In this document: one piece after another, positions 1 to 64,000 of the stretch
Layout of the letters: each line of letters begins with the position of its first letter
How positions within the stretch are numbered: the stretch's first letter is position 1
Made by a program: the position numbers and the translations under genes
Notes under the pieces: model-generated
Told to the model about the DNA's origin: nothing
The model's database searches: none
Seen by the model: only the letters and a program-made list of their open reading frames with translations
Virus record (IMG/VR): IMGVR_UViG_3300044843_000488
Coordinates: 10,308-74,307 of that record
Strand: one strand, 5' to 3'
Length of the DNA stretch: 64,000 nucleotides
Source of the DNA: a virus

Positions 1-1
1 C

Positions 2-139
2 ACTCGTGAGGAAGTGCAAGAGCTGATTGACGCGGCTATTCGAAAACACAACAGAAACGCCAGCATCATCTCAGCCTTTTTGGGCTGGACGGTACTGGCG
101 TTTTACGCTGATGGTTTATTTAGGTTAGTTGGGCGCTAG
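2..139 (+). CDS. 3' part of a small membrane protein of a cyanophage-type family (partial)
   Basis: Manual translation TREEVQELIDAAIRKHNRNASIISAFLGWTVLAFYADGLFRLVGR*; hydrophobic C-terminus; resembles a recurrent small cyanophage protein. Confidence 0.6.
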   Translation, partial: TREEVQELIDAAIRKHNRNASIISAFLGWTVLAFYADGLFRLVGR

Positions 140-300
140 CCCTTACCTTGGCCTCTGTATTTTTTGCGAGCACTAGCACGCTTAGTGCGACCTGAAAAGA
201 CACGGGAACGCACACGCCAGCCGTCACCAATTCGTGTCCTTTTAGGCTTACCAGCGATATGAATAGTTCCGCTGAGTCCTTTCTTTGCGCGTACAGCCAT
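136..300 (-). CDS. Small basic protein (54 aa), cyanophage-type 'KYRGQGK' family
   Basis: Manual translation MAVRAKKGLSGTIHIAGKPKRTRIGDG...RKKYRGQGKG*; ATG overlaps the endolysin stop (TAATG). Confidence 0.7.
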   Translation of the reverse strand: MAVRAKKGLSGTIHIAGKPKRTRIGDGWRVRSRVFSGRTKRASARKKYRGQGKG

Positions 301-1490
301 TATTTGTTAAGAAGAATACCCCACCCAGTTCCTGGACCTTCAACAGTCCATCTGGGAAGGAAGTTTTTGATTGAATACTTAAGGTGATCACCGTTCTTAT
401 TAGCGAGATATCCGCCAGTAATCACGGACATTTCTCCGTAGGGGTCGTTGACCACTAGATAGGAATCGTCAAGCAGTCCAACGACCAAAAGCCAGTGCCC
501 CGTGCCAGTCGGCGCTGTATTCGGTCCTTTGTGCAGCACACCAATCGGCACTGGAATTCCCTTTTCCAGCTGAATCTTGATGTCGCTTAAGGCCAAATTC
601 TGTCGATACGACCCACGAACACCAAATGACTCCATAGCTCTAAGTTGAGCCTTGTAGTCAGTGGTATCTCCGAATTGCTGTACGCGCTTCAAGTAGAAAT
701 CATCTTTTTGACTACTTTGAAGCTTTCCTGGTCTCAAAAAGTCAACAGCCATCGCACAAGTGCTTGAAAAGCACATGCGATACGCCTGATCTGTTTCGGA
801 GTCAAGCTGGGAAAAGAAAGGAACCGGTAGATCTATGCCGGTGTCTTTATCTGATGGGAGTTTGGTAGTTGAACCGGCGTACTGATCAAGCAGCTTAATA
901 AGCTTGCGACTGTATGCCGGATCAGTTGCGTAACCCTCTTTCACTAAGAGCTGAGCAGCTTCTTCCCGAGTCGCGGCTCTATTGATTCCTTTGTACGCGT
1001 CGTAGTCTTTGTACCAGCGGTTAACAACGTAGTCGACACCCTCTTGGATAGAGGCGAAATTCATGAAGCGAGCCTCAATGGTTACCCACTCGCCCTTGAT
1101 AAACTCTTTCGTTGTCTTAATAGTTCCGCCAGTTCTACCTGTTTGCTTCACTCCCCAGAAATTGAACTTACCACTGGGGTAGCGGCCAAATCCAGACTCA
1201 AGTGCCCATTGTGCCGCAAGGACTTCAGGGAATTTAGCTCCGGCAATAGAGGCGGCTTTTTCAATACCTGCCCAGGTGTTTTCCACTTCGGCTGCAGGCT
1301 CTTGCTGAGGTGCTTTGGCGCGGAACAGCTCGATCCATTCAGCTTGTTCCACCATCAAGGATGGGTCAGCTTTTGCAACGTGTTGCTGAAGCAAGTCAAC
1401 AGCAGCGAGATGCTGAGGGTTATCGGGATTGAAGTATTTGAAAAAATCTCGCAGTTTGCCTGGTGCGAGAGCTAGATCAGACATTGTCAT
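300..1490 (-). CDS. Endolysin: GH73 glucosaminidase-like domain plus C39-like cysteine peptidase
   Basis: AQWALESG, NFWGVK and GYATDPAY (GH73/FlgJ motifs); VPFFSQLD..CFSSTCAM..GHWLLVVG..VNDPYG (C39-like Cys/His/Asp); start may be 1484. Confidence 0.85.
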   Translation of the reverse strand: MTMSDLALAPGKLRDFFKYFNPDNPQHLAAVDLLQQHVAKADPSLMVEQAEWIELFRAKAPQQEPAAEVENTWAGIEKAASIAGAKFPEVLAAQWALESGFGRYPSGKFNFWGVKQTGRTGGTIKTTKEFIKGEWVTIEARFMNFASIQEGVDYVVNRWYKDYDAYKGINRAATREEAAQLLVKEGYATDPAYSRKLIKLLDQYAGSTTKLPSDKDTGIDLPVPFFSQLDSETDQAYRMCFSSTCAMAVDFLRPGKLQSSQKDDFYLKRVQQFGDTTDYKAQLRAMESFGVRGSYRQNLALSDIKIQLEKGIPVPIGVLHKGPNTAPTGTGHWLLVVGLLDDSYLVVNDPYGEMSVITGGYLANKNGDHLKYSIKNFLPRWTVEGPGTGWGILLNK

Positions 1491-1719
1491 TATTTAACCA
1501 AGGTGCTCTAATTTCCATGGTCCCTCCAAGGAGTTCCTGGGCTTTAGAGCCATCGGGTGGATGCTCAACAAATTGGGGCTGGGGCTCTGATGGCTGGCCG
1601 GCATGCCACTCTTTCTCCGCCTGGTCAAGTTTTCCAGGAAGAGTGGTGTAGAACTTTTTAGCTTGAGCCCAGCGTAAAAACTCCTCCTGCCAAGAACGAG
1701 AGGAGAATCGCAGTTCTAC
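1477..1719 (-). CDS. Start-less 80-aa ORF, probable -1 frameshift extension of the upstream holin-like gene
   Basis: Open frame VELRFSSRSWQEEFLRW...ELLGGTMEIRAPWLNNDNV* fills the gap exactly; entered via A_AAA_AAG at 1725-1719. Confidence 0.65.
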   Translation of the reverse strand, partial: VELRFSSRSWQEEFLRWAQAKKFYTTLPGKLDQAEKEWHAGQPSEPQPQFVEHPPDGSKAQELLGGTMEIRAPWLNNDNV

Positions 1720-1874
1720 TTTTTTCCGGAACGGGCTTTCAGTACAAGCTGAAGCGCGGACGCGAGAAGCTGCAGCACGGAGTTTGATTTGACTTTGTCA
1801 TTGGGGATCAAAGCCAAGATCTCCGATACGGCAGTAAGGATTACCCAGAAAATGGGGGATTCAATAAGACCCAT
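1716..1874 (-). CDS. Small holin-like membrane protein (52 aa)
   Basis: MGLIESPIFWVILTAVSEILALIP..NSVLQLL..KARSGKK: two hydrophobic/amphipathic helices and a basic tail, upstream of the endolysin. Confidence 0.6.
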   Translation of the reverse strand: MGLIESPIFWVILTAVSEILALIPNDKVKSNSVLQLLASALQLVLKARSGKK

Positions 1875-2166
1875 TGTGATGAGCTTCAGGGGCTGACTTA
1901 TTGTAACCAATCAATATTTTGTCTAACTTGTAATCCATTCGGTCAATCCGGTTGTCAAGTCGCTCCATCAAGGCCGCAAGATCTTCCTTGTCCACATATT
2001 CTTTAGCCAGCCGAATCTCGATAGCATTCATGCGCTGGTCGACTTGCTCAACTCGTGTTGCATTCAGCTTCTCCATATCGTCAAACCGCTTGCCCAGAGT
2101 AAGGAGAGCAGATGCCGCCCCGCCTACTAGGCTGAGCGCAATGCTCAGAGGTAGTACAGGCTCCAC
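1861..2166 (-). CDS. Lysis-associated membrane/coiled-coil protein (holin- or spanin-like)
   Basis: N-terminal hydrophobic helix followed by a heptad-rich segment (EIRLAKEYVDKEDL..RIDRMDYKLD); first gene of the lysis cassette. Confidence 0.55.
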   Translation of the reverse strand: MEPVLPLSIALSLVGGAASALLTLGKRFDDMEKLNATRVEQVDQRMNAIEIRLAKEYVDKEDLAALMERLDNRIDRMDYKLDKILIGYNKSAPEAHHNGSY

Positions 2167-2237
2167 AAGTTCAACGCTTTTCTTTTAATATAACTAGATT
2201 TGTATTCTAAACTGTATTTATAGACTGGCTTTGTGCC

Positions 2238-2579
2238 GTGATTGAGCCGGGGACATACGACATCACCATTCATCAGGGTGCAACCTTTTCACTGGATCTC
2301 CAGTACAAGGATTCCACGGGTGCTGGTGTCAACATGACTGGTTATACAGTTGCTGGCAAGCTGGTCAATAGGCTCAATACTGCCGCCGTAGCTTCGTTCC
2401 AGACTTCTTGGGTAGACCAAAGCAACGGGAAGTTTCGCATTAAATTGTCTGCTCCTGTTACTGCTGGTATTACAAGCGAGTGTCAGTACGATGTGCTTAT
2501 CACGGAACCTGGCGGTGATAAATACTACATATTGCAGGGAAGAGCCTTCCTTGATCCTGGATTTACGGGGGTCCCGTGA
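2238..2579 (+). CDS. Virion structural beta-sandwich protein (fibre adaptor-like)
   Basis: YDITIHQGATF..YKDSTG..NMTGYT..YDVLI..ILQG pattern typical of fibre-attachment proteins. Confidence 0.6.
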   Translation: MIEPGTYDITIHQGATFSLDLQYKDSTGAGVNMTGYTVAGKLVNRLNTAAVASFQTSWVDQSNGKFRIKLSAPVTAGITSECQYDVLITEPGGDKYYILQGRAFLDPGFTGVP

Positions 2580-2860
2580 TTAACCACCAAGTTCAGGTGT
2601 CTCGCACACTTTCTAGTGTGTTACGTGTGACTGAAACTGCGACACAAGTCGAGGTTAAAAAGCCAGTCACATCTGTTGTGACACTCACAGCGCAAGGCCC
2701 TCAAGGCCCGTCAACTGCCGAGACTGGTTATTTCAATATCGCTGCAATTGACGCCCTGAGCTCAGGGGACATCGGAAAAGTTCTGGAGTGGGATGGTTCC
2801 GCTTTTACGCCCACAAATGAACTTGAAAACGACTTGACCATCACTGGAGGTGCCTTCTAA
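2576..2860 (+). CDS. Hypothetical fibre-associated protein
   Basis: Coupled to neighbours (GTGA, TAATG); QGPQGP motif; C-terminal GGAF like the next gene's GGTF. Confidence 0.55.
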   Translation: MINHQVQVSRTLSSVLRVTETATQVEVKKPVTSVVTLTAQGPQGPSTAETGYFNIAAIDALSSGDIGKVLEWDGSAFTPTNELENDLTITGGAF

Positions 2861-4149
2861 TGGCTGTCACTCTTAAAATCAAACGCAGAGCTAGTGCAGG
2901 TGCCGCTGGTGCCCCTAATGCTCTGAAGGCCGGCGAACTCGCTTACAACGAGAACACGGGCGATCAATCTCTTTACTACGGCTACGGCGACGATGGCAGT
3001 GGTAATGCCACTAGCGTCATCGCAATTGGCGGTTCTGGTGCTTACGCCACACTAAGCACCAACCAAACTATTTCCGGCAACAAGACCTTTACAGGTACCG
3101 TTGCGCTTGGTAGTGCGACTGTTACTGGTCTGGACACTACTGAAGTTTCCGAGGGGACTAATCTCTATTACACCGATGCCCGGGCACGGGGAGCAATCTC
3201 TGTAACGGATTCTGGTGGCGACGGATCTCTCTCCTATAACAGTTCGACTGGGGTTCTGACCTATACCGGCCCCTCTGCTGCCGAAGTCCGAGCTCACTTT
3301 AGTGCTACGTCGGCCTCCGGTGTTACTTACAACTCTTCAACTGGTGTCATTGCTCTGTCAGCTGTCCCGAACAGCTCCCTAGCAAACAGCAGTTTTTCCA
3401 TTAATTCAAATTCGGTCAGCCTAGGTGGCAGTGTCACCTTGGATACCGACGACATCGGTGAAGGTAGTACCAATAGGTACTACACCGACGCTCGGGCCCG
3501 TGCTGCAATTTCGGCAGCCAGTCCGACGACGGGGGTTGCCTACAACAGCACCACTGGTGTTATTAGCCTTGCGTCCATTCCCAATAGTGCGCTGTCTAAC
3601 AGCAGCATCACTATTAATGGTGTTGCTACGCCCTTGGGGGGATCGACCACCACCACTGCGGTCACCACTTCCCTCGGCGCCACGATCACGCTGCAGGGTA
3701 CAGCGGGCGAAGTTGATGTTGCTACTAATGCCGGGACCGGGACCTTCACCATTGGTCTCCCGGATATTGTCAACATTACAGACGATCTGAATGTTGGCGG
3801 TGATCTTACTGTTACAGGCGATCTGACTGTAAACGGTGCCATCACCAGCCTGTCAACGACCGAAGTAAAGGTCGAAGATAAGAATATTGTTCTTGGTGAC
3901 ACTGCTTCACCTACTAACACCACGGCTGACGGTGGTGGTATTACCCTTAAAGGCGCTAGCGATTACACCATCACTTGGGTTAACGCTACAAGCTCCTGGA
4001 GCTTTAACCAGTCGGTTAACGTCACCTCAGGTGGGTACAAAGTTGCTGGAACTGAAGTTTTGAGCAGTTCCCGAGTAATGAGCAATGTCGCCATTACTGG
4101 TAGTGGCAACACTATTGATAACGTGACCCTTGATGGGGGAACTTTCTGA
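2860..4149 (+). CDS. Tail/head fibre protein
   Basis: N-terminal IKRR..AP..L..GELAYN motif; Ser/Thr/Gly-rich; repeated EG.TN.YYTDARAR and YNSSTGV; DLTVTGDLTVNG beta-helix-like repeats. Confidence 0.75.
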   Translation: MAVTLKIKRRASAGAAGAPNALKAGELAYNENTGDQSLYYGYGDDGSGNATSVIAIGGSGAYATLSTNQTISGNKTFTGTVALGSATVTGLDTTEVSEGTNLYYTDARARGAISVTDSGGDGSLSYNSSTGVLTYTGPSAAEVRAHFSATSASGVTYNSSTGVIALSAVPNSSLANSSFSINSNSVSLGGSVTLDTDDIGEGSTNRYYTDARARAAISAASPTTGVAYNSTTGVISLASIPNSALSNSSITINGVATPLGGSTTTTAVTTSLGATITLQGTAGEVDVATNAGTGTFTIGLPDIVNITDDLNVGGDLTVTGDLTVNGAITSLSTTEVKVEDKNIVLGDTASPTNTTADGGGITLKGASDYTITWVNATSSWSFNQSVNVTSGGYKVAGTEVLSSSRVMSNVAITGSGNTIDNVTLDGGTF

Positions 4150-4157
4150 TTTAACCT

Positions 4158-4484
4158 ATGGCTAACACTATCCGGATAAAAAGAAGCTCGGTTCCAGGCA
4201 AGGTACCAAGTGTTTCAGACCTTAGTGGAGGTGAGCTAGCTGTCAATATTGCAGATGGCAAGCTGTTTACCCGCAAGGAATCTGGTGGTGTTGCGTCGAT
4301 CGTTGAAATTGGGTCCGCAGGCGGAGCCTCATCCGCTTCCGGACCTATTTTGCTTAGTCAACAAACAATTGCAGAAAGTATTGTTTTGACCTCTGGATAC
4401 AATGGAGTATCGGTAGGCCCAGTTGAAGTGGCCGCTGGGGTGACCGTGGAGGTGCCCACCAACGCAACCTGGGCAGTTATCTGA
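4158..4484 (+). CDS. Short fibre-associated protein
   Basis: Same IKRS..P..L..GELAVN N-terminal motif as the preceding gene. Confidence 0.6.
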   Translation: MANTIRIKRSSVPGKVPSVSDLSGGELAVNIADGKLFTRKESGGVASIVEIGSAGGASSASGPILLSQQTIAESIVLTSGYNGVSVGPVEVAAGVTVEVPTNATWAVI

Positions 4485-4485
4485 A

Positions 4486-5421
4486 ATGCCGTACGGAACA
4501 GTAAAGGTCGATCAAATTACGACCAGCACCCAAACTGTAAATGTAGATGGACTGGCAGCTAAAGCGTCACCAGCGTTAACTGGTACGCCCACAGCACCAA
4601 CTGCAGCAGTTGACACTAATACTACTCAGATTGCTACTACTGCCTTTGTTGTAGGTCAGGCAGGTGGCAATACCCCGGTGATGAACGGCGCGGCAGCTGC
4701 GGGAACAGCTACCCGTTTCTCGCGTGAAGATCATGTTCACGCCTCGGATACAAGTAAAGCAAACGTCGCAAGCCCGACGTTCACGGGGACGCCGGCCGCA
4801 CCTACTGCTGCTGCGGATACCAATACGACACAGCTTGCCACCACTGCCTTTGTTGTGGGTCAGGCAAGCAGTTCGACGCCAGTTATGGACGGCGTCGCGG
4901 CCGTAGGTACTTCACTTAAATACGCGAGAGCTGATCACGTTCATGCCTCGGATACCTCGAAGGCCAACCTTGCTAGTCCCACGCTAACCGGCTCACCTTC
5001 AGCTCCGACAGCCGCCGCCGACACCAATACGACGCAGATTGCTACTACTGCTTTTGTTCTTGGACAAGCAGCCAGTACCACTCCCGCTACAAATGGTACG
5101 GCTACGGTTGGCACGTCGCTCAAGTACGCCCGCGCTGACCACGTTCATGAGACCGATACTTCTAGGGCTCCTGCGGCAGCACCCGTTTTTACGAGCAGCG
5201 TCACACTAAACGCACAGGCACCGATTCGTTTTGCTGATTCCGACAGCACCCATTGGGTAGCTTTCAGAGCCCCTGCTGCCATTACCGCAAACGTGACCTG
5301 GACTCTGCCAGCGAGCGATGGCACGGCTAACCAAGTTCTCAGGACTGACGGATCTGCCAATCTTTCGTGGATGACTATCGCAGCTGGCGCATCGGTTGGT
5401 GTTGCAATTGCCCTGGGGTAA
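4486..5421 (+). CDS. Tail fibre protein with phage fibre repeats
   Basis: Three ASP.LTG.PTAPTAA.DTNTTQIATTAFV repeats; C-terminal VAIALG. Confidence 0.8.
   Translation: MPYGTVKVDQITTSTQTVNVDGLAAKASPALTGTPTAPTAAVDTNTTQIATTAFVVGQAGGNTPVMNGAAAAGTATRFSREDHVHASDTSKANVASPTFTGTPAAPTAAADTNTTQLATTAFVVGQASSSTPVMDGVAAVGTSLKYARADHVHASDTSKANLASPTLTGSPSAPTAAADTNTTQIATTAFVLGQAASTTPATNGTATVGTSLKYARADHVHETDTSRAPAAAPVFTSSVTLNAQAPIRFADSDSTHWVAFRAPAAITANVTWTLPASDGTANQVLRTDGSANLSWMTIAAGASVGVAIALG
4561..5170 (+). repeat. Three tandem ~204-bp (68-aa) intragenic repeats
   Basis: gttca(c/t)g..cggatac-type anchors recur at ~4735, ~4939 and ~5143 (period 204). Confidence 0.85.
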
Positions 5422-5466
5422 CCCACTGAGCTCTTTTGCTACATTCGGCTGTACGCTCAAGGCGTT

Positions 5467-6267
5467 ATGCCATTTAACAGAAAAAATCTCTATCTACATC
5501 TTCGGGAAGATTCGTATAGGGGCGTTCTCCCTCCTCCCGTTGCAGCAGCAAGAGAGCTGCCTAAGTGGTGGAAAAATATGGACTACACTGTCGACCCTAA
5601 GCGGCATCCGCATCGGTTTGGCAATGTTTACGACCCCAAATTCTGGGCGGCTTTTAGCAAAAAAGATGCGGCCCTAATTTCGCAACCTTCAGTCAAGGGG
5701 TGTCCAGCAATCGCTGACTGGATGACCAGTGGCTTCATCATCAGACTTTGGTCCGATGTCCTTATTGTCAAAACTGAAGAAGGCGAAGTAAAGGTTAATC
5801 ACGGCGACAAGCTTTTCGATGAACAAATCCATGGATTTGATGTCGATATGATGTTTGGCCCTGACTCCGGGATTGAGTCTAAAACCCTCATCAAGCTCAG
5901 TGCACCGTGGACGATTACCGGTGACCCTGGGGTCTCCGTTCTCTACGAACCGGTTCCTGGTTACTTTGATCGGCCTTGGCGAACGTTTTCTGGAATTGTT
6001 CCAGTTGATCAGTACCCCTTAGACGTGAAATGGATTTTTGAATTCACGGGGCCAGTCGGTGAGCATTTGGTCCCCGCTGGCACTCCGATTCTGAGGATGC
6101 TTCCTATTTATCGAACCAATTTCTCGTTAGAAGCTGGGAAGGATCTTGATCCCGCTGCAGATAGAAGCCGTTGTCCCTACTTCATGCTTAGAAAAGCTGT
6201 AGCTGACAGGTGGAGTTTCATGTCAAAACTGTTCTCCAATAAGTATGAAGACGGCAGTTCCAGTTGA
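5467..6267 (+). CDS. Conserved phage protein (DUF6065-like) often linked to 2OG oxygenases
   Basis: VKGCPAIADWMTSGFII, PW.I, PAGTPILRMLPI motifs. Confidence 0.55.
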   Translation: MPFNRKNLYLHLREDSYRGVLPPPVAAARELPKWWKNMDYTVDPKRHPHRFGNVYDPKFWAAFSKKDAALISQPSVKGCPAIADWMTSGFIIRLWSDVLIVKTEEGEVKVNHGDKLFDEQIHGFDVDMMFGPDSGIESKTLIKLSAPWTITGDPGVSVLYEPVPGYFDRPWRTFSGIVPVDQYPLDVKWIFEFTGPVGEHLVPAGTPILRMLPIYRTNFSLEAGKDLDPAADRSRCPYFMLRKAVADRWSFMSKLFSNKYEDGSSS

Positions 6268-6913
6268 GCCACAATTACTTTTTCGGAACACCATCATTCC
6301 GGCTACCCGGGCTATTGACCTGGGACGTTTAATCCTTGACAACAACGAGGATTTTGTAGACGGTGGGTGCTACATAGAACACCGGTGGCCCCATGGCTAT
6401 GACCAGTTCAACTGGCTCAGGACGTCCCTTGGTGATGAGCTAGTGCCTGGCATTCAGGCGGCTTTGACTGAACTGGGTTACTCACGCGCTTTTGCCGCAG
6501 CCTGCTGGGTCTCTATCTACCGTCCTGGGGACTGGATTGAGCCGCATATGCATGGCTGGGATAACGATCCCTACACTTTTCTCACAGGTACTCTGTGTCT
6601 GAGTGCCCCGAATAATGGCAAAGGTCTGGCTCTCGGTTTAGATGGTGCGGGGCAACCCTGGACTTGGATCGCTGACGTCCCGGGTCAAATGTTGCTGTTC
6701 AATTCCACTCTGATGCATGGGACTGATCCTCACGTAGGACCAGAGCCTAGAGTCATTGTGAGCTTTGATATTTATCCAGAGGGCGTCGCCCGTCCTGCAA
6801 TCGTTGATAGCAACGAGCAGCGGTTTGCTCACTATTCTGCTTTCACTTCACTTTATTCCTTACCCGAATACGAGCTGTTAGACAGCAAAAGACCACCATG
6901 TCAGGCAAGTTGA
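6245..6913 (+). CDS. Putative 2OG-Fe(II) oxygenase (TIGR02466-like)
   Basis: WVSIY..PHMH, LTGTLCL, PGQMLLFNSTLMH, RVIVSFDI. Confidence 0.8.
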   Translation: MKTAVPVEPQLLFRNTIIPATRAIDLGRLILDNNEDFVDGGCYIEHRWPHGYDQFNWLRTSLGDELVPGIQAALTELGYSRAFAAACWVSIYRPGDWIEPHMHGWDNDPYTFLTGTLCLSAPNNGKGLALGLDGAGQPWTWIADVPGQMLLFNSTLMHGTDPHVGPEPRVIVSFDIYPEGVARPAIVDSNEQRFAHYSAFTSLYSLPEYELLDSKRPPCQAS

Positions 6914-7230
6914 GCCCGTCAGTTCTCCTCAAGTTTTCTTCTGAAAACTGCGGTTTATGCAAGAGGATGGCGTTTCATGATCAAGCCATTGCTGCTGAAT
7001 TTGAGTTGGAATTCAAGGAGGTCTATCCAGACAGCTGCTCTGAACAAGCACTGACTCAACTCTTTAATAGTTTTGTGGCTGTTGACGAAATATTCGGCTG
7101 GCCAACTTATGTCCTTGCGTCTCGTGGAGAGCAAGGAGAGTTGACCCCCTTGGCGAAATACCAAGGAGGGTTGCCTAAAGCTCGATTTAGAGAAGTTATT
7201 GCCGGGCTTGTCGAGCAGACAGCTATTTAG
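6898..7230 (+). CDS. Thioredoxin-fold protein
   Basis: KFSSENCGLC (CxxC) and GWPTY (cis-Pro loop); resembles a picocyanobacterial family. Confidence 0.75.
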   Translation: MSGKLSPSVLLKFSSENCGLCKRMAFHDQAIAAEFELEFKEVYPDSCSEQALTQLFNSFVAVDEIFGWPTYVLASRGEQGELTPLAKYQGGLPKARFREVIAGLVEQTAI

Positions 7231-8465
7231 TACGCACTGTTTGAGAGCGTACCGCGCTCTCGGAAATAAACGCGCACGGTACCACCACCGCCGTACCCAC
7301 TCCAGCTTGAATAGTCTGAGTAGCAATTCTGTTGGTAGCCAATATACGGGAAGATATACCAATAGCGTCTGACATTTCCGCAGTGGTCACCACAACCATC
7401 AGAAGTTCCAGGGTCGGAGTGATAGCCTCGAAATACTTGGAAGTAGCCGTTATTCCACCCCGGCGAGTAGCCCGAGACGAAGTGATTGATATTCTGAGAA
7501 CTAACGCAGTAGCTGCTGGTATTATTTAGCCTACCTGACCACCAACCAACTGTGTTGTTGTTAAACCAACCAAAATCAAAGTGCCCAGATGAGATATTGC
7601 TGATATTCCTGGCATTTCTTGAGCCTACGCCAGGGTCTCCTTCCATAAAGCTGTCCATGGCAAACTTGTAGTTACCCGTGGTTTGCTCCAACAGGTATTC
7701 ATGTCTACCGCTAGTGCTGTACGTTCTGCGACCCTCCATATACGCAAAGGCGTTGTAGTGGGACGTATCCGTATCAAATGAGGTAAGGTTGTAATTGCTG
7801 ACAGTATTGGATGGGGCGGTCTTGCTGGCCGATGAAATCGAAGGCTGATTAAAGAACCGAGTCCAGCCCCCGCCGTCAGTCGTCATGTCACAGTACAACT
7901 GCCTGGCATTCGTACCATCCACGCTCCTAATCCAATAGTTACCGGAACTGGTAAACCCCGAGTTGAGAAGACTTTTAGCGGAACCGGCGCCGTCGCTACT
8001 GTTGGCGCCTGAGGCTCTTCTTGCGGCAGTACCACTAAAACTGTTGCAGGAGAAACCTTCGGTCGTTCTAAAGCATCCGGCTGAGCAGCTATACGTAAGA
8101 TTTGTATTGGGACTTGCGTAGGCTGTGGTATTCGTGATCGTGAGGGTACCTCCCGAGATACTCCAGTTAGTACCCGAATAAGCTCCTGAGGCCACGCTCA
8201 ATGTCGTAGAACCTAAATCACCTGAAAGACTGATCGTCCCGCCGTTACCAACGATATTTTCAGAAAAACTAATCGTAAAGCTAGATACGGCAGTAAAGCT
8301 GCTCGGGGTAGCGGTAACTGTGGCAGCCGCTTTTGAACTTGGTCTGTTGTTTCTTCTACGCTGAGCCCCCTCGTATTCACGGCCAGCTAGACCCGGGTGA
8401 GCCGAAGTGTTTTGAGAGGGGCGGCCCGCCAAGTAACCACCCTGAGAGTTGTTAATCGATGCCAT
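7227..8465 (-). CDS. Receptor-binding-like protein, Ig-like plus fibrinogen-like domain (copy 2)
   Basis: SGNYWI..LYCDMTTDGGGWT fibrinogen-like signature; paralog of 9332..10603. Confidence 0.75.
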   Translation of the reverse strand: MASINNSQGGYLAGRPSQNTSAHPGLAGREYEGAQRRRNNRPSSKAAATVTATPSSFTAVSSFTISFSENIVGNGGTISLSGDLGSTTLSVASGAYSGTNWSISGGTLTITNTTAYASPNTNLTYSCSAGCFRTTEGFSCNSFSGTAARRASGANSSDGAGSAKSLLNSGFTSSGNYWIRSVDGTNARQLYCDMTTDGGGWTRFFNQPSISSASKTAPSNTVSNYNLTSFDTDTSHYNAFAYMEGRRTYSTSGRHEYLLEQTTGNYKFAMDSFMEGDPGVGSRNARNISNISSGHFDFGWFNNNTVGWWSGRLNNTSSYCVSSQNINHFVSGYSPGWNNGYFQVFRGYHSDPGTSDGCGDHCGNVRRYWYIFPYIGYQQNCYSDYSSWSGYGGGGTVRVYFRERGTLSNSAY

Positions 8466-8466
8466 T

Positions 8467-9330
8467 TTAGATAAGTTCCACTGTCAATACATCTTTGTTG
8501 CTGCAAAGCTGTCCGGCTTTGGTCGCTTTAAGTTCCAGCTCGTGTCTTCCCGTTCCGTTCAGCCTTACTTGGTCATGCTCGACAGTAAGCTCAACCCCAT
8601 TATCTGTGACCACTAACTCGTCGTACGACCCGTAGGCATTAATTAGTACATCTCCCGTAGCGTTGAAGTGATCTTCCACACGTGAGAAGAACGCTACGCA
8701 ACTGTATTGAGCCTCCAGCGTGGCGCTAAGAAACTCGGGCATGACCGCTACCTTGTGCGCTTCAAACAACCCTTCATCGCGTATTTGAAGATCTTCTCCT
8801 TCAACGTGATAGCCGTGACTAAGATCAGACTCAAAATGCTGCTTTAGCCACTCGTGAAAGGGGTCGTTCAACGCTCTTACTCCGGGAACAATGCCAAGCA
8901 GAGTAAGAGATGGCAACCTCAGATAGAACGGGTTCTGGTTGTCTAACCCAATTGCGTTCAAGTAGGCTACAAACTGATCGACTGCAGCAGTACTAAGTCC
9001 TAGTGCCTCAAGTTGTCCCTTACGAGCTACGGCTACAGCTCTGAGCTCTTTAATTACCTCGTTATTCTCTAGACCTTTCTGTAACCAGAGACTGGCTCGT
9101 TCCTCTTCTGACAGCTCAATTACCCGGTAGCTTTCTAGCTCAGAATCCCACTGCAGTTTCTCTGCCCCAAGCTCGAAAGGAGGTGGAGTGAATGGCCCAG
9201 TCCAGCCAGCTTCCGCAAGCTCTTCAGTGCTGAGCTCACCCTCAGAGAGATAGTGCGTTCTACCCCCGGGGAATTTGATTCTATTAGGCAGCTCGGTAGG
9301 CTCCGCGCCTTGAAATGAGTACAACATCAA
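8467..9330 (-). CDS. Fibre-associated/assembly protein
   Basis: MLYS..G.EP..LP.RI N-terminus, acidic, lies between two fibre-tip paralogs. Confidence 0.5.
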   Translation of the reverse strand: MMLYSFQGAEPTELPNRIKFPGGRTHYLSEGELSTEELAEAGWTGPFTPPPFELGAEKLQWDSELESYRVIELSEEERASLWLQKGLENNEVIKELRAVAVARKGQLEALGLSTAAVDQFVAYLNAIGLDNQNPFYLRLPSLTLLGIVPGVRALNDPFHEWLKQHFESDLSHGYHVEGEDLQIRDEGLFEAHKVAVMPEFLSATLEAQYSCVAFFSRVEDHFNATGDVLINAYGSYDELVVTDNGVELTVEHDQVRLNGTGRHELELKATKAGQLCSNKDVLTVELI

Positions 9331-9331
9331 C

Positions 9332-10603
9332 TTACAACGAGCCTGAACCTAATGTACCAACTTCCCTGTAATAAATACGAAGCGTACCGGACGTTGTGGT
9401 GTCGCTTACGCTGTAATAGCTGCTAAAGCAGTTTTCCTGATACCACAATGAAGGAGATACATACCAATACTTTCTTGTGTTTCCGCAGTGATCTCCGCAC
9501 CCAGCGCTTGTACCTGGATCTGAATGATACCCCCTCCAAAATGCGAAATAACCGCTGTTCCAGCTATTACTGCCCGATACCCCATGAACAACATTGGTTG
9601 AACTTGAACAGCTGCTGTTAGTGCTGTTGTTGTAGCCCTGCCAATAACCATTGTTGCTATTGGCAAACCAGCCAAAGTCGAAATGTGAAGATGAAACCCC
9701 GGAAATGTGTGAAACGTTTCTATTGCCGGCGCCAGGGTCGCCTTCCATCAAGCCGCGAAAGCGATACTTAATATTGCCTGCTGTTTGCTCAATTAAATAG
9801 TCAAGCCTTCCTCCACTGCTGTGGCTATCAGCTCGGCTTTTCCTATGAGTGGCTGCGCTGTAGTGCGACGTGTCAGTATTAAATGAGGCTAGGTTGTAAT
9901 CAGCGATTGTCTGACTTGGCATGTTATTTCTCCATGCCCCAGGCATGTTGTACCACCGGGTCCAGCCACCGCCGTCAGTACTCATGTCACAGTACAGCTG
10001 CCTAGCGTTTGTACCGTCTACGTTTTTGATCCAGTAGTTGCCACTCGTGGTCGTTCCCGTGACCTGCTGAATAGCCTTGGCAGAAGTTGCAGCGCTACCA
10101 GCTGCGCCTCCATAGGCAGCCGTTGTGCAGGCGACCGTAAACCCTGTGAGGTTAGGGAACCCGTCTGTGCTTTTGACAGCCTGCGCAGGGACGGTCAGCG
10201 TAAGTGCGGTACCAGCTGACAGGGAGCTTGTTGCAGTTCCCAGGACAGTCAACGTCAGAGAATTGTTTGAGATTGACCAGTTGGTACCTGACGTGGCTCC
10301 ATTGGTCATCACCCAGGACGCAATCAGACTGCTATCGCTATCCCGTCGCAGTGTGATCGTCGTTCCGGCATTGCCTACGACATTTGCTGACCATGTCAGG
10401 GCAAAAAGAACTGTATCGCGACCGCCAGTCAGCGACATCGTGCCCGAGCTATACGTTGACGTCAGCTCCGCAGTTCCCGCCCAGTTACCAGATCTTTTTC
10501 TCTCTTCTCGGTACCTAGCACTATGCACGCCAGGTGTGGCCGAGGCATTCTGAGTGGGAGCGGCGCCTACGTACCCACCCGAACTATCGTGTTTTTCTGC
10601 CAT
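9332..10603 (-). CDS. Receptor-binding-like protein, Ig-like plus fibrinogen-like domain (copy 1)
   Basis: SGNYWI..LYCDMSTDGGGWT; shares CGDHCGN and RGYHSDPGTS with 7227..8465. Confidence 0.75.
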   Translation of the reverse strand: MAEKHDSSGGYVGAAPTQNASATPGVHSARYREERKRSGNWAGTAELTSTYSSGTMSLTGGRDTVLFALTWSANVVGNAGTTITLRRDSDSSLIASWVMTNGATSGTNWSISNNSLTLTVLGTATSSLSAGTALTLTVPAQAVKSTDGFPNLTGFTVACTTAAYGGAAGSAATSAKAIQQVTGTTTSGNYWIKNVDGTNARQLYCDMSTDGGGWTRWYNMPGAWRNNMPSQTIADYNLASFNTDTSHYSAATHRKSRADSHSSGGRLDYLIEQTAGNIKYRFRGLMEGDPGAGNRNVSHISGVSSSHFDFGWFANSNNGYWQGYNNSTNSSCSSSTNVVHGVSGSNSWNSGYFAFWRGYHSDPGTSAGCGDHCGNTRKYWYVSPSLWYQENCFSSYYSVSDTTTSGTLRIYYREVGTLGSGSL

Positions 10604-10613
10604 GTTTCACCTA

Positions 10614-10952
10614 TCAGGTGATATCCAAGTAAGAGACCACAAAGTCGAGAAAACCGCTTGCGTTATTAGAGATGGCTCGCAGCTTATCTCCAGTGGTCAG
10701 CACGAGCTTTGACGAGACCAGTTCCAGGGCGGAGTCTGCCGGGATCGGAATCGTGTGAGCAAGCTCGGCCAGCGAGGTGTTCGAGCTGTTCGTAATTTTC
10801 AGCGTACAGTCGACAGAACTTGTCGTGTCAATGGTGTTACAGGCCAACACCGACAGCACAATTCGGGTCGTAGCCGCTGGTACAGCCGCCAAGACATCAG
10901 TCTCGGTGGTGTTGCTCAGCCTGGCCTTAGCGTTTGCGAAAGTTTCAGCCAT
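10614..10952 (-). CDS. Small fibre adaptor-like structural protein
   Basis: MAETFANA..VPAATTRIVLS..KLVL..GDKL..SYLDIT pattern; follows a fibre gene ending in ALG. Confidence 0.6.
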   Translation of the reverse strand: MAETFANAKARLSNTTETDVLAAVPAATTRIVLSVLACNTIDTTSSVDCTLKITNSSNTSLAELAHTIPIPADSALELVSSKLVLTTGDKLRAISNNASGFLDFVVSYLDIT

Positions 10953-11000
10953 ATCGGCCTGTTTTGAACTACAAGAAGTCTCTCAGTTAATTATACCGAC

Positions 11001-12869
11001 TTAGCCCAGAGCCATTAGGAGGCCAACAGAGACCGATGCGGCCTGCGTAGATGCACTAATAGTCACATCTACCTCTTCATTTGCTGCATCGTCGGCAACA
11101 GCGATGGTTACGTTGGTGCCAGGAATGAACCGAATCGCTCTCCGGGTACCAGTGGCTCCACTGTCGGTGTTGAACCGGACAGCTACCCGAGCATTGGTGT
11201 CGGCAGTGCTGGGCAGTGACAGACGAGCTGAATTGATTGTGGCGGACGTCGCCGCATTCACCAAGGCAACAAGCTGATCAGCGCTCAGATCAGAAACATT
11301 GCCTGTACCAGCCCCGGCTGCGCGGCCTTTCAGCGTGGCTTCACTAACCTGCTCAAGTTTGTCGTTGCTAATTGAATTAGTACCGATTACAGAGGTCCCG
11401 AAGACACTAAACGTTATGTCCGAGGCATCAATGGTAATGTTTCGCGTAGTTTGTACATACGCTTTGCCAGCACTGACGGAGCCAGCCTCCACAAACGTAA
11501 AGGTGCCAGCGCCAACCTCGGCACTCTGGTTAAAGTCCTCAGCTCTGGTCAGTACAAAGGGGGCTGAAGCGCTGCCTATAGTCGTTACGGTGTAAATACC
11601 GTTTTGCGATTTAGTCGTCTGATCTTTGATCAGTACTCGGTTGTGTACAGAAAGGGAGACTCCATCCAACGTGAGGGCACCGTTGGAGTTGCCGGTCAGA
11701 GTTTGACCGCTTCCGTTGTAGGTGGCTGCCAAGTTTGCTGTGGAGGCAGCTACACAGGAATCTTTGATATCCAGACCTGTCGTCTGCGCGTCGACGTAAG
11801 CTTTGGTCGCTACGTCGTTCGAGCTGACAGGGGTGCCCGCGTTGCTAAGCCGGGCGCCATTCAGGTTGCGTGTACCACTGATGCCGTCAAGAATATTATT
11901 TGGGTTAGCACCCAGCGCAATGTCTGATCCGTCAGTAGCAACGGTGATGTAGTTGGTACTCGTTGCTTTGATACCCCGAAGCTCGGCTCGATACGAGCCC
12001 GAAACCAGGGTGGCAGACTGAAAAACAAGGTTTTCACCAGCTGCACCAACACCTGCGATGTTATTCAGACCTGCCAAGGCCCGCAGAGCCGCGTCAGCAG
12101 TATTTGCGCCTGTACCACCCTGACTGACCGACAGGGGTGTAGTCAGACCGCTCAGACTGGTGATGTCGCTATTGGCTCCACTTTTGGCCGCACCCAGGTT
12201 GTTCCGCGCCGTCGATGAGGTGCTGGCCCCAGTACCCCCCACTGATACGCCCAATGGGGTGGTGGTGTTCAGGTCATTAATGTTGATGTTTCCCGGATCA
12301 ACATCCAGCGTGATTGCTTGGTTGGAATCCGAATAACTTGCCGTGAGTTTCGAACTACCCAGCTTTAGGGGGCGAAGTTCGAGTGTTTTGGTTCCGTCTG
12401 TCTCCGTCGTAACAGAAGACAAGAATTCGTATCTCGTACCTGTGACGGTATTGTTTTCTGCGTTTACAACACCTGTGTTGGCAACTGTAATATCAACACG
12501 ATTGTTGGTCGTATTATCTGCAACAGTTACGTTGACACCAACACCGTCAATGAAATTGGCTTCTTGACGAGTTCCCTTAAGCGCTCCCCCTTCCGAATAC
12601 CTAGCCCGTTGTGTGGAGGTGTCGTTTACGACGTGTGCGCTTAACGTGCCTGCAACATCGTCGTAGGTAACGGTTACCGTGCTAGGGGTAGCAGGGTCAT
12701 TAATAAACTGTGAGCCAACAATGTCCTGAATTGCTTCTTGGACATTGCCCCACGTAATTTTCTTCGCTTCTGTACTGGTCGCACTGATCCTGTCAATAAT
12801 CAGCAGAAGATCGTCAGCTGCCGGCGTGGTTAGCGCAGCAAGATCAGTAATGTTCCTGGTTGTGGGCAT
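11001..12869 (-). CDS. Long fibre protein
   Basis: DVATKAYVD..GLDIK.S, RVLIKDQ..QNGIY, V..GGTGA repeats, ANSDITSLSGL; C-terminal LLMALG. Confidence 0.8.
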   Translation of the reverse strand: MPTTRNITDLAALTTPAADDLLLIIDRISATSTEAKKITWGNVQEAIQDIVGSQFINDPATPSTVTVTYDDVAGTLSAHVVNDTSTQRARYSEGGALKGTRQEANFIDGVGVNVTVADNTTNNRVDITVANTGVVNAENNTVTGTRYEFLSSVTTETDGTKTLELRPLKLGSSKLTASYSDSNQAITLDVDPGNININDLNTTTPLGVSVGGTGASTSSTARNNLGAAKSGANSDITSLSGLTTPLSVSQGGTGANTADAALRALAGLNNIAGVGAAGENLVFQSATLVSGSYRAELRGIKATSTNYITVATDGSDIALGANPNNILDGISGTRNLNGARLSNAGTPVSSNDVATKAYVDAQTTGLDIKDSCVAASTANLAATYNGSGQTLTGNSNGALTLDGVSLSVHNRVLIKDQTTKSQNGIYTVTTIGSASAPFVLTRAEDFNQSAEVGAGTFTFVEAGSVSAGKAYVQTTRNITIDASDITFSVFGTSVIGTNSISNDKLEQVSEATLKGRAAGAGTGNVSDLSADQLVALVNAATSATINSARLSLPSTADTNARVAVRFNTDSGATGTRRAIRFIPGTNVTIAVADDAANEEVDVTISASTQAASVSVGLLMALG

Positions 12870-13681
12870 TAGGTGGCACCTCTTACCTTGACTTCCTTAA
12901 CTAAGGGCGCCGTACTTGAGGCGGATTGTTCGCGACACCAGTAGAACAGGCGCAGGGGGCTTTGTTGATTCGTATTTGTAAATACGGCTATGGTATTGGC
13001 CCCTTTTCTCAGGGAGACAGCACCGGTAGCCCCGCTCCTGGTGAGAGTAAAGATCTCATCGGAGGCTACAGTAATTGTACCCGAGCCTGCTGCCTGAATA
13101 TCGATCTCAGTGCCTGCAATTGCATCGGCATAACTTACAGCAACTTTAATGCTGTTAGTGCTGCTGTTTATGGCGTAGTATGCGGTATCCGTCGCCAGTC
13201 CGCCCGGCAAGCTGCCTGTAGAGGAGACAATAATGCGATCACCCGTTACAAAAGGATGATCATTCATTGCTAGTGTGTTTCCTGTGATGTCTACAGAACT
13301 TACGTTCTGTGCCCTTGCAATCGTTGTGTACTGCGTGCCCTGAATATTTACGCCTACTTTGGCTGGCGCGGTTGTGGATCTCCCAAACCCTACGGCAAAC
13401 CTGTTGCCACTAGACGCAGAAATCTGGCTTTCTGTCCAGCTCGATAGGGTATTCAACTCGGCATCGGTCGCAAATCCAATAGCAAGGTTTGACGTGCCTG
13501 CTGCCACGGTGTCAGCCAGCAACGTTGGGTTGACTTTGAACGACACCACAGCATCGGTAGGAGAATCCGCAGGATTCAAGAAGATCTGCGTACTCATGGC
13601 AAAGCTAAACGGCCGGTCCTCTAGATCCGTGGGCCTACCTGTGCTGGAGGTATTAATGAGTTGAGAGCCTACGACTGGCAT
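12869..13681 (-). CDS. Virion structural protein
   Basis: HPFVTGD..LPGGL..YYAI..IKVA.SYADA beta-barrel motif; translationally coupled in the tail operon. Confidence 0.6.
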   Translation of the reverse strand: MPVVGSQLINTSSTGRPTDLEDRPFSFAMSTQIFLNPADSPTDAVVSFKVNPTLLADTVAAGTSNLAIGFATDAELNTLSSWTESQISASSGNRFAVGFGRSTTAPAKVGVNIQGTQYTTIARAQNVSSVDITGNTLAMNDHPFVTGDRIIVSSTGSLPGGLATDTAYYAINSSTNSIKVAVSYADAIAGTEIDIQAAGSGTITVASDEIFTLTRSGATGAVSLRKGANTIAVFTNTNQQSPLRLFYWCREQSASSTAPLVKEVKVRGAT

Positions 13682-15828
13682 TAGACAACACCATGAGTAA
13701 TGTATAGATCCACAGTGGGAACCGAAAGCGGTGTAAAGGTGTTATCCGTCGTTGCGTTGACAGGATTCATCCACTGTGCATTTTCGTCCACAGACGGTTG
13801 AGGACGCTCGGGTAATGCCATAAATGGCTTAGCCACAAACACCAATTCCGTGTTGTAGATAGGTGTAAGCTGCGTGGCTACGGCGCCCGATAGATCGGCT
13901 TCGTAGTGAGCCACAAGCGTGTCTCCGGCAAGAATCCCTGCGGTAACAGCTGTTGTATTTACTTTAGCCGCTTTCAGAGTGAACGTCGTCGATGAGGTGA
14001 TTGCCAGAACATAGTAGTTTGTACTACCTAGCGACACCCGTTGATTGGGATATAGCCTTAGTGGAAACGCTCTTGAAACGCTGATTTCCCCGGTAACGCT
14101 GTTAAATGCACGGACTTCAATGCTGGTCGTACGGATCGGAAAGTCCGGCGGGCTATCAAACTCAGAGGTTATCGTTTCCCTCTGCCCACTAAATATTTCT
14201 TCCAGGTTCAGCGACAGTCCTTTTGCATCAACCATGTAACTGCCGATCTTGCGGCCTCCCACCACTAAACGATGGTCATTCAGTGAAAGATCCAGGGTTA
14301 CGGTACGCCCCGTGTAAGTTGTAGTGACTGCCAACGTGTTGTTGACTGGAGTCGCGTCGCTTAGTGCTATCTCAGTTCCAGCACTGTCGTACGAGGTGAG
14401 GACCTCGGGGACCATATTAAATGGAGACACGTAGTCTCCATCTCGATACGGCAGCTGCCCGTTAATGTGGCCAGTATTTTCAGGCTTGACCATTATCGGG
14501 TCTTTCCAGATCTCCAGTTCCACTAGGGCGCTGGCTGTTGCACTCAACTTGAGTGGTTTAGTTACCAGCAAATTCTCCACCAATGCGTTGTCGTTATTGG
14601 TGAGAAAAGGTCTGGAGCGCAGTGTTAAAAGCGCTCTGCCTGCTCCGTGAGTCGTGCCTCCAATCGCGGGATCGGCAGGAATACCATTGACGGCGTCTAC
14701 CGTGGCAACCTTGGCCTTGTTCTCGTCACCACCGTCGACAATGACAGATGCGCCATAGCGCTCTATAAACTCGGAACGCGCCAGGTTGCCACTGTTGGCA
14801 ATCTCCACCCACACAGGCAGTCCAGGTCTGCGAAGTGAGGGCGCGTCATAGGTGCGCAATCCTCCAGCACCATCGCTTTCCTTCAAATCATTTCTCTTGG
14901 CTCTGTCTGAAAGAATCAGCTCGTGCGCCAGAATCCACCTTGCACGTGGAATCTGTGTGATTGATGTCGGGAGGTCTTTATTGTTATCAACTAGGTAGAA
15001 GTAAATTCTGACGTTGCTTGCTCCGTACCACCCCCACTCAATGAGGGTCATAAACGTCTTGGTCAGATCAAGCTTCTGCCCAGATTTTCCGCTGCCATCA
15101 ACTTTGTCTCCGGTCCACTGTGACCTGGGAATCCGTGTTTCATATCTTAAGCCGCTTCCGCTGCTTGTTCGGTAAAGGATCTGCAGTCTGTCTCCTTCAC
15201 CATCTCCTTTGGCCTCAACAAAGAAACCGTCGTTGGGGTCACCTACTCCCCATAGGCGCGTCACACTGATCGGCGTGTCGTCCAGCGACATCCTACAGGC
15301 CAGGCTGACACGAACAATTCTCCCCGGCTGGTAACGATATCTTTTCTTTGTGCAGACCCTGGCTCGTTGAAAACCTCCGTTTGCACTGTTGAGAATTAAC
15401 TGAGCTGAGCTTGCACTAGGGTTGTATTTCACCTCCCCATACGGGGCCGGAAAGTAAATGGGCTTCGCTTTGGCTATCTGCATCCAACGAGCCGACTCAG
15501 TGCTGTCGACGTCTGGGCGCTCGTCAATTCCAGTGACGTCGTAGATCCAATCAGCCTCCGTCAGCTCATAGGCATCGTTCTGAGTAAGGAAGTTGTAAGG
15601 AGTTGTCGCTCTGGGGAAGCCCAGTAAGTCCCTGTCAACCTGTGTAGGTGCCCTGTAATTGTCAATAATCGGGAGTGTATAGCCATTCCTTGGCATAACC
15701 ACTGGAAGGCTCTTTTCCTTTAGCGCTTGGCCACTAGGAAACTCCGAGGCGGCCTGTACTTCCTCCCCATTCCTGGAAATCGACTTTTGCCCGATATCTT
15801 CCGGGAGTTGGTAGGCTTTATCCGCCAT
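13681..15828 (-). CDS. Large virion structural protein (paralog A)
   Basis: RDLLGFPR, RYQPGR, IEWGWYGA motifs shared with the upstream gene. Confidence 0.65.
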   Translation of the reverse strand: MADKAYQLPEDIGQKSISRNGEEVQAASEFPSGQALKEKSLPVVMPRNGYTLPIIDNYRAPTQVDRDLLGFPRATTPYNFLTQNDAYELTEADWIYDVTGIDERPDVDSTESARWMQIAKAKPIYFPAPYGEVKYNPSASSAQLILNSANGGFQRARVCTKKRYRYQPGRIVRVSLACRMSLDDTPISVTRLWGVGDPNDGFFVEAKGDGEGDRLQILYRTSSGSGLRYETRIPRSQWTGDKVDGSGKSGQKLDLTKTFMTLIEWGWYGASNVRIYFYLVDNNKDLPTSITQIPRARWILAHELILSDRAKRNDLKESDGAGGLRTYDAPSLRRPGLPVWVEIANSGNLARSEFIERYGASVIVDGGDENKAKVATVDAVNGIPADPAIGGTTHGAGRALLTLRSRPFLTNNDNALVENLLVTKPLKLSATASALVELEIWKDPIMVKPENTGHINGQLPYRDGDYVSPFNMVPEVLTSYDSAGTEIALSDATPVNNTLAVTTTYTGRTVTLDLSLNDHRLVVGGRKIGSYMVDAKGLSLNLEEIFSGQRETITSEFDSPPDFPIRTTSIEVRAFNSVTGEISVSRAFPLRLYPNQRVSLGSTNYYVLAITSSTTFTLKAAKVNTTAVTAGILAGDTLVAHYEADLSGAVATQLTPIYNTELVFVAKPFMALPERPQPSVDENAQWMNPVNATTDNTFTPLSVPTVDLYITHGVV

Positions 15829-17444
15829 TAGCGCTGACCCCAGGTAATGCTGGCTTTACAGGAGTTAGACAGATTGTCGACGGATTTAGCAGCAATAATA
15901 AGTACATCCCCGGCTGTCCCGGATGCTGCGGTGGCTTCCCGAGTCAGATACTGACGGGCAAAGGCAAAAATTTCGGTGAGGTCGACCGTATCTGCTGACC
16001 CGTCGCCTGTAAAGAAACTAGCTAGTTGTTCGCCTCCCGTAAACGAAGTAATTGCGTTCGTAGCGCTTTCGGGGGAGTTGAACTCGATTGCTGAGAGGGT
16101 GCCAGTACTCGTAAACGCGGTTACCGGAGTCGAGGAGGCATCGCTCATCGTGGCCGGATTCTTAAACAGGGCAAACTGAGCTCTGGCTTCACTGCACATC
16201 GACAGCACCAGAGGGAACACCCTCATCAGGTTTCTTTTCGTCTGACCCTGATTATTGGTGATATTCTCTTTAATTCTCAGTGCGAGAAGTGGCTTGTACG
16301 AGGTCGTCCCGATGCTCGCCACTTTTGGACTATCCTTGCTGAAAATTGCAAGCTTGCTATAGTCGCCGCCATCAATGGAGATCTGGGCTCCGTACTTGCG
16401 AATGTAGGAATTTGCCGACAGTGCACCAGTCTTCTCAATGCGGAACTGCATCGGAAGCGTTGGGTTCCCCAGCGACGGGTATGGGATTCTGTCTGAGCAG
16501 TTCAGATTGTGCGCAATGACCCAGCGGGAGGCTTTTACTGTTTCACCGCTAGGCAGGTTGGCATCGACAGGCACGTAAAACAACAGCCTTGACCCGGTAC
16601 CGCCATACCAGCCGTATTCAATACGGCACATCACCAGATTGGTCAGGCTGAGCTGGTGAGCCGATTTGGTATCAGCGGCACCCAGAATGGTCGTATTTGC
16701 ACCGACCATCGTGTCGCCATTCCAAAAACGGCGCGGAACAATCTCTTCCATCACAGTGGGAGAGGTCGACACGAGTTGATAAACGGTGCCTCTATCAGTA
16801 CGGCTCGGTTGAGCGGTCATTACAGCCGCATCAACGGTAAAGGTGGTTGGGTCAGTACCTTGAGCCGTGTAGCCCTTCAGGTGGTCTTGTGGCCGCTCAC
16901 CCGAGCTGGTCCGGCGCACGTAGTAGAGCTCGTCACCGACGATCCTCAGGAAATAGCCGTCCGTGCTGTCGAACATGCCAAACTCAATCTTGGCATTCGC
17001 GTCACGGCTCATGGCGACGCCAAAGGACGCCGAAGTAATGCGGCCGGTTTGGTACGGGAAGGCTTGCTTGGTGATCAAGCTAGCCAGCGCCCCATTCGAA
17101 GCGGACGGGGTAACAAGCACTTCTGCTGCAGACTGCTGCAGAAGGTGATTGACCTGCGTTACCCGGCTTCCAGAGGCCGTTTGTTCATTCTTAGCCCAGA
17201 TATTGGTGTCAATATCGAGCAGGTTAGTATCATCAAAAATTGCCAGGGGCGTTTGCACCCTTGGGATCCCCAGCAAGTCATCCCTGACTTGTGAAGGTGC
17301 AGACAAGTTGTCGAGGATTGGGATCGGACTCTGATCCGATGCCACCACCACAGGGAGGGAATTAGCCGAGGTCGCCTGACCAGCCGGAATAGGCGTTGTG
17401 CGACCTACTGTAATTACACTTACGCCTTCTTCAACGTCGGGCAT
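15828..17444 (-). CDS. Large virion structural protein (paralog B)
   Basis: DLLGIPR, YQTGR, IEYGWYGG. Confidence 0.65.
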   Translation of the reverse strand: MPDVEEGVSVITVGRTTPIPAGQATSANSLPVVVASDQSPIPILDNLSAPSQVRDDLLGIPRVQTPLAIFDDTNLLDIDTNIWAKNEQTASGSRVTQVNHLLQQSAAEVLVTPSASNGALASLITKQAFPYQTGRITSASFGVAMSRDANAKIEFGMFDSTDGYFLRIVGDELYYVRRTSSGERPQDHLKGYTAQGTDPTTFTVDAAVMTAQPSRTDRGTVYQLVSTSPTVMEEIVPRRFWNGDTMVGANTTILGAADTKSAHQLSLTNLVMCRIEYGWYGGTGSRLLFYVPVDANLPSGETVKASRWVIAHNLNCSDRIPYPSLGNPTLPMQFRIEKTGALSANSYIRKYGAQISIDGGDYSKLAIFSKDSPKVASIGTTSYKPLLALRIKENITNNQGQTKRNLMRVFPLVLSMCSEARAQFALFKNPATMSDASSTPVTAFTSTGTLSAIEFNSPESATNAITSFTGGEQLASFFTGDGSADTVDLTEIFAFARQYLTREATAASGTAGDVLIIAAKSVDNLSNSCKASITWGQR

Positions 17445-17455
17445 TGAAACAAACC

Positions 17456-18181
17456 TCAGCTAACTGAATCTCTTGAGATACGCGGAATCACTTCCAATGT
17501 GCCTATGGCCAGCGTATCTTCCTTATACACAGATATTGTACCCGAGCTCGCACTAACACTGAATGCGGGCGCACCTGCGGATGTGGGTACTAATTCAAAT
17601 ACTGTTGGACTAATAATCTGAAGTGTATTTGCTGAGAAATTAACCCCGTCGTAAACCGTCTGCCCAGTTCCAGATATTAGGACCTGATCTTTTTCGGTCA
17701 AGCCGTGGTTGGTCGTAGTCGTAATTCTGACTCTGTTGCTAGTTACACCAGAGCTGCTTGTAAATGCTGTGCCAGCGGCTATCCCACTGATCTGAGCCTG
17801 AGTTTCAGCGAAATACTCTCGAAGATCCCATAGGTAAACACCTTGAGGTTCGTCGGAGGGGTCTACGCCAAAGGAAACACCCGATTGTGTCAGACCTCGT
17901 TCTTCGTAGCCCAGGGGTACGTTTCTTCCTAGAGCTTCTGTTTGCCTGCTTGTTAGTTTCAGTGCAACAAGACCCTCCGTGGGCTTCAGCCGAACTACCC
18001 CGAACGAGTCCACCGTTGACGATGGGGCCGTCGTGGTGTTGTTGAAGTATCTACGGATGTCTGCAACTAAGACCGAGTTGGTGTAGTTGTAGGGCTTACC
18101 CCAGGGCTTTTCGACTCGGAGGTACAGTTCATCAAAACTGTCCCCTTCGCGTACAGTGACTGTTATTGGGCTCAGTGCCAT
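17456..18181 (-). CDS. Virion structural protein
   Basis: Long ORF in the tail operon; TVREGDSF N-terminus and TTTNHGL insert. Confidence 0.55.
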   Translation of the reverse strand: MALSPITVTVREGDSFDELYLRVEKPWGKPYNYTNSVLVADIRRYFNNTTTAPSSTVDSFGVVRLKPTEGLVALKLTSRQTEALGRNVPLGYEERGLTQSGVSFGVDPSDEPQGVYLWDLREYFAETQAQISGIAAGTAFTSSSGVTSNRVRITTTTNHGLTEKDQVLISGTGQTVYDGVNFSANTLQIISPTVFELVPTSAGAPAFSVSASSGTISVYKEDTLAIGTLEVIPRISRDSVS

Positions 18182-18183
18182 AT

Positions 18184-18936
18184 CTACTTAGCTGCAAGCT
18201 GGTTAATTAGGCGCTGATGGGGCGTCAACTGACCCTCTCCCACTGCCGGACTTGTAGGAGCCGTAGGCGCTCTATCTAACTTTAACTGATATAGTTCGAC
18301 CACGGATTTGTAGTACTCACTGTTTAACTGCTGTAGCTCTTTGTTCTGGGCCTCTAGGTTTCTGATGCGTTCCAGAAGTGCCTGATCAGCGACGGGGACA
18401 TATTCTTTTATCGTCTTGGTGAGTGGCTTCTTTGTCTCTCTTAGGGCCTCAAGCTCAGTATCTTTTAGCTGCATAGCCCTTTCGTGAGCCTGCTCTAGGC
18501 GGGTAACTTTTGCTTCAAGTTCCTCTTTATCTTCCTCCATAGCTTCCACACTGTCCTTAAACTTCTGGATTTCAGCCAGCAGCACGCTCACTTCCTCTGC
18601 CAGTCGCATCGCTTGCAGCTTGCAGAAAGTATCTGCTTGCTCGGTTTCCGCTCCCTCATTCCGCTGGTTATCGTCCTTTGGTGATAGGTCTAGTTCCTCT
18701 TGGTTGGGTATGCGCCACTTTAAGGTGTAGACCGTATCTCGGATATCTCCTTCTTCCTTATATCCGACCTCGTAGTAGATGCCAGGTGGAGTCGCTGTCA
18801 ACTCAATATCGATTGCGCCATTCTTGACTGGATAATGACGTTCGTATTTGTCAGCACCAAAAAATGGTTTTGACGGTTTGATTGCGACTACACCGTTTCT
18901 GTCATCCTCAAACAATCGGCCCAACACCCGTGTCAT
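18184..18936 (-). CDS. Coiled-coil protein
   Basis: Start placed at the TGATG overlap (MTRVLG); long heptad-rich C-terminal half. Confidence 0.6.
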   Translation of the reverse strand: MTRVLGRLFEDDRNGVVAIKPSKPFFGADKYERHYPVKNGAIDIELTATPPGIYYEVGYKEEGDIRDTVYTLKWRIPNQEELDLSPKDDNQRNEGAETEQADTFCKLQAMRLAEEVSVLLAEIQKFKDSVEAMEEDKEELEAKVTRLEQAHERAMQLKDTELEALRETKKPLTKTIKEYVPVADQALLERIRNLEAQNKELQQLNSEYYKSVVELYQLKLDRAPTAPTSPAVGEGQLTPHQRLINQLAAK

Positions 18937-19349
18937 CAGACTTCGCGGTAAGCAATACTTATACCAATGGTAGTGCCCGCAGTTGGCAGCCAAGCATGCA
19001 ACACATTGAGCTTTTCTCCTGCTCCCGTCTGAAATAGCCCCAATGGATTACTAATCGCAATTGTGCCATTCTTAGGGGCATAGATATGTCCAGTCAGGTT
19101 CGTTGTTGTATTTGACTGAAACTGCAATCTAAACGCCTCATCAGCACTGGCGATTAGGCTCATTACCCTGATTCGCTTTCCCGATACGGCACCGATAAGA
19201 TCATCTGACCCGGTAATGTTGCCCGCCCAGAACTTTAGATCGCTGGTGAACTGGTCGTGAAACGTGATAAATGGGTCAGCGGTAGTCCCTGCTCCGCTTG
19301 ACCTGATATACGCATCACTACCGTTTGCGTCTCTTCCAAACAGTGGCAT
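18936..19349 (-). CDS. Hypothetical structural protein
   Basis: Tightly packed ORF in the tail operon. Confidence 0.55.
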   Translation of the reverse strand: MPLFGRDANGSDAYIRSSGAGTTADPFITFHDQFTSDLKFWAGNITGSDDLIGAVSGKRIRVMSLIASADEAFRLQFQSNTTTNLTGHIYAPKNGTIAISNPLGLFQTGAGEKLNVLHAWLPTAGTTIGISIAYREV

Positions 19350-19715
19350 TTAAATAATCCCTAAATAGAACGAGGTGTTCCTGTAGTCGCGAAAATCCGA
19401 GGTAAAGCCGTACAGGGCTAGCCATCTTGAGGTTTCCCATGCAGAGGAGACCCCTGAGCGCAACATTGCTCTAACCCTAACTCTAACGGCTCTTTCAAAC
19501 GTGAAATTCAGTACGGCCGAGTTTAGCGTCAGCTTACCCAGGCTGAACCATTCATCCTTGTCGCTGTCATTTGTTTGATATTCAAGCTCGTAGTTTGCCA
19601 GCCTAGGATCCGGTCTAACTTGTGCGAACGCCACTCCTGAGAACAGCATGTCCACAATTGAATAATCCTTAAACGTTAAGGCGGGCCAGTCTACAGTAAT
19701 CTTCGTGGTTGCCAT
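19350..19715 (-). CDS. Fibronectin type III-like tail tip protein
   Basis: ITVDW..YELEYQ..W..VRVRA..SAW pattern; TAATG-coupled to the J-like gene. Confidence 0.55.
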   Translation of the reverse strand: MATTKITVDWPALTFKDYSIVDMLFSGVAFAQVRPDPRLANYELEYQTNDSDKDEWFSLGKLTLNSAVLNFTFERAVRVRVRAMLRSGVSSAWETSRWLALYGFTSDFRDYRNTSFYLGII

Positions 19716-22255
19716 TATGGACTGACCAAGATAGTGAAAGAGATAGGAGAACCAAGTTTTGGCGTTCCCGTAGGGCTAAACAAACTTGTTCCCAGAGTAG
19801 CGAGAGTGTCTTTTGTTTCTGATTCCATAAATTCAAACTTCTTTTGGTCATATTTAATTGCCACCACGTTATACGTCCCATTTCCTTCTTCTGAAATCTC
19901 CTGAATCCTGTAGCGGCGGAATGATTTCTCTTCAGATTCCTTTACCAGGATCCATGAGTGTTTGACTGTAGGCGTGGACGAATAGGTGCTTGTACTCAGT
20001 ACGCGGCCAGCCAAGCCAGAGACTGTTGCTTTCATGCAGACTCCAGTCGCCCCATACACGTATAGCGAGTATCCGGCGTAAATACCAGCTGGTAGGTCTC
20101 GGTCAATCGTGACTGAGGTAGTGGATGCGGCACTCACACGACCCCCGTACGTTCCCGGTGTCTTATTTCCATCAGCGATCATCACGATGTCGCCGGGCAG
20201 TAACAAGATGCCTTCGCTCGCGACCCTGAACGTCACAGTCTCTGTGTTATAGATATTACTTCCAATCGTGTAACGCCCAAGCCGCTGTGCTTGAGCTTGA
20301 CTGGTACAACCCAGAGCTCGAATATTTACTGGCCGATAGCCATAGCGATCAATCCCTTCGGGGTGGTGAACTGCAACTTTTGTTTCTTGGTAAAACCTGT
20401 TTGGGTCTACAAAGCTTACATTTGCAATAGTTCTACGCGCGGCCTTTGCCACACCCTCATAAGTAAAGCAGGGCGCCTTGACAGTACCATCCTCTTCTTT
20501 TTCCTGAATCACATTTGATTCCGTAAATAGCTTTAGTTCGCTCTCCGACGTGTAGGCTTTATCTACGACAACACCAATCTTTCCGCCCGCGTAATACAGC
20601 GATCCCTGGAATGTCGATGCTACGCCCTTTATGAGATCATAGGCGTCAGATGCTCCATCTATAACACCATTAAACGTTATACCTTTGTCTTCACAGTAGT
20701 TTGCTGCTTCTTTAAACGAGCCTAAATCGACATCCTCCATCCGAATGCCCGGCTGAACAACTGTCCCGCCTCCCGAAGTTGTTTTTGTATAACTACGTCC
20801 TCCCGCCCCATATCTAGGGTTGGTTATCAGATCGAGGAGTACATATACGGGATTTGTGCTGTATTGGTAGGTAATTGACAAGCTGCTTGTAATGCATGGC
20901 ACTTTTATCCCCTTACACTTTGCATAGATTGTCGGCATCTGAGTAAATTCAGACACATCAAACTTCAGTCCAAGCATTGCCGACTTAGGGAATTTGAGTT
21001 TTTCACTCCACATGACATCAGCAGACACAAAGGTCACATCACCTTTGACCCATTGCCAACTTTCACTATCTTCATCTCCTGCTCGGCTCTCCGGATCGGG
21101 GACCCCGTCTCTGTCCAAGCGCGTAATCCTTATGCTGATTGGTTGAGGAACGCCGCTGATATCAACTTCTAGTACATCAAGCTTTTGGGATTTAACGGGA
21201 CCGCTGTTCCCCCATTCAAATAGCTTGCTATAGAAAGTCAATCCATTTCCGTTAATACACTCGACGATATACCTTAGAAAATTTGTCTTGCCCCTAGTTG
21301 TGTAATCTCTGTACCTCGTCCATGAAGAGCCTTTTGCCCCGTAGCTGTTGACGCAGTAGCAGGGCCCATACGTCAGACGGATTTTTAACGTATCCGCGTA
21401 TGGCTGCTGAAATGAACGAATTACCTGTTGATTTGGCGTAGTACCCTCCATTGCCTGAAGGGTGGCGCCAGCTGAGAGGTGAAAACCACCTGATTTAACA
21501 AATGAGCATGGTTGAGCTGTCTGTTCCCCGTCGCTTAGTTCGATGTTGTCAACGCTTGAGGAGGCTAGACGCGCCCCATTCAAATAAATGTTGTCCTTTG
21601 CCTCTCCTGCCAGCCCCTCAATCTGACCTTCTGATACTACGCCTAGGTAGTAGCCCTTATTGTCATCGATGTAGGAGCTAACAATTGGGATGCTCTGGCA
21701 TAAAAACGTTCCATAGAGTAATGGAATCGGTGCGCCTTGACCGGCTGTAGATTGAGCTCCGTCAAATACAGCATCATCTGCTTCTCGCCCTTCGTCACTT
21801 TTATCCCCCTGCGGAGTTCCAGGCGCCAAGAGACCAGCAACTCCAGTGAATAACAAGCCAAAACCTAAAGCCGCGATCGCACTCTGTATACCAGCGGAAA
21901 TAGTACCTACTGCGCCAAATGCAACCAAGCCAAAGCCGGTAAAGGCGAAGACTATAAGGACGATGCCCAAGAAGATATTAAGGATATTCTTCCAAAGATC
22001 TGCAGAGCCTGTAATAACCGGGACAAGGATAAGCTCTGAACACCCCATTGCAAGTTCTTCCGCGTTAACGCCCTCCTTATTCCTGTTCGTTAATACCCGC
22101 CAGTAAATCCCAAACTCGTGTGAACCTTCCATGAAGGTCCTAAATCCGGGTATTCTATGGCTCAGTGCTCTGATGGCGTCGTTAGGACTATGTACATCTA
22201 AATTAAATTCACGCCCAAAGCGCTTACCAGCTACTCCTTCCAGAATGATCTTCAT
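19715..22255 (-). CDS. Tail tip protein: lambda gpI-like domain fused to gpJ-like host-specificity protein
   Basis: N-terminal L.G..GKRFGREF.LDV.SP.DAIRAL and QGAPIPLLYG (gpI); SEGQIEG, STNPVYVL.D..TNPRYG, GCTS..QA.R.G (gpJ). Confidence 0.85.
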   Translation of the reverse strand: MKIILEGVAGKRFGREFNLDVHSPNDAIRALSHRIPGFRTFMEGSHEFGIYWRVLTNRNKEGVNAEELAMGCSELILVPVITGSADLWKNILNIFLGIVLIVFAFTGFGLVAFGAVGTISAGIQSAIAALGFGLLFTGVAGLLAPGTPQGDKSDEGREADDAVFDGAQSTAGQGAPIPLLYGTFLCQSIPIVSSYIDDNKGYYLGVVSEGQIEGLAGEAKDNIYLNGARLASSSVDNIELSDGEQTAQPCSFVKSGGFHLSAGATLQAMEGTTPNQQVIRSFQQPYADTLKIRLTYGPCYCVNSYGAKGSSWTRYRDYTTRGKTNFLRYIVECINGNGLTFYSKLFEWGNSGPVKSQKLDVLEVDISGVPQPISIRITRLDRDGVPDPESRAGDEDSESWQWVKGDVTFVSADVMWSEKLKFPKSAMLGLKFDVSEFTQMPTIYAKCKGIKVPCITSSLSITYQYSTNPVYVLLDLITNPRYGAGGRSYTKTTSGGGTVVQPGIRMEDVDLGSFKEAANYCEDKGITFNGVIDGASDAYDLIKGVASTFQGSLYYAGGKIGVVVDKAYTSESELKLFTESNVIQEKEEDGTVKAPCFTYEGVAKAARRTIANVSFVDPNRFYQETKVAVHHPEGIDRYGYRPVNIRALGCTSQAQAQRLGRYTIGSNIYNTETVTFRVASEGILLLPGDIVMIADGNKTPGTYGGRVSAASTTSVTIDRDLPAGIYAGYSLYVYGATGVCMKATVSGLAGRVLSTSTYSSTPTVKHSWILVKESEEKSFRRYRIQEISEEGNGTYNVVAIKYDQKKFEFMESETKDTLATLGTSLFSPTGTPKLGSPISFTILVSP

Positions 22256-22590
22256 AGCTCTTTAAGCACCTCTGCAAAAACCGTTAGTCCTTCACTTGCT
22301 GTCCAACGTTCCAGTCTGTCGCTTTCGACGATGTACACGTAGGAAGTTAATTCCATATTCGCAGCTACTGCCAAGTCATGGTCGCTAAAACCCGAAGTTC
22401 CCTTTGGGTGCGAATGAAAGATCGTATCTGGTCTGTGCTTTAAGTAGTCCTCTGCAGATATGACAAAGCTGTCAATTGGATTATCAGATGAGTTCTTGCA
22501 TCTAACGGCAGCGCCGTTTACCACGACCCCACAAGCTTCTTCAGGTAGAGCCTCAATGCACAACTGCGCTATGTGTTTGTGTAAGTTCAT
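22252..22590 (-). CDS. gpK-like tail assembly protein, JAB/MPN domain only
   Basis: PEEACG, FHSHP..SDHD JAMM motif; no NlpC/P60 half. Confidence 0.8.
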   Translation of the reverse strand: MNLHKHIAQLCIEALPEEACGVVVNGAAVRCKNSSDNPIDSFVISAEDYLKHRPDTIFHSHPKGTSGFSDHDLAVAANMELTSYVYIVESDRLERWTASEGLTVFAEVLKEL

Positions 22591-23228
22591 GCTGTTGTCG
22601 CTGGGAATCCCCCAAATGGGTAGGGCTCCGAGTTTCTTTCTTTACAGTCTTCTAGAGTCTTAGCGCACGTGAGCTTGGTCGATGTGGAGCCGCACTCAGG
22701 GCTGCCATAGGCAAATGGACAGAAATTGGCGTATAACTTTCTGGTCGGTATCTGGAGTCCCTCTATATCCATCGCAGACGCTAATTCATAAATCACACCT
22801 AGGTTTGTCTCTTCCGTCTTTCGGTTGAACCACCACAGCTCTGGTGTAAATACCGCTGCAGCGTCATACGTAGACTGCGTTACCCCTCCCACTGAGTGCA
22901 AATATTTTGCGTAGGTTCTCAGCCTCCACAATCTAAATCCAATGAGATCGTCAAAGTCGTACGACAGACTTGTCATTTGTCCGTCTACATTTGCAATTGA
23001 CAGCTTTGGGTTGGGTAGCCGATTGCTTCCTGTGAGCTTGAAATCTGCCGCTGCAATTGGCACGGGTTGATAGTTGACCAAACTAGTAGCGTCTAATCTT
23101 TCGTCGACGTAGCGAACTGATTTTCCACCGGTTTGTTCCGGTGAAACGAGGTATATCTTTCCGCCCCATTTTGGGCTTAGGTGGCTACCGTCAATAATGT
23201 ACAGATTGATAAGGGCGTCTTGTTGCAT
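22587..23228 (-). CDS. Minor tail protein L (lambda gpL-like)
   Basis: Y.PVPI, PKLSIAN, RTYAKYL, ELAS.MD, four C-terminal Cys and PFGGFP. Confidence 0.85.
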   Translation of the reverse strand: MQQDALINLYIIDGSHLSPKWGGKIYLVSPEQTGGKSVRYVDERLDATSLVNYQPVPIAAADFKLTGSNRLPNPKLSIANVDGQMTSLSYDFDDLIGFRLWRLRTYAKYLHSVGGVTQSTYDAAAVFTPELWWFNRKTEETNLGVIYELASAMDIEGLQIPTRKLYANFCPFAYGSPECGSTSTKLTCAKTLEDCKERNSEPYPFGGFPATTA

Positions 23229-23230
23229 TA

Positions 23231-24139
23231 CTAGATTCCGCGCAGCTCCTTAACCAATTTGACGCTTAGTTTCCCTGGTCTGTTTACTCCATTACTCTCT
23301 GTCTGTTTATACCCCTCCCATAAACCCTTTGTGCTCGCAGAATCAAACACAAATGACGCGGCAGATTTGGATGAGTCTTGGTATTCCTTGAGCTTTTCTT
23401 TGTAAGTACCTAGAGTTGGTCCTACGCTGTCATTCCAGGCAAGGCCAACAAGCCTATTCATATGAGCTTCCCAGTCGCTCAGTCCTCCTTTACCGTCATA
23501 AGCAATGGGAACATTGCCAAAGCCTGAGTAATAGTCAGTATTTCTGTCGACAGAACCCCACGAAAATCCGCTTAGTGTGTATGTTTGATGTGGCTCTCGC
23601 TTGGTGAACAGATTGTTATACCCACTCTCGGCGGCCAGGAGATCAATCCAGTTTGCTCCTCTGGTGGGTAAGTATCTCCACATCTTCGGGGTGTTTACAT
23701 TCATACCTGTTTCGGGATCAGTTGTTGTCTCGATCCATACATACGGATATCCTTCACTCGGCGTAGATTGTGGAGATCCCGGCCAATTCATATTTATCCA
23801 GAAACAGGTCTCCGTGCTATCTGCTAGCTCCTCGAATAAGGGATTCGATCCACCCACGCTAGGTGTGGGGTAGCTTCCGCTCTTCAAGGTTGATCCAGAG
23901 GACTCATATCTCTTGAAATAATTCCAGGGCTCAACACCTATCTTTCTGTCGTACAGACTTTCAACCTCTATAGTCGTAAAGTCCTTGATTTTGCCTGGGT
24001 AGCTATTAAGTAAGTCCTTCCTGTCCTCGTAAAACTTCTGTTCCGCATCTTGCAATGCTTTTATGGCGCTGAGAACTTCCGTTGTCTTTGGCAACGTGAC
24101 ATCCATGGTTCCCGTGTTGACAACAGGGTATCTGGCCAT
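23231..24139 (-). CDS. Hypothetical protein between gpM and gpL
   Basis: 302-aa ORF, operon-packed, aromatic-rich. Confidence 0.6.
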   Translation of the reverse strand: MARYPVVNTGTMDVTLPKTTEVLSAIKALQDAEQKFYEDRKDLLNSYPGKIKDFTTIEVESLYDRKIGVEPWNYFKRYESSGSTLKSGSYPTPSVGGSNPLFEELADSTETCFWINMNWPGSPQSTPSEGYPYVWIETTTDPETGMNVNTPKMWRYLPTRGANWIDLLAAESGYNNLFTKREPHQTYTLSGFSWGSVDRNTDYYSGFGNVPIAYDGKGGLSDWEAHMNRLVGLAWNDSVGPTLGTYKEKLKEYQDSSKSAASFVFDSASTKGLWEGYKQTESNGVNRPGKLSVKLVKELRGI

Positions 24140-24143
24140 ACGT

Positions 24144-24500
24144 TTAAGGAGTAAATGCTTCCTGCAGTGTGAACGTGTAAATCCTTCTGTTTGTAGAGGG
24201 TAGTACCTGTTCTGTGTAGCTACCGTTCTTTAGACGATACCTTTTTGACGAGCTTGAGAACGGCGTAATCGTTGCGAGGAAATAGTCTCCTACCGCCACT
24301 AAGTCGAGATTGGCCTTCAGCGCACTGGCGTCGGCTGTCCGCAGTGGCTTGGTCGTTATCTCGTATTCAGTGATTTTCGAGTTTATGCCGTCCTTCTGGA
24401 TTTGCTCGTAGCCATCGCCGAATCCGTACTTCTTTACCCTATGCGTCACCTTCTCGGTGACGTTAAGGGTCAGATCTAAGGCAAGTGCTCTATCGGCCAC
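24144..24500 (-). CDS. Minor tail protein M (lambda gpM-like)
   Basis: FGDGYEQ..DGIN signature, directly after the tape measure. Confidence 0.85.
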   Translation of the reverse strand: MADRALALDLTLNVTEKVTHRVKKYGFGDGYEQIQKDGINSKITEYEITTKPLRTADASALKANLDLVAVGDYFLATITPFSSSSKRYRLKNGSYTEQVLPSTNRRIYTFTLQEAFTP

Positions 24501-27500
24501 TCAACATGCCTCCTGGTCGCTTCTCTTCAAGGATGACGCGCTTAACAGCGCTATCAATAGCTTTACTGAGTTTACCGGCCTGGTCTCCAGACATTTGCGT
24601 GTCTGTTTTACCTTCGTTGTTCACATTAACTGTGATATTGGTGGTTATAGGTGCTCCAGCACCGCCGCTACCTTTCATATCTACTGGAATCGCCTTCCCG
24701 TTGGGCAATGGCACAATCGCTTCGTTGTACGCGCCCTCCCCTACCAGGCCCAGCGTAGGTCGCTTTACGACACCTCCTTGAGCAAATGCCTGGAAGCCCC
24801 CAACAAGAATGTTCCCGTTCCGGCTGAATACTGCGGAGTAGTCCGGAGGCCCATCTTTGAGGAACATGCCGCCCCCGCCGGAACCCATTCCACTCATTAG
24901 GCTCTCCAGCCCGAAGCCACTTGGTGCGCTCCCTCCTCCGCCTCCTCCGCCAAATAGCCCGCCAAATATCCCACCTCCTCCGCCTCCACCCATTGTGTTG
25001 CCAAACAGTCCAAGTAGTGATTTCAGCACAATCATTTTGATCATGTCTGCAATGATCTTTTGTGCCATTTGGAAGAACGAATCGGCAACACTCGTAAACA
25101 TGTCAGCGAGGACTTCCTTTACTGTCTTTGAGCCCGTAAGAATGTCGCGTACACCGAACGAAAATGCTTGACCAACGGCTTGGCCAACCCCAGACGCCAC
25201 ATCGCTGAGCATTTGGAACTCATTGCGCATTGCCTCAAATTCGCCCTGTCGCTCAGCATCGAATAGCTTCTGCTGTCTGAATGCTTCAAATTTTGCTCTT
25301 AGCTCGTCGGCCGCATCCCCTGTAGCGGTACGCCAATCACCATTTTCTTGATCAAGACGTGCAGCTTCTGCTGCGATTTCACCTTCCGCCAGTATGCGTT
25401 GCTGCTCGCGAGGGTCGTAGTACGTCTGGGCCTGCATCTGTGCACTTCCCGTGATGATGCCCTGGGTTGTTCCCAGTGCACTTTGACGGGTCTTATTCAT
25501 CATGTCGATGATGGCTGCTTTTTGCCGTTCGGCATTCAGCGCTTGTAGCCGCATCTTTAATTCTGTGTCAAGCTGTTCTTTCGTTCCACCCGGTCCGTAG
25601 AAGCGTTTCTTCAAATCTGCTTCGATCTCTTTTAGTTTTTCCGCAGTCATCCCCCGCTGCTTTCCGGCTTGTTCAATAGCCTCCGCCATCTCTCTTTCGT
25701 AAATCCTGAGTTTTGCAAGTTGCTCGCCGTATATGGCAACTTTCTCAGGGTCCATCCCCTTCTTCGCAGCCTCAGCAAATGCTTGGACTTGAATCGTGAC
25801 GTCCTTAAACTGCTCTACAGGAATATTTGGAGCCAGAGCTTTAAAGAACTGCTCTAGGTTCTCTTGATTGGTAATTTCTTGGTTGCGTTTTTCGAAGGTT
25901 AGTAGCTGATCATTCAAACTAATTAGCCCTCGCTTCGCTTGTTCAATTCCTCCTGTCGAGGGGGCGGCCACTGTAGGAGTACTCATATCCGGTCTCGCAG
26001 TCGGCGCACTACCGGTCGCTTTACTACCCTGCTGAAGGTGCAGGAATCTATTGCCAAACCCAAATCTCGAGGGTGCGGTATACCCTCCCCCACTGCTGTC
26101 GTATGCGACAGGTCCCACGGGTACAGGTACTGGTGTGCCCATCGGTACCGCTAGATCGATGGCCCCACTACTCGCCCCGGGACGTCTCCCTCGGGTCGCA
26201 TCATGGGCTACCTGTTCCATTCTCAGCAGTCGCTGAAGCTCACTGGAGCTTGTGACCCTCGTGATGTCTTTGTTGATGTTTGACAGCACGATGTACTTCA
26301 CTCCCATCTGTTGCCATGCTTTAATGATCGCTTCGGCTTCTTTTAGGACGTTTGCAGGGTTTGGTCCCCTTAGATCCAAATGAGGGCCACTGCTCCTACC
26401 GCTGCTTCCTACACGTGCTGTAGCGCCTGCCCCGCCGGGGAGCATGGCACCGCCCCCTGTGGGGGTGCTTCCACCAGGGGGGTTGCTTCCTCCTAAATTT
26501 GCAAGTTCTTGTTGCTTTCTTGCATATTCTGCGGCGTCCATCTCAATCTTGGCGCCTTGTTTCTTCATTTCCAGAATTTTCTGGGCAATGTCATACTTGT
26601 AGTTTTCAATTTCTTTTTCGATCTCTGCTGCACGAAGTTGGAATTCTCTTCGGCGGGCCTCAATCGCAGTTTCCCCTTTCTCTTTTTCACTAATGTAGGT
26701 ATTCAGCGCCTCAAGGGCAGCTGCCGATGCTCCTTCTTGGCCATCGATCAGTTTTTTGTTGTAGATGTCAAGCTCTCTTACACGCAGCTCTTCGCCAGCT
26801 TGAAATACTTCTATTTGCTGGCGAGCCAGCTCCATGCGAGCCGAAAATTCGGCATTAGCTGTTTCGCGGGCTAGATCTGCTTGTTGTTTGGCCAGTTGTT
26901 CATTGGCTGCGCCGATCTCTTTCTTTCTGGTCTCTACCTCGTCTGACAGCGATTCTCTTTTCTTTGTCTTTTCGTAGTCTGTAAGAGTATCGGTATATTC
27001 TTTCTCTGCCGCGAAGCGTGCACCGACCGCTTTTTGTAGTTCTGACTCCTTACCCTGTAGCGCGCTTGTGAGCGCGTTTATACCTTGAATATCCAGTCCG
27101 AATGCAAACCCTTTTCTGTCTGCCAGCTCTTTCTTAAGCTTCTTGATGTCTTCTGTTAGTTGATTGACTTTCTTGTCTGCGTCGTTAAAAGCGTCTTTTT
27201 GCTCGGCAAGCTTACTAGTAACAATGCTCTCAGCCAGTTCTTTTTGTGCGCGGGATGCAGCAGATGAATTCTCATCGACGTATTTAAGTTCTCTATTCAG
27301 GCTCTGCAGAGCATCCTTAGCCCTTTTATCGCTAGCAACTTTTTCTTGAGCTCTCTGCCACCTGCCGAAGGCGTCTACAACAGCTGTTATCGCCAACTGA
27401 ACCAGTAGCAAAATAGCGTTGAACTTAAGCATGTTCAACGCCAGCATCTTCATACCGTTACCAAGGGCATTTGCCGCAACATTGGCGGTCGTCATTGCTG

Positions 27501-29328
27501 TACCTGCTCCCTTAGCAGCAGTGCCCGTAGCCGTAAGAGCAGCAGCTAATTGATTCACTGCTGGGACCGCTACTCCAAGACGAGCTATTAGCGCTGTGAT
27601 TGCTTGCCCTAAGGCTGTCATCATCGTGCCCGCAGCAAGCAGTGCCTGACCTAGTGCACGTTGAATGGCTGCGGCAGCAGACGTAACTGCCGCCACAATT
27701 GTGCCCCACATCTGCGTGAACGCAATTCCGCCGGCTACCAGCTTCACAAAGCCCATTACACCGACAGTTTCCAGCAGCTTGAACTGGGCAGTTAGTGAAC
27801 TGAAGTACTGGACAAGCGGAAGGTTTAGAAACTGCCCGTACAGCTGTAGTAGCGATGATGTTGCTGAGATTAAGGGCTGTGCTGCAGCCAGAAGGTTCTG
27901 GAACGCTTGCAGCAATTGCTGAAAGACTTCGACTTTAAGACCTACGAATCCAGAGGCTAAAGCACCTAAGCCTTGCGTGAGGCTCGCAATGCTTTTTGCT
28001 AAAAGATCAAATACGTTGCGCAGCGGCTCTGCCACTTTTGCCGCAAGAGCTGCGATCTTTGTTGAAATTCTGTCTAGGGCAGTGGCGGCATCTTCCGCAA
28101 TTTGTTTGCTTTGCGCCTGCCCTCCACTCAACGCTCTTGAATTTCCAACTGATTGTGTTCCTAGGGTCGAGAAAGCCCCCGCAATTCCCCCTCCAAGAGC
28201 TTTGGCTGCGGCGAACGCCTGTTCTTTAATTCCACTTAAAAGTCCGTAGACCTTCCCAAGCCCAGCAACCAGGGGATCTACTAACGGTGCACCAAATTCC
28301 TTACCCAACAGCTCGGCAAGGTCTCGGAGGTTAGACGTGATTCCACTGAAGCTTTTAGCCGCTATGGCTTGGCCAGCTACAGCAGCTTGTAGTTTCTTGT
28401 TTAGGAAACCAACAACACCCTCTGTGCTTGTCTTCGCCTTACTGACGTCTTCGTTTGTTATGCCTAAAGCTTTTGCCAGGTATGAATCAGTTGTAATGTC
28501 ACCCCGCAAGATTGAACCAATCTCTTGTCGGGCTTGGTATAGCGGTATGCCGAAAGTACCAAGAGCACCTGAGAATGCAATTGCTAGGTCTTCAGCATCT
28601 TTTAAGCTCCCTCCAACTGACCCGATTTGCTGGGCCACCATGCCAAAGACTTCAACAACTTCACCACTAGTAACACCAGCGAGATCCAGCGACCGCTTTC
28701 GGATACTATCAATCCGCTTTTCAATCGTGCCGGTTAGAGCAACAATTGCTTTGTACGGGTCTGTTACTACTTTCCCGTTTACCAGCACGTCATTGGTCGA
28801 AGCCAATGCAGTCTGTGTCTTTAGAAGCTGCTCGCGAAATGCAATCTCTTGGCCTAGTGTTGCTTTAAAGAAACCCCCAAATGCGCCCTGGAGTGCACCA
28901 ACGATTTGCTGAAGACCGTAAAGCGCAAAGCCTGCTTTTGCCAGATTATTGGTTAGCTTTCCGACTGCACTTATTGAACCCTCGAATGAATTCTTTAGGA
29001 TGTTTCCAGCCTTGGCGCCTTCCTTAAGATCCTGGCTGATCTGTGGAATTTGCTTTGTGGTCTGGATTAGCTTCTGCGCTGATTCAATCTTGTCTTGGAG
29101 AAAGGGTGTGCGTTGCGCAACATTTAACGTAGTCTTTAGGGCGCCCCCAATTTCTTCAATGTCTTTTTTGAGTCGTCGAATATTATTCGCTGCGGTGCTA
29201 ATCGAGAAATCTATTTCACGTTTCTTATTCGCTACGTTATCGGCCGTCTTGCCGAGGTCGCTGATATCCTGCTTTGCCCTTCCGGTCTCAGCGGAAATAA
29301 AAAGAGTTAGGTCCCCAAGAGAAGCCAC
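24490..29328 (-). CDS. Tape measure protein with M23-like segment
   Basis: 1612 aa, Ala/Leu/Gln helical; C-terminal FAQGGVV.RPT..GE..EAIVPL; follows the chaperone pair. Confidence 0.92.
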   Translation of the reverse strand: MASLGDLTLFISAETGRAKQDISDLGKTADNVANKKREIDFSISTAANNIRRLKKDIEEIGGALKTTLNVAQRTPFLQDKIESAQKLIQTTKQIPQISQDLKEGAKAGNILKNSFEGSISAVGKLTNNLAKAGFALYGLQQIVGALQGAFGGFFKATLGQEIAFREQLLKTQTALASTNDVLVNGKVVTDPYKAIVALTGTIEKRIDSIRKRSLDLAGVTSGEVVEVFGMVAQQIGSVGGSLKDAEDLAIAFSGALGTFGIPLYQARQEIGSILRGDITTDSYLAKALGITNEDVSKAKTSTEGVVGFLNKKLQAAVAGQAIAAKSFSGITSNLRDLAELLGKEFGAPLVDPLVAGLGKVYGLLSGIKEQAFAAAKALGGGIAGAFSTLGTQSVGNSRALSGGQAQSKQIAEDAATALDRISTKIAALAAKVAEPLRNVFDLLAKSIASLTQGLGALASGFVGLKVEVFQQLLQAFQNLLAAAQPLISATSSLLQLYGQFLNLPLVQYFSSLTAQFKLLETVGVMGFVKLVAGGIAFTQMWGTIVAAVTSAAAAIQRALGQALLAAGTMMTALGQAITALIARLGVAVPAVNQLAAALTATGTAAKGAGTAMTTANVAANALGNGMKMLALNMLKFNAILLLVQLAITAVVDAFGRWQRAQEKVASDKRAKDALQSLNRELKYVDENSSAASRAQKELAESIVTSKLAEQKDAFNDADKKVNQLTEDIKKLKKELADRKGFAFGLDIQGINALTSALQGKESELQKAVGARFAAEKEYTDTLTDYEKTKKRESLSDEVETRKKEIGAANEQLAKQQADLARETANAEFSARMELARQQIEVFQAGEELRVRELDIYNKKLIDGQEGASAAALEALNTYISEKEKGETAIEARRREFQLRAAEIEKEIENYKYDIAQKILEMKKQGAKIEMDAAEYARKQQELANLGGSNPPGGSTPTGGGAMLPGGAGATARVGSSGRSSGPHLDLRGPNPANVLKEAEAIIKAWQQMGVKYIVLSNINKDITRVTSSSELQRLLRMEQVAHDATRGRRPGASSGAIDLAVPMGTPVPVPVGPVAYDSSGGGYTAPSRFGFGNRFLHLQQGSKATGSAPTARPDMSTPTVAAPSTGGIEQAKRGLISLNDQLLTFEKRNQEITNQENLEQFFKALAPNIPVEQFKDVTIQVQAFAEAAKKGMDPEKVAIYGEQLAKLRIYEREMAEAIEQAGKQRGMTAEKLKEIEADLKKRFYGPGGTKEQLDTELKMRLQALNAERQKAAIIDMMNKTRQSALGTTQGIITGSAQMQAQTYYDPREQQRILAEGEIAAEAARLDQENGDWRTATGDAADELRAKFEAFRQQKLFDAERQGEFEAMRNEFQMLSDVASGVGQAVGQAFSFGVRDILTGSKTVKEVLADMFTSVADSFFQMAQKIIADMIKMIVLKSLLGLFGNTMGGGGGGGIFGGLFGGGGGGGSAPSGFGLESLMSGMGSGGGGMFLKDGPPDYSAVFSRNGNILVGGFQAFAQGGVVKRPTLGLVGEGAYNEAIVPLPNGKAIPVDMKGSGGAGAPITTNITVNVNNEGKTDTQMSGDQAGKLSKAIDSAVKRVILEEKRPGGMLSGR

Positions 29329-29363
29329 AGCGCACCTTTCCGTTTTCTTATTTTAGCTGGCTT

Positions 29364-29812
29364 CTAAATCGATGTGACCTTACTTAGCGCGGCTACTACG
29401 TGAACGGGTAGCTTCCTTTCTCTGATCACCTTATTTAAGATCTCCTCGGTTTCGGTCTGCTTTGCGGCTACTTCTTCGTTCAAAACAAAAGGCAATAGCT
29501 CGTCAAGCGTCAGCTTTGCCTCCTTCTTGCTACCTGCTAAGGCTTGAGCAACATTGACGACTACTAGTGCTAACTTTGCCGTCGATATAGAGGCTATATT
29601 GGCGCGCCTTTTTTCTTCCTCGTAGACGAACTCTAAGAGCATATTTACCTCTTTTAAAGGTGTTCGCAAAAAGGTTGCACGAGTATAGTCCTCCCCAAAA
29701 GGAGAGACTTTTAGTTTTAGGTACAGCTTGGTGACGTCGAGAGGCTTTTGCGCCAGGAACCTTCGATAACTGTCTATGTGCTTTTCTGGATCCTCGTCAC
29801 CCTCATTCAGTT
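29364..29812 (-). CDS. Tail assembly chaperone gpT-like extension (-1 frame)
   Basis: Frame open from GGGAAAC (29816-29810): ..GKLNEGDEDPEKHIDSYRRF..FLRTPLKEV.. continuing into track ORF 29364..29669. Confidence 0.8.
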
Positions 29813-30304
29813 TCCCGCTTCTTCCTCACCAGTGGGCCAGCCATTTCGCTCCCAATTAATGAACGTAAAAATGTCGTTCAACAACCGGCTGGGAATCAGA
29901 AGGGTGTCTTCTCGCGTCCAGTCACGAGTCTCTACCCATTCGTTAGTTTCCTTGATCTCCCCTCTGAACCGCAAGAAGAGTGTCACCATCTCAATTTGCT
30001 GCTCAGCGACCGTCGAACTATCCTTTTGGATTTCTGCCAGTTCTTCGGCGTGCTCGTACAGAACCTCATTATCGCTTTCAGTATTGCTAAGCAACTCCAA
30101 CGCATCCTTGACGCCAATCTTGCGCTTTTTGGAAACCGCTTTTGCGATTTTAAGCAGGGAGTACGTGTTCTGTGCCTGCTTCCTGGCAATATCCTCGACG
30201 CCCTCTGCTTCGCCCGCAACAAGATCTTTATAGATCGGGAAACGAAACGGGAGAATCTCGTGATATTCCTTTTCTTTGAAAAAAAGCTTTGCGTAACGGC
30301 TCAT
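29807..30304 (-). CDS. Tail assembly chaperone gpG-like
   Basis: Acidic ORF between tail tube and tape measure, ending GCG GGA AAC TGA. Confidence 0.8.
   Translation of the reverse strand: MSRYAKLFFKEKEYHEILPFRFPIYKDLVAGEAEGVEDIARKQAQNTYSLLKIAKAVSKKRKIGVKDALELLSNTESDNEVLYEHAEELAEIQKDSSTVAEQQIEMVTLFLRFRGEIKETNEWVETRDWTREDTLLIPSRLLNDIFTFINWERNGWPTGEEEAGN
29810..29816 (-). other. -1 frameshift slippery site G_GGA_AAC
   Basis: X_XXY_YYZ heptamer just before the gpG-like stop, with an open -1 frame. Confidence 0.85.
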
Positions 30305-30531
30305 CAGTCTATGAAAAACGATGTATCTGACGCCACAAGCTCTGTGGCTGAGTTTTCCGCGTCAGGTGGGATAACCACAGTCAATTTACCACCCTCTTCG
30401 GTAATGAGTGTCATCAATGAAGACGAAAAAGGGGCGATATAAACCGCCCCTACTTCCAGTAACTCGCCTGACACTGTGCAGTTAATAAAGTACGATTGCT
30501 TGTCTTCTGAGACCAGCAGATCGTATTTCAT
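30304..30531 (-). CDS. Hypothetical protein
   Basis: TGATG-coupled on both sides. Confidence 0.6.
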   Translation of the reverse strand: MKYDLLVSEDKQSYFINCTVSGELLEVGAVYIAPFSSSLMTLITEEGGKLTVVIPPDAENSATELVASDTSFFID

Positions 30532-31100
30532 CAGTACACGGTCAGAGCAGTCGAGCTGGCGTCGTAGATTCCCGACCAGATGCGGCCACGGGACTGGAAC
30601 GTCCAGGAGTATTCGATCAGGCCGTCAGAAGGCGAAGCCTCAGACACGCCCGTGATACAAGCTTGGAACATGCGAGCGTGGTACTTGTGGTTGCCTGTGG
30701 TGTCGGCTCCGAGGTAGGTGAACTGTTCCACCCAAATCTCGGTATCAGGATCCGACTCGGCGTCCAGGACCAGCCTCAGACCGGGATCAACGTCAGCGTT
30801 CGGGACGCCACCAGTAGCCAGGCTATTGATGAAGTAGGCGGAGCAAGCCAGTTCACCAGCTTGGGTCACACCCACGGAGTCGCGCCAGCCGCTGTCACCC
30901 AGCAAATAGAACTCCTGAGAGTTGGGCGACGGGGTGAATTCTGCCTTCGTGGCCCCTTTGAGCCAGTTATAGGTCAGGCCAGTCGGAGCGGTGATTGCGC
31001 CTGACGACACAGTAGCGGTTTTACGGGTGCTGCCAGGGTCAGCGACACGGACGATACGGTCCCGCCCCTTGGCAAATGCACCACCAGGAAGATTAGCCAT
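30531..31100 (-). CDS. Major tail tube protein
   Basis: Position; GW.DSV..T, DGLIEYSWTF..RG; strong codon bias. Confidence 0.75.
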   Translation of the reverse strand: MANLPGGAFAKGRDRIVRVADPGSTRKTATVSSGAITAPTGLTYNWLKGATKAEFTPSPNSQEFYLLGDSGWRDSVGVTQAGELACSAYFINSLATGGVPNADVDPGLRLVLDAESDPDTEIWVEQFTYLGADTTGNHKYHARMFQACITGVSEASPSDGLIEYSWTFQSRGRIWSGIYDASSTALTVY

Positions 31101-31501
31101 TAGCCTCTCTCAGGTTGAATCGAGTAATCGGGGATAAAAACTTTCAGCGTTTCAAATGAGATGTCAGTTTGCGGTACGTGGACTGCATCCTGAATATCAG
31201 GGAACCACTGAAAGAGAAGCTCGCGCACCTCGGCTAGTGTTTGAGCCGTGTCGTAGCTGGTGAGATTGATCGGCCAACGGACGTCCAGAATCACGGCTTG
31301 CGACAAGGTGGGCTTGTTCACCATTTCGGGGACTTCGTCGATGACACATTCAATGCCACTAACTGTCCAGTCTTTGGGAACTTGCTGCTGGCCCCGTACC
31401 CATAGGGCGGGGGACGTAGATCCATCTGGAAGATTATAGTTTCCCAATCTGGACCCAATTGCCGAGTTAATTAGGCCACGTATTTGTGTGATACTAGCCA
31501 T
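31100..31501 (-). CDS. Tail terminator-like protein
   Basis: Position and size between the neck gene and tail tube. Confidence 0.55.
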   Translation of the reverse strand: MASITQIRGLINSAIGSRLGNYNLPDGSTSPALWVRGQQQVPKDWTVSGIECVIDEVPEMVNKPTLSQAVILDVRWPINLTSYDTAQTLAEVRELLFQWFPDIQDAVHVPQTDISFETLKVFIPDYSIQPERG

Positions 31502-31865
31502 TTAACTCTCTCCTAAGTATAGTCTCAAAGAACTTCTTAGGGTCTACGTTCTCCAGAGCCGTCTTTGTCCAAGGGCGTGCAGGCCATTCGCCGCCTCCCT
31601 TCAGCTTTGTACCTTCATGAACTTGAAGGGCATACTCAACGGGCCAGCTGAACTGATACCTATTGTTTCCGGCCTTTTGGACCGTCTGGCTTGCGCGCAG
31701 GCGGCCTGTGTCCACGATGTCGCGTAAGCTTCCATCATTCCACTTCCATTTATCAGCTGATATTTCACTGGTGTACTCAGCTGATAGCCGATTTACAAGT
31801 TCTTGAGTAGCGGCCGTAATCGCTCGATCTAATACCTTGGTATCGACCTTCTGTTGTTTAGCCAT
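31494..31865 (-). CDS. Tail completion/neck protein (HK97 gp10-like)
   Basis: RDIVDTGRLRAS, YA..VHEG, PARPW. Confidence 0.75.
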   Translation of the reverse strand: MAKQQKVDTKVLDRAITAATQELVNRLSAEYTSEISADKWKWNDGSLRDIVDTGRLRASQTVQKAGNNRYQFSWPVEYALQVHEGTKLKGGGEWPARPWTKTALENVDPKKFFETILRRELNG

Positions 31866-31866
31866 T

Positions 31867-32244
31867 TCAGCCTCCTTTGCCAACTTGCTCAAATACACCA
31901 GAAAACTCCTGGTGCAGTGTGTTTCGAGCAAAAGTGAGGGAGTTTGACCCTAGATCCGTTAATCGTAACGTCCCGGATACACCGTTCACGGTGCAGGAGG
32001 CAACGGCGCCTACTTTGACTTTTGGGCTGAACGTTGTCGGACTGAGTAAGCGACCCTTGCAACTGAACTTTGCCTCATCAATGCCAGCCTTATAGTCTTG
32101 ACTACTAGTCTGCAATTGGATATGAGCCGTATAAGTCTCCGCAGTATCTACGGGGACTTTGTTGCCCGTGTTTGGGTCTATGGCGTAAGTGCTATAGACC
32201 TTAAACACCAAGGCTGCGTTATCAAAGGGTGCGTAGGCTCCCAT
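31867..32244 (-). CDS. Head closure-like protein
   Basis: Position after the adaptor; beta-rich 125 aa. Confidence 0.55.
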   Translation of the reverse strand: MGAYAPFDNAALVFKVYSTYAIDPNTGNKVPVDTAETYTAHIQLQTSSQDYKAGIDEAKFSCKGRLLSPTTFSPKVKVGAVASCTVNGVSGTLRLTDLGSNSLTFARNTLHQEFSGVFEQVGKGG

Positions 32245-32549
32245 CAGAACGCAAATCCTACGTTAATGAGGCTGCGTTGTAAGGCGTTGAAGGTTGCACC
32301 GTATGCCGTTGCTGCGTAGCCCAGTTCGCTCTTGCTTCCTGAACCTACCCCGACTTGTGCACCTATAGCTTGGGTTCTGGAGGCCAACAGATGAGCAGCT
32401 AAGTAGCTTATGCCGTTATCGTGCTGAGCGCCCCAGACCTCACTATCACAGAAAAGCTGAGCTTCGGCGATTGCCCCCGCCACTACTGCAGGTTCCAGAT
32501 TTCCAAATTCAGGGAATCTGGACAGAAAAGTGGTGGAGGTTACGGCCAT
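32244..32549 (-). CDS. Head-tail adaptor (DUF4054-like)
   Basis: F..RFPEF, YLAAHLL, TAYG.F. Confidence 0.75.
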   Translation of the reverse strand: MAVTSTTFLSRFPEFGNLEPAVVAGAIAEAQLFCDSEVWGAQHDNGISYLAAHLLASRTQAIGAQVGVGSGSKSELGYAATAYGATFNALQRSLINVGFAF

Positions 32550-32959
32550 CAGCCTTCTCCTTCAGTAATCGCCTTTACTCGCTTGGCAATCGCGTTCTTG
32601 ATCCTGACGCGGTTTTCAGCAAAGTCCCACTCTTTGAGCAGGTCCAGGTCAAAGGTAGCGTCAATAGCATCAAGCGCATCTTTTACGGGCATAGTGGTGA
32701 GACCCCCGGCCGCTTTGACCGAGGTGTCCACCACTTCCACGTCTTCTTGCACTTTCAGAGCGCCGAGGGAGAGCAGGTCCTTTACCAGTGGCAGTCCCTG
32801 AATCTTCTCCCAGTCAGCCTGAGAGACATCACGGTTTACACCGGACTTAAGTTGGACGTGCTCGGTACCGCCTGCTTTGTTCCCGATGATCGAGAAACCA
32901 AGTGTGACTTCTTTGTCACGCGGCGGGTTTTCCAGCTGAGGCGTGTAAGTGATAATCAT
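32549..32959 (-). CDS. Hypothetical head-region protein
   Basis: Directly downstream of the major capsid gene; L..G.N and ENR..IK.AI motifs. Confidence 0.6.
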   Translation of the reverse strand: MIITYTPQLENPPRDKEVTLGFSIIGNKAGGTEHVQLKSGVNRDVSQADWEKIQGLPLVKDLLSLGALKVQEDVEVVDTSVKAAGGLTTMPVKDALDAIDATFDLDLLKEWDFAENRVRIKNAIAKRVKAITEGEG

Positions 32960-32980
32960 GTTCTGAAAAACTAGGTCTTA

Positions 32981-33895
32981 TCAGGCTTTTTCGACGTAAA
33001 GTGCGCTCTTGGGGTAGTACAGAGCGACGCCGCCGATGCGGGCGTGTGCCGCCACGGTGAACTCCAGGTTTTGGCGCACAGGGGGCAAAAACTCCAGAGT
33101 GCGGGGCACGTGCAGCTGCAGCTTTTCTGGGCTGCGGTCGTAGCAGATGATGCGGTCCTTGGACAGCTTGCTGCCAGACTTCGAAGCTTCCAGCTCGTTG
33201 ATCGGCTCGATAGAGCGGATCATGGGGTTAGTGCGGAGGAAGAACTCCATCACCGTGGTATCCGAGGTGGTGCTACGGGGAGTGGTGCTGATAACGCGAT
33301 ACACGTCGTAGGGCACCAGCATCGTGTTGGGAGCCTCCTTCATGTTGGAGTTCTGCACGATGCGGGTAGGAGCCTCATTCAGCAGCTCCAGCATCTCGTC
33401 GGTGGTGATGGTTGCGTCGTCAAACCACTTCGAGGGGACAAGCTTGTCGACGTTGGCGTTGTTAAAGAAGCCGTCCATCGCCACGGCACCATCGCCGAAG
33501 TAGGCGACCTCTTGGACTTTCTCCTCATAGGCGCGACGCACAGCATTGGCGCGGCGCTGCTCCAGGTTCATGCCGGGCACCATGGCGGCAGCACGAGTTT
33601 CCTGGATCGTGTAGGAGAAGGAGGCGCCCAGGCTGCGAACAGCATGAGTCACTTCCTTGCGCAGGACGTCCGCACGCGGCAGATCGCTTGCCTTGTCCTG
33701 AATAAGCTTCATTTTGCCCTGAGCATCAAAGATGCGGTAGGTGAAGCTGTCAGCACCAGGACCCACTTCAGTGGAAATGGGGATGATCTGGGAGTACTTG
33801 ATGTCAGCGTATTGGACTTCAAAAGTCCGGGCCAGAATCTGCTCAAGCTCTCTAGCAAGAAACAGACCGGCGTCGTCGTTGCGAATATCAGTCAT
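32981..33895 (-). CDS. Major capsid protein (DUF2184 family)
   Basis: FLARELEQI, D.PRAD, Y..QE..AA, AYFGD..GFFN, GGV..YYP; AGGAGG RBS upstream of ATG 33895. Confidence 0.88.
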   Translation of the reverse strand: MTDIRNDDAGLFLARELEQILARTFEVQYADIKYSQIIPISTEVGPGADSFTYRIFDAQGKMKLIQDKASDLPRADVLRKEVTHAVRSLGASFSYTIQETRAAAMVPGMNLEQRRANAVRRAYEEKVQEVAYFGDGAVAMDGFFNNANVDKLVPSKWFDDATITTDEMLELLNEAPTRIVQNSNMKEAPNTMLVPYDVYRVISTTPRSTTSDTTVMEFFLRTNPMIRSIEPINELEASKSGSKLSKDRIICYDRSPEKLQLHVPRTLEFLPPVRQNLEFTVAAHARIGGVALYYPKSALYVEKA

Positions 33896-33912
33896 TGGTT
33901 GGGTGCCTCCTA

Positions 33913-34539
33913 TCAGGTGTCTGCGGAAACAGTGAAGGTCGGGATGTCGATCTCCAGGAGGGCAATGCCACCGGCTGCAGCTGCGCTGAGCCAACGGGCA
34001 CCAGCAGTCACCTCGAAGGTCTTACCGGCAGAAGCGGTTTTGCCGAAACGGCCCTTGTATCCGCCATTGGTGGCGGCACTGGCGTGATCGGTGTGGTACA
34101 GCCGTACGGCGTCGCCCAGGGCAACGGCGTCAACGGAGTACACAAAAATGACGCCCTTGCTCAGGACATTCATCACTTGCTTGTTGGCGTAGCCGACTCG
34201 ACCATCGGAGGTCTTAACGGTGCCAGGAATGGTGCCGGTGCCTTGGTAAGAACCATTGGCGTTGGCTTCAAAGGTGTAGCTGTCTGCAGCAATGCCCAGG
34301 ACTTTGGTTCCAGTAGCCCCGGCGGGGAGCTTGGCGCCAAGACCAGAGGTAGCGGCGCTATCAATGATCACGGCGTGACCAAAAGGAATGACAGCAGACG
34401 ATTCATTGGTGTACGACCGGGAGACATAAGCCTGCAGGTCGCCGAGCATGCCTTCGTGACCAACAGTCAGGGTCTGAGGGTAGGAACCCTGAGCACCTGC
34501 GGGATTGGCGACGGTAGTGGTGGTGTAGGTAATAGCCAT
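33913..34539 (-). CDS. Capsid decoration/cement protein
   Basis: Between scaffold and capsid; IPFG.AV, V...G.I.V; Ala/Gly/Thr-rich. Confidence 0.7.
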   Translation of the reverse strand: MAITYTTTTVANPAGAQGSYPQTLTVGHEGMLGDLQAYVSRSYTNESSAVIPFGHAVIIDSAATSGLGAKLPAGATGTKVLGIAADSYTFEANANGSYQGTGTIPGTVKTSDGRVGYANKQVMNVLSKGVIFVYSVDAVALGDAVRLYHTDHASAATNGGYKGRFGKTASAGKTFEVTAGARWLSAAAAGGIALLEIDIPTFTVSADT

Positions 34540-34554
34540 TACTTTGCGCTCCTA

Positions 34555-35787
34555 TCAAACGTGAGCAGTGAGGTCTGACTTCCAACCGTTCAGCAGACGC
34601 TCACGGTAGGAGGATTGGCTGTCCATCTTCTCGGCCGCGTGGACTTGGGCCAGGGCAGCACGAACTTCAGCCACATTGGAGCCATCTTCCTCAGGCTGGA
34701 AGTCGGCGTCCTCTTTGATCTCCTCCTCGTCACCTTCCATGTCTTCCATGGCGGCAAGTACACCGTCAAGGACACCCAGAAGGTAGTCGTTGGAAGCGTC
34801 TTCGCGGGGGGCTTTCTCAAAGACGTTCTCGTATGCAAGCGCCATGATCTGGTGCTCGTTCTCGCCGTCAAACTTGTAGTTCTCAGGGAGAATTGGGGAG
34901 AATTTGTCGAGGCAAGCCAGACGTGCATTAACAGCCTGGTTGATTTGATCAGCATCGCTGCGCTCTGAGGCGGCGTCAGCAACTTGCTTTTCCAATTCTT
35001 CAATCCGCTCAAGGGCGGCGTCAAGACGACCAAGAACTTCTTCGTTCTCGGTCACAACAGCTTGGATCTGTTCTTCCTGCGAATCAAGCTTTTTAATAAG
35101 CTCGGCCTTGGCACGATCACTCTCCTTCACGAAGGATTGGACCACACCGGCAGTATCTGCTGGAAGTTCAAGATCCAGGCCGTCGAGGGTGATTCGTGCC
35201 ATGGAAGTTACGGGCGAATTCGACGGGTTTTCGTCCCATGCCACCGCATCGTTGCGGTCACATGAGTCGAGGATCAGACGGACATCACGACCGGCACGAC
35301 CACGTGGGACAATCGCGATGTGATTAACGCGAATGTTCCGTTGGATGCCGTCGTAACTCTCGCCTGCGGGTGTGACGCCAGGGGTGGGGTCATAGTCGAC
35401 GCGGTAGCCGGCACTGACCTCTTGTGCGTCACCCCGCTGGATACGTTCAATCGCTGCTTTGTCCGTGACGACAAGCGCGACTTCTACGAAGCCATCGGAG
35501 AATCGAACTTGCGAGCCAGCATGTCCGATCTGATGAACCTTTGTATTTTCAGCATCCAACAGAACCGGGGGATGACCCATGGTTACTGCTTTCATGCCGA
35601 AAGAGGCTAGAGACTCAGGTTTCGCTACTTCTTCTTCAGGGCGATATTCACGCACTTGCGTTCCATCACCCCTGGTATAAAGCTGCGTCCCTACTCGGGC
35701 CGCCTTACACCACACTTTCAAGTAACCTTCGTCCGTTGTTTCGGACTTGGTTACCTGACCGTAATCGTAGCGACTTACAGTCTCCAT
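34555..35787 (-). CDS. DUF2213 prohead protease/scaffold protein
   Basis: ARVG.Q.Y, R..EEV, VT.GHP, EVSAGY, QRNI.VNHIAIV..GRAG; acidic coiled-coil C-terminus. Confidence 0.88.
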   Translation of the reverse strand: METVSRYDYGQVTKSETTDEGYLKVWCKAARVGTQLYTRGDGTQVREYRPEEEVAKPESLASFGMKAVTMGHPPVLLDAENTKVHQIGHAGSQVRFSDGFVEVALVVTDKAAIERIQRGDAQEVSAGYRVDYDPTPGVTPAGESYDGIQRNIRVNHIAIVPRGRAGRDVRLILDSCDRNDAVAWDENPSNSPVTSMARITLDGLDLELPADTAGVVQSFVKESDRAKAELIKKLDSQEEQIQAVVTENEEVLGRLDAALERIEELEKQVADAASERSDADQINQAVNARLACLDKFSPILPENYKFDGENEHQIMALAYENVFEKAPREDASNDYLLGVLDGVLAAMEDMEGDEEEIKEDADFQPEEDGSNVAEVRAALAQVHAAEKMDSQSSYRERLLNGWKSDLTAHV

Positions 35788-35796
35788 ATCCTGATA

Positions 35797-36261
35797 CTAA
35801 CTAAATTTAGCGCTATAAGTATCAGAACTTCTGATGCACCCTTTGTTTATGAGGTAAGGGGACCAGTTAAAGCTGTCAAAACGTCTTCTGTGATTCTTTT
35901 CGGGTGGGTGCCAGCGTAAGGATGTGACACCTTTCGTTGCCGAAAGCGGTACCATCCAGATTCTCTCGTATTCGAGGCTAACGACTCCGAGATAGTCGAT
36001 TTCTTCGCTGGTGTAGGCACGGTTTCCTTTGGACCCGTTGCTTGTCTTCGTGTCTGCCTGGTAGTACTTCCCGGAGGGAACCCAGTGCAGCGTTTTCACG
36101 TTGACGCGCTGGAGGCCACCGTTCCATTCGACTACGTAGTCGACACGGTGGAGGTCGTGCTTAGGAGCGGCGATGAACACACCTTGTTCAAGGAAATAGC
36201 CCTCAAACATGTGCTCGCCCTTCGCGCCCCGGTGGGCTGAGTGCGTGCTGATACAGGTCAC
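35797..36261 (-). CDS. Free-standing PD-(D/E)XK endonuclease (homing-endonuclease-like)
   Basis: GAKGE..F, RVDYVV, RVNVKT, Y..EEIDY. Confidence 0.7.
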   Translation of the reverse strand: MTCISTHSAHRGAKGEHMFEGYFLEQGVFIAAPKHDLHRVDYVVEWNGGLQRVNVKTLHWVPSGKYYQADTKTSNGSKGNRAYTSEEIDYLGVVSLEYERIWMVPLSATKGVTSLRWHPPEKNHRRRFDSFNWSPYLINKGCIRSSDTYSAKFS

Positions 36262-36380
36262 GTACTGTCATCAGTTACGCCTATTTAGCAGATCAAATCA
36301 GTTGGCTACTTGCGTTAACCATACTGTTGCTATCAGCATCCCACCTAGCCAGGTCAAGCCAAATATGACAACTGGGGGCA

Positions 36381-36995
36381 TTAGGGTCTCGACTTCTTGT
36401 AGCCATCCATAATCGTGGATAAGCGTTCGCGTACTTTCTTGGTCTCTGACCCTGCATCTTTGTAAAAACTGCCGAGATCTCTGCGGCGTCTATAGCCAGG
36501 TTCATATTTGCGTCGCATTTTCTCCACAGTCAGGTTGTGGGTTCGCATGCCGCTCGTCAGTGAAGCCCGAGTTGCCTTCCCTGCCTTGTACATGGCCTCG
36601 CCTACTGCCATGGCACGGTTCACCTCTGCAGTGGCAGCGCGCTTCATGGCACCTTCAGCTGCAACGTTGGCTGACCTGGCAGTCTCGCGAAGGCGCTCAG
36701 TCTTCGAGGGTGGACGCATGTTGTTCAGCGCCTCCCCCGAGAAATTCATTTTTTTCTTGTTTGTAGCAATCTTCTCGACCGCGTTCACCAGGGCCTTGTT
36801 CCCAGCACGGCGCGCAGCTCCTGGAGCAGACAGGATCGCTTTTCTGGAGTTTCTGTTCAGCAGAGCACCAGTTACAGCGACACCACCGGCTGCTACTGCA
36901 GCCTTGGCCACCGTGCTGCCGATGGATCCCTTGTTGCAGCGCCTGTTATCGGGTATCCCGGAGGCGCCGCACTTTTTGTCGAGCCGGCGTTTCAT
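36381..36995 (-). CDS. Basic head-region protein with KKCG.S.I..C module
   Basis: RLDKKCGASGIPDNRRCNKG then an Ala/Gly hydrophobic stretch and a Lys/Arg-rich tail. Confidence 0.7.
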   Translation of the reverse strand: MKRRLDKKCGASGIPDNRRCNKGSIGSTVAKAAVAAGGVAVTGALLNRNSRKAILSAPGAARRAGNKALVNAVEKIATNKKKMNFSGEALNNMRPPSKTERLRETARSANVAAEGAMKRAATAEVNRAMAVGEAMYKAGKATRASLTSGMRTHNLTVEKMRRKYEPGYRRRRDLGSFYKDAGSETKKVRERLSTIMDGYKKSRP

Positions 36996-37000
36996 CTCCT

Positions 37001-37909
37001 TCAGGCGTTGCGGGGCATACGGCGAATCCCGGATGCGCGCTCGCGGGCACGCCAGTAGAGATCCTTCAGGGGAGGAACACTACCGTTATTGGCACGCTTG
37101 TACCCTTTCGCAGCTTCGCCGCCGACATAACCAGCCAGACCAGCGGCATTACCGAGGGTCTGACGCTTAAAGCCTCGTCCAATGTTGCCGGAGGCGAAGG
37201 CGTTAGCGCCTGTGAGATTGCCAGCCGCCATAGCGCCCTGGCTCACGGCTTTGCCGTACTGACCCTTAGACAGTGCCTCACCTGCTTGGACAGCGTTACT
37301 GATCCCGGAGGCAGCTGCCATCGTGGCGAGGTAGGTGCTGAGAGCACGCTTGCCTGCGCCCATTTTCTTCCCTTTATTGGGCTTGTTGATTTCCGCAGCT
37401 TTTGCCTGGGCCTGAGCCTTCACATCCGAGTCTTTGCCCTTTGGTGCAGCTCCGGTCCCCTTATTGCATTTTTTATTGTCTGCGATACCAGAGGCGCCGC
37501 ACTTTTTGTCATCTCGGTCGTCGTCTGGCTCCTCTTCGCCCTTGGAGATCTTTTCAACGCCCATGCTGTCCAGGACAGCGTTGAAGTCAGCGGCCACGCT
37601 GTCCTTCATGTAGCCGCAACCGTCGGCGTAGGGAGACTTCTTCATGCCGCCGTCCTTCTTGCCGCAGGAGCACTTGCCCTTAGTGCCGTCGGTGCAGTCA
37701 CAGCCTTTCTTCATACCCATGTCCTTTTTCTCCTCTGGTTTGGCAGTTTTGGCGGCTTGTTTGAAATCAGAAGCGCTGGGAGCCCCTTTCTGACCCGGCT
37801 TCTTCATCTTTTCACCGGAACCAGCGGCGATGCGTTCGCGCTTTTTGCGGATGTTTTCGTAGAGACCGGGCTTGTTGCCATCGGCTTTGCCTATGCGTGT
37901 CTCTTTCAT
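37001..37909 (-). CDS. Modular basic head-region protein
   Basis: GLYENIRKKRERI..GSGEKM module, Cys pairs, RDDKKCGASGIADNKKCNKG. Confidence 0.7.
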   Translation of the reverse strand: MKETRIGKADGNKPGLYENIRKKRERIAAGSGEKMKKPGQKGAPSASDFKQAAKTAKPEEKKDMGMKKGCDCTDGTKGKCSCGKKDGGMKKSPYADGCGYMKDSVAADFNAVLDSMGVEKISKGEEEPDDDRDDKKCGASGIADNKKCNKGTGAAPKGKDSDVKAQAQAKAAEINKPNKGKKMGAGKRALSTYLATMAAASGISNAVQAGEALSKGQYGKAVSQGAMAAGNLTGANAFASGNIGRGFKRQTLGNAAGLAGYVGGEAAKGYKRANNGSVPPLKDLYWRARERASGIRRMPRNA

Positions 37910-38766
37910 GTTTCCCTCGTCGGGATAGGAGCTAATTCTTCGAAAACGGATGGACCGTAACTTAAGTCCACACCTTTATTCCTAGCGTAACGCAGTACTT
38001 CTTGGCGATGCTTCTTTCGGAGGTTGTCGTATTCAGGATCGACCTCCCAGACATTGTCGCTATAGGGCGCTAAATAGCATCTGCAGCGGGGATGCCTGGG
38101 TACAGCAATTGCCCCTCGCTTAAAGATGTTCCCGGCGTGGGCAGTGCAGTAGGGGCAGGAGCGGTCGTCAGTTGTGGCGTAGTACATCACAAGGTCGATC
38201 CCGTTTTGGGTGTAGTACGCATTAGCCGCTTCGTTGTGGGCGCGCAGAGACTCTGTTCTTACAATGACTTCAGCTCTCGACTTGGTAACTTTCAGACGGC
38301 GCTGCAGATCTTTTGTCATTTCTTCAGTAGGGCGCCCTTCTGCTACACCTTGCGATAACACCTCTGCGGCGGCGGTAGAAAATGTTGCTCCATGTCTCTC
38401 TAAGTATCCTCGCGCTGTCCTTGCTGCTGCTACAACTGCTTCTACTGGGACGGTTACGCCAACTTGAGAATCTTTTACAGACTTCGATAGCTGTCCAGCT
38501 AGATCTAGGCCAAAAGATGTTGACCGAGATAACAGGCGTTGAAACGCAGATAAGTATTCGTCAGCCTGGTCAGGCCGTAGTGGAGGAATCAGCTCCAAAG
38601 CCCGAGCGTTTCTCTCTGCAGTCTGAAATCGACCGCTACGTAACTGACCGTATGTACGGCGAAGAAGACGATTGAATGCTCGGTCCAGTGATCCGTTGAC
38701 AATATCAATTATCTTTTGCTCTTCGTTCTTGAGAGCTGTGTTGTAAGCTTCGATCAGGTCTTCCAC
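37906..38766 (-). CDS. MuF/SPP1 gp7-like minor head protein
   Basis: RAEVIVRTE, DDRSCPYC, PRHPRCRC. Confidence 0.88.
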   Translation of the reverse strand: MEDLIEAYNTALKNEEQKIIDIVNGSLDRAFNRLLRRTYGQLRSGRFQTAERNARALELIPPLRPDQADEYLSAFQRLLSRSTSFGLDLAGQLSKSVKDSQVGVTVPVEAVVAAARTARGYLERHGATFSTAAAEVLSQGVAEGRPTEEMTKDLQRRLKVTKSRAEVIVRTESLRAHNEAANAYYTQNGIDLVMYYATTDDRSCPYCTAHAGNIFKRGAIAVPRHPRCRCYLAPYSDNVWEVDPEYDNLRKKHRQEVLRYARNKGVDLSYGPSVFEELAPIPTRET

Positions 38767-38769
38767 AGC

Positions 38770-40311
38770 TCACCATTTGGCTTGATTTGCCCAGTAGGCT
38801 GCGCTCATCTTGCCCTTTGCAATGTTCGACGCATGGCGTGCTTTCCAGGCGCGGCGTCGAGATGCATATGCCTTTGACTCACCTTGTTTCGGTGGGCTCC
38901 CTTCGACACCTTGCTGGCCAAAGCGGATCAGCTTCACATCACCACCTTCACGGGCCAGTACGGCGTGCGATTTGGTCGGGTGGTTGGGGGTGCGCTTCGG
39001 CTTGTTGTAGTCGGAGAATGTTTCGCCGTGATGCTCCACCGCATCCCCAGTACGGCGCCTAGGCTGAGCTCCGTATTTACCTTGACCTTTTTCGCGCATC
39101 CGGCGGAGAGCTTCTACCTCCTTGACGGTCATTCGCCGGCCTTTTGACGCCACCCAGGGACCCTTAGGTACCAGGGTGGCCTGCGTCTTTCCCAGGCTGG
39201 CTTTGCTCGCGTGACGGAGCGCAACGGCGCCGCCGGCTACCAGGGCAGCGGTTGCAGCCGCTTTGGCGACCTGGCGTCCTTCGCCAGATCCCTTGTGGCA
39301 CTTCTTCGACTCCTCGATTGCTGAGGAGCCGCACTTCTTGTCTGCACGCTGCTCCTCGGCATCGAGCCCGAAGCGCTCCTGCCAACTACGGCGATCTGGC
39401 TTAGGCCCCCGGCGGCGTTGGGGCCGGAGGTTGCTGGTCTGGCGGCGCCCTGAGCGGAAGTCCTTTGCTCTCTGCTCGATGGTGCGAACTACCTTCTCAG
39501 CTGTGTTGTAGTTGCCTGTCAGGAGTCCCTCAATGTTTCGGGTCGCCTTGGTGATGCTGGCGATTCTGCGTGTGGTGACCGATCTGGCTGTCTCTTTCTC
39601 CTGAATCTGCCGAGTCAGGCGATTAAGTGTCGTGTCCAGGGAGCGAAGGCTCCGGCGTTGGGCAGTTGTTCCTCCCTGAGTCCCCATGCGGGTCATCAGG
39701 CTGGAGCGTTCACGCTCGTAAACCTCACGCTTGCTCTTGAGCTTGCCGATGCTTTCACCCATTCGGCGAGAAGCGATCTGCGTCTGTGCCAACACACCTT
39801 TTAGTTGCCTGAGTCGTGTTCGCCCTCTCTGGTTCTGGGCCAGGCTGGCTCCCATGTTTGCGCCAGCTTGAAAAGCGCCAACGCCCATGTTTACGACACC
39901 TGCCGCAGCGCCTGTTGGGCCGGGAAGGTTGGATGCCATACCTGCAATGTTGGACATCACACCCATACGGTTCGCTACACGGCGAGTGGCTTGAGGATTC
40001 TTGCTGGCCAGGTAGCCAGCCCCCACAGCCGCCCCCGCCACGCCAGCAGCACCAGCCAGCACCCGGATAGTCTGATTTCTCCGGCGGCGGGTTCGTAGCC
40101 CCCTCAGTCTTTCTTTTTGAGCGCCACTCAGCTGGACCTCATTCCCCCGGGTTGGGGGTGTATCGCCTTCGCCCCGGATCCGGCAGTTCCAGTTTTTTGG
40201 GATGCAACGGCCCCCGCAGGGCTTTCCGTTTGCGGTGCACTTTCTCTGAGCGGCTACGTCACCACGCAGTGCTGCGAGGTAGAGATCTTTGGCTTCTTCT
40301 CTCTTCGTCAC
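38770..40311 (-). CDS. Large modular basic head-region protein
   Basis: GKPCGGRCIP..C, RADKKCGSSAI..KKC, C-terminal YNKPKRTP.HPTKSH..KLIRFGQQG..SAAYWA domain. Confidence 0.7.
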   Translation of the reverse strand: MTKREEAKDLYLAALRGDVAAQRKCTANGKPCGGRCIPKNWNCRIRGEGDTPPTRGNEVQLSGAQKERLRGLRTRRRRNQTIRVLAGAAGVAGAAVGAGYLASKNPQATRRVANRMGVMSNIAGMASNLPGPTGAAAGVVNMGVGAFQAGANMGASLAQNQRGRTRLRQLKGVLAQTQIASRRMGESIGKLKSKREVYERERSSLMTRMGTQGGTTAQRRSLRSLDTTLNRLTRQIQEKETARSVTTRRIASITKATRNIEGLLTGNYNTAEKVVRTIEQRAKDFRSGRRQTSNLRPQRRRGPKPDRRSWQERFGLDAEEQRADKKCGSSAIEESKKCHKGSGEGRQVAKAAATAALVAGGAVALRHASKASLGKTQATLVPKGPWVASKGRRMTVKEVEALRRMREKGQGKYGAQPRRRTGDAVEHHGETFSDYNKPKRTPNHPTKSHAVLAREGGDVKLIRFGQQGVEGSPPKQGESKAYASRRRAWKARHASNIAKGKMSAAYWANQAKW

Positions 40312-42116
40312 GGGTAATCAAAGACAGATGTTTGCAGATGCTCGATATCGCTTTCCTTGATTTGCTGCACTCCAGTGTTCCTGCCAGGAGCGAAAGTTTG
40401 CAGGGCTTTAGAGGCGGAACGCGATGAGTAGAAGCCGAGCAGAAGCGGTCCTACTTCCATTGTGCCGTCTTCCCGCACAAAATGACCGCGATAAATCTTA
40501 CGGTCGTTGAATCGATTTCCCACCAATACTACGTTTTCGGCGTCCTTCCTGTGGCCCAGGGTGTCCGTCAAAACACACATTCGATACACCCCATTTGACG
40601 CATTGGCTTGGAGGGTCAAACCATGCATGTGGATGATCTCTTCAGAGTCGGTGTTGACCTGCTGCTCTTCCGCAGAGGTAGTCTGCTCGGTTTGCGGGGT
40701 GAGCTGTTGCTCCAGCGCTGCTTGTTGACCGACAAAGCCCTGAACCATGGACTCCTGCTCAAGTTCCCGCTTGAGCTGCAGGGCTTGCTCTTCTTCCTCC
40801 AGGAGTACCGTATCCATGCTGTACTCAGTGCCACCGAAACGGGATTGTCGGATCTCCATAGGTGTCAGCACGCCCATGTCGACGTAGAGCTTGTCTGTGT
40901 CGGCGACTTGCTTGCGTAATTCGGATTTGTCCTTATCAGACTCCGAGAAGTAGGGAGGGAAGTAGACGCTCCATTCCTCGGGTACTTGACCCCTGGTTGG
41001 TCCTTGCGGCATGGAGAGAACCAGCTGGAAGAACTGGTTCAAGGGCTTGCGGAGACTGTGGGTCTGGTAGCGCTCCACTGATTGCGCCCAGGACTTGTCT
41101 TCGTACTTACCAGATTCGGACAATCCTCCAGCAGGTGACTGGCCGAACAGCAGGGTTTTGGGCATGTCCGCTGCTGCTACGAGGTCGTCGAGCAGCCGGT
41201 CAAACAGATCCTGTGCCCCAGAAAGGCTACGGGAAGCAAAACTTACTTCCTCCTCCGTGTCCAGAGCCATGCCGCCGTAGAGCGATCTGGCCAGCGCATT
41301 CGCCTCCATGCGAGCCCGCAACGCAGACTCTTTACCTGCGGTGACTTTGCTCGCTAAGCCCGGGATCTTGTGGACAAACAGGTCCATTTCGTTGAGCATC
41401 GTGGCCATACCGTCTGTTGCACCCCGGTACCGCTTCCACACCTCGTAGAAGGGTTGCAGGTACGACATACCCCAACCCTCATTGATCAGCCGTTGTCGCC
41501 AGGGGAGGAATAGTCCGTCGAAGCGCAGAACCCTTGAGCTGTGGACGAGCAGGTATTGAAGGTCGTTTTCTTGAAAGACGGCTTTGCTAGTTGAGATCCG
41601 GTAGAACTCGGGGTTCCTGTAGTTGAGGTAGTTGTAGTCGTTGGGCGTAATTTCTCGTCTGGAGAGGGGGACGAGGTCTGCAATGCCCCGTATAAGCTCA
41701 GGCCGTACAGGCTGATCAGGAGCCAGCCCATCATCGAGCACCATAAAGAGTGCAGCCCCTCCGTACAAGCGTTGGAGCTTGAGCGCCTCTTCGCTGTAGT
41801 CAAAGAAATTGAGATCTTCTAGATAGTTCTCAAACGACTTTACTGTCCCTTCGTAGTCTTCTGTCTCTTCGCTGATCTTGATTGTCGGTTGCTCCGTTAC
41901 AGCTGCTTCGGCATAAATATCGATTACCCGGCGGCACAGCGGGTCGTAGTACAGCGCCTCCAGTTCCTGCTCAGCCAGCAGCCTTGGGGTACGGACGGCG
42001 TAATACTCGCTCTTATCTTTGGTAGTGCCCAGGCCGGTGATGGCATTGATCAATACGCCGTCGTTCCGGACCTCGGAATCAAGCCTAATATCAGGAGTTT
42101 CAGAAGTTTCCGACAA
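40308..42116 (-). CDS. Portal protein (DUF1073 family) with C-terminal extension
   Basis: RLYGGA, VHSSRVLRF.G, WG.S.L, P.T.LFGQSPAG; lies between terminase and MuF. Confidence 0.88.
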   Translation of the reverse strand: MSETSETPDIRLDSEVRNDGVLINAITGLGTTKDKSEYYAVRTPRLLAEQELEALYYDPLCRRVIDIYAEAAVTEQPTIKISEETEDYEGTVKSFENYLEDLNFFDYSEEALKLQRLYGGAALFMVLDDGLAPDQPVRPELIRGIADLVPLSRREITPNDYNYLNYRNPEFYRISTSKAVFQENDLQYLLVHSSRVLRFDGLFLPWRQRLINEGWGMSYLQPFYEVWKRYRGATDGMATMLNEMDLFVHKIPGLASKVTAGKESALRARMEANALARSLYGGMALDTEEEVSFASRSLSGAQDLFDRLLDDLVAAADMPKTLLFGQSPAGGLSESGKYEDKSWAQSVERYQTHSLRKPLNQFFQLVLSMPQGPTRGQVPEEWSVYFPPYFSESDKDKSELRKQVADTDKLYVDMGVLTPMEIRQSRFGGTEYSMDTVLLEEEEQALQLKRELEQESMVQGFVGQQAALEQQLTPQTEQTTSAEEQQVNTDSEEIIHMHGLTLQANASNGVYRMCVLTDTLGHRKDAENVVLVGNRFNDRKIYRGHFVREDGTMEVGPLLLGFYSSRSASKALQTFAPGRNTGVQQIKESDIEHLQTSVFDYP

Positions 42117-42151
42117 AGTTTCAGCGCAAACTCTTTAACTCCAGCGTAACG

Positions 42152-42382
42152 TCAACCGTTTTCCTGTGCGTCGGTTTTTCCGTACATATAGCCTGTCACG
42201 TAAGCCAAATGGATCCACTTGTACATCAAGTCCTCTCTTGTCTTCAAATCCTCTACGGCGCAGTCACCGTAGAAGTATTCAGACATGAAGGTAAAAGGTC
42301 CGCTGAAACTCTGAAACCACTCCTGGAATGAGATTTGAGAGGCGTCATCCCAGTCCCATTGCTGAGTCGGGATCTTGCTCAC
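42152..42382 (-). CDS. Hypothetical protein
   Basis: Coupled small ORF, FQEWF..FYGD motif. Confidence 0.6.
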   Translation of the reverse strand: MSKIPTQQWDWDDASQISFQEWFQSFSGPFTFMSEYFYGDCAVEDLKTREDLMYKWIHLAYVTGYMYGKTDAQENG

Positions 42383-42600
42383 TGTGTTGCTTCCATCATG
42401 AGAACATCCGATGCTTGCCAGAAACCTTCTTCCGCTAGCCAGTTAGCCACGCACTCCAGTACCAGGCGTGCATCGTCTTCGTAGTCAACTCTGTCATTCC
42501 AATCAGCAATGATGTCGGCAATCTGAGTGATGAGAGCCGGGGGATGAATTTCCGTCATTTGTTCTGACCGTATGAGATCTTCAGCATTTTCTGTATTCAA
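42379..42600 (-). CDS. Hypothetical acidic protein
   Basis: Coupled small ORF. Confidence 0.55.
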   Translation of the reverse strand: MNTENAEDLIRSEQMTEIHPPALITQIADIIADWNDRVDYEDDARLVLECVANWLAEEGFWQASDVLMMEATQ

Positions 42601-42606
42601 TCGTGG

Positions 42607-42819
42607 CTAGGTCGGTGTCAGTCCTTCAGGTAACGCCAGAGTGGTCATGATCGATTCCCATTCGGAGTCGGATACCATCTGGTCGTCAGCTGCAGCTCCC
42701 CACTCATCGAGTTTCTGGAGCCACTGCTGAATTCGTGAGTGATCCATCGTGATGTTCCTGTAGACATAGAGACGGCTCAGGAACTTCCGATAGGTGTCCG
42801 CCCTCTGCTTGTCGTTCAT
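42607..42819 (-). CDS. Hypothetical protein
   Basis: ATGA-coupled small ORF. Confidence 0.55.
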   Translation of the reverse strand: MNDKQRADTYRKFLSRLYVYRNITMDHSRIQQWLQKLDEWGAAADDQMVSDSEWESIMTTLALPEGLTPT

Positions 42820-43064
42820 TGCTCACCCATTTCCGGGGTGCTTTCACCCTCGGCTGGGGTGGTTTTGAAAAGCTTGTCGTGAGCTGCTCGAAACCATAGG
42901 GCCTGCTGCATGAAGCGGTCCTCCTCTTCCACGAGCACGGCCTTGAGGTCCGTTAGGAACGTCACTATGTTCCCCTCGTCGAGGTACTCCGCTACGGCGC
43001 CTCGCAACAGCCGCTTGTGATGGCTGTCGTCCTCTGTATTGAAAGCGGGGGTCGAAAATGGCAC
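42816..43064 (-). CDS. Hypothetical protein
   Basis: Small ORF abutting the terminase stop. Confidence 0.55.
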   Translation of the reverse strand: MPFSTPAFNTEDDSHHKRLLRGAVAEYLDEGNIVTFLTDLKAVLVEEEDRFMQQALWFRAAHDKLFKTTPAEGESTPEMGEQ

Positions 43065-44479
43065 TAGATCAAGTCCAACCAGTCAGTCGTGGGCGTTGTA
43101 GCAACTGCAGACAGCGCCAGCGCAAGAGCCATGACTGAGTCGTCGTGAGCACCATCGCCTGCACAGCGATCTCCGGTTTCGAGCTGCCGGAACATCAGCA
43201 TCTCGTGATAAAAGGGCTCTCTTGGAACGACGAGCTCCTCCCGCTCTAGGAAGTAGGTGATGCGGTCGGTATTGCTGATCTTGTTGGGACGGTTGGTGTT
43301 GTAGGGCTCGACCATGTACTTGGCCAGTGCCTTAGAAAGAACCTCAGATACGACAGCACCAACGCCGTTCTTTTCGCAGATCACCTTGTTAGGGGTGAAG
43401 TTCTCTGCCTGCTCGATGATCTGTTGGATGCAGTAGTCGCTGGACTTGTAGCGGGTGCGGAAGATGTTGACGACTCGGTAGGGCGGCTTGGTTATATCCA
43501 GGACGACAGAGCACCAGAAGTCGTCGCCACCTGCTGCCGGGTCGACGGCCATGATGTAGTCGCGGTTCATCAGACCGCACTCGATAAGCTCCCCGTGGCA
43601 TGCCTTCTCCACCAGGAGCGGGGGGAAGATCTGAGCGTCGGAGGCGACGAAGTCCATTTCGTACTCCTGACGCCAAGCCCGGTCTGTCAGCTTGGCCTTC
43701 GCCTTGGTCTTCTCCGCCCACTGAGGGTCGGCGGCGTAGATCGGGATGTCGGAGTAGTGGATGCGGAAGCGGTTCCAGCCGTCTTCCTCTTCGCCATGCC
43801 AAAGGTTGGCGAACATGTTGCCCATGCCATTCGGCGTGGACAGCAGGATGAGCTTGCCCCGGTCGCCCAGGGTGGCCATCGTGGGTTGCGCTGCGGTGTA
43901 GATCTCTTCAGCGCCGTCTAGGAAAGCGGCCTCATCCAGGACAACAACCGAAACGCTTGGGATTCCACGAGCTGCGCGAGGCGTCGCAGGGAGGAAGTAA
44001 ATCGTGCCAAGGCCCTTAAACGAGAGCTCACTATTTGATTCTGTCGTGAACTCGATTCCTGAATCAGCAATACTGGCCGCTTGTGCGCGAATCCTTTTAC
44101 CCAGCGCACCAGAGTCAGAGGCAGTTTTAGAGAACACAACCGCTGCAAACCCAGGCTCAGTCAGGGCTCGACACAGTAAATAGGAGCACACCGTTTCCGA
44201 TGCGCCCACCTGGCGACTTTTTAGGACAATTGTGTACTGACTCTGACAAATGGAGTTGATCAGCTGCTTCTGAATATCGAAGGGCTGGAAGGGTTTGACG
44301 CTACCGGATGTACGAATCCAGGTCAGCGGGGCGAATTGATCCCAGTGATCAGCAGTGGGGAAGCGAGGTTTGAAGCCAACGGCGGTGGAGGTGAGGCGTT
44401 TTTGTTCCTCTTCCTTCTCACGCTGCGCTTGTAATTTCTCTAACCTCTCCAACCGGGTTAAGAGCTTGGCGCTGGGCAT
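43064..44479 (-). CDS. terL: Terminase large subunit
   Basis: Walker A LKSRQVGAS, Walker B VVLDEAAF, STPNG, nuclease VDPA..D, EKNGVG, HDDSVMALAL. Confidence 0.93.
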   Translation of the reverse strand: MPSAKLLTRLERLEKLQAQREKEEEQKRLTSTAVGFKPRFPTADHWDQFAPLTWIRTSGSVKPFQPFDIQKQLINSICQSQYTIVLKSRQVGASETVCSYLLCRALTEPGFAAVVFSKTASDSGALGKRIRAQAASIADSGIEFTTESNSELSFKGLGTIYFLPATPRAARGIPSVSVVVLDEAAFLDGAEEIYTAAQPTMATLGDRGKLILLSTPNGMGNMFANLWHGEEEDGWNRFRIHYSDIPIYAADPQWAEKTKAKAKLTDRAWRQEYEMDFVASDAQIFPPLLVEKACHGELIECGLMNRDYIMAVDPAAGGDDFWCSVVLDITKPPYRVVNIFRTRYKSSDYCIQQIIEQAENFTPNKVICEKNGVGAVVSEVLSKALAKYMVEPYNTNRPNKISNTDRITYFLEREELVVPREPFYHEMLMFRQLETGDRCAGDGAHDDSVMALALALSAVATTPTTDWLDLI

Positions 44480-44846
44480 TGGCTTCTAGATGTTCCAGGC
44501 GGCGCTCAATCGTTCTCGCTTCGTATTGCTTATGAGCCGAGTCGATGAGGATCTTGATAGCCTGAACTTTAACGCTCACACTGATTTCCGGATCGTCGTT
44601 ATCGATGATCTCTCGGAGCTTCTGGATCGCCTCGGGCAGAGCTTCTGAGGTGACACCGAAGGTTCGGTGGAAAATTTCTTGCTGGTACTGCCAGATGGCG
44701 TCGTTGAACTCTTCCAGTTGCTTCCACGCGCGGATGCCCTCGGTTGAGCACTTGGCACGCTTCGCTGCCTCCCGCCAGGTTAAGCCAGCTGCTAGTCCCT
44801 GGGCCGCCAGAACCTGGCGCTCATTCAACTCCTTTGGTCTTTCCAT
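44418..44846 (-). CDS. terS: Terminase small subunit (N-terminal HTH)
   Basis: LNERQ..AA..LAAG....EAA HTH, immediately upstream of terL. Confidence 0.7.
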   Translation of the reverse strand: MERPKELNERQVLAAQGLAAGLTWREAAKRAKCSTEGIRAWKQLEEFNDAIWQYQQEIFHRTFGVTSEALPEAIQKLREIIDNDDPEISVSVKVQAIKILIDSAHKQYEARTIERRLEHLEANAQRQALNPVGEVREITSAA

Positions 44847-45036
44847 TGAATTGTTCTGAGAGATTCTGTGCTGCTTCCATCGCCGCCCAACGCATTCCCG
44901 CTGGCTGGATGACGAAGGCGAGTCGAGCTAGCTCGATTGCGGTCTTAAGGAGTTGCTCATGGCTCATCTTTTCAAGCCCTTTTACCAGATTGGCGTAACG
45001 AAGCTGATCGTTAACACTGGCCTCAATCTTCGTCAT
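44821..45036 (-). CDS. Hypothetical protein
   Basis: Likely start MTKIEAS; operon-packed. Confidence 0.55.
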   Translation of the reverse strand: MTKIEASVNDQLRYANLVKGLEKMSHEQLLKTAIELARLAFVIQPAGMRWAAMEAAQNLSEQFNGKTKGVE

Positions 45037-45427
45037 CGTCGCTCTCGCTTGCGGAGATGCCCTCATGCTGTTCAGCCAGAGCGGATCCCAGACGAGAAAT
45101 GAGTGTGCGGGCGAAGGGGTAGGCAGCTGCCTCGTTCCCTGCTTTGATCCCCCGCTTGATCATGCGAAATAGTTCTTTGTTTTCTGAGCGGCTGTGCCTT
45201 GACTCTTCAAGGCAGGCTCCCATGATTTCTTCCATCGTGCTGTAGTCAGCACGTGCCGCGACCTTGCGGGTGTAGGCGTATGTCAGAACTGAGGCCAGGC
45301 CCCACTCGTCGTAACTCCGTACTAGATCACCGTCGTCATCGATCTCCTCGAACTGTTTGGCAAGAGGATGAACGTACGCTGAAGGAATCAGCGCGAGCGG
45401 TACAGCACAATCTGTGGTGTATTCCAC
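45023..45427 (-). CDS. Hypothetical protein
   Basis: 134-aa ORF with acidic tail. Confidence 0.6.
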   Translation of the reverse strand: MEYTTDCAVPLALIPSAYVHPLAKQFEEIDDDGDLVRSYDEWGLASVLTYAYTRKVAARADYSTMEEIMGACLEESRHSRSENKELFRMIKRGIKAGNEAAAYPFARTLISRLGSALAEQHEGISASESDDDED

Positions 45428-45461
45428 TGGCAGTAGAAGTACCTGCCCTATTCAAGCGTTT

Positions 45462-45626
45462 TTATAGCGCAAATTTTTTCCCGGGAGTACGGCGGATACG
45501 GTACGGCGCGTCTCCACTGATAAATCTGTTGTTTGCTTGCCTGATTTCCTCGTCAGTGATCGACATAATCGTGTACAGATCCCCAGAGGGTTCTGTGAGC
45601 TTGACCATTACTGCGGGAGCGCCCAT
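45462..45626 (-). CDS. Small hypothetical protein (start uncertain)
   Basis: Manual translation MGAPAVMVKLTEPSGDLYTIMSITDEEIRQANNRF..KKFAL*. Confidence 0.4.
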   Translation of the reverse strand: MGAPAVMVKLTEPSGDLYTIMSITDEEIRQANNRFISGDAPYRIRRTPGKKFAL

Positions 45627-45688
45627 TCTTCGGCTTTCGGCGATCCCAAAATTAGCCTCAAATGCTGCCTCAAGCCTTAAGACAAAAC

Positions 45689-45880
45689 CTAGTCTTGCCA
45701 GTCATCGTCGTACACCGATACCGAGCTAAATCTCGATTCTTTAGGGGTACGCTTTGGCTGCCTGTGGACTCGTATTATCTCGAATCCCAATAAACGACAA
45801 ATACGCGAAATCCAGCTAAACCGCTTGCCCATGGCGTTTTTCGCTTTTTCCAGTTTTACATCAATGGTGAATCTTTGCAT
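45689..45880 (-). CDS. Hypothetical protein
   Basis: 63-aa ORF. Confidence 0.4.
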   Translation of the reverse strand: MQRFTIDVKLEKAKNAMGKRFSWISRICRLLGFEIIRVHRQPKRTPKESRFSSVSVYDDDWQD

Positions 45881-45886
45881 CCATTG

Positions 45887-45918
45887 AAAAAGCCAGGCTG
45901 GGTGGTCCCAACCTGGCT
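45887..45918 (-). terminator. Rho-independent terminator candidate
   Basis: AGCCAGGTTGGG-ACCA-CCCAGCCTGGCT followed by TTTT on the minus strand. Confidence 0.65.
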
Positions 45919-46059
45919 GGTTTGGTTTTTAAAGCTACAGAATCTCTTTTGATTCGTTAGATTGAGTCCGCACCGAAGAACAAGCTCGTCAGGTGCTTAC
46001 TACCGGTGGGGGAGTGGAGTTAGAGCTTGTCCACTCCTGAAATGAGGCGGGTCCTCTGA

Positions 46060-46206
46060 TCAAGGATCCACCTCGCCCTCCAGCTGGTACCCCCACTCCG
46101 ATGCGAGGGCTTCAGCCTCTTTCATTTTTGCCTGATCTAGCAGCTCTATAACTCTCTCGCTGCACCAAAGCGTGTTTAGGTCAGCGAGAGACACAACTGT
46201 GTACAT
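46060..46206 (-). CDS. Small hypothetical protein
   Basis: Manual translation MYTVVSLADLNTLWCSERVIELLDQ..EAEALASEW..*. Confidence 0.5.
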   Translation of the reverse strand: MYTVVSLADLNTLWCSERVIELLDQAKMKEAEALASEWGYQLEGEVDP

Positions 46207-46211
46207 TGCCT

Positions 46212-46412
46212 TCACATTGCCACGTCTACTTTAGTGGTAGCTGTAGTAGTTGTGGGCTCTGTAACGGGTTCGGTGTTCAGCACTTCTAGCCGAGTGGTTG
46301 CCGAAACTATGCCGTCTGCAATTGCGCATCCTGCTTCCAGAATTTCAATTGCACGCGGTTTCAGCGCCTCTAGAAAGAACGAAACAAAAAGTGCGCGGCG
46401 TTTGAGGCTCAT
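46212..46412 (-). CDS. Hypothetical protein
   Basis: GGAGG upstream; 66 aa. Confidence 0.5.
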   Translation of the reverse strand: MSLKRRALFVSFFLEALKPRAIEILEAGCAIADGIVSATTRLEVLNTEPVTEPTTTTATTKVDVAM

Positions 46413-46437
46413 TCTTCCTCCATTTCAAAAACAGTTT

Positions 46438-46689
46438 CTAGTGCGCGTATGTATCCATCCCAGTAGATCCTGGCGTAATGCTCCTTCTCTTCTGTGTTTC
46501 GGCTGTTCTCTCTCGCATACGAGAGGAGACGGATGAGGGCTGGCCTTGAGACGTCGATTGAGGGTTCTGTGGTGATTGGCATGGTGGTAGTACGTGAGAG
46601 CCGTCTGAATAGATTTGATTAGCCCAGAAGCGTTGCATTGCCCCAGAGAGCATCCTGAAACTCTTCTTGCGCTGTTGACGTGAGGGCAT
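46438..46689 (-). CDS. Hypothetical protein
   Basis: 83-aa ORF following the previous stop. Confidence 0.4.
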   Translation of the reverse strand: MPSRQQRKKSFRMLSGAMQRFWANQIYSDGSHVLPPCQSPQNPQSTSQGQPSSVSSRMRERTAETQKRRSITPGSTGMDTYAH

Positions 46690-46691
46690 TT

Positions 46692-47042
46692 TTAGCTATG
46701 AGCTTCTATGAAGCAGTCAATGAAATCATTAACGTCAAAAGGTTTCTCGTGATGCTCGCTATACAAAGCAATTGAGTTCTCCAGTGCATCCTTAGAGCGC
46801 TTCAGCTTCGCTGCCTTTTCCGGGTAGTTATTGTCTAACTCGCATAAGCATGCGGTTAGGTCAGCGAGCATAATCCTTGCGTGATCTGTTGTGCTTGCGT
46901 TTAGCGGAACGATCAGGCTGAGTTTTATTGAACGACACCCTTCTGGATCCATTCCAAACTTGCGCATGAACTGCGCCAGCGGATCGTTGGCTATGTCCTC
47001 GTCAGCAATGGTCACGAGGCACTCGTGCATTAGTTTTGTCAT
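46692..47042 (-). CDS. Hypothetical protein
   Basis: Start MTKLM preceded by the CTCTCACC leader. Confidence 0.6.
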   Translation of the reverse strand: MTKLMHECLVTIADEDIANDPLAQFMRKFGMDPEGCRSIKLSLIVPLNASTTDHARIMLADLTACLCELDNNYPEKAAKLKRSKDALENSIALYSEHHEKPFDVNDFIDCFIEAHS

Positions 47043-47087
47043 GGTGAGAGAGAGAGAGCTGGTTCGGTGCAAAAAATAAAAATGGTG

Positions 47088-47294
47088 GCTGGGCTTACGG
47101 CTGAGCTCTTGCATCCGGCCTGGAACGAGCATTACGCGGAATCACCGGATGTCCTCGACGGGACCCATTGGCTTCAGGGAGAGGCTTGCCGCCATGTCTG
47201 GAAACACAGTGGTCCCCACCACCTGACCCGGGTAGTGGCAAGCATCACCAGGGAGAGCTAGGGGAGCATGCAAGCTCCCCATCCACCTGCCAGC
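47088..47294 (-). ncRNA. Candidate structured RNA
   Basis: Nested complementary segments GCTGG/CCAGC, GGGGAGC/GCTCCCC, AGCTCT/AGAGCT, GCTTGCC/GGCAAGC, CATCCGG/CCGGATG; possible pseudoknot GGGACC/GGTCCC. Confidence 0.45.
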
Positions 47295-47300
47295 TATCAA

Positions 47301-48440
47301 TCAGACGAGCTCCATGCAAGCCTCACGAGCGCGGCTGATGCGCTCAGCGCCCTGGCCACCCCACAGGGATTCCAGGCGTGTGCGTGCCCTCTCGATCTCG
47401 TCCTTGGACCGACCGGCGTCGTGGGTTTCGAACTGGCTGATGGCCTGGAACATGGCCCAGACGCTGCCGGGTTCAATGCCGAAACCGGTGTTGCCGCTGT
47501 AGTGGGAGCGGATGGTTGCGATCTGGGGCAGGTCTGAGAGCTTTCGCTCCCGCTTCACCTTCGTATCCTTGTCCGTAATAGGACGGGCGAGGACGTCTGA
47601 ATAGGTGCTTTCCAGGATGTGCCGTGCCATCTCCTCGTTCAGCTTCAGGGTGGTGAGGGGCTTTAGGGCTTCCAGGTCGCGGCTGAACTTCTGCTGCTCA
47701 AGATTGATCAGCGCGGGGAGGCTCTTGGCGAACTGCTCGACGCTCTTGGTGTGGCGCATCACCAGACCAGCATCGGCGTGCTGGGCTTTGCGGGCACCCT
47801 TGCCGCTCAGGTAGCGGAGCTGGTTGGCGCAGACCAGGCGGACGTCGCTGAAGAACACGCCAAAGGCGCTGGAGCCGTCGAAGCTGTTGAAGGCGTGGAG
47901 GTACCGGCGGACCTTGTCGCCTTCGGTGACCTCACCCTCGATGTTGCAGGAGGCGGTGACGAAGACCTTGCGCCCGTCGCGGATGCTGACGATGTTGTCG
48001 ATCTCGACGTCCTCGCGGAGGTACTCGAAGAGCTGGATCAGACTGTCGTTCTGGACAGGGGTGTAGCCCTTGCCCATGATGCCCAGCAGCGCTCCGGTGT
48101 CGCAGCGGGTGATGGCGCAGTGGTCCGGAGACTCATCCATCACCCGATCCAGGATGCTATCTGGCGTTGCAAAGAACACTGGGGTCTGAGCGACGCGGAA
48201 GTCGGCGCCGGCCATCTGGAAGGCTTGGCGGGGGGTGGCGTCTTGAGGCACCACAGTGCCGCCTGCCTGGGCTGCCAGGGGGTTAACGCTGTAGCCCCGG
48301 TCCTGGAAACGACCAGGCTTGAGGAGCTGCTTCTCCCGGGCAAACTCTTGGGAGATGCTGTTGACGAGCTGGGTGCGGAACTGCATGTCCGACATGGACA
48401 GAGCTTCGGGGGTGTCGGCGTGAGTGGGGGTGATGGTCAT
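47301..48440 (-). CDS. DUF932/TIGR03299-like phage-plasmid protein
   Basis: YTPVQN, YL...NSFDGS, RLVCANQL, RHT motifs. Confidence 0.85.
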   Translation of the reverse strand: MTITPTHADTPEALSMSDMQFRTQLVNSISQEFAREKQLLKPGRFQDRGYSVNPLAAQAGGTVVPQDATPRQAFQMAGADFRVAQTPVFFATPDSILDRVMDESPDHCAITRCDTGALLGIMGKGYTPVQNDSLIQLFEYLREDVEIDNIVSIRDGRKVFVTASCNIEGEVTEGDKVRRYLHAFNSFDGSSAFGVFFSDVRLVCANQLRYLSGKGARKAQHADAGLVMRHTKSVEQFAKSLPALINLEQQKFSRDLEALKPLTTLKLNEEMARHILESTYSDVLARPITDKDTKVKRERKLSDLPQIATIRSHYSGNTGFGIEPGSVWAMFQAISQFETHDAGRSKDEIERARTRLESLWGGQGAERISRAREACMELV

Positions 48441-48612
48441 GGTGAGAAAAGGGTTGGTGAGAGAGTCCAGGCGGCAGTGGTGCCGCTGTACAAATCAGGA
48501 TACGTGGCCTGTCCAAACAAAACCGGACAGATAAGCGATCCTGATGTGGTTGTGGTATTTTGATCCTGCACCACCCGTCCGCTTCGATGCGGGTGGATGG
48601 TGAGAGAGTCCC

Positions 48613-48640
48613 GCCCCGGTGTGAGAGCCGGGGCTTTTTT
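48613..48640 (+). terminator. GC hairpin plus T-tract (antisense to local genes)
   Basis: GCCCCGG-tgtgagag-CCGGGGC-TTTTTT. Confidence 0.6.
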
Positions 48641-48643
48641 GTG

Positions 48644-48799
48644 TCAGGACGCTGCCGGCAGTCGGACCTCAAGGGTCTGGCCATCGTCACAGGGCACTGA
48701 TAGGTCGGTGGTGCCGTCAGGCTTGGTCACGACCGTGATAATGCGGCCACCTGGCAGCTCAATGCGTGCCACCTGGCCAACGGGGATGTCGAGCCACAT
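48644..48799 (-). CDS. Small hypothetical protein (51 aa)
   Basis: Manual translation MWLDIPVGQVARIELPGGRIITVVTKPDG..*. Confidence 0.55.
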   Translation of the reverse strand: MWLDIPVGQVARIELPGGRIITVVTKPDGTTDLSVPCDDGQTLEVRLPAAS

Positions 48800-48801
48800 G
48801 C

Positions 48802-48999
48802 TCAGAACTCGTAGTAGAAGGCGCCCTCCCAGGTGTCAAAGGGAGGGCTGGTTTCGAGGCGGCGCATCTTGAGGGCCTCCCAGTAGGGGAAGCACCTGCT
48901 GATCTCGCAGACCGTCTTGGTGGCCAAGGTGTCGGAGTCGAACACCAGGCCAGGGGTGGCACTGGCCCCGTTGCTGAAGCGCACTTTGCGGAAGGTCAT
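48802..48999 (-). CDS. Hypothetical protein
   Basis: Packed small ORF. Confidence 0.55.
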   Translation of the reverse strand: MTFRKVRFSNGASATPGLVFDSDTLATKTVCEISRCFPYWEALKMRRLETSPPFDTWEGAFYYEF

Positions 49000-49002
49000 A
49001 GC

Positions 49003-49230
49003 TCAGTGCACCGTGAAGTAGAGCCGATCCTGTTTGCGGACTTTGCCCCGCTGGATCAGCTTCTCCAGCAGGCCGTAGCTGAACCACTGCCTGGAGTCGT
49101 TGTACCCAATGGCTTTGCCTACATCGGCGTTGCGAACGCCACTTGGGTTGCAATCCAGGAAGTCAATGATGTGCCGCTCAAGGGTGTAGGAGTCGATGAG
49201 AGGCTCTGGGAAGGTGACGGGCTTGGTCAT
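49003..49230 (-). CDS. Small winged-helix-like protein
   Basis: IIDFL..GV..ADV..IG..LL.KL..G.V; CTCTCACC leader. Confidence 0.55.
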   Translation of the reverse strand: MTKPVTFPEPLIDSYTLERHIIDFLDCNPSGVRNADVGKAIGYNDSRQWFSYGLLEKLIQRGKVRKQDRLYFTVH

Positions 49231-49303
49231 GGTGAGAGTTGTTGGTGAGAGAGGGGGAGGTGAGTCCCCAAGAGAGCCCCGGAGGGCTCCGTTGGGGATT
49301 CAG

Positions 49304-49648
49304 TTAGAAGCGCTGAATGGAGACCCGACCGATTCCGTCAGTCGGTACGCCAAGAGCTTTGGCGGCGGCGTAGGAAAGGTCGATGCCACAGGCACACCTG
49401 TCGTTCACACGCACTGGGAGCTCTCGCCCTTTGTGGCGGATCAGGAGCTTCGTCCCGCAGGGATAGTGCGGGTGAGCTGCTGAGATCACAGAGTCCTGGT
49501 AAATATCACCGCAGGCTGTTCTGCGGCCGATGTACCAGGGGTGGTAGACAGTTGCCGTTGTGTGATCACCAGTGTGGTGAGCAAACGACGGGGTGGCTGA
49601 CACCACTGCGAAAAGCGTCAGTGCGCAGTTACGAAGAAAAGTCATCAA
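49304..49648 (-). CDS. RlpA-like double-psi beta-barrel protein with signal peptide
   Basis: GRRTACG..Y, SAAH..P.GT, VRVNDR, IDLS.AAA..LG. Confidence 0.85.
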   Translation of the reverse strand: MMTFLRNCALTLFAVVSATPSFAHHTGDHTTATVYHPWYIGRRTACGDIYQDSVISAAHPHYPCGTKLLIRHKGRELPVRVNDRCACGIDLSYAAAKALGVPTDGIGRVSIQRF

Positions 49649-50003
49649 TCAATTGCAGGGAACAAGCAACAGGACTCACAGGTGTACACAAGAGGGAATC
49701 GAAAGCGCGAGTCTGTTGATTGGGCGACGGCCGATTGATTCGGTCGTAGGAGCGGATAGGTGAGCGTCGGGTGGAATACCGATCTTCAATCTCCACTTCA
49801 ATGCCCTGGGAAGCACACATTTCCAGAAAGAACGGGGCATCGCAGTCTTCTTCGAGATAGAGAGACTTGCCCTGTTCGTAGGAGTAGTCGGAAATGCATG
49901 TAAGCGTTCCGACTACTTCTTCTACTATCTCTCGTTTGACAGATAGCCATGCGTGACCAGGGTCGTGGCGCATGATCAATTTGAGCTTTTTAGGTCTGTT
50001 CAT
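49629..50003 (-). CDS. Conserved phage hypothetical protein
   Basis: DPGHAWL, IS.YSY, YLEEDCDA motifs. Confidence 0.65.
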   Translation of the reverse strand: MNRPKKLKLIMRHDPGHAWLSVKREIVEEVVGTLTCISDYSYEQGKSLYLEEDCDAPFFLEMCASQGIEVEIEDRYSTRRSPIRSYDRINRPSPNQQTRAFDSLLCTPVSPVACSLQLIDDFSS

Positions 50004-50248
50004 TCGGTTGGGTCGAAGTTCACAATGCGGTCAAGAGCGTCGAGGGCTTCCTCTAGCCACTCCTCAAAGGGGTGACCAAGAGCGTCCATCTGATGACGCT
50101 CGGCGTCCTGGTATTGGATCTCAAGCAGTTCGCGATAGATCCGTTCGATCTGGGAAAGATGGCCCAGGCCGTAACGGTTCTCGCGAGCTCGCATACGATT
50201 CAAAATCTCCAGGTTTTGATCGCGACGGGTTAGTTCGTGGAGTTTCAT
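50000..50248 (-). CDS. Hypothetical protein
   Basis: ATGA-coupled; start MKLHEL. Confidence 0.55.
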   Translation of the reverse strand: MKLHELTRRDQNLEILNRMRARENRYGLGHLSQIERIYRELLEIQYQDAERHQMDALGHPFEEWLEEALDALDRIVNFDPTE

Positions 50249-50421
50249 ACAGGAATGGGCCAGATGGCTTTTGGTTGAGCAACTCGAAGGATTTGCGTGC
50301 GAGTGGTCGGAGAATCTGTGACGAAGATCTGGCCAGTATTTGTGTCGGTAACGACAAAGAAACAGCGATTCGTAACAGTCGCGCATGTACGAGCGCGGAA
50401 CTCAAGATCATCGAGAGACAT
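50245..50421 (-). CDS. Hypothetical protein
   Basis: Start MSLDDL after a CTCTCACC leader. Confidence 0.5.
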   Translation of the reverse strand: MSLDDLEFRARTCATVTNRCFFVVTDTNTGQIFVTDSPTTRTQILRVAQPKAIWPIPV

Positions 50422-50565
50422 TGTTAGAGGTGAGAGATGGAGATGCGTGGGTCGAGAACAGCTCATCTGTGGAAGGCCACGGTGTAAAAGCGAGAACTGT
50501 TGTGCAGAAGATGATCACTGCACCCGTGAGAAGCCGCTCTGTGACTGAGGTTTGGGGAAACATGC

Positions 50566-50973
50566 TCAATCCTCTTCGGCGGCCAGACCCGTAGCTTTGA
50601 CAGTCAGATAGACAGATTCGCTGGCGGTAGCGATGCCATCTTCCTGCTCCTTGCGTTGTGCATGTTTGATGCGCTCTGCTTCACGACGCAGCTCATCGCT
50701 GTAGCGCCACACCTTTCGGCGGCAGATCACAACCTGTTTGTCATCCAGCTGGGCAGCCTGAATGTCACGGCTATCCATGTAGGTGAGCAGTTGAGCCTGC
50801 AGAGCTTTGATGTCGCTCTCCATCTGGCTGTACTGCCCTTTGAGATTTAAGTAGATCTGCAGCTGTCGCTCGTAGATCTCTTCATTCCAGGATTCAGCAG
50901 TCATCTTGCGAGATGCAGTGGTTGAGAACTTGATGCGTTGTTTGGGGCGATTGCGAGTTGTTGAGATTGTCAT
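50566..50973 (-). CDS. Coiled-coil hypothetical protein
   Basis: CTCTCTCACC-ATG start; W.YS..L motif. Confidence 0.6.
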   Translation of the reverse strand: MTISTTRNRPKQRIKFSTTASRKMTAESWNEEIYERQLQIYLNLKGQYSQMESDIKALQAQLLTYMDSRDIQAAQLDDKQVVICRRKVWRYSDELRREAERIKHAQRKEQEDGIATASESVYLTVKATGLAAEED

Positions 50974-51031
50974 GGTGAGAGAGTTGATGTGACTGTCCGC
51001 GTGTGGGATGCGCGGCCCCCATAAATAGGAA

Positions 51032-51385
51032 TCAGCGGAGAGCCCAGGCGCGGCGCTCTGTGAGGACTACTTGCCTGGATGTGGTGAACTCGCTGTAGTC
51101 GTGGCGCCACACAAAGGTGTCGTGAATTGTGGGGACGTAGGCGAGCTGTTTGTGGTCCGGTGTGAGATCGAATAGGCCGGTCTCGACATCACCTTCTAGG
51201 AAGGCGTGCACATACTTCTTGCCCTCACGACGGGTGCGCTCCTGGCCATGTTTGTGAATGACAGGCTGCACGTTGTTTAAGGCAAGGAAGTTGGTATGAG
51301 TGCACAAACGCCAACCTTTGCCGGGCTCACGTTTGAGGACACTCCAGCACTTTTGGTGGAGGTTGAAATAAACACGCACTTTCAT
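51032..51385 (-). CDS. Conserved phage hypothetical protein
   Basis: VRVYFNLH..WSV, R..REGKK.VHAF. Confidence 0.7.
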   Translation of the reverse strand: MKVRVYFNLHQKCWSVLKREPGKGWRLCTHTNFLALNNVQPVIHKHGQERTRREGKKYVHAFLEGDVETGLFDLTPDHKQLAYVPTIHDTFVWRHDYSEFTTSRQVVLTERRAWALR

Positions 51386-51624
51386 GGTTCGGTGATTGTG
51401 ATGTTTGTGGTCTCACAGATAGGGAGTCCGGCCCAGTCAGGGTCGCCATGTTTCTTGACCCAACGACACCAGCGGCGGTTGTTGGATACAACAAACCAAT
51501 CCGTATCTGTTTCTTGTTCAATCAGCACAACGGGCTCGTTGTTCATTGCATTGGCAAGTCGATTCCTCGCCTTTTTGCTTTGAGGAATTAACCAGAGCTG
51601 GTTTGTCATGTTCATTGGCCACAT
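51382..51624 (-). CDS. Cyanophage-type hypothetical protein
   Basis: P.SKKARNRLAN.M, EQ, W....DPDW. Confidence 0.65.
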   Translation of the reverse strand: MWPMNMTNQLWLIPQSKKARNRLANAMNNEPVVLIEQETDTDWFVVSNNRRWCRWVKKHGDPDWAGLPICETTNITITEP

Positions 51625-51842
51625 CCGTAGATTTCACGACGACGATCACGCAATCCATCACAGCAACCGTCATCTTCTGCGCTGCATTGCATATACACAG
51701 AAGCGTGTCTGCGTTGCTTAAATGTCACATCACGCCACTGAGTGATGAAATTTTTGCGCCTGTAGATGTTGGCTTCGGTCTTTGCTTGTGCGAATGTGTC
51801 AGCCGAGGCAACAACTTGTCCTTTGTAGTAAATGTCAAACAT
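51612..51842 (-). CDS. Hypothetical protein
   Basis: Coupled ORF with GGAGG upstream. Confidence 0.55.
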   Translation of the reverse strand: MFDIYYKGQVVASADTFAQAKTEANIYRRKNFITQWRDVTFKQRRHASVYMQCSAEDDGCCDGLRDRRREIYGCGQ

Positions 51843-52017
51843 GATTGGCCTCCTTAATGTCTGCGTGGGTTAGTTCTTCTTCAGAGAGAATGTCTATGTA
51901 GCCGTGCGGATACACATTGCAGAAGTAATCAAGGTTGTGATCAGCTTCGGTATATGTGAAATAGACAGCGAGCTTTTCGTAGCCGTACGGCGTCACGTTG
52001 ACGATGTAGTGTTCCAT
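51835..52017 (-). CDS. Hypothetical protein
   Basis: Start MEHYIV after a CTCTCTCACC leader. Confidence 0.55.
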   Translation of the reverse strand: MEHYIVNVTPYGYEKLAVYFTYTEADHNLDYFCNVYPHGYIDILSEEELTHADIKEANHV

Positions 52018-52058
52018 GGAAGATACGGTGAGAGAGCTTACAAGACCAGATAAGGACA

Positions 52059-52805
52059 TCAGGCGCCGGCAAAATGCTTGGCGCCTGTGCCATGGGCCTC
52101 GACAAAGATGTCAGTCTTTGCGCCGTCGCAGAGAGCACACGTGCGGCACTGCGCAGAGGAATTGTCAATGGTGGCAGGGCATTGTTTGCCGCTGAATGCC
52201 TCAGAACCTTTGGGCACAACGGCAAACGTCTTCCAACCGTGCGCAGATGCGTCGAGATAATCTGCCAAACCGTCGCAGCTTGCCTGAAACACACCTTTGC
52301 ACCATTGAGCAAATGGCTGACGCCACTGGTGCGTGTAGCCGGTGTGACCAGCAGCAAAGATGTTAATGTCGCGAACAACATGCTCATCGAGGATGCTGGG
52401 ATCGCCATATGCACCCCAGCGAATCTTGCGATTGTTGAGATACATAGAAATGTTGATGCTGGCAGCTACTGCTGCATCGGTAAGGTCAACATACCCACCA
52501 GCTTTGTAGGTTCGCCACACTGACAGCGGGGCCTGGCCGACGTTGACATAGCAGGAGCGCTTGCCGTTGGATTGCTTGCGGTGTATGCAGTTTCCGCATA
52601 TTGTGTAGTCTTCGCCGAGCATGAGAGCATCGACTGGGTTGATGTCGTCACGCAGAATCCAGACCTGGCACATGTTGCCGGTCTTACGGTTGCCTGATTC
52701 GAGCGTCATAACGGCCACAAAAGGTTTGCCGTCGATAGGGGAATTGCCACGTTGAATGACAAAACCCAGGGGCTTTTTAAAGCCACGTGCTGACTTGTTA
52801 GTCAT
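52059..52805 (-). CDS. Cys-rich conserved phage protein (gp88/radical-SAM-like)
   Basis: NRKTG.M.Q, CGNC.H..CYV, R.G.YGDP, TGYTHQW, CP..C..C.LC. Confidence 0.6.
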   Translation of the reverse strand: MTNKSARGFKKPLGFVIQRGNSPIDGKPFVAVMTLESGNRKTGNMCQVWILRDDINPVDALMLGEDYTICGNCIHRKQSNGKRSCYVNVGQAPLSVWRTYKAGGYVDLTDAAVAASINISMYLNNRKIRWGAYGDPSILDEHVVRDINIFAAGHTGYTHQWRQPFAQWCKGVFQASCDGLADYLDASAHGWKTFAVVPKGSEAFSGKQCPATIDNSSAQCRTCALCDGAKTDIFVEAHGTGAKHFAGA

Positions 52806-52866
52806 GGTGAGAGAGTTGCTGAATGCACAGCTTGAGAGGTGAGAGAGTGCCACAAAGTGTGGCAAT

Positions 52867-52977
52867 CACACAAGGTGGGAATTGAACCCACTTACTGTGT
52901 GCAAATACGTTGCCTGTTGATATACACCGGGTCAGTATTTGCACAGAGCGCCGTTCTAGCTGTTAACTAGCTTGTGC
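52867..52977 (-). ncRNA. tRNA-like element with expanded anticodon-position arm
   Basis: Acceptor-like GCACAAG/CTTGTGT; D-like TAGTTAA..AGAAC; T-arm GTGGG-TTCAATT-CCCAC; 11-bp stem TGTGCAAATAC/GTATTTGCACA. Confidence 0.55.
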
Positions 52978-53462
52978 AAGATCTGAAGGGATGATCAGTC
53001 ACCCTGGCCCACATTAAATACGCTTCAGTGCTGAAGGGACACCACACCTATCGCGTAAGTTGCAGTCCTAAATGTTAAATATTCAAGGCCGGGTTGGCAG
53101 CAGTTCCTAGCAGATCCGGGATGATGAAATCAGTCACACCTATGGCGTGGCCTACGTTTGCCCCTCTAAACCTGCCAGCACTTGCTGACAAACAAGCCAG
53201 ACCGTTTGCACCTGTCGCAAGCGTCGGGGCCTGGTTCCTTTCGGTCACCCCCATCGGATCGCTGTCGCGGGTTGCGCGTGCCTTATGTCGCCGGATGCTC
53301 GGCGGCTGGTTTCGGTCGTTGCGGGCCTCTCCGCTTCGGTCCCCTCAGTCTGCATCCTCAACCGGACGGAGACGAGAGCCCGTGTGTCAGAGATCCAATT
53401 GGCACTAGTACAGGCTAGTACAGGCGTCGCTCCCGCCACACATAAAAAGAACCGCACACGCG

Positions 53463-53490
53463 CGCTTACCATGAAAAATCTTTTTGTCAA
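53463..53490 (-). promoter_or_regulatory. Possible second sigma70 promoter
   Basis: TTGACA-16 nt-TAAGCG with upstream TG; weak -10. Confidence 0.35.
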
Positions 53491-53661
53491 GGAATTCTTA
53501 ATAATTCTTAACTACTGCGGGATCCGTTGTCTCGACATGGGTCTCGTGAGTCGATATTACTTTGCTAACTCTTGATTAATACTTTACATTTAGTTGTTTT
53601 ATATCTTGTATTAAACGCTGGACTAGTGTAATTAAATATACATACATAGATGCATCAAGCT

Positions 53662-53690
53662 ACGTTAGCGCTGGGGTTTTGGCCTGTCAA
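53662..53690 (-). promoter_or_regulatory. Sigma70-type early promoter
   Basis: TTGACA-17 nt-TAACGT pointing into the early genes, next to an AT-rich tract. Confidence 0.6.
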
Positions 53691-53901
53691 CCCCGCTAAA
53701 CTAGGTCCGTCTCCCGCACTGCAATGGCCGGTAAATGCCGGCTGCCGCATCGGGCTCGCGCCTAAGCCTCTGGCTGTCCTTGAGGCATGTTTTAACGCTT
53801 AGGCCATCTTTCCCTCCAGGCTGAGCTCTCCAGAAGGGGGGCGTTCGTAATTCGCGAATATCGGACGCTTCCGGAGATGATGCCCAAACAGGAGGGACCT
53901 T

Positions 53902-53963
53902 GGGAAGCTAAGCAGCGCTGGGCAGATAGCCCAGAAGAGAGGGGTGCAAGTCCTCTTATTCCC
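53902..53963 (+). ncRNA. Degenerate D-armless tRNA-like element
   Basis: GGGAA/TTCCC; CTGGG-CAGATAG-CCCAG; AGGGG-TGCAAGT-CCTCT with tRNA-like spacing. Confidence 0.35.
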
Positions 53964-53966
53964 TTT

Positions 53967-54458
53967 TTATACGTCGTAGATGCGGCATTCCAGGGCTTCT
54001 GGGTGTCGGCTGCAATAGCTGTCCCAGAACCGGTCGTGGGCTGTTTTCTCCGTTAGCTCCCGAAGTGCGCTTGTGTTGATCGTGCCCTCTGCCAAGCTTT
54101 GTGTCAGTGCGTACATGGCGTCCATTTGGACATTCTCGATCATCCAGTCAAACACCGTTTTTTCCCGCGTTTGGGTCCAGAACAGTTGAGGGCGATACCA
54201 GGGCAGTAAGTCGTGATTGGATTTGTTGCCGTTGCAGTTGACGCAGGCACGGCTTAAGTTCCATCGCCGGGTTGGGCCGCCTTTGCTGCGCGGAATGATG
54301 TGGTCAAGCGTGAATTTTCTAGCGGCTCGACCGCAATAGGCACAGGTTCCCTGGCCCGGATAATCTTCGAGAATCGAGCGGCGAAAACTTCTTAGTGCAT
54401 CGGATGGTCGCAGTTCGTGAAGGTTGTAGAGCAGTTCGTCATAGGACTGCGCCTTCAT
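53967..54458 (-). CDS. HNH endonuclease
   Basis: CAYCG..TLDHIIPRSKGG..NL..AC..CN..K. Confidence 0.9.
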   Translation of the reverse strand: MKAQSYDELLYNLHELRPSDALRSFRRSILEDYPGQGTCAYCGRAARKFTLDHIIPRSKGGPTRRWNLSRACVNCNGNKSNHDLLPWYRPQLFWTQTREKTVFDWMIENVQMDAMYALTQSLAEGTINTSALRELTEKTAHDRFWDSYCSRHPEALECRIYDV

Positions 54459-54489
54459 CGTCTATTCGATTCCCACACACCTAGGTTAG

Positions 54490-54918
54490 CTATTGATGGA
54501 TCTTGATGACTATCCAAGGCTCGCCAGTGAGGGCTTTGATGAAATTCGTTTCAATAGAATCTATGACCCTCAGATTGTCATTCTTTAGGACTCCTGCATA
54601 GACCAATCCATCAAGGGTCGCCTTTAGATAGTTATCTAGATCACCCCTCTTTGTCTCTCCGTTAAAGATGATCGAGATATGGGATATGTGAGTAAGCGGC
54701 TCCTTTAGCCACTCTCTCATTACTATTTGAGCAAACTGATCTAGCCAAGCTTTGTAACCTGGATCGTTATATACGCAGCCATTGCTCCGAAAGCGTGGCC
54801 GACATGCTGGGCGGGGTGCAATGTTCACCCTCAGCACATAAGGCTCTTGCAAGTTTCTCAATTCATCAATGACAAGCTGCGTACTCACTGCTTCACTCCA
54901 TAACTGGTGCCGTTTCAA
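54490..54918 (-). CDS. rusA: RusA-family Holliday junction resolvase
   Basis: RPRF, GDLDNYLKATLDGL, LKND. Confidence 0.85.
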   Translation of the reverse strand: MKRHQLWSEAVSTQLVIDELRNLQEPYVLRVNIAPRPACRPRFRSNGCVYNDPGYKAWLDQFAQIVMREWLKEPLTHISHISIIFNGETKRGDLDNYLKATLDGLVYAGVLKNDNLRVIDSIETNFIKALTGEPWIVIKIHQ

Positions 54919-55480
54919 CCGTCTGCGTAAAACGCCCGCTGCAGGTGTTTATGTCTGTCAGTACAGCGTTGAAAGAAAGTACGGACCTCGTGTGCTCCAC
55001 GGGTGGCACACCGTGGCGCATTCTTGAAGGGATAAAGATCAAGTCACCTGCGCTGACTTCAAGCGGTGTCACCACATCGGCTCCGTTTGCTAATGGGTAT
55101 TCTTGCCATAAGTTTTCATGCATAAGTACTACCGGCGTCGGCTTATCGGTGAAGTAATAACTGCCAGAAATAAAAGATAGTGGATGAGCGTGCGGGGCTA
55201 GATATTGACCTGGATACGACTTTGTTAACCACATAGCCACTAGTGAAAACTTGCCTGGAATATTCAGCTTGTCAACCAACTCTTGTCCTTTCGCTTCCAG
55301 CCATTCAGTCACAGGCTTGAAGACTTCGGTCTTATGCAAATCTTGACTTGTAATGTAGTTTCCCGCCCCCTCTCTGTAATCTACTTGTTCAAAATTATCG
55401 AGGCACAAGTCCACAAAGCGAGAGTCCTTTACGCGATACACGTGCTGTGGTGTTACGTAGATACGTTCCATTACGACCAC
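54893..55480 (-). CDS. Putative 2OG-Fe(II) oxygenase (TIGR02466-like)
   Basis: W..PHAHP.S.ISGSYY, GDLIFIPS.MRH.V, RSVLSFN. Confidence 0.85.
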   Translation of the reverse strand: MVVMERIYVTPQHVYRVKDSRFVDLCLDNFEQVDYREGAGNYITSQDLHKTEVFKPVTEWLEAKGQELVDKLNIPGKFSLVAMWLTKSYPGQYLAPHAHPLSFISGSYYFTDKPTPVVLMHENLWQEYPLANGADVVTPLEVSAGDLIFIPSRMRHGVPPVEHTRSVLSFNAVLTDINTCSGRFTQTVETAPVME

Positions 55481-56190
55481 CCCAAAGCCTCGGCTGTAAT
55501 AGGAAACTTAGCGCTAAAGATCTTTTTGATTTCTTCCGCCACCATTCGGTGTTCCGCTTGTGTATCAGGCTGCGCTCTGACCTGAATGTAATGAATAAAC
55601 GATCTCACCGAGCCAGCCATGTAGACCGTGGTAGGAGTGCACACAGGTAAGATCCGCCTCGCTGTCTCTTTGGCAATACCTTGCTCTAAGAGTTCTTCGT
55701 ATGCTTGATACGACTTGGCTATCACCTCGGCTGCCAAAGCCTGAGCTTCTTCCTGAGCTTGATCACTCAAGTCGTCGTAAGAGTTTTGACGGTTCTTTGT
55801 GTCTTGTCGTCTGAACTTGGGTATTTCAGCTCTTTCTGTCTTTGCATAGCGGCATGAAAACTGCTGGAAGGCAAAGCTCCTATGCCGGCAAATCTGTGCA
55901 GCTACGTCGAGAGTGGTCTCAATGCGGACACACATAAAGGCGAGCTCGAACGGACTCCAGTGCTTGTGCTCAATGAGATAGCGCAGCAGCTTGGGGCCTG
56001 TTTCCCAGTTCTCATCGTTCGCTTGGTTGGAGACTCGGGCGCACTTGACGATCAACCGCTCGGCTTCAGCGGTGGCATGAATGAGGGTTACTGGTCGGTC
56101 AAGAGCGACACCGCCATCCTCAGGGCACACTTTCAATCCAGGAAGAGTAGTCACTTGTGAGAAGGAAACAAAAGAATGGCAGTAAGGCAA
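55471..56190 (-). CDS. thyX: Flavin-dependent thymidylate synthase (start uncertain, probably further downstream)
   Basis: ARVS, HWSPFE, Q..RHRSF.FQQFS.RY, E.AR..LP, TQ.EHR. Confidence 0.93.
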   Translation of the reverse strand: MPYCHSFVSFSQVTTLPGLKVCPEDGGVALDRPVTLIHATAEAERLIVKCARVSNQANDENWETGPKLLRYLIEHKHWSPFELAFMCVRIETTLDVAAQICRHRSFAFQQFSCRYAKTERAEIPKFRRQDTKNRQNSYDDLSDQAQEEAQALAAEVIAKSYQAYEELLEQGIAKETARRILPVCTPTTVYMAGSVRSFIHYIQVRAQPDTQAEHRMVAEEIKKIFSAKFPITAEALGWS

Positions 56191-56224
56191 ATCATCACTG
56201 TTACGGCTAAGGCTGCTTCAGCCA

Positions 56225-56488
56225 TTACTCCTCCAAATCGCACCGGTAAGTGCCGTACTGAATCCCCTCCAGCTCGTCGGCGATGACGAGGAGGTCGTCA
56301 GTGTCAATAATAAATGGCCTTAGGTGCGCAAATTCCTCTGGCACGTTTGAATAACCGAGCTGATCCGCAGCAGCTCGCAAGGCGGCGGCAATTTGACGAC
56401 TCCGTGTTGTCGGATGATCACCCAAAACGATCGGGCAGGTCCAAGCTGCGTCAAAAACTGCCTGCGCAGCGGGGGAGAGGTCAGTCAT
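56225..56488 (-). CDS. Small 'LSPAAQAV' family protein (copy 2)
   Basis: MTDLSPAAQAV..ALRAAADQ..IADELE. Confidence 0.7.
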   Translation of the reverse strand: MTDLSPAAQAVFDAAWTCPIVLGDHPTTRSRQIAAALRAAADQLGYSNVPEEFAHLRPFIIDTDDLLVIADELEGIQYGTYRCDLEE

Positions 56489-56708
56489 GGGCTTCAAGCT
56501 CGGCGGCGATGGCGAGGAATTGCTCTCGAATTAAATCAGCCTTTTCGTACCAGCAATTTTCAATAATCTCGTGCTCAACCGGCACCACCTGATCAGCAGC
56601 AGCTCGCAGAACGGTGACGGCAATCTCCCGGGAGTAACACTCAGGGTTGATCTCGTACTGCATGGCAGCATCCAACACAGCCTGCGCGGCGGGGGAGAGG
56701 TCAGTCAT
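56481..56708 (-). CDS. Small 'LSPAAQAV' family protein (copy 1)
   Basis: MTDLSPAAQAV..LRAAADQ..IAAELE. Confidence 0.7.
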   Translation of the reverse strand: MTDLSPAAQAVLDAAMQYEINPECYSREIAVTVLRAAADQVVPVEHEIIENCWYEKADLIREQFLAIAAELEAHD

Positions 56709-57036
56709 CGAGTTGCTCCAGTGCGCGGCGGATCAGTGCGTGCTCATCAGCAGTGAGCAGTGTGATGGGGTTTGGGTAATCCGGCCCCGGTGCGTGCCTC
56801 AACGCTTCCAGCGCCTGCTCCTTCAAGCTCGGCGGCTTGGGGCGGCGATAGATACGCAGCGCTTCCGCGTCATCGCTAATCCATTGACAGCACGCCTCCA
56901 GTTCCTGGTCGGCGCCCCATTGGGCAGCAAGGCTGAATACTGCTTCATCCGAGCGCGAGGCCAACATGTCTGCCCACTGCTGCACCAGCTCCGGTGGTGG
57001 GGTGATCGGATGAGCTTGGTCTGTCTTGGTAGTCAT
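56701..57036 (-). CDS. Cyanophage-type hypothetical protein
   Basis: HPITPPPELVQQW, AAQWGADQELEACC, RRPKPPSLKEQAL. Confidence 0.7.
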   Translation of the reverse strand: MTTKTDQAHPITPPPELVQQWADMLASRSDEAVFSLAAQWGADQELEACCQWISDDAEALRIYRRPKPPSLKEQALEALRHAPGPDYPNPITLLTADEHALIRRALEQLDD

Positions 57037-57317
57037 CAGTCGAGGGGGCGGAGACGCATTTGCAGCACCGTCTGGTCGATCACGCTGCTGTTGTCAAATT
57101 TGACCGCGTAACTCGGATAGACTCCGTTTTGCTGCGCTTTCCAGGTCAGGCCTACAATCGTGCCGACACGCGGCTTACCGAATGTCGTAAGGGCTGATGC
57201 GTTCTGACGGCGGTAGACTCGTTGTCCGACCCGATAGAGGTGTCCGACAATGGCAACGTCTCTGCCTTCGTGGGGTTTAGACAGCGTTGATCGGCTGCCT
57301 TTTTCTTGTTGAGCCAC
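57036..57317 (-). CDS. Hypothetical SH3-like protein
   Basis: Y.VGQRV..GTIV..YAVKFD. Confidence 0.5.
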   Translation of the reverse strand: MAQQEKGSRSTLSKPHEGRDVAIVGHLYRVGQRVYRRQNASALTTFGKPRVGTIVGLTWKAQQNGVYPSYAVKFDNSSVIDQTVLQMRLRPLD

Positions 57318-57382
57318 TTTTTCTGATGCAGACGGAACAGGGGAGTTACGACTACGTAGACACCGGGGCGAATCGAGTTCGT

Positions 57383-57604
57383 CTAAGCGTCGGGTTTTTG
57401 AATGCTGGGGGTGGATTGACTGTGGAAGTCAAGGAGAGCAGCCCCCAACAGCCATTCCCGAGCACCCTTCAACCCGATCTTTCCCTGGAGGACACTGAAC
57501 ATCCCCGCATGGTCGCGTAGGTACTTGATCTGCAGCATGTCCGCTGCCGTCGCTGTTTGAGTCGCAGTAACAAGTTGAGAGAGGGTTATCGGCATAACGT
57601 TCAT
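57383..57604 (-). CDS. Hypothetical protein
   Basis: ORF overlapping the 3' part of 57429..57734. Confidence 0.45.
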   Translation of the reverse strand: MNVMPITLSQLVTATQTATAADMLQIKYLRDHAGMFSVLQGKIGLKGAREWLLGAALLDFHSQSTPSIQKPDA

Positions 57605-57734
57605 TTGCTCTTGCTAGAGCACTAACGACCTCGTCGGTATTGGTTTCATAGAAAAAAGCCATCTGCTCAATCGAGAACTGGTGCTGTTCCTCGATCATGT
57701 CGATGAGAAAAAAATCAGCGATGCGTCGGCTCAT
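57429..57734 (-). CDS. Hypothetical protein, HTH-like N-terminus
   Basis: Starts just after the exonuclease stop. Confidence 0.45.
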   Translation of the reverse strand: MSRRIADFFLIDMIEEQHQFSIEQMAFFYETNTDEVVSALARANERYADNPLSTCYCDSNSDGSGHAADQVPTRPCGDVQCPPGKDRVEGCSGMAVGGCSP

Positions 57735-57740
57735 TGCTAA

Positions 57741-58469
57741 CTATGCCACATGGTTGTTGGTCGGTAGAGCTATGTTCTGAGGTATTTTGTGCTTGTCGTG
57801 CCAGTCTTCCAGCTTTTCTAGGAAGTGACAATAGAGCTGGTTAATGTCGTTGCGGCGTAACTCATGCACTTGGCATACACGGTTTGGCATTGCCACCACA
57901 ATCAAGCCACGCTTTATACACAGCCCTTCACGTCTATACGTAAAGTTGGCAGCCTTTATGTAGGCGGCTACCTGCATCTCATAGCCATACAGCTTTGAGC
58001 CTTCAACGGGTTTGTTTGCTGTTTTGAAGTCAATTAGGCTCGGTTGATCTACGTCCTCCGCTGTGTACCCAATGCAGTCGCATGCGCCGGCATAATTGTC
58101 GCTGTTCCATATCGCCCCTTCTAACAAGAGAGGTTTTTGTATTTCTTCGAGAAATGGCCTCAGCGAGTTGTAAAAGGGTTGGTAGCTGAAGTGGAACTCT
58201 GGGTCTTTCCCCGTTAAAAGCTTGTGTTCGGCCGAGTCGTGAGTCCAGGTTCCGCGTGCCGAGGCTCTGTTCAGAATTTCAGTAGCACGTTGTTCGCCTT
58301 GCCACTTTCTCCAGCCTTCAAACTTGCTGTCATCTCGCAAAACCGTGGTCACACTTGGTTTGTACCCCAACGGTGTGGCATACACTCGATGCCCTTCGAC
58401 CGTTGTCCGTACCGCCTCGTATTTAGGCAGAACGGTTAACCGCTTGATTTCGCTAGCTATGTCTACCAT
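57741..58469 (-). CDS. PD-(D/E)XK exonuclease (Cas4/MGME1-like)
   Basis: PSVTTVL, RGT..H, E..YAG..D, LIDFKT, Q.AAY. Confidence 0.88.
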   Translation of the reverse strand: MVDIASEIKRLTVLPKYEAVRTTVEGHRVYATPLGYKPSVTTVLRDDSKFEGWRKWQGEQRATEILNRASARGTWTHDSAEHKLLTGKDPEFHFSYQPFYNSLRPFLEEIQKPLLLEGAIWNSDNYAGACDCIGYTAEDVDQPSLIDFKTANKPVEGSKLYGYEMQVAAYIKAANFTYRREGLCIKRGLIVVAMPNRVCQVHELRRNDINQLYCHFLEKLEDWHDKHKIPQNIALPTNNHVA

Positions 58470-59047
58470 TCCAGCCACCCTGTGGCCACGTACTTAGAGC
58501 CTTGCAGTGGCTGATTGCCCCGGTGCATGTGGGTGTAGCAGGCAGGAGCAAGAAGTACTCGCCCTTTCCTTGGCGCTACACGAATGGATTGGTATAAGAA
58601 TTCTGTTTCTCCACCTTCCTCAACATCGTTGAGATAAGCGATGTAGAACATGAACTTGTGCGCCGTTTCACGTGCTGCCTGCTCGCAATGCCAGACGTGA
58701 TACCCCTGCCCAGGCGTCGTTCTTTGCACTTTGACAGCGTTGAAATGCGCTGGTTGCATCCCAATAAAGCCGCCCATCTCGCATTTGTAGTGCTCATAAC
58801 ACTGCCCCACCGCATGCACTAAGTGCATGACATTTGATCCATCAGAGAATATCCAGTTCTCTTCTGGAGAGTTGTAGTCAATTGCGTCGTCGTCGATCAA
58901 CATGCCAGGTTTTACCTGAGCGCGTTTTCTGTTGAACGCCAACTGCATTTCGTAGTTCAGCTCAAAGTCTTTGATCAGGAGCTCACAGAGCTCAGGGGCT
59001 ACGACGTTGTCGTACACACCAATGAACTGATCAATGATGGCTTTCAT
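58463..59047 (-). CDS. 2OG-Fe(II) oxygenase (prolyl 4-hydroxylase-like)
   Basis: GYHVWHCE, YLNDVEEGGETEF, TH.HRGN.P, KY.ATGW. Confidence 0.9.
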   Translation of the reverse strand: MKAIIDQFIGVYDNVVAPELCELLIKDFELNYEMQLAFNRKRAQVKPGMLIDDDAIDYNSPEENWIFSDGSNVMHLVHAVGQCYEHYKCEMGGFIGMQPAHFNAVKVQRTTPGQGYHVWHCEQAARETAHKFMFYIAYLNDVEEGGETEFLYQSIRVAPRKGRVLLAPACYTHMHRGNQPLQGSKYVATGWLEW

Positions 59048-59060
59048 GACTGGAATGAAT

Positions 59061-59080
59061 AAGGGGGCCGAAGCCCCCCT
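59061..59080 (-). terminator. Hairpin with cUUCGg tetraloop
   Basis: GGGGGC-TTCG-GCCCCC-TT downstream of the SSB-like gene. Confidence 0.6.
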
Positions 59081-59095
59081 GTTTGGATTTGGATA

Positions 59096-59767
59096 TCAGG
59101 AGCCAGGCTTGGCGAACACTTCTTCACTAGGAGCGCTCATGCAATACGCACGGAGGTCGCAGTGGAAGTTTTCATAGGCATCCACGATTTCCTGAGCTGT
59201 CTCTTCGGGAGGGAGAGCAATCAGAGTGTGAACGGTGTCGTTCAGGGTTGAACCCTTGCGGGACCATTCAATGTCGTAACCGCGAGGATCGCCGTAGCGG
59301 GGGTTCTCGCAGAACTTTTCGAACTGTTCACGGATCGAGACCTGGGTGAAATTCCAGATCTGAAAACGGCTCTCGGCGTAGTTGTAAACAACCATCGCCA
59401 CGAAGGTCTTGAGGATGGGGCTACCGTCTTTGCGAACCTGGGCGGTCTCGGGAATTTCCTCTGCCGGTGGTTCGTCAAAGCCCTGCTCGTTCAGAGCTTC
59501 TGCGTCCCAGCGAATCACTGAGCGACGTTCGCCGTCAGGGCCGTCCTCGGTGTACCAGCATTCCCAACCCCAACGGCAAGGAGACATCACTCGGAATTCG
59601 ACCTTCTCACCGTTTTTGGGTACGGGGAGGTAATTGCCTGCGGATGCAGCACGCTCAAGAGCTGCTTGCTTTTCCTTCTCCAGTCGGGTCCGGAGAGCGG
59701 TCGGCAGGAAGCTTGAGCTGCTGACTGCTGCTTTGGTGGTTGTGCGGGGTTTTGTGGTGACAATCAT
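59096..59767 (-). CDS. Single-stranded DNA-binding protein-like
   Basis: FRV, GWE.W, F.A..VYNY..QI...TQ.SI, YD....RKG; adjacent to the exonuclease. Confidence 0.65.
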   Translation of the reverse strand: MIVTTKPRTTTKAAVSSSSFLPTALRTRLEKEKQAALERAASAGNYLPVPKNGEKVEFRVMSPCRWGWECWYTEDGPDGERRSVIRWDAEALNEQGFDEPPAEEIPETAQVRKDGSPILKTFVAMVVYNYAESRFQIWNFTQVSIREQFEKFCENPRYGDPRGYDIEWSRKGSTLNDTVHTLIALPPEETAQEIVDAYENFHCDLRAYCMSAPSEEVFAKPGS

Positions 59768-59948
59768 GGTGAATGGGGGCTGAAACAATGACACTGGTGA
59801 GAGCTTCCAACTGGCGTAGTAGGCGCTCAAGCATCTCTGAAGGGGAGAGGCCGGATCGCTCTGCTAGTCCAGATAGGAGCGTGAAGGAGTGATCCGTAAG
59901 CCAGACCGTCCTCCGTTGCTTCGCCTCCCCGTACTGCCTTGAGGGCAT
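59655..59948 (-). CDS. Ribbon-helix-helix-like DNA-binding protein
   Basis: K.RRTVWLTD....L...A...GLS.SE.LERL.R. Confidence 0.6.
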   Translation of the reverse strand: MPSRQYGEAKQRRTVWLTDHSFTLLSGLAERSGLSPSEMLERLLRQLEALTSVIVSAPIHHDCHHKTPHNHQSSSQQLKLPADRSPDPTGEGKASSS

Positions 59949-60013
59949 AGGGCGGATGCGAATGCCGCCATCTTAAAGGGGATGAAGCTGGCTGGCAACC
60001 CCGTTTGGATGCG

Positions 60014-60736
60014 TCAGTATTTCTTAAGGAGTTCGTCTGCCAGTTCGGGCACCGTGCGCCGGTACTCAAAGACCTTTCCGAGAAGCTTGGCCAGGTCGGT
60101 GAGTCGAGCTTGGAGGTCATCTGAGGACCAGGCCGCCTGCCCCACGATCACGTTGCGGAACTCGGCGCGGAGCTCCGTCTCTGTCGAGAACTTGTCCGCC
60201 ACCCTGTGGATGTCGTCAATTAGGTCCCACTTGTTGTGGACCATCATTCGGCGGATCAGGCGGCCGGCATTGTCACTGATGATCTTGGCCTGGTTCTCGT
60301 TGAAATCCACTGCGGCCAGGTCGATTGGGACAGGCAAGAGCCCTGTGAATACCTCGACCATGTAGCCCAGGGTTGCGGGTTGCCCGTCCGGATCCCGCAT
60401 GATCTCTGCCTTGTCAACCAGTGGAGCAAGCCCCCCAAAAGTGATGCCAGCCTTTCCTTTCTGGTATTGGTCGATGGCCCGCCACAGGTATTCGAGCGCG
60501 GCAAAACTCCGTGGCCCAGGGCTTTTGAGCCGTGCCGCTCGCAGGCCAGCAATCTGACTGCTGTGCAGGAAAGCCTTGTCTCCTGCGACTGCCTTGCAGA
60601 GGCCCACCAGGGTTGGGTGTGACCAGCCGTTGCCGTCCATGATCCGGCTGAACCAACGCGAAAAATCGATTGCGCCTTGGTCCATCGCCTCTTCCAGCTC
60701 AGATCTGTCTGGACGAGGAGGGGCGGTTTGAAGCAT
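60014..60736 (-). CDS. Hypothetical regulator (possible N-terminal HTH)
   Basis: 240-aa ORF divergent from the replication genes; GWSH..L..LHSSQI..LR. Confidence 0.5.
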   Translation of the reverse strand: MLQTAPPRPDRSELEEAMDQGAIDFSRWFSRIMDGNGWSHPTLVGLCKAVAGDKAFLHSSQIAGLRAARLKSPGPRSFAALEYLWRAIDQYQKGKAGITFGGLAPLVDKAEIMRDPDGQPATLGYMVEVFTGLLPVPIDLAAVDFNENQAKIISDNAGRLIRRMMVHNKWDLIDDIHRVADKFSTETELRAEFRNVIVGQAAWSSDDLQARLTDLAKLLGKVFEYRRTVPELADELLKKY

Positions 60737-60811
60737 TGATCCGCACCTTCAATCTTGGTCAGGACCGCACGCTAGCCCGTAACGGACGGTTTTGTAAGCC
60801 ATGCCGCACAT

Positions 60812-63460
60812 TTGAGACTCCATCCTGGACTGGACAGGCTCCGTACGATGACCTCGTATGGACGTCTATTTATGTTCGGGCCTAGCTTGGCGGCGATTGA
60901 GCAGTTGCGGCGGGAGATGCTTCCCCCCGACTGGAAGTGGGTGCTCGTGCGGGGCAAGGCCGCCTTTGGGGCGGGGACCTCGAAGGACCCTCTGTCCCCT
61001 GAAGAGGCTCTTTCCAAGTGGGAGGAGCTCACCCATCGGACTGGGATTGGTGTGGTTACAGGCGATGCCAGCAACGGGTTGATCGCTGTCGACATCGACG
61101 GTCCGTTGGCTGAGGAGGCTTTTAAAGAGCTGCTTGGCGAGCAGTGGCCTGGTGTCGAGGAGCCGGGAACGATGTCCTGGCGTGGCCGCCCGGGTCGTCG
61201 TCAGTTGGTGTACAAGGTCCCCGACAGCCTGCGCGGGCTGCTTTCCAGCTTTACCAAGGCCCAGATGGTCGAAGAGCTGAAGGGCACAGAAGAAGAGGTG
61301 TGTGTTCGATACAACGGCTGCTACTCCGTCATCCCCGGGTCCGAACACCCTGATACCAAACAGCCGTACGAGTGGATTTCGTACAACGACGGGAAGGTTG
61401 CTCCGGCTCCGGGGTGGCTGGTTAATTTCCTGATGGACCAGGCCGAACCAAAGGAGGTCCACAGTTTTCTGCCGGCTTCCTACCTGGAAAAAAGCGACGC
61501 GGCGACGGAATTCACCAACCGGCAGATGCGTCGTCACTTCTTCATGGAGGGCGGCCTGCTGGAGAAGCTCGTTTCTCACGAGACTGCCTTCGACCAGATC
61601 TTCTACTCAGAGGTGTGGGAGGAGGGTTTTCAGCCCCTCAAGCCGGAAGGTGGGAACAGCGATGTCCTCGTTGGTGGGTGCCCGTTTCACGACAGCAACA
61701 GTGGGAAGAGCTTTGCGCTGTGGCCCAACCTGAACTGGTACTGCCATAAGGAAGAGACGGGGGGCGACGCGCTGCAGCTTCTACATGCCCTTCGCACCAG
61801 GGACATCAACGTGGGCGATCCGGCTGGCGCAACCCTTGAGGGCTATCTGATCGAGATCGCGGGCGCTGTCGGCGTCAAGTACCCCGAGGACTTCCGCGAT
61901 GTCCAGAAGGTCCAGGAGGTCAAGAAGTACGACCCCATTGGCGGTCCTTCGTTCTTGGTGGCGGCCAACAACATCATCGAGCTGTTCCGGAACCCGGCGG
62001 AACAGCGGCTGGAGCTGATGCAGCTTGCCAGCGATTACGGCGTCCGGATGACGCCCGACGAGATCTTGTTGGCGTTGCAGGAAGACGTCGACTTCAAGAC
62101 CAGTGGCACCCCAGTGGGGCCGGAGGAGCGGAGAAAGCTCATCAAGGGTTCGGACTATCTGATTCCTGACCTGCTCAAGCGGCCCAACACGGTTCTGTTT
62201 CACGGCGATGGGGGTTGCGGCAAGTCGCTGGCTTGCCAGGTCATTGCCAAGCACGTTGGGCGTGGGCTGCCTTTCATGATTCGAGGCGAGCAGGTCCCGG
62301 TGCGCTCGGGCTTAGTGCTCTGGTGCAACGCTGATCAAAGCCCAGAGATCCTGGAGGAGCAGTTCGAGGACCAGGGCATCCACCGGGATTCATGGTTGCG
62401 GGTGTGGAACGGTTTCCGGATGAGCTACCGGAAGCGGTTGGTTGATGAGCTCAATCGCTACCAGCCGGCACTGGTGGTCATCGACTCCCTGAGCGCGAGT
62501 CAGCCCACCATTGACGGCAACAAGCAGATCGCCTCGTCCGGGCTGTATTGGTTGGAGAACAACAACGGGTTGCTTTGGCCGGCTACTTGCTTTCTGATCA
62601 TTCACCACAACAACAAACAGGGAGGTTTCCGGGGACACAGCTCCATTCGCGACGCCGTCTCTGAGACGTGGTCAATTCGAAAGCTGGATGACACGGAGGT
62701 TGAGAGCGACGAGTACGGCTCGGAGTCGTTCCGCAAGCGGGTCATCACCATCGGCAAGAGCCGTAACGGGCGTGAAGGCGACAAGCTCGTGACGACCCTC
62801 AACGAGGACTTCACCATGAATCTGGAGGACTACACCCCAGTCCGTAGGGTCCGGCAAGGCGGCTCTGTGCCCGTGATTGACAAGGTGCTTGGGCAGCTGC
62901 GGGAAGACACCGCTCAGGGCGTCCTGAGGACCCGTAAGGAGCTGGAAGCGCTGCTGATGCGGCCTATGGGAGATAAGGCTATAGAGAAGAGCCTCACCAG
63001 GCTTCGGAAACGTGGGTTGATTGAGTCTTTTGACGCTGAGCGCCAACACCGGGTGATGGGCAAGCGGGAGAAGGTTTACGCGGCGGTTACCGCAGTAAAC
63101 ACAAAACTTTCAGCTGCCTCGCGGGGAGATATCCATGAAAGTGTGTCTGATTTGCAAGAACCCGCTCCAGCACTGAGTTTCTCAAATCAGACAGCTAATC
63201 AGACAACCCTACCTGTCGGATTAGAAAACGTCCATCCGGCTACCAAACCCCATCCATCTACGGACGAGGTCGATCAGGTGCACCTATCGCTAATCAGACA
63301 GGACGAACCTGTCGGATTTGAAGATCCTAGTGAGGGCAATGGATTTGCCAAATCAGACAGTTCTGGCGAGAGAGTAGAGGAGCCGCCTGTTGAGGGGGAC
63401 CTAGACCTCTCCGCCTATGACCTGGAAGGTGAACCTCCGTCTTGGGAGGAATTGATTTGA
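60812..63460 (+). CDS. Primase-helicase: PrimPol + CHC2-like Zn finger + RecA-like (AAA_25) helicase
   Basis: GIGVVTG..IAVDID, SVIPGS.HP, CPFHD..WYC, HGDGGCGKS, VVIDSL, IIHH..K..RG.S; true start probably slightly downstream. Confidence 0.88.
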   Translation: MRLHPGLDRLRTMTSYGRLFMFGPSLAAIEQLRREMLPPDWKWVLVRGKAAFGAGTSKDPLSPEEALSKWEELTHRTGIGVVTGDASNGLIAVDIDGPLAEEAFKELLGEQWPGVEEPGTMSWRGRPGRRQLVYKVPDSLRGLLSSFTKAQMVEELKGTEEEVCVRYNGCYSVIPGSEHPDTKQPYEWISYNDGKVAPAPGWLVNFLMDQAEPKEVHSFLPASYLEKSDAATEFTNRQMRRHFFMEGGLLEKLVSHETAFDQIFYSEVWEEGFQPLKPEGGNSDVLVGGCPFHDSNSGKSFALWPNLNWYCHKEETGGDALQLLHALRTRDINVGDPAGATLEGYLIEIAGAVGVKYPEDFRDVQKVQEVKKYDPIGGPSFLVAANNIIELFRNPAEQRLELMQLASDYGVRMTPDEILLALQEDVDFKTSGTPVGPEERRKLIKGSDYLIPDLLKRPNTVLFHGDGGCGKSLACQVIAKHVGRGLPFMIRGEQVPVRSGLVLWCNADQSPEILEEQFEDQGIHRDSWLRVWNGFRMSYRKRLVDELNRYQPALVVIDSLSASQPTIDGNKQIASSGLYWLENNNGLLWPATCFLIIHHNNKQGGFRGHSSIRDAVSETWSIRKLDDTEVESDEYGSESFRKRVITIGKSRNGREGDKLVTTLNEDFTMNLEDYTPVRRVRQGGSVPVIDKVLGQLREDTAQGVLRTRKELEALLMRPMGDKAIEKSLTRLRKRGLIESFDAERQHRVMGKREKVYAAVTAVNTKLSAASRGDIHESVSDLQEPAPALSFSNQTANQTTLPVGLENVHPATKPHPSTDEVDQVHLSLIRQDEPVGFEDPSEGNGFAKSDSSGERVEEPPVEGDLDLSAYDLEGEPPSWEELI

Positions 63461-63508
63461 GGACCCTCCTGCGGTGAATGCGTTTTCCGCATAAGCCTTT
63501 GGTCCTGG

Positions 63509-63886
63509 TTGCTAATCCAACCGTGTTCGGATAGAGTTTCGCTGCGATGCTGCTTTTCTGCTGTAGTGACGGGCTGTTCAGAACCCGGCAGCTTTTTTGC
63601 CGAGACCGAAGGCGAGGGTGTGATTATTGCCCTGTGGTGCGATGAGACCGGAGAGATCACGTTGGCCCTGCTGGACGAGGTCCGTCCGATGGGTTCTTTT
63701 TTCTTACTGACCCCTTCGCTTCTCCATGAGCTTGCCGACAACTTTCAAGCTTGTGACCAGTGGATCCGAGCTCAAGGAGGTGGTACCTCTACTGGCCCAG
63801 GCGCGGATGCTTGCGGTCGACGTGGAGACGACAGGGCTCAACCCGATTGTCGATCAACTGCTACTTCTGCAGATTGGGCTGCCTGA
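63509..63886 (+). CDS. Hypothetical protein (boundaries uncertain)
   Basis: ORF between the helicase and polymerase; 3' part overlaps the polymerase. Confidence 0.35.
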   Translation: MLIQPCSDRVSLRCCFSAVVTGCSEPGSFFAETEGEGVIIALWCDETGEITLALLDEVRPMGSFFLLTPSLLHELADNFQACDQWIRAQGGGTSTGPGADACGRRGDDRAQPDCRSTATSADWAA

Positions 63887-64000
63887 CAGGGTTTATGTCT
63901 TTGATTGCCGTCAGCTAGGGCAGGAGCTGCGTCACCTGGCTCCTGTTCTGCGAGCCTCCCGGATTGTCAAACTCGGTCAGAACCTGGCGTTCGACTGGGG
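63726..64000 (+). CDS. DNA polymerase family A, N-terminal 3'-5' exonuclease domain (partial)
   Basis: Manual translation MSLPTTF..LAVDVETTGLNP..LLQI..KLGQNLAFDW (ExoI and ExoII motifs); runs off the window. Confidence 0.85.
   Translation, partial: MSLPTTFKLVTSGSELKEVVPLLAQARMLAVDVETTGLNPIVDQLLLLQIGLPDRVYVFDCRQLGQELRHLAPVLRASRIVKLGQNLAFDW

What the first reader, a model, noticed from the sequence alone, without database searches (positions are those of the whole stretch)
1477..1874. Apparent programmed -1 frameshift in the lysis cassette giving short and long forms of a holin-like protein
Seen: the 52-aa membrane gene ends TCC GGA AAA AAG TAG, containing A_AAA_AAG (1725-1719). The -1 frame is open for 80 codons (VELRFSSRSWQEEF..LGGTMEIRAPWLNNDNV*), fills the gap to the endolysin exactly and overlaps its start. 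It has no ATG/GTG/TTG until its last 12 codons, so ORF callers miss it. Seven nt after the heptamer lies GCGA-TT-CTCCTC-TCGT-TCTTGGCAG-GAGGAG, which fits an H-type pseudoknot (stem 1 is weak). Known: A_AAA_AAG is the dnaX/IS3-type slippery site, and phage frameshifts are best known from tail chaperone and capsid genes. Inference: a fixed ratio of ~52-aa and ~132-aa isoforms may act as a holin/antiholin or spanin-like pair that times lysis.
Basis: partly seen in the sequence, partly recalled or inferred. Interest (0 to 1): 0.8.

Follow-up and report, generated by a model that had tools for sequence, protein, structure and literature searches.

The report
Conserved frameshift in cyanophage lysis gene
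A tiny membrane-protein gene just upstream of the cell-wall-cutting enzyme of this lake cyanophage ends in a ribosome slip site conserved in about 90 distinct related phages, so it very probably makes both a 52-residue protein and a 132-residue extended form; no paper I could find describes this for a phage lysis gene.

Summary
On the minus strand, a 52-codon membrane-protein gene (ORF-B, 1874-1716) ends GGA AAA AAG TAG, with A_AAA_AAG in phase. An 80-codon -1 frame follows with no start codon until codon 68 and ends 14 nt inside the endolysin.

The heptamer alone is not above chance (10 copies in the window, 11 expected). The comparative evidence carries the case. The -1 product has homologues in cultured Synechococcus phages (S-CBS1, S-CBS3, KBS-S-2A, S-EIVl, S-B28). 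Of 115 non-redundant loci holding an ORF-B homologue, 92 carry an in-phase X_XXA_AAG-type heptamer, which in the 77 heptamer clusters tallied lies 0-1 codons before the stop in 76. The main forms are A_AAA_AAG, G_GGA_AAG and C_CCA_AAG. Of those 92, 87 have a recognisable extension in the -1 frame, 83 of them without a start. Of 23 loci without a heptamer, 18 lack the extension, 2 give it its own start and 3 have a startless extension.

The codon before AAA AAG encodes ten different amino acids but always ends in A.

I conclude that this is a programmed -1 ribosomal frameshift (about 0.85). The proposed pseudoknot is not supported. Function (lysis timing or envelope disruption) is inferred only.

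Two earlier follow-ups of this scan reached the same reading on other genomes.

The parts
1861..2166 (-). ORF-A: 101-aa protein with an N-terminal transmembrane segment followed by a coiled coil. It is the first gene of the lysis cassette and overlaps the ORF-B start by 14 nt.
   Evidence: ORF list. There are only weak coiled-coil/DUF2730 and phrog_12220/phrog_462 matches. The hydrophobic segment scores KD 2.0. A homologue lies directly upstream of ORF-B in 50 of 89 clusters.
1716..1874 (-). ORF-B, the short (0-frame) product: a 52-aa small membrane protein with one strong hydrophobic segment, an amphipathic helix and a Lys-rich C-terminus. The range includes the TAG stop.
   Evidence: It matches phrog_22542 at E 7.5e-10. 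Homologues occur in S-CBS1, S-CBS3, KBS-S-2A, S-EIVl, S-B28, P60 and others.
1719..1725 (-). Slippery heptamer A_AAA_AAG in X_XXY_YYZ phase, formed by the last two sense codons of ORF-B plus the third base of GGA.
   Evidence: An in-phase X_XXA_AAG-type heptamer is conserved in 92 of 115 clusters.
1716..1718 (-). 0-frame stop codon TAG immediately 3' of the heptamer, a 'shifty stop' layout.
   Evidence: The stop lies 0 codons (32 clusters) or 1 codon (44 clusters) after the heptamer in 76 of 77 clusters. The phage's own tail-chaperone frameshift site has the same layout.
1477..1719 (-). The -1 frame extension: 80 codons plus TGA. The predicted long product is 132 aa with junction ...SGKK|VELR... 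It consists of a long helix, a Pro-rich linker and the conserved C-terminal motif LLGGxMEIRAPW.
   Evidence: Translation. tblastn gave homologues, with S-CBS3 at 6e-11. The AlphaFold2 model has a helix at residues 10-40 and a small beta hairpin, pLDDT 71. There is no start codon before codon 68.
1681..1705 (-). Candidate hairpin (CTCCTC ... GAGGAG) 13 nt after the heptamer. It is weakly supported and is not established as a stimulator.
   Evidence: 90% of cells pair and there are two compensatory changes, both in one relative, among 5 sequences. The fold scores z = -0.37. The arms coincide with conserved FSS and QEE codons.
300..1490 (-). Endolysin, 396 aa (Glucosaminidase plus Peptidase_C39_2-like domains). 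It has its own ATG, lies in the same frame as ORF-B and overlaps the end of the extension.
   Evidence: phrog_10051 at 1e-125. An endolysin follows the extension in 49 of 88 clusters.

Best explanation
ORF-B is a small membrane-protein gene in the lysis cassette of a ~74-kb lake cyanophage. Most ribosomes terminate at TAG and make the 52-aa protein.

A fraction of ribosomes slip one base back. With tRNA-Lys on AAA and AAG, they re-pair on A_AAA_AAG, then read GTA GAA CTG and onward. This adds 80 residues: a long helix, a Pro-rich linker and a conserved C-terminal LLGGxMEI(K/R)APW motif. The result is a 132-aa membrane-anchored long form.

The ratio of the two forms would be fixed by slip efficiency. 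The 0-frame stop directly after the slip site probably helps the slip, either as a 'shifty stop' or by pausing termination; no conserved RNA structure is needed.

Shown from sequence and comparison: the slip site, its phase, the start-less conserved -1 ORF, and their co-occurrence across relatives. Inferred: that ribosomes, rather than RNA polymerase, slip; the efficiency; and the role of the two forms. Judged only by gene position, the role is likely in lysis timing or envelope disruption.
For: 1. The -1 ORF is a real coding sequence. tblastn finds homologues in Synechococcus phages S-CBS3 (6e-11), S-CBS2, KBS-S-2A and S-CBS1, and 47 IMG/VR loci were recovered with it.

2. The same layout occurs in cultured phages.
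- S-CBS3 gp21 ends GGA AAA AAG CTC TAG.
- KBS-S-2A CPKG_00007 ends GCA AAA AAG AGC TGA, with the -1 ORF unannotated.
- S-CBS1 ends CAA AAA AAG GAC TGA.
- S-EIVl ends CCG GGA AAG CGC TGA.
- The T7-like S-B28 and 7B11-B end CCA AAA AAG TAA.

3. Pooled, 218 loci collapse to 115 clusters at 90% nt identity.
- 92 clusters have an in-phase heptamer.
- 87 of those have a recognisable extension in the -1 frame.
- 83 of the 87 have no ATG/GTG/TTG from 12 codons before to 3 codons after the ORF-B stop.

4. The heptamer varies as the tandem-slippage rule predicts: A_AAA_AAG, G_GGA_AAG, C_CCA_AAG, C_CCA_AAA and A_AAA_AAA. The codon before AAA AAG encodes A, G, P, R, E, V, K, S, Q or T but always ends in A, against a background third-position A of 17.6%. 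Before GGA it ends in G, and before CCA in C.

5. Controls behave as expected. Of 23 clusters without a heptamer, 18 have no extension. One example is MedDCM-S37-C6, which has the same ...LKPKK residues written CCA AAG AAA. Two (S-CBS2 type) give the extension its own GTG and N-terminus. Fisher's test on the first 92 clusters gave p = 1e-10.

6. In 22 of 87 clusters, stops in the two frames confine the shift to 21 nt or less (minimum 10 nt), and that window contains the heptamer. Conserved residues such as LIPPDGRW start at the codon overlapping the ORF-B stop.

7. There is no indel in the A-run in independent metagenome contigs.

8. Four database proteins (P0004, P0009, P0030, P0080) are in-frame fusions joined exactly at ...KK|(G/E)L.IP.DG.W, which is the predicted junction.

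9. The phage's own tail-chaperone gene uses G_GGA_AAC followed directly by TGA, the same heptamer-plus-stop layout.
Against: - There is no protein, ribosome-profiling or RNA evidence, and no RNA run holds the sequence.
- No conserved stimulatory structure was found. Downstream folding is only modestly better than the control (mean z -1.19 against -0.51, p = 0.004), and the window's own z is -0.37.
- Three clusters have a start-less extension without a canonical heptamer, carrying only A_AAG or G_GGG_AAG. About 4 clusters have both a heptamer and an overlapping start codon.
- I did not check whether picocyanobacterial tRNA-Lys makes A_AAA_AAG as slippery as it is in E. coli.
Confidence: 0.85

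Rival explanations
1. The extension is translated as a separate polypeptide. Ribosomes terminating at the ORF-B stop would re-initiate at a nearby non-canonical or overlapping start (termination-reinitiation or translational coupling), with no frameshift. The heptamer would only reflect the Lys-Lys C-terminus of ORF-B.
For: Some relatives do have an overlapping start. These include S-CBS2 and L019 (TAGTG / GTGA), L031-37 (TGATG), L167/L173 (TAATG) and L004 (GTGA). The S-CBS2-type protein clearly works as an independent product.
Against: - 83 of 87 clusters have no ATG/GTG/TTG near the junction, and no near-cognate codon is conserved there.
- The third base of the preceding codon, the AAA-AAG order and the G_GGA_AAG / C_CCA_AAG variants are fixed at nucleotide level regardless of the amino acid. 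Coupling does not predict this.
- ORF-B homologues with the same KK residues but no extension do not use the heptamer.
- The independent S-CBS2-type proteins carry an extra ~25-residue N-terminal segment that the start-less versions lack.
Confidence: 0.07
2. The long form arises from transcriptional slippage. RNA polymerase would add an A in the A6 run, so a subset of mRNAs encodes the fusion in frame.
For: The commonest site is an A-run, which reaches A9 in some relatives (L105, L138). In-frame fused proteins exist in assemblies.
Against: Six A's is short for efficient polymerase slippage (established knowledge, not tested here). At least 15 clusters use G_GGA_AAG or C_CCA_AAG/A, which have no homopolymer of useful length yet fit tandem tRNA slippage exactly.
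Confidence: 0.05
3. The split is an artefact or a decayed gene. A sequencing or assembly indel in the A-run would split a single 132-codon gene, or the -1 frame would be open by chance over non-coding DNA.
For: Homopolymers are error-prone. The window comes from a metagenome assembly.
Against: The same split, at the same place and phase, occurs in about 90 non-redundant loci. These include independently sequenced isolates and sites without homopolymers. Independent contigs agree on the window's A-run. The -1 frame is conserved at protein level.
Confidence: 0.02

Closest known systems
E. coli dnaX (tau/gamma) and IS3-family OrfA/OrfAB -1 frameshift sites
   Same: Both use the same A_AAA_AAG heptamer, read by tandem slippage of tRNA-Lys. 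One gene gives two products sharing an N-terminus, and a stop codon lies within a codon or two of the slip site.
   Different: dnaX and IS3 rely on a downstream stem-loop or pseudoknot, and dnaX also on an upstream Shine-Dalgarno-like element. No conserved element of either kind was found here. In dnaX the shifted frame ends at once and gives the shorter product; here the shift gives the longer product. The gene class is also different: a small lysis-cassette membrane protein.
Tail assembly chaperone G/GT -1 frameshift of tailed phages (lambda G_GGA_AAG)
   Same: It is a phage-encoded, annotation-invisible -1 frameshift near the 3' end of a short gene. It adds a C-terminal extension to a minority of molecules and is conserved by position rather than by sequence. 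G_GGA_AAG is one of the heptamers used here. This phage's own G/GT site (G_GGA_AAC TGA at 29816-29807) has the same heptamer-plus-stop layout.
   Different: The module (lysis, not tail assembly), the proteins and the presumed role all differ. The two products here are membrane proteins.
Lambda S105/S107 holin-antiholin dual-start motif
   Same: One lysis-cassette membrane-protein gene gives two isoforms at a ratio set by translation. This is the analogy behind the lysis-timing idea.
   Different: Lambda's isoforms differ by two N-terminal residues, through alternative initiation. Here they differ by an 80-residue C-terminal extension through frameshifting. No holin activity has been shown for ORF-B and no antiholin activity for the long form.
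Spanins (Rz-type i-spanin; u-spanin gp11 of T1)
   Same: The long form has an N-terminal membrane anchor, a long helix, a Pro-rich linker and a conserved C-terminal motif, which resembles the build of an i-spanin. A spanin survey lists Synechococcus and Prochlorococcus phages among those with no identifiable spanin (PMC6139136).
   Different: No partner lipoprotein gene was found. There is no sequence similarity. The charge distribution of ORF-B predicts a cytoplasmic C-terminus, which would put the extension on the wrong side of the membrane.

Membership tests
Programmed -1 ribosomal frameshift site (X_XXY_YYZ tandem slippage) | Slippery heptamer in the correct phase within the overlap of the 0 and -1 frames | tested here: met
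   A_AAA_AAG lies at 1725-1719 in phase. An in-phase heptamer is present in 92 of 115 clusters.
Programmed -1 ribosomal frameshift site (X_XXY_YYZ tandem slippage) | Downstream ORF in the -1 frame that is protein-coding and lacks its own initiation signal | tested here: met
   Protein-level homologues exist. There is no start before codon 68 in the window. 83 of 87 clusters have no start near the junction. Conserved residues begin at the ORF-B stop.
Programmed -1 ribosomal frameshift site (X_XXY_YYZ tandem slippage) | Heptamer conserved at nucleotide level beyond what the encoded residues require, and absent where the -1 ORF is absent | tested here: met
   Ten different amino acids precede AAA AAG, and all their codons end in A. 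The G- and C-type heptamers obey the same rule. Of 23 heptamer-less clusters, 18 lack the extension.
Programmed -1 ribosomal frameshift site (X_XXY_YYZ tandem slippage) | Stimulatory element (downstream stem-loop or pseudoknot 5-9 nt away, or an upstream SD-like sequence) | tested here: inconclusive
   Downstream folding is only modestly better than the control. The pseudoknot's stem 1 is not conserved, and the hairpin lies 13 nt away with two compensatory changes in one of 5 sequences. The adjacent 0-frame stop is conserved in 76 of 77 clusters and may serve instead.
Programmed -1 ribosomal frameshift site (X_XXY_YYZ tandem slippage) | Both products detected, with the junction peptide | not testable with these tools
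   No proteomic, ribosome-profiling or RNA data were available. No RNA holder was listed.
Holin | Small protein with at least one transmembrane domain and a charged, hydrophilic C-terminus | tested here: met
   The family has one hydrophobic segment (mean KD 1.96). N-flank net charge is -1.1 and C-flank +3.9, n = 89.
Holin | Gene adjacent to the endolysin in a lysis cassette | tested here: met
   In the window the order is ORF-A, ORF-B/extension, endolysin. An endolysin follows directly in 49 of 88 clusters, and the small terminase subunit (T7 gp17.5-like position) in 9.
Holin | Match to a described holin family | tested here: not met
   There is no Pfam or NCBIfam hit. The only match is the PHROG phrog_22542, of unknown function.
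Holin | Timed, lethal membrane permeabilisation that releases endolysin | not testable with these tools
   This needs expression and lysis assays.
Two-component or unimolecular spanin | Inner-membrane anchor with a periplasmic helical domain | tested here: inconclusive
   The fusion model shows a transmembrane helix, an amphipathic helix, a long helix and a beta hairpin, with pTM 0.34. Flank charges predict that the ORF-B C-terminus is cytoplasmic. The myovirus homologues of the C-terminal motif are predicted N-in/C-out.
Two-component or unimolecular spanin | Outer-membrane lipoprotein partner (lipobox) embedded in or next to the gene, or a lipobox on the protein itself | tested here: not met
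   The only lipobox-like ORF in 1-2400 is a 37-codon frame that overlaps a run of plus-strand genes.

The most novel reading that the evidence does not exclude
Frameshifting efficiency sets a fixed ratio between a holin-like 52-aa protein and its 132-aa C-terminally extended isoform. The long form would then be either the antiholin/lysis clock or the missing outer-envelope disruptor of cyanophages that have no recognisable spanin. The extension would be a portable module that phages attach to a membrane anchor in three ways: by frameshift (most sipho- and podoviruses), by its own transmembrane segment (T4-like cyanomyoviruses), or as a separate coupled gene (S-CBS2).
Probability: 0.3. Interest if true: 0.85.

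Novelty: new variant of a known kind. Interest (0 to 1): 0.72.

Why it matters
Programmed frameshifts in tailed phages are known from tail chaperones, capsids and a few enzymes. I found no report of one in a lysis-cassette membrane protein.

- If real, it adds a recoding site conserved across many sipho- and podo-cyanophages, including cultured model phages. In their GenBank records the extension is either missing or starts at an internal codon, and in S-EIVl and S-B28 ORF-B itself is unannotated.
- It gives a concrete, mutable handle on how cyanophages time or complete lysis: synonymous heptamer changes, or an in-frame +1A. Little experimental work on this step turned up in my searches for marine and lake picocyanobacteria, whose phages have no recognisable spanins and whose lysis matters for carbon and nutrient release.
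- It is also a natural test case for slip sites that work with an adjacent stop codon and no obvious RNA structure.

Tried and rejected
- **Rfam** on 1-3000 at E <= 1 gave no match.
- **Promoter and terminator scan** of 1-2600 found nothing above the shuffles.
- **Pfam, NCBIfam and PHROGs** for ORF-B, the extension, the fused database proteins and the myovirus homologues gave no named family.
- **ESM Atlas** for the extension gave best scores of 0.88 to unnamed clusters, which is uninformative.
The stem-2 hairpin is kept only as a weak candidate.
- **Common downstream structure** across the family: none is evident.
- **Upstream SD-like element**: I saw no consistent one by eye in the tails printed. 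This was not formally tested.
- **Lipoprotein partner** for a spanin reading: not found.
- **AlphaFold2 models** are extended helices with pTM 0.34-0.36, so I ran no fold search, since matches would be meaningless.
- **RNA evidence**: no RNA holder was listed. Only contigs, not raw reads, could be laid.
Prophage and host distribution and the host tRNA-Lys repertoire were therefore not examined.
- **S-CRES2 and the genes directly upstream of the S-EIVl endolysin** are unrelated. The S-EIVl cassette lies on the other side of that endolysin, on the opposite strand.
Full report
**What is in the window**

The minus strand of 1-2200 holds a compact cassette.
- ORF-A (2166-1861) is 101 aa, with a transmembrane segment and a coiled coil.
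- ORF-B (1874-1716) is 52 aa and ends TCC GGA AAA AAG TAG.
- An endolysin of 396 aa (1490-300) has Glucosaminidase and Peptidase_C39_2-like domains.
- The 225 nt between the ORF-B stop and the endolysin ATG look empty to an ORF caller.

The -1 frame is open from 1719 to the TGA at 1479-1477, which is 80 codons. Its first ATG/GTG/TTG is at codon 68. A_AAA_AAG sits at 1725-1719 in the X_XXY_YYZ phase, directly before the TAG.

A slip would give ...SGKK|VELRFSS..., 132 aa in total.

The heptamer by itself means nothing: the window holds 10 copies against 11.3 expected.

**The -1 frame codes for a conserved protein**

tblastn with the 80 residues finds Synechococcus phages S-CBS3 (6e-11), S-CBS2 (5e-8), KBS-S-2A (2e-4) and S-CBS1. 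It also finds the C-terminal motif in T4-like cyanomyoviruses.

In the records of the cultured phages the same anatomy appears.
- S-CBS3 gp21 (46 aa) ends GGA AAA AAG CTC TAG. Homology to the extension starts 9 nt after that stop, upstream of the annotated start of gp22.
- KBS-S-2A CPKG_00007 ends GCA AAA AAG AGC TGA. The 79-codon -1 ORF up to the endolysin is not annotated at all.
- S-CBS1 ends CAA AAA AAG GAC TGA, and gp23 is annotated from an internal TTG.
- S-EIVl ends CCG GGA AAG CGC TGA, and ORF-B is unannotated.
- The T7-like podoviruses S-B28 and 7B11-B end CCA AAA AAG TAA, with a 52-62-codon -1 ORF running into the small terminase gene.

**Wider sampling**

Three IMG/VR scans added 207 loci. 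One was seeded with the extension, one with ORF-B and one with a fused database protein. The ORF-B-seeded scan is not biased towards loci that have an extension.

Pooled with the isolates, 218 loci collapse to 115 clusters at 90% nucleotide identity.
- 92 clusters carry an in-phase heptamer of the X_XXA_AAG type within the last codons of ORF-B.
- 87 of those have a motif-recognisable extension in the -1 frame.
- 83 of the 87 have no ATG/GTG/TTG from 12 codons before to 3 codons after the ORF-B stop.
- 4 more of the 92 have a divergent -1 ORF or one cut by the contig end (43-65 codons), and 1 has only 18 codons.

**The heptamer is selected at nucleotide level**

In the first 92 clusters, 77 had heptamers.
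- A_AAA_AAG: 62 clusters.
- G_GGA_AAG: 10 clusters.
- C_CCA_AAG or C_CCA_AAA: 5 clusters.

A_AAA_AAA also occurs in the pooled set.

The codon before AAA AAG encodes A, G, P, R, E, V, K, S, Q or T, but is always the synonym ending in A (GCA, GGA, CCA, CGA, GAA, GTA, AAA, TCA, CAA, ACA). Third-position A is only 17.6% elsewhere in ORF-B. Before GGA AAG the codon ends in G (AAG, CCG, TCG). Before CCA AAG/A it ends in C (TTC, CTC).

This is the signature of tandem tRNA slippage, not of a conserved Lys-Lys tail.

The 0-frame stop follows after 0 codons (32 clusters) or 1 codon (44 clusters) in 76 of 77 clusters. That is far tighter than drift in an unconstrained frame would give.

In 22 of 87 clusters, stops in the two frames confine any shift to 21 nt or less (minimum 10 nt), and that window contains the heptamer.

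Conserved residues of the extension, such as (G)LIPPDGRW..RFSTRS, begin at the codon that overlaps the ORF-B stop. This leaves no room for a ribosome-binding site.

**Controls**

Of the 23 clusters without a canonical heptamer, 18 have no extension.
- These include P60, S-CBP42, S-CBP1, S-CBP4, S-SRP01, DSL-LC07 and S-CBS4.
- They also include MedDCM-OCT-S37-C6. Its ORF-B is 67% identical to that of S-B28 and ends in the same ...LKPKK residues, but these are written CCA AAG AAA, and no -1 ORF follows.

Two clusters (S-CBS2 and L019) have the extension as an independent gene. It has a GTG overlapping the ORF-B stop and an extra ~25-residue N-terminal segment.

Three clusters are exceptions, with a start-less extension and only a minimal or non-canonical site.
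- L085 reads A TCA AAG TAG, where stops restrict the shift to two codons that contain A_AAG.
- L195 reads GTA AAG AAG GGC.
- L050 reads G GGG AAG.

Heptamer against start-less extension gave Fisher p = 1e-10 on the first 92 clusters.

**Rival explanations**

Sequencing error is excluded by the number of independent loci, by the sites without homopolymers, and by contigs from other lake metagenomes that cross the window's A-run unchanged.

Transcriptional slippage cannot explain the G_GGA_AAG and C_CCA_AAG sites. It remains possible as a contributor at the A6-A9 runs.

Termination-reinitiation is plausible only for the few clusters with TGATG, TAATG or GTGA overlaps. It does not explain the nucleotide-level constraints.

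**Stimulators**

Among the window and its four closest relatives (71-77% ORF-B identity), stem 1 keeps only two invariant inner pairs. Stem 2 (CTCCTC/GAGGAG, 1705-1700 with 1686-1681) is 90% paired, with two compensatory changes that both sit in one sequence.

That hairpin begins 13 nt after the heptamer and coincides with conserved FSS and QEE codons. The window's 60-nt downstream fold has z = -0.37.

Across 77 clusters, downstream folding is only modestly better than a control segment (mean z -1.19 against -0.51, Mann-Whitney p = 0.004). No shared structure is visible.

The one conserved flanking feature is the adjacent stop codon. From established work on 'shifty stops' (Weiss, Dunn, Atkins and Gesteland, 1987; own knowledge, not checked here), a stop 3' of a slippery run raises frameshifting.

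The phage's own tail assembly chaperone site, G_GGA_AAC followed at once by TGA (29816-29807), has the same layout.

**The proteins**

ORF-B family, n = 89:
- It has one strong hydrophobic segment with a conserved Ser-Glu.
- A conserved LK(D/S)NS turn follows, then an amphipathic helix and a Lys-rich end.
- The flank charges (-1.1 N-terminal, +3.9 C-terminal) predict N-out/C-in.

Extension:
- It has no hydrophobic segment.
- AlphaFold2 gives a long helix (residues 10-40, pLDDT 83-89), a Pro-rich linker and a small C-terminal beta hairpin that carries LLGGxMEI(K/R)APW.
- A model of an in-frame fused database protein shows the same parts strung out, with pTM 0.34.

No curated family matches either part.

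The C-terminal motif also occurs in ~130-140-aa proteins of cyanomyoviruses (S-B68, DSL-LC02). These have their own Lys-rich N-terminus and transmembrane segment, and in S-B68 the gene lies next to the endolysin. They are predicted N-in/C-out.

So the extension is joined to a membrane anchor in three ways: by frameshift, by its own transmembrane segment, or as a coupled separate gene. This argues that the membrane-tethered form is the working form. The predicted sidedness conflicts between the two anchored versions, so I cannot say on which side of the membrane it acts.

**Genomic context**

An endolysin follows the extension in 49 of 88 clusters. The small terminase gene, the position of the T7 holin gene, follows in 9. 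An ORF-A homologue precedes ORF-B in 50 of 89.

The function is therefore most likely in lysis. The options are a holin-like protein with a frameshift-made regulator, or an envelope-spanning or tethering factor. Either is inference from position and build. A lipoprotein partner for a spanin reading was not found.

**Comparison with what is known**

Mechanistically this belongs with the dnaX, IS3 and G/GT class of -1 sites. It differs in gene class, in lacking an evident RNA stimulator and in its tight coupling to the 0-frame stop.

Full-text searches found no description of it. I searched for cyanophage plus frameshift/holin/slippery, lysis cassette plus programmed frameshift, holin plus antiholin plus ribosomal frameshifting, and the PRFect paper.

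The PRFect paper cites a two-gene Lactococcus phage lysin (Shearman 1994) and the MS2 coat/lysis case as lysis-related precedents. Neither is a membrane protein with a C-terminal extension.

The spanin survey PMC6139136 lists Synechococcus and Prochlorococcus phages among those with no identifiable spanin.

Within this scan, two earlier follow-ups reached the same conclusion on other genomes, and others report frameshift-built endolysins in cyanophages. I treat these as leads, not as evidence; the tests above were run independently here.

**Limits**

- All the evidence is comparative; no protein or RNA data exist here.
- Efficiency, the role of the stop codon, topology and function remain to be measured.
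- Host genomes could not be reached from a virus record.

Noticed in passing
window 29807-29816 (-), with ORFs 30361-29807 and 29825-29364 upstream of the tape measure gene 29352-24490: This is the canonical tail assembly chaperone G/GT-type -1 frameshift. GCG GGA AAC TGA gives the in-phase heptamer G_GGA_AAC, followed at once by the 0-frame stop. The -1 frame continues for ~150 codons up to the tape measure gene. It has the same heptamer-plus-stop layout as the lysis gene.
   Followed up: partly
GenBank records: L002 2471-2710 (KBS-S-2A); L057 804-944 and 929-1210 (S-EIVl); L056 1492-1638 and 1617-1823 (S-B28); L001 2486-2704 (S-CBS3 gp22); L053 (S-CBS1 gp23): Annotation gaps in cultured phages. 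The KBS-S-2A extension is unannotated. ORF-B is unannotated in S-EIVl and S-B28. S-CBS3 gp22, S-CBS1 gp23 and the S-EIVl protein AHV82131 are annotated from internal start codons, which cuts off conserved N-terminal residues.
   Followed up: yes
proteins P0004, P0009, P0030, P0080 (ENA metagenome assemblies): These are single-ORF, in-frame fusions of ORF-B and the extension, 130-148 aa. They are joined exactly at the predicted frameshift junction (...KK|(G/E)L.IP.DG.W). They could be natural +1A variants or homopolymer errors.
   Followed up: partly
L051 1213-1608 (S-B68) and L052 1228-1650 (DSL-LC02): T4-like cyanomyoviruses carry the extension's C-terminal motif (PDGSxAQxLLGGxMR..APW) on a 131-140-aa protein. 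That protein has its own Lys-rich N-terminus and transmembrane segment. In S-B68 it lies two genes after the endolysin.
   Followed up: partly
window ~1715-1731, contigs of runs X17 and X20: Several contigs from other lake metagenomes end within a few bases of the A-run. One X20 contig matches 1679-1728 at lower identity and then runs on into unlike sequence. This suggests co-occurring strains with a different ORF-B, with the conserved slip site as a boundary of similarity.
   Followed up: no
window 136-300 (-): A 54-codon, extremely basic ORF (about a third Lys/Arg) starts in a TAATG overlap with the endolysin stop. It is the last gene of the minus-strand cassette, before convergent plus-strand genes. 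No family was searched.
   Followed up: no
L105 and L138 (IMG/VR): One subgroup has a 9-A run before G (CCA AAA AAA AAG). This is long enough that RNA polymerase slippage or length variation could add to, or replace, ribosomal slippage there.
   Followed up: no
L058 (P60 gp39), L062 (S-CBP42), L060/L063-L065 and L206-L226: Many T7-like cyanopodoviruses have a longer ORF-B (65-77 aa). It carries an in-frame, unrelated, charged helical tail (...KPxRKEDDK...) instead of the frameshift extension. This is a different solution at the same position.
   Followed up: partly
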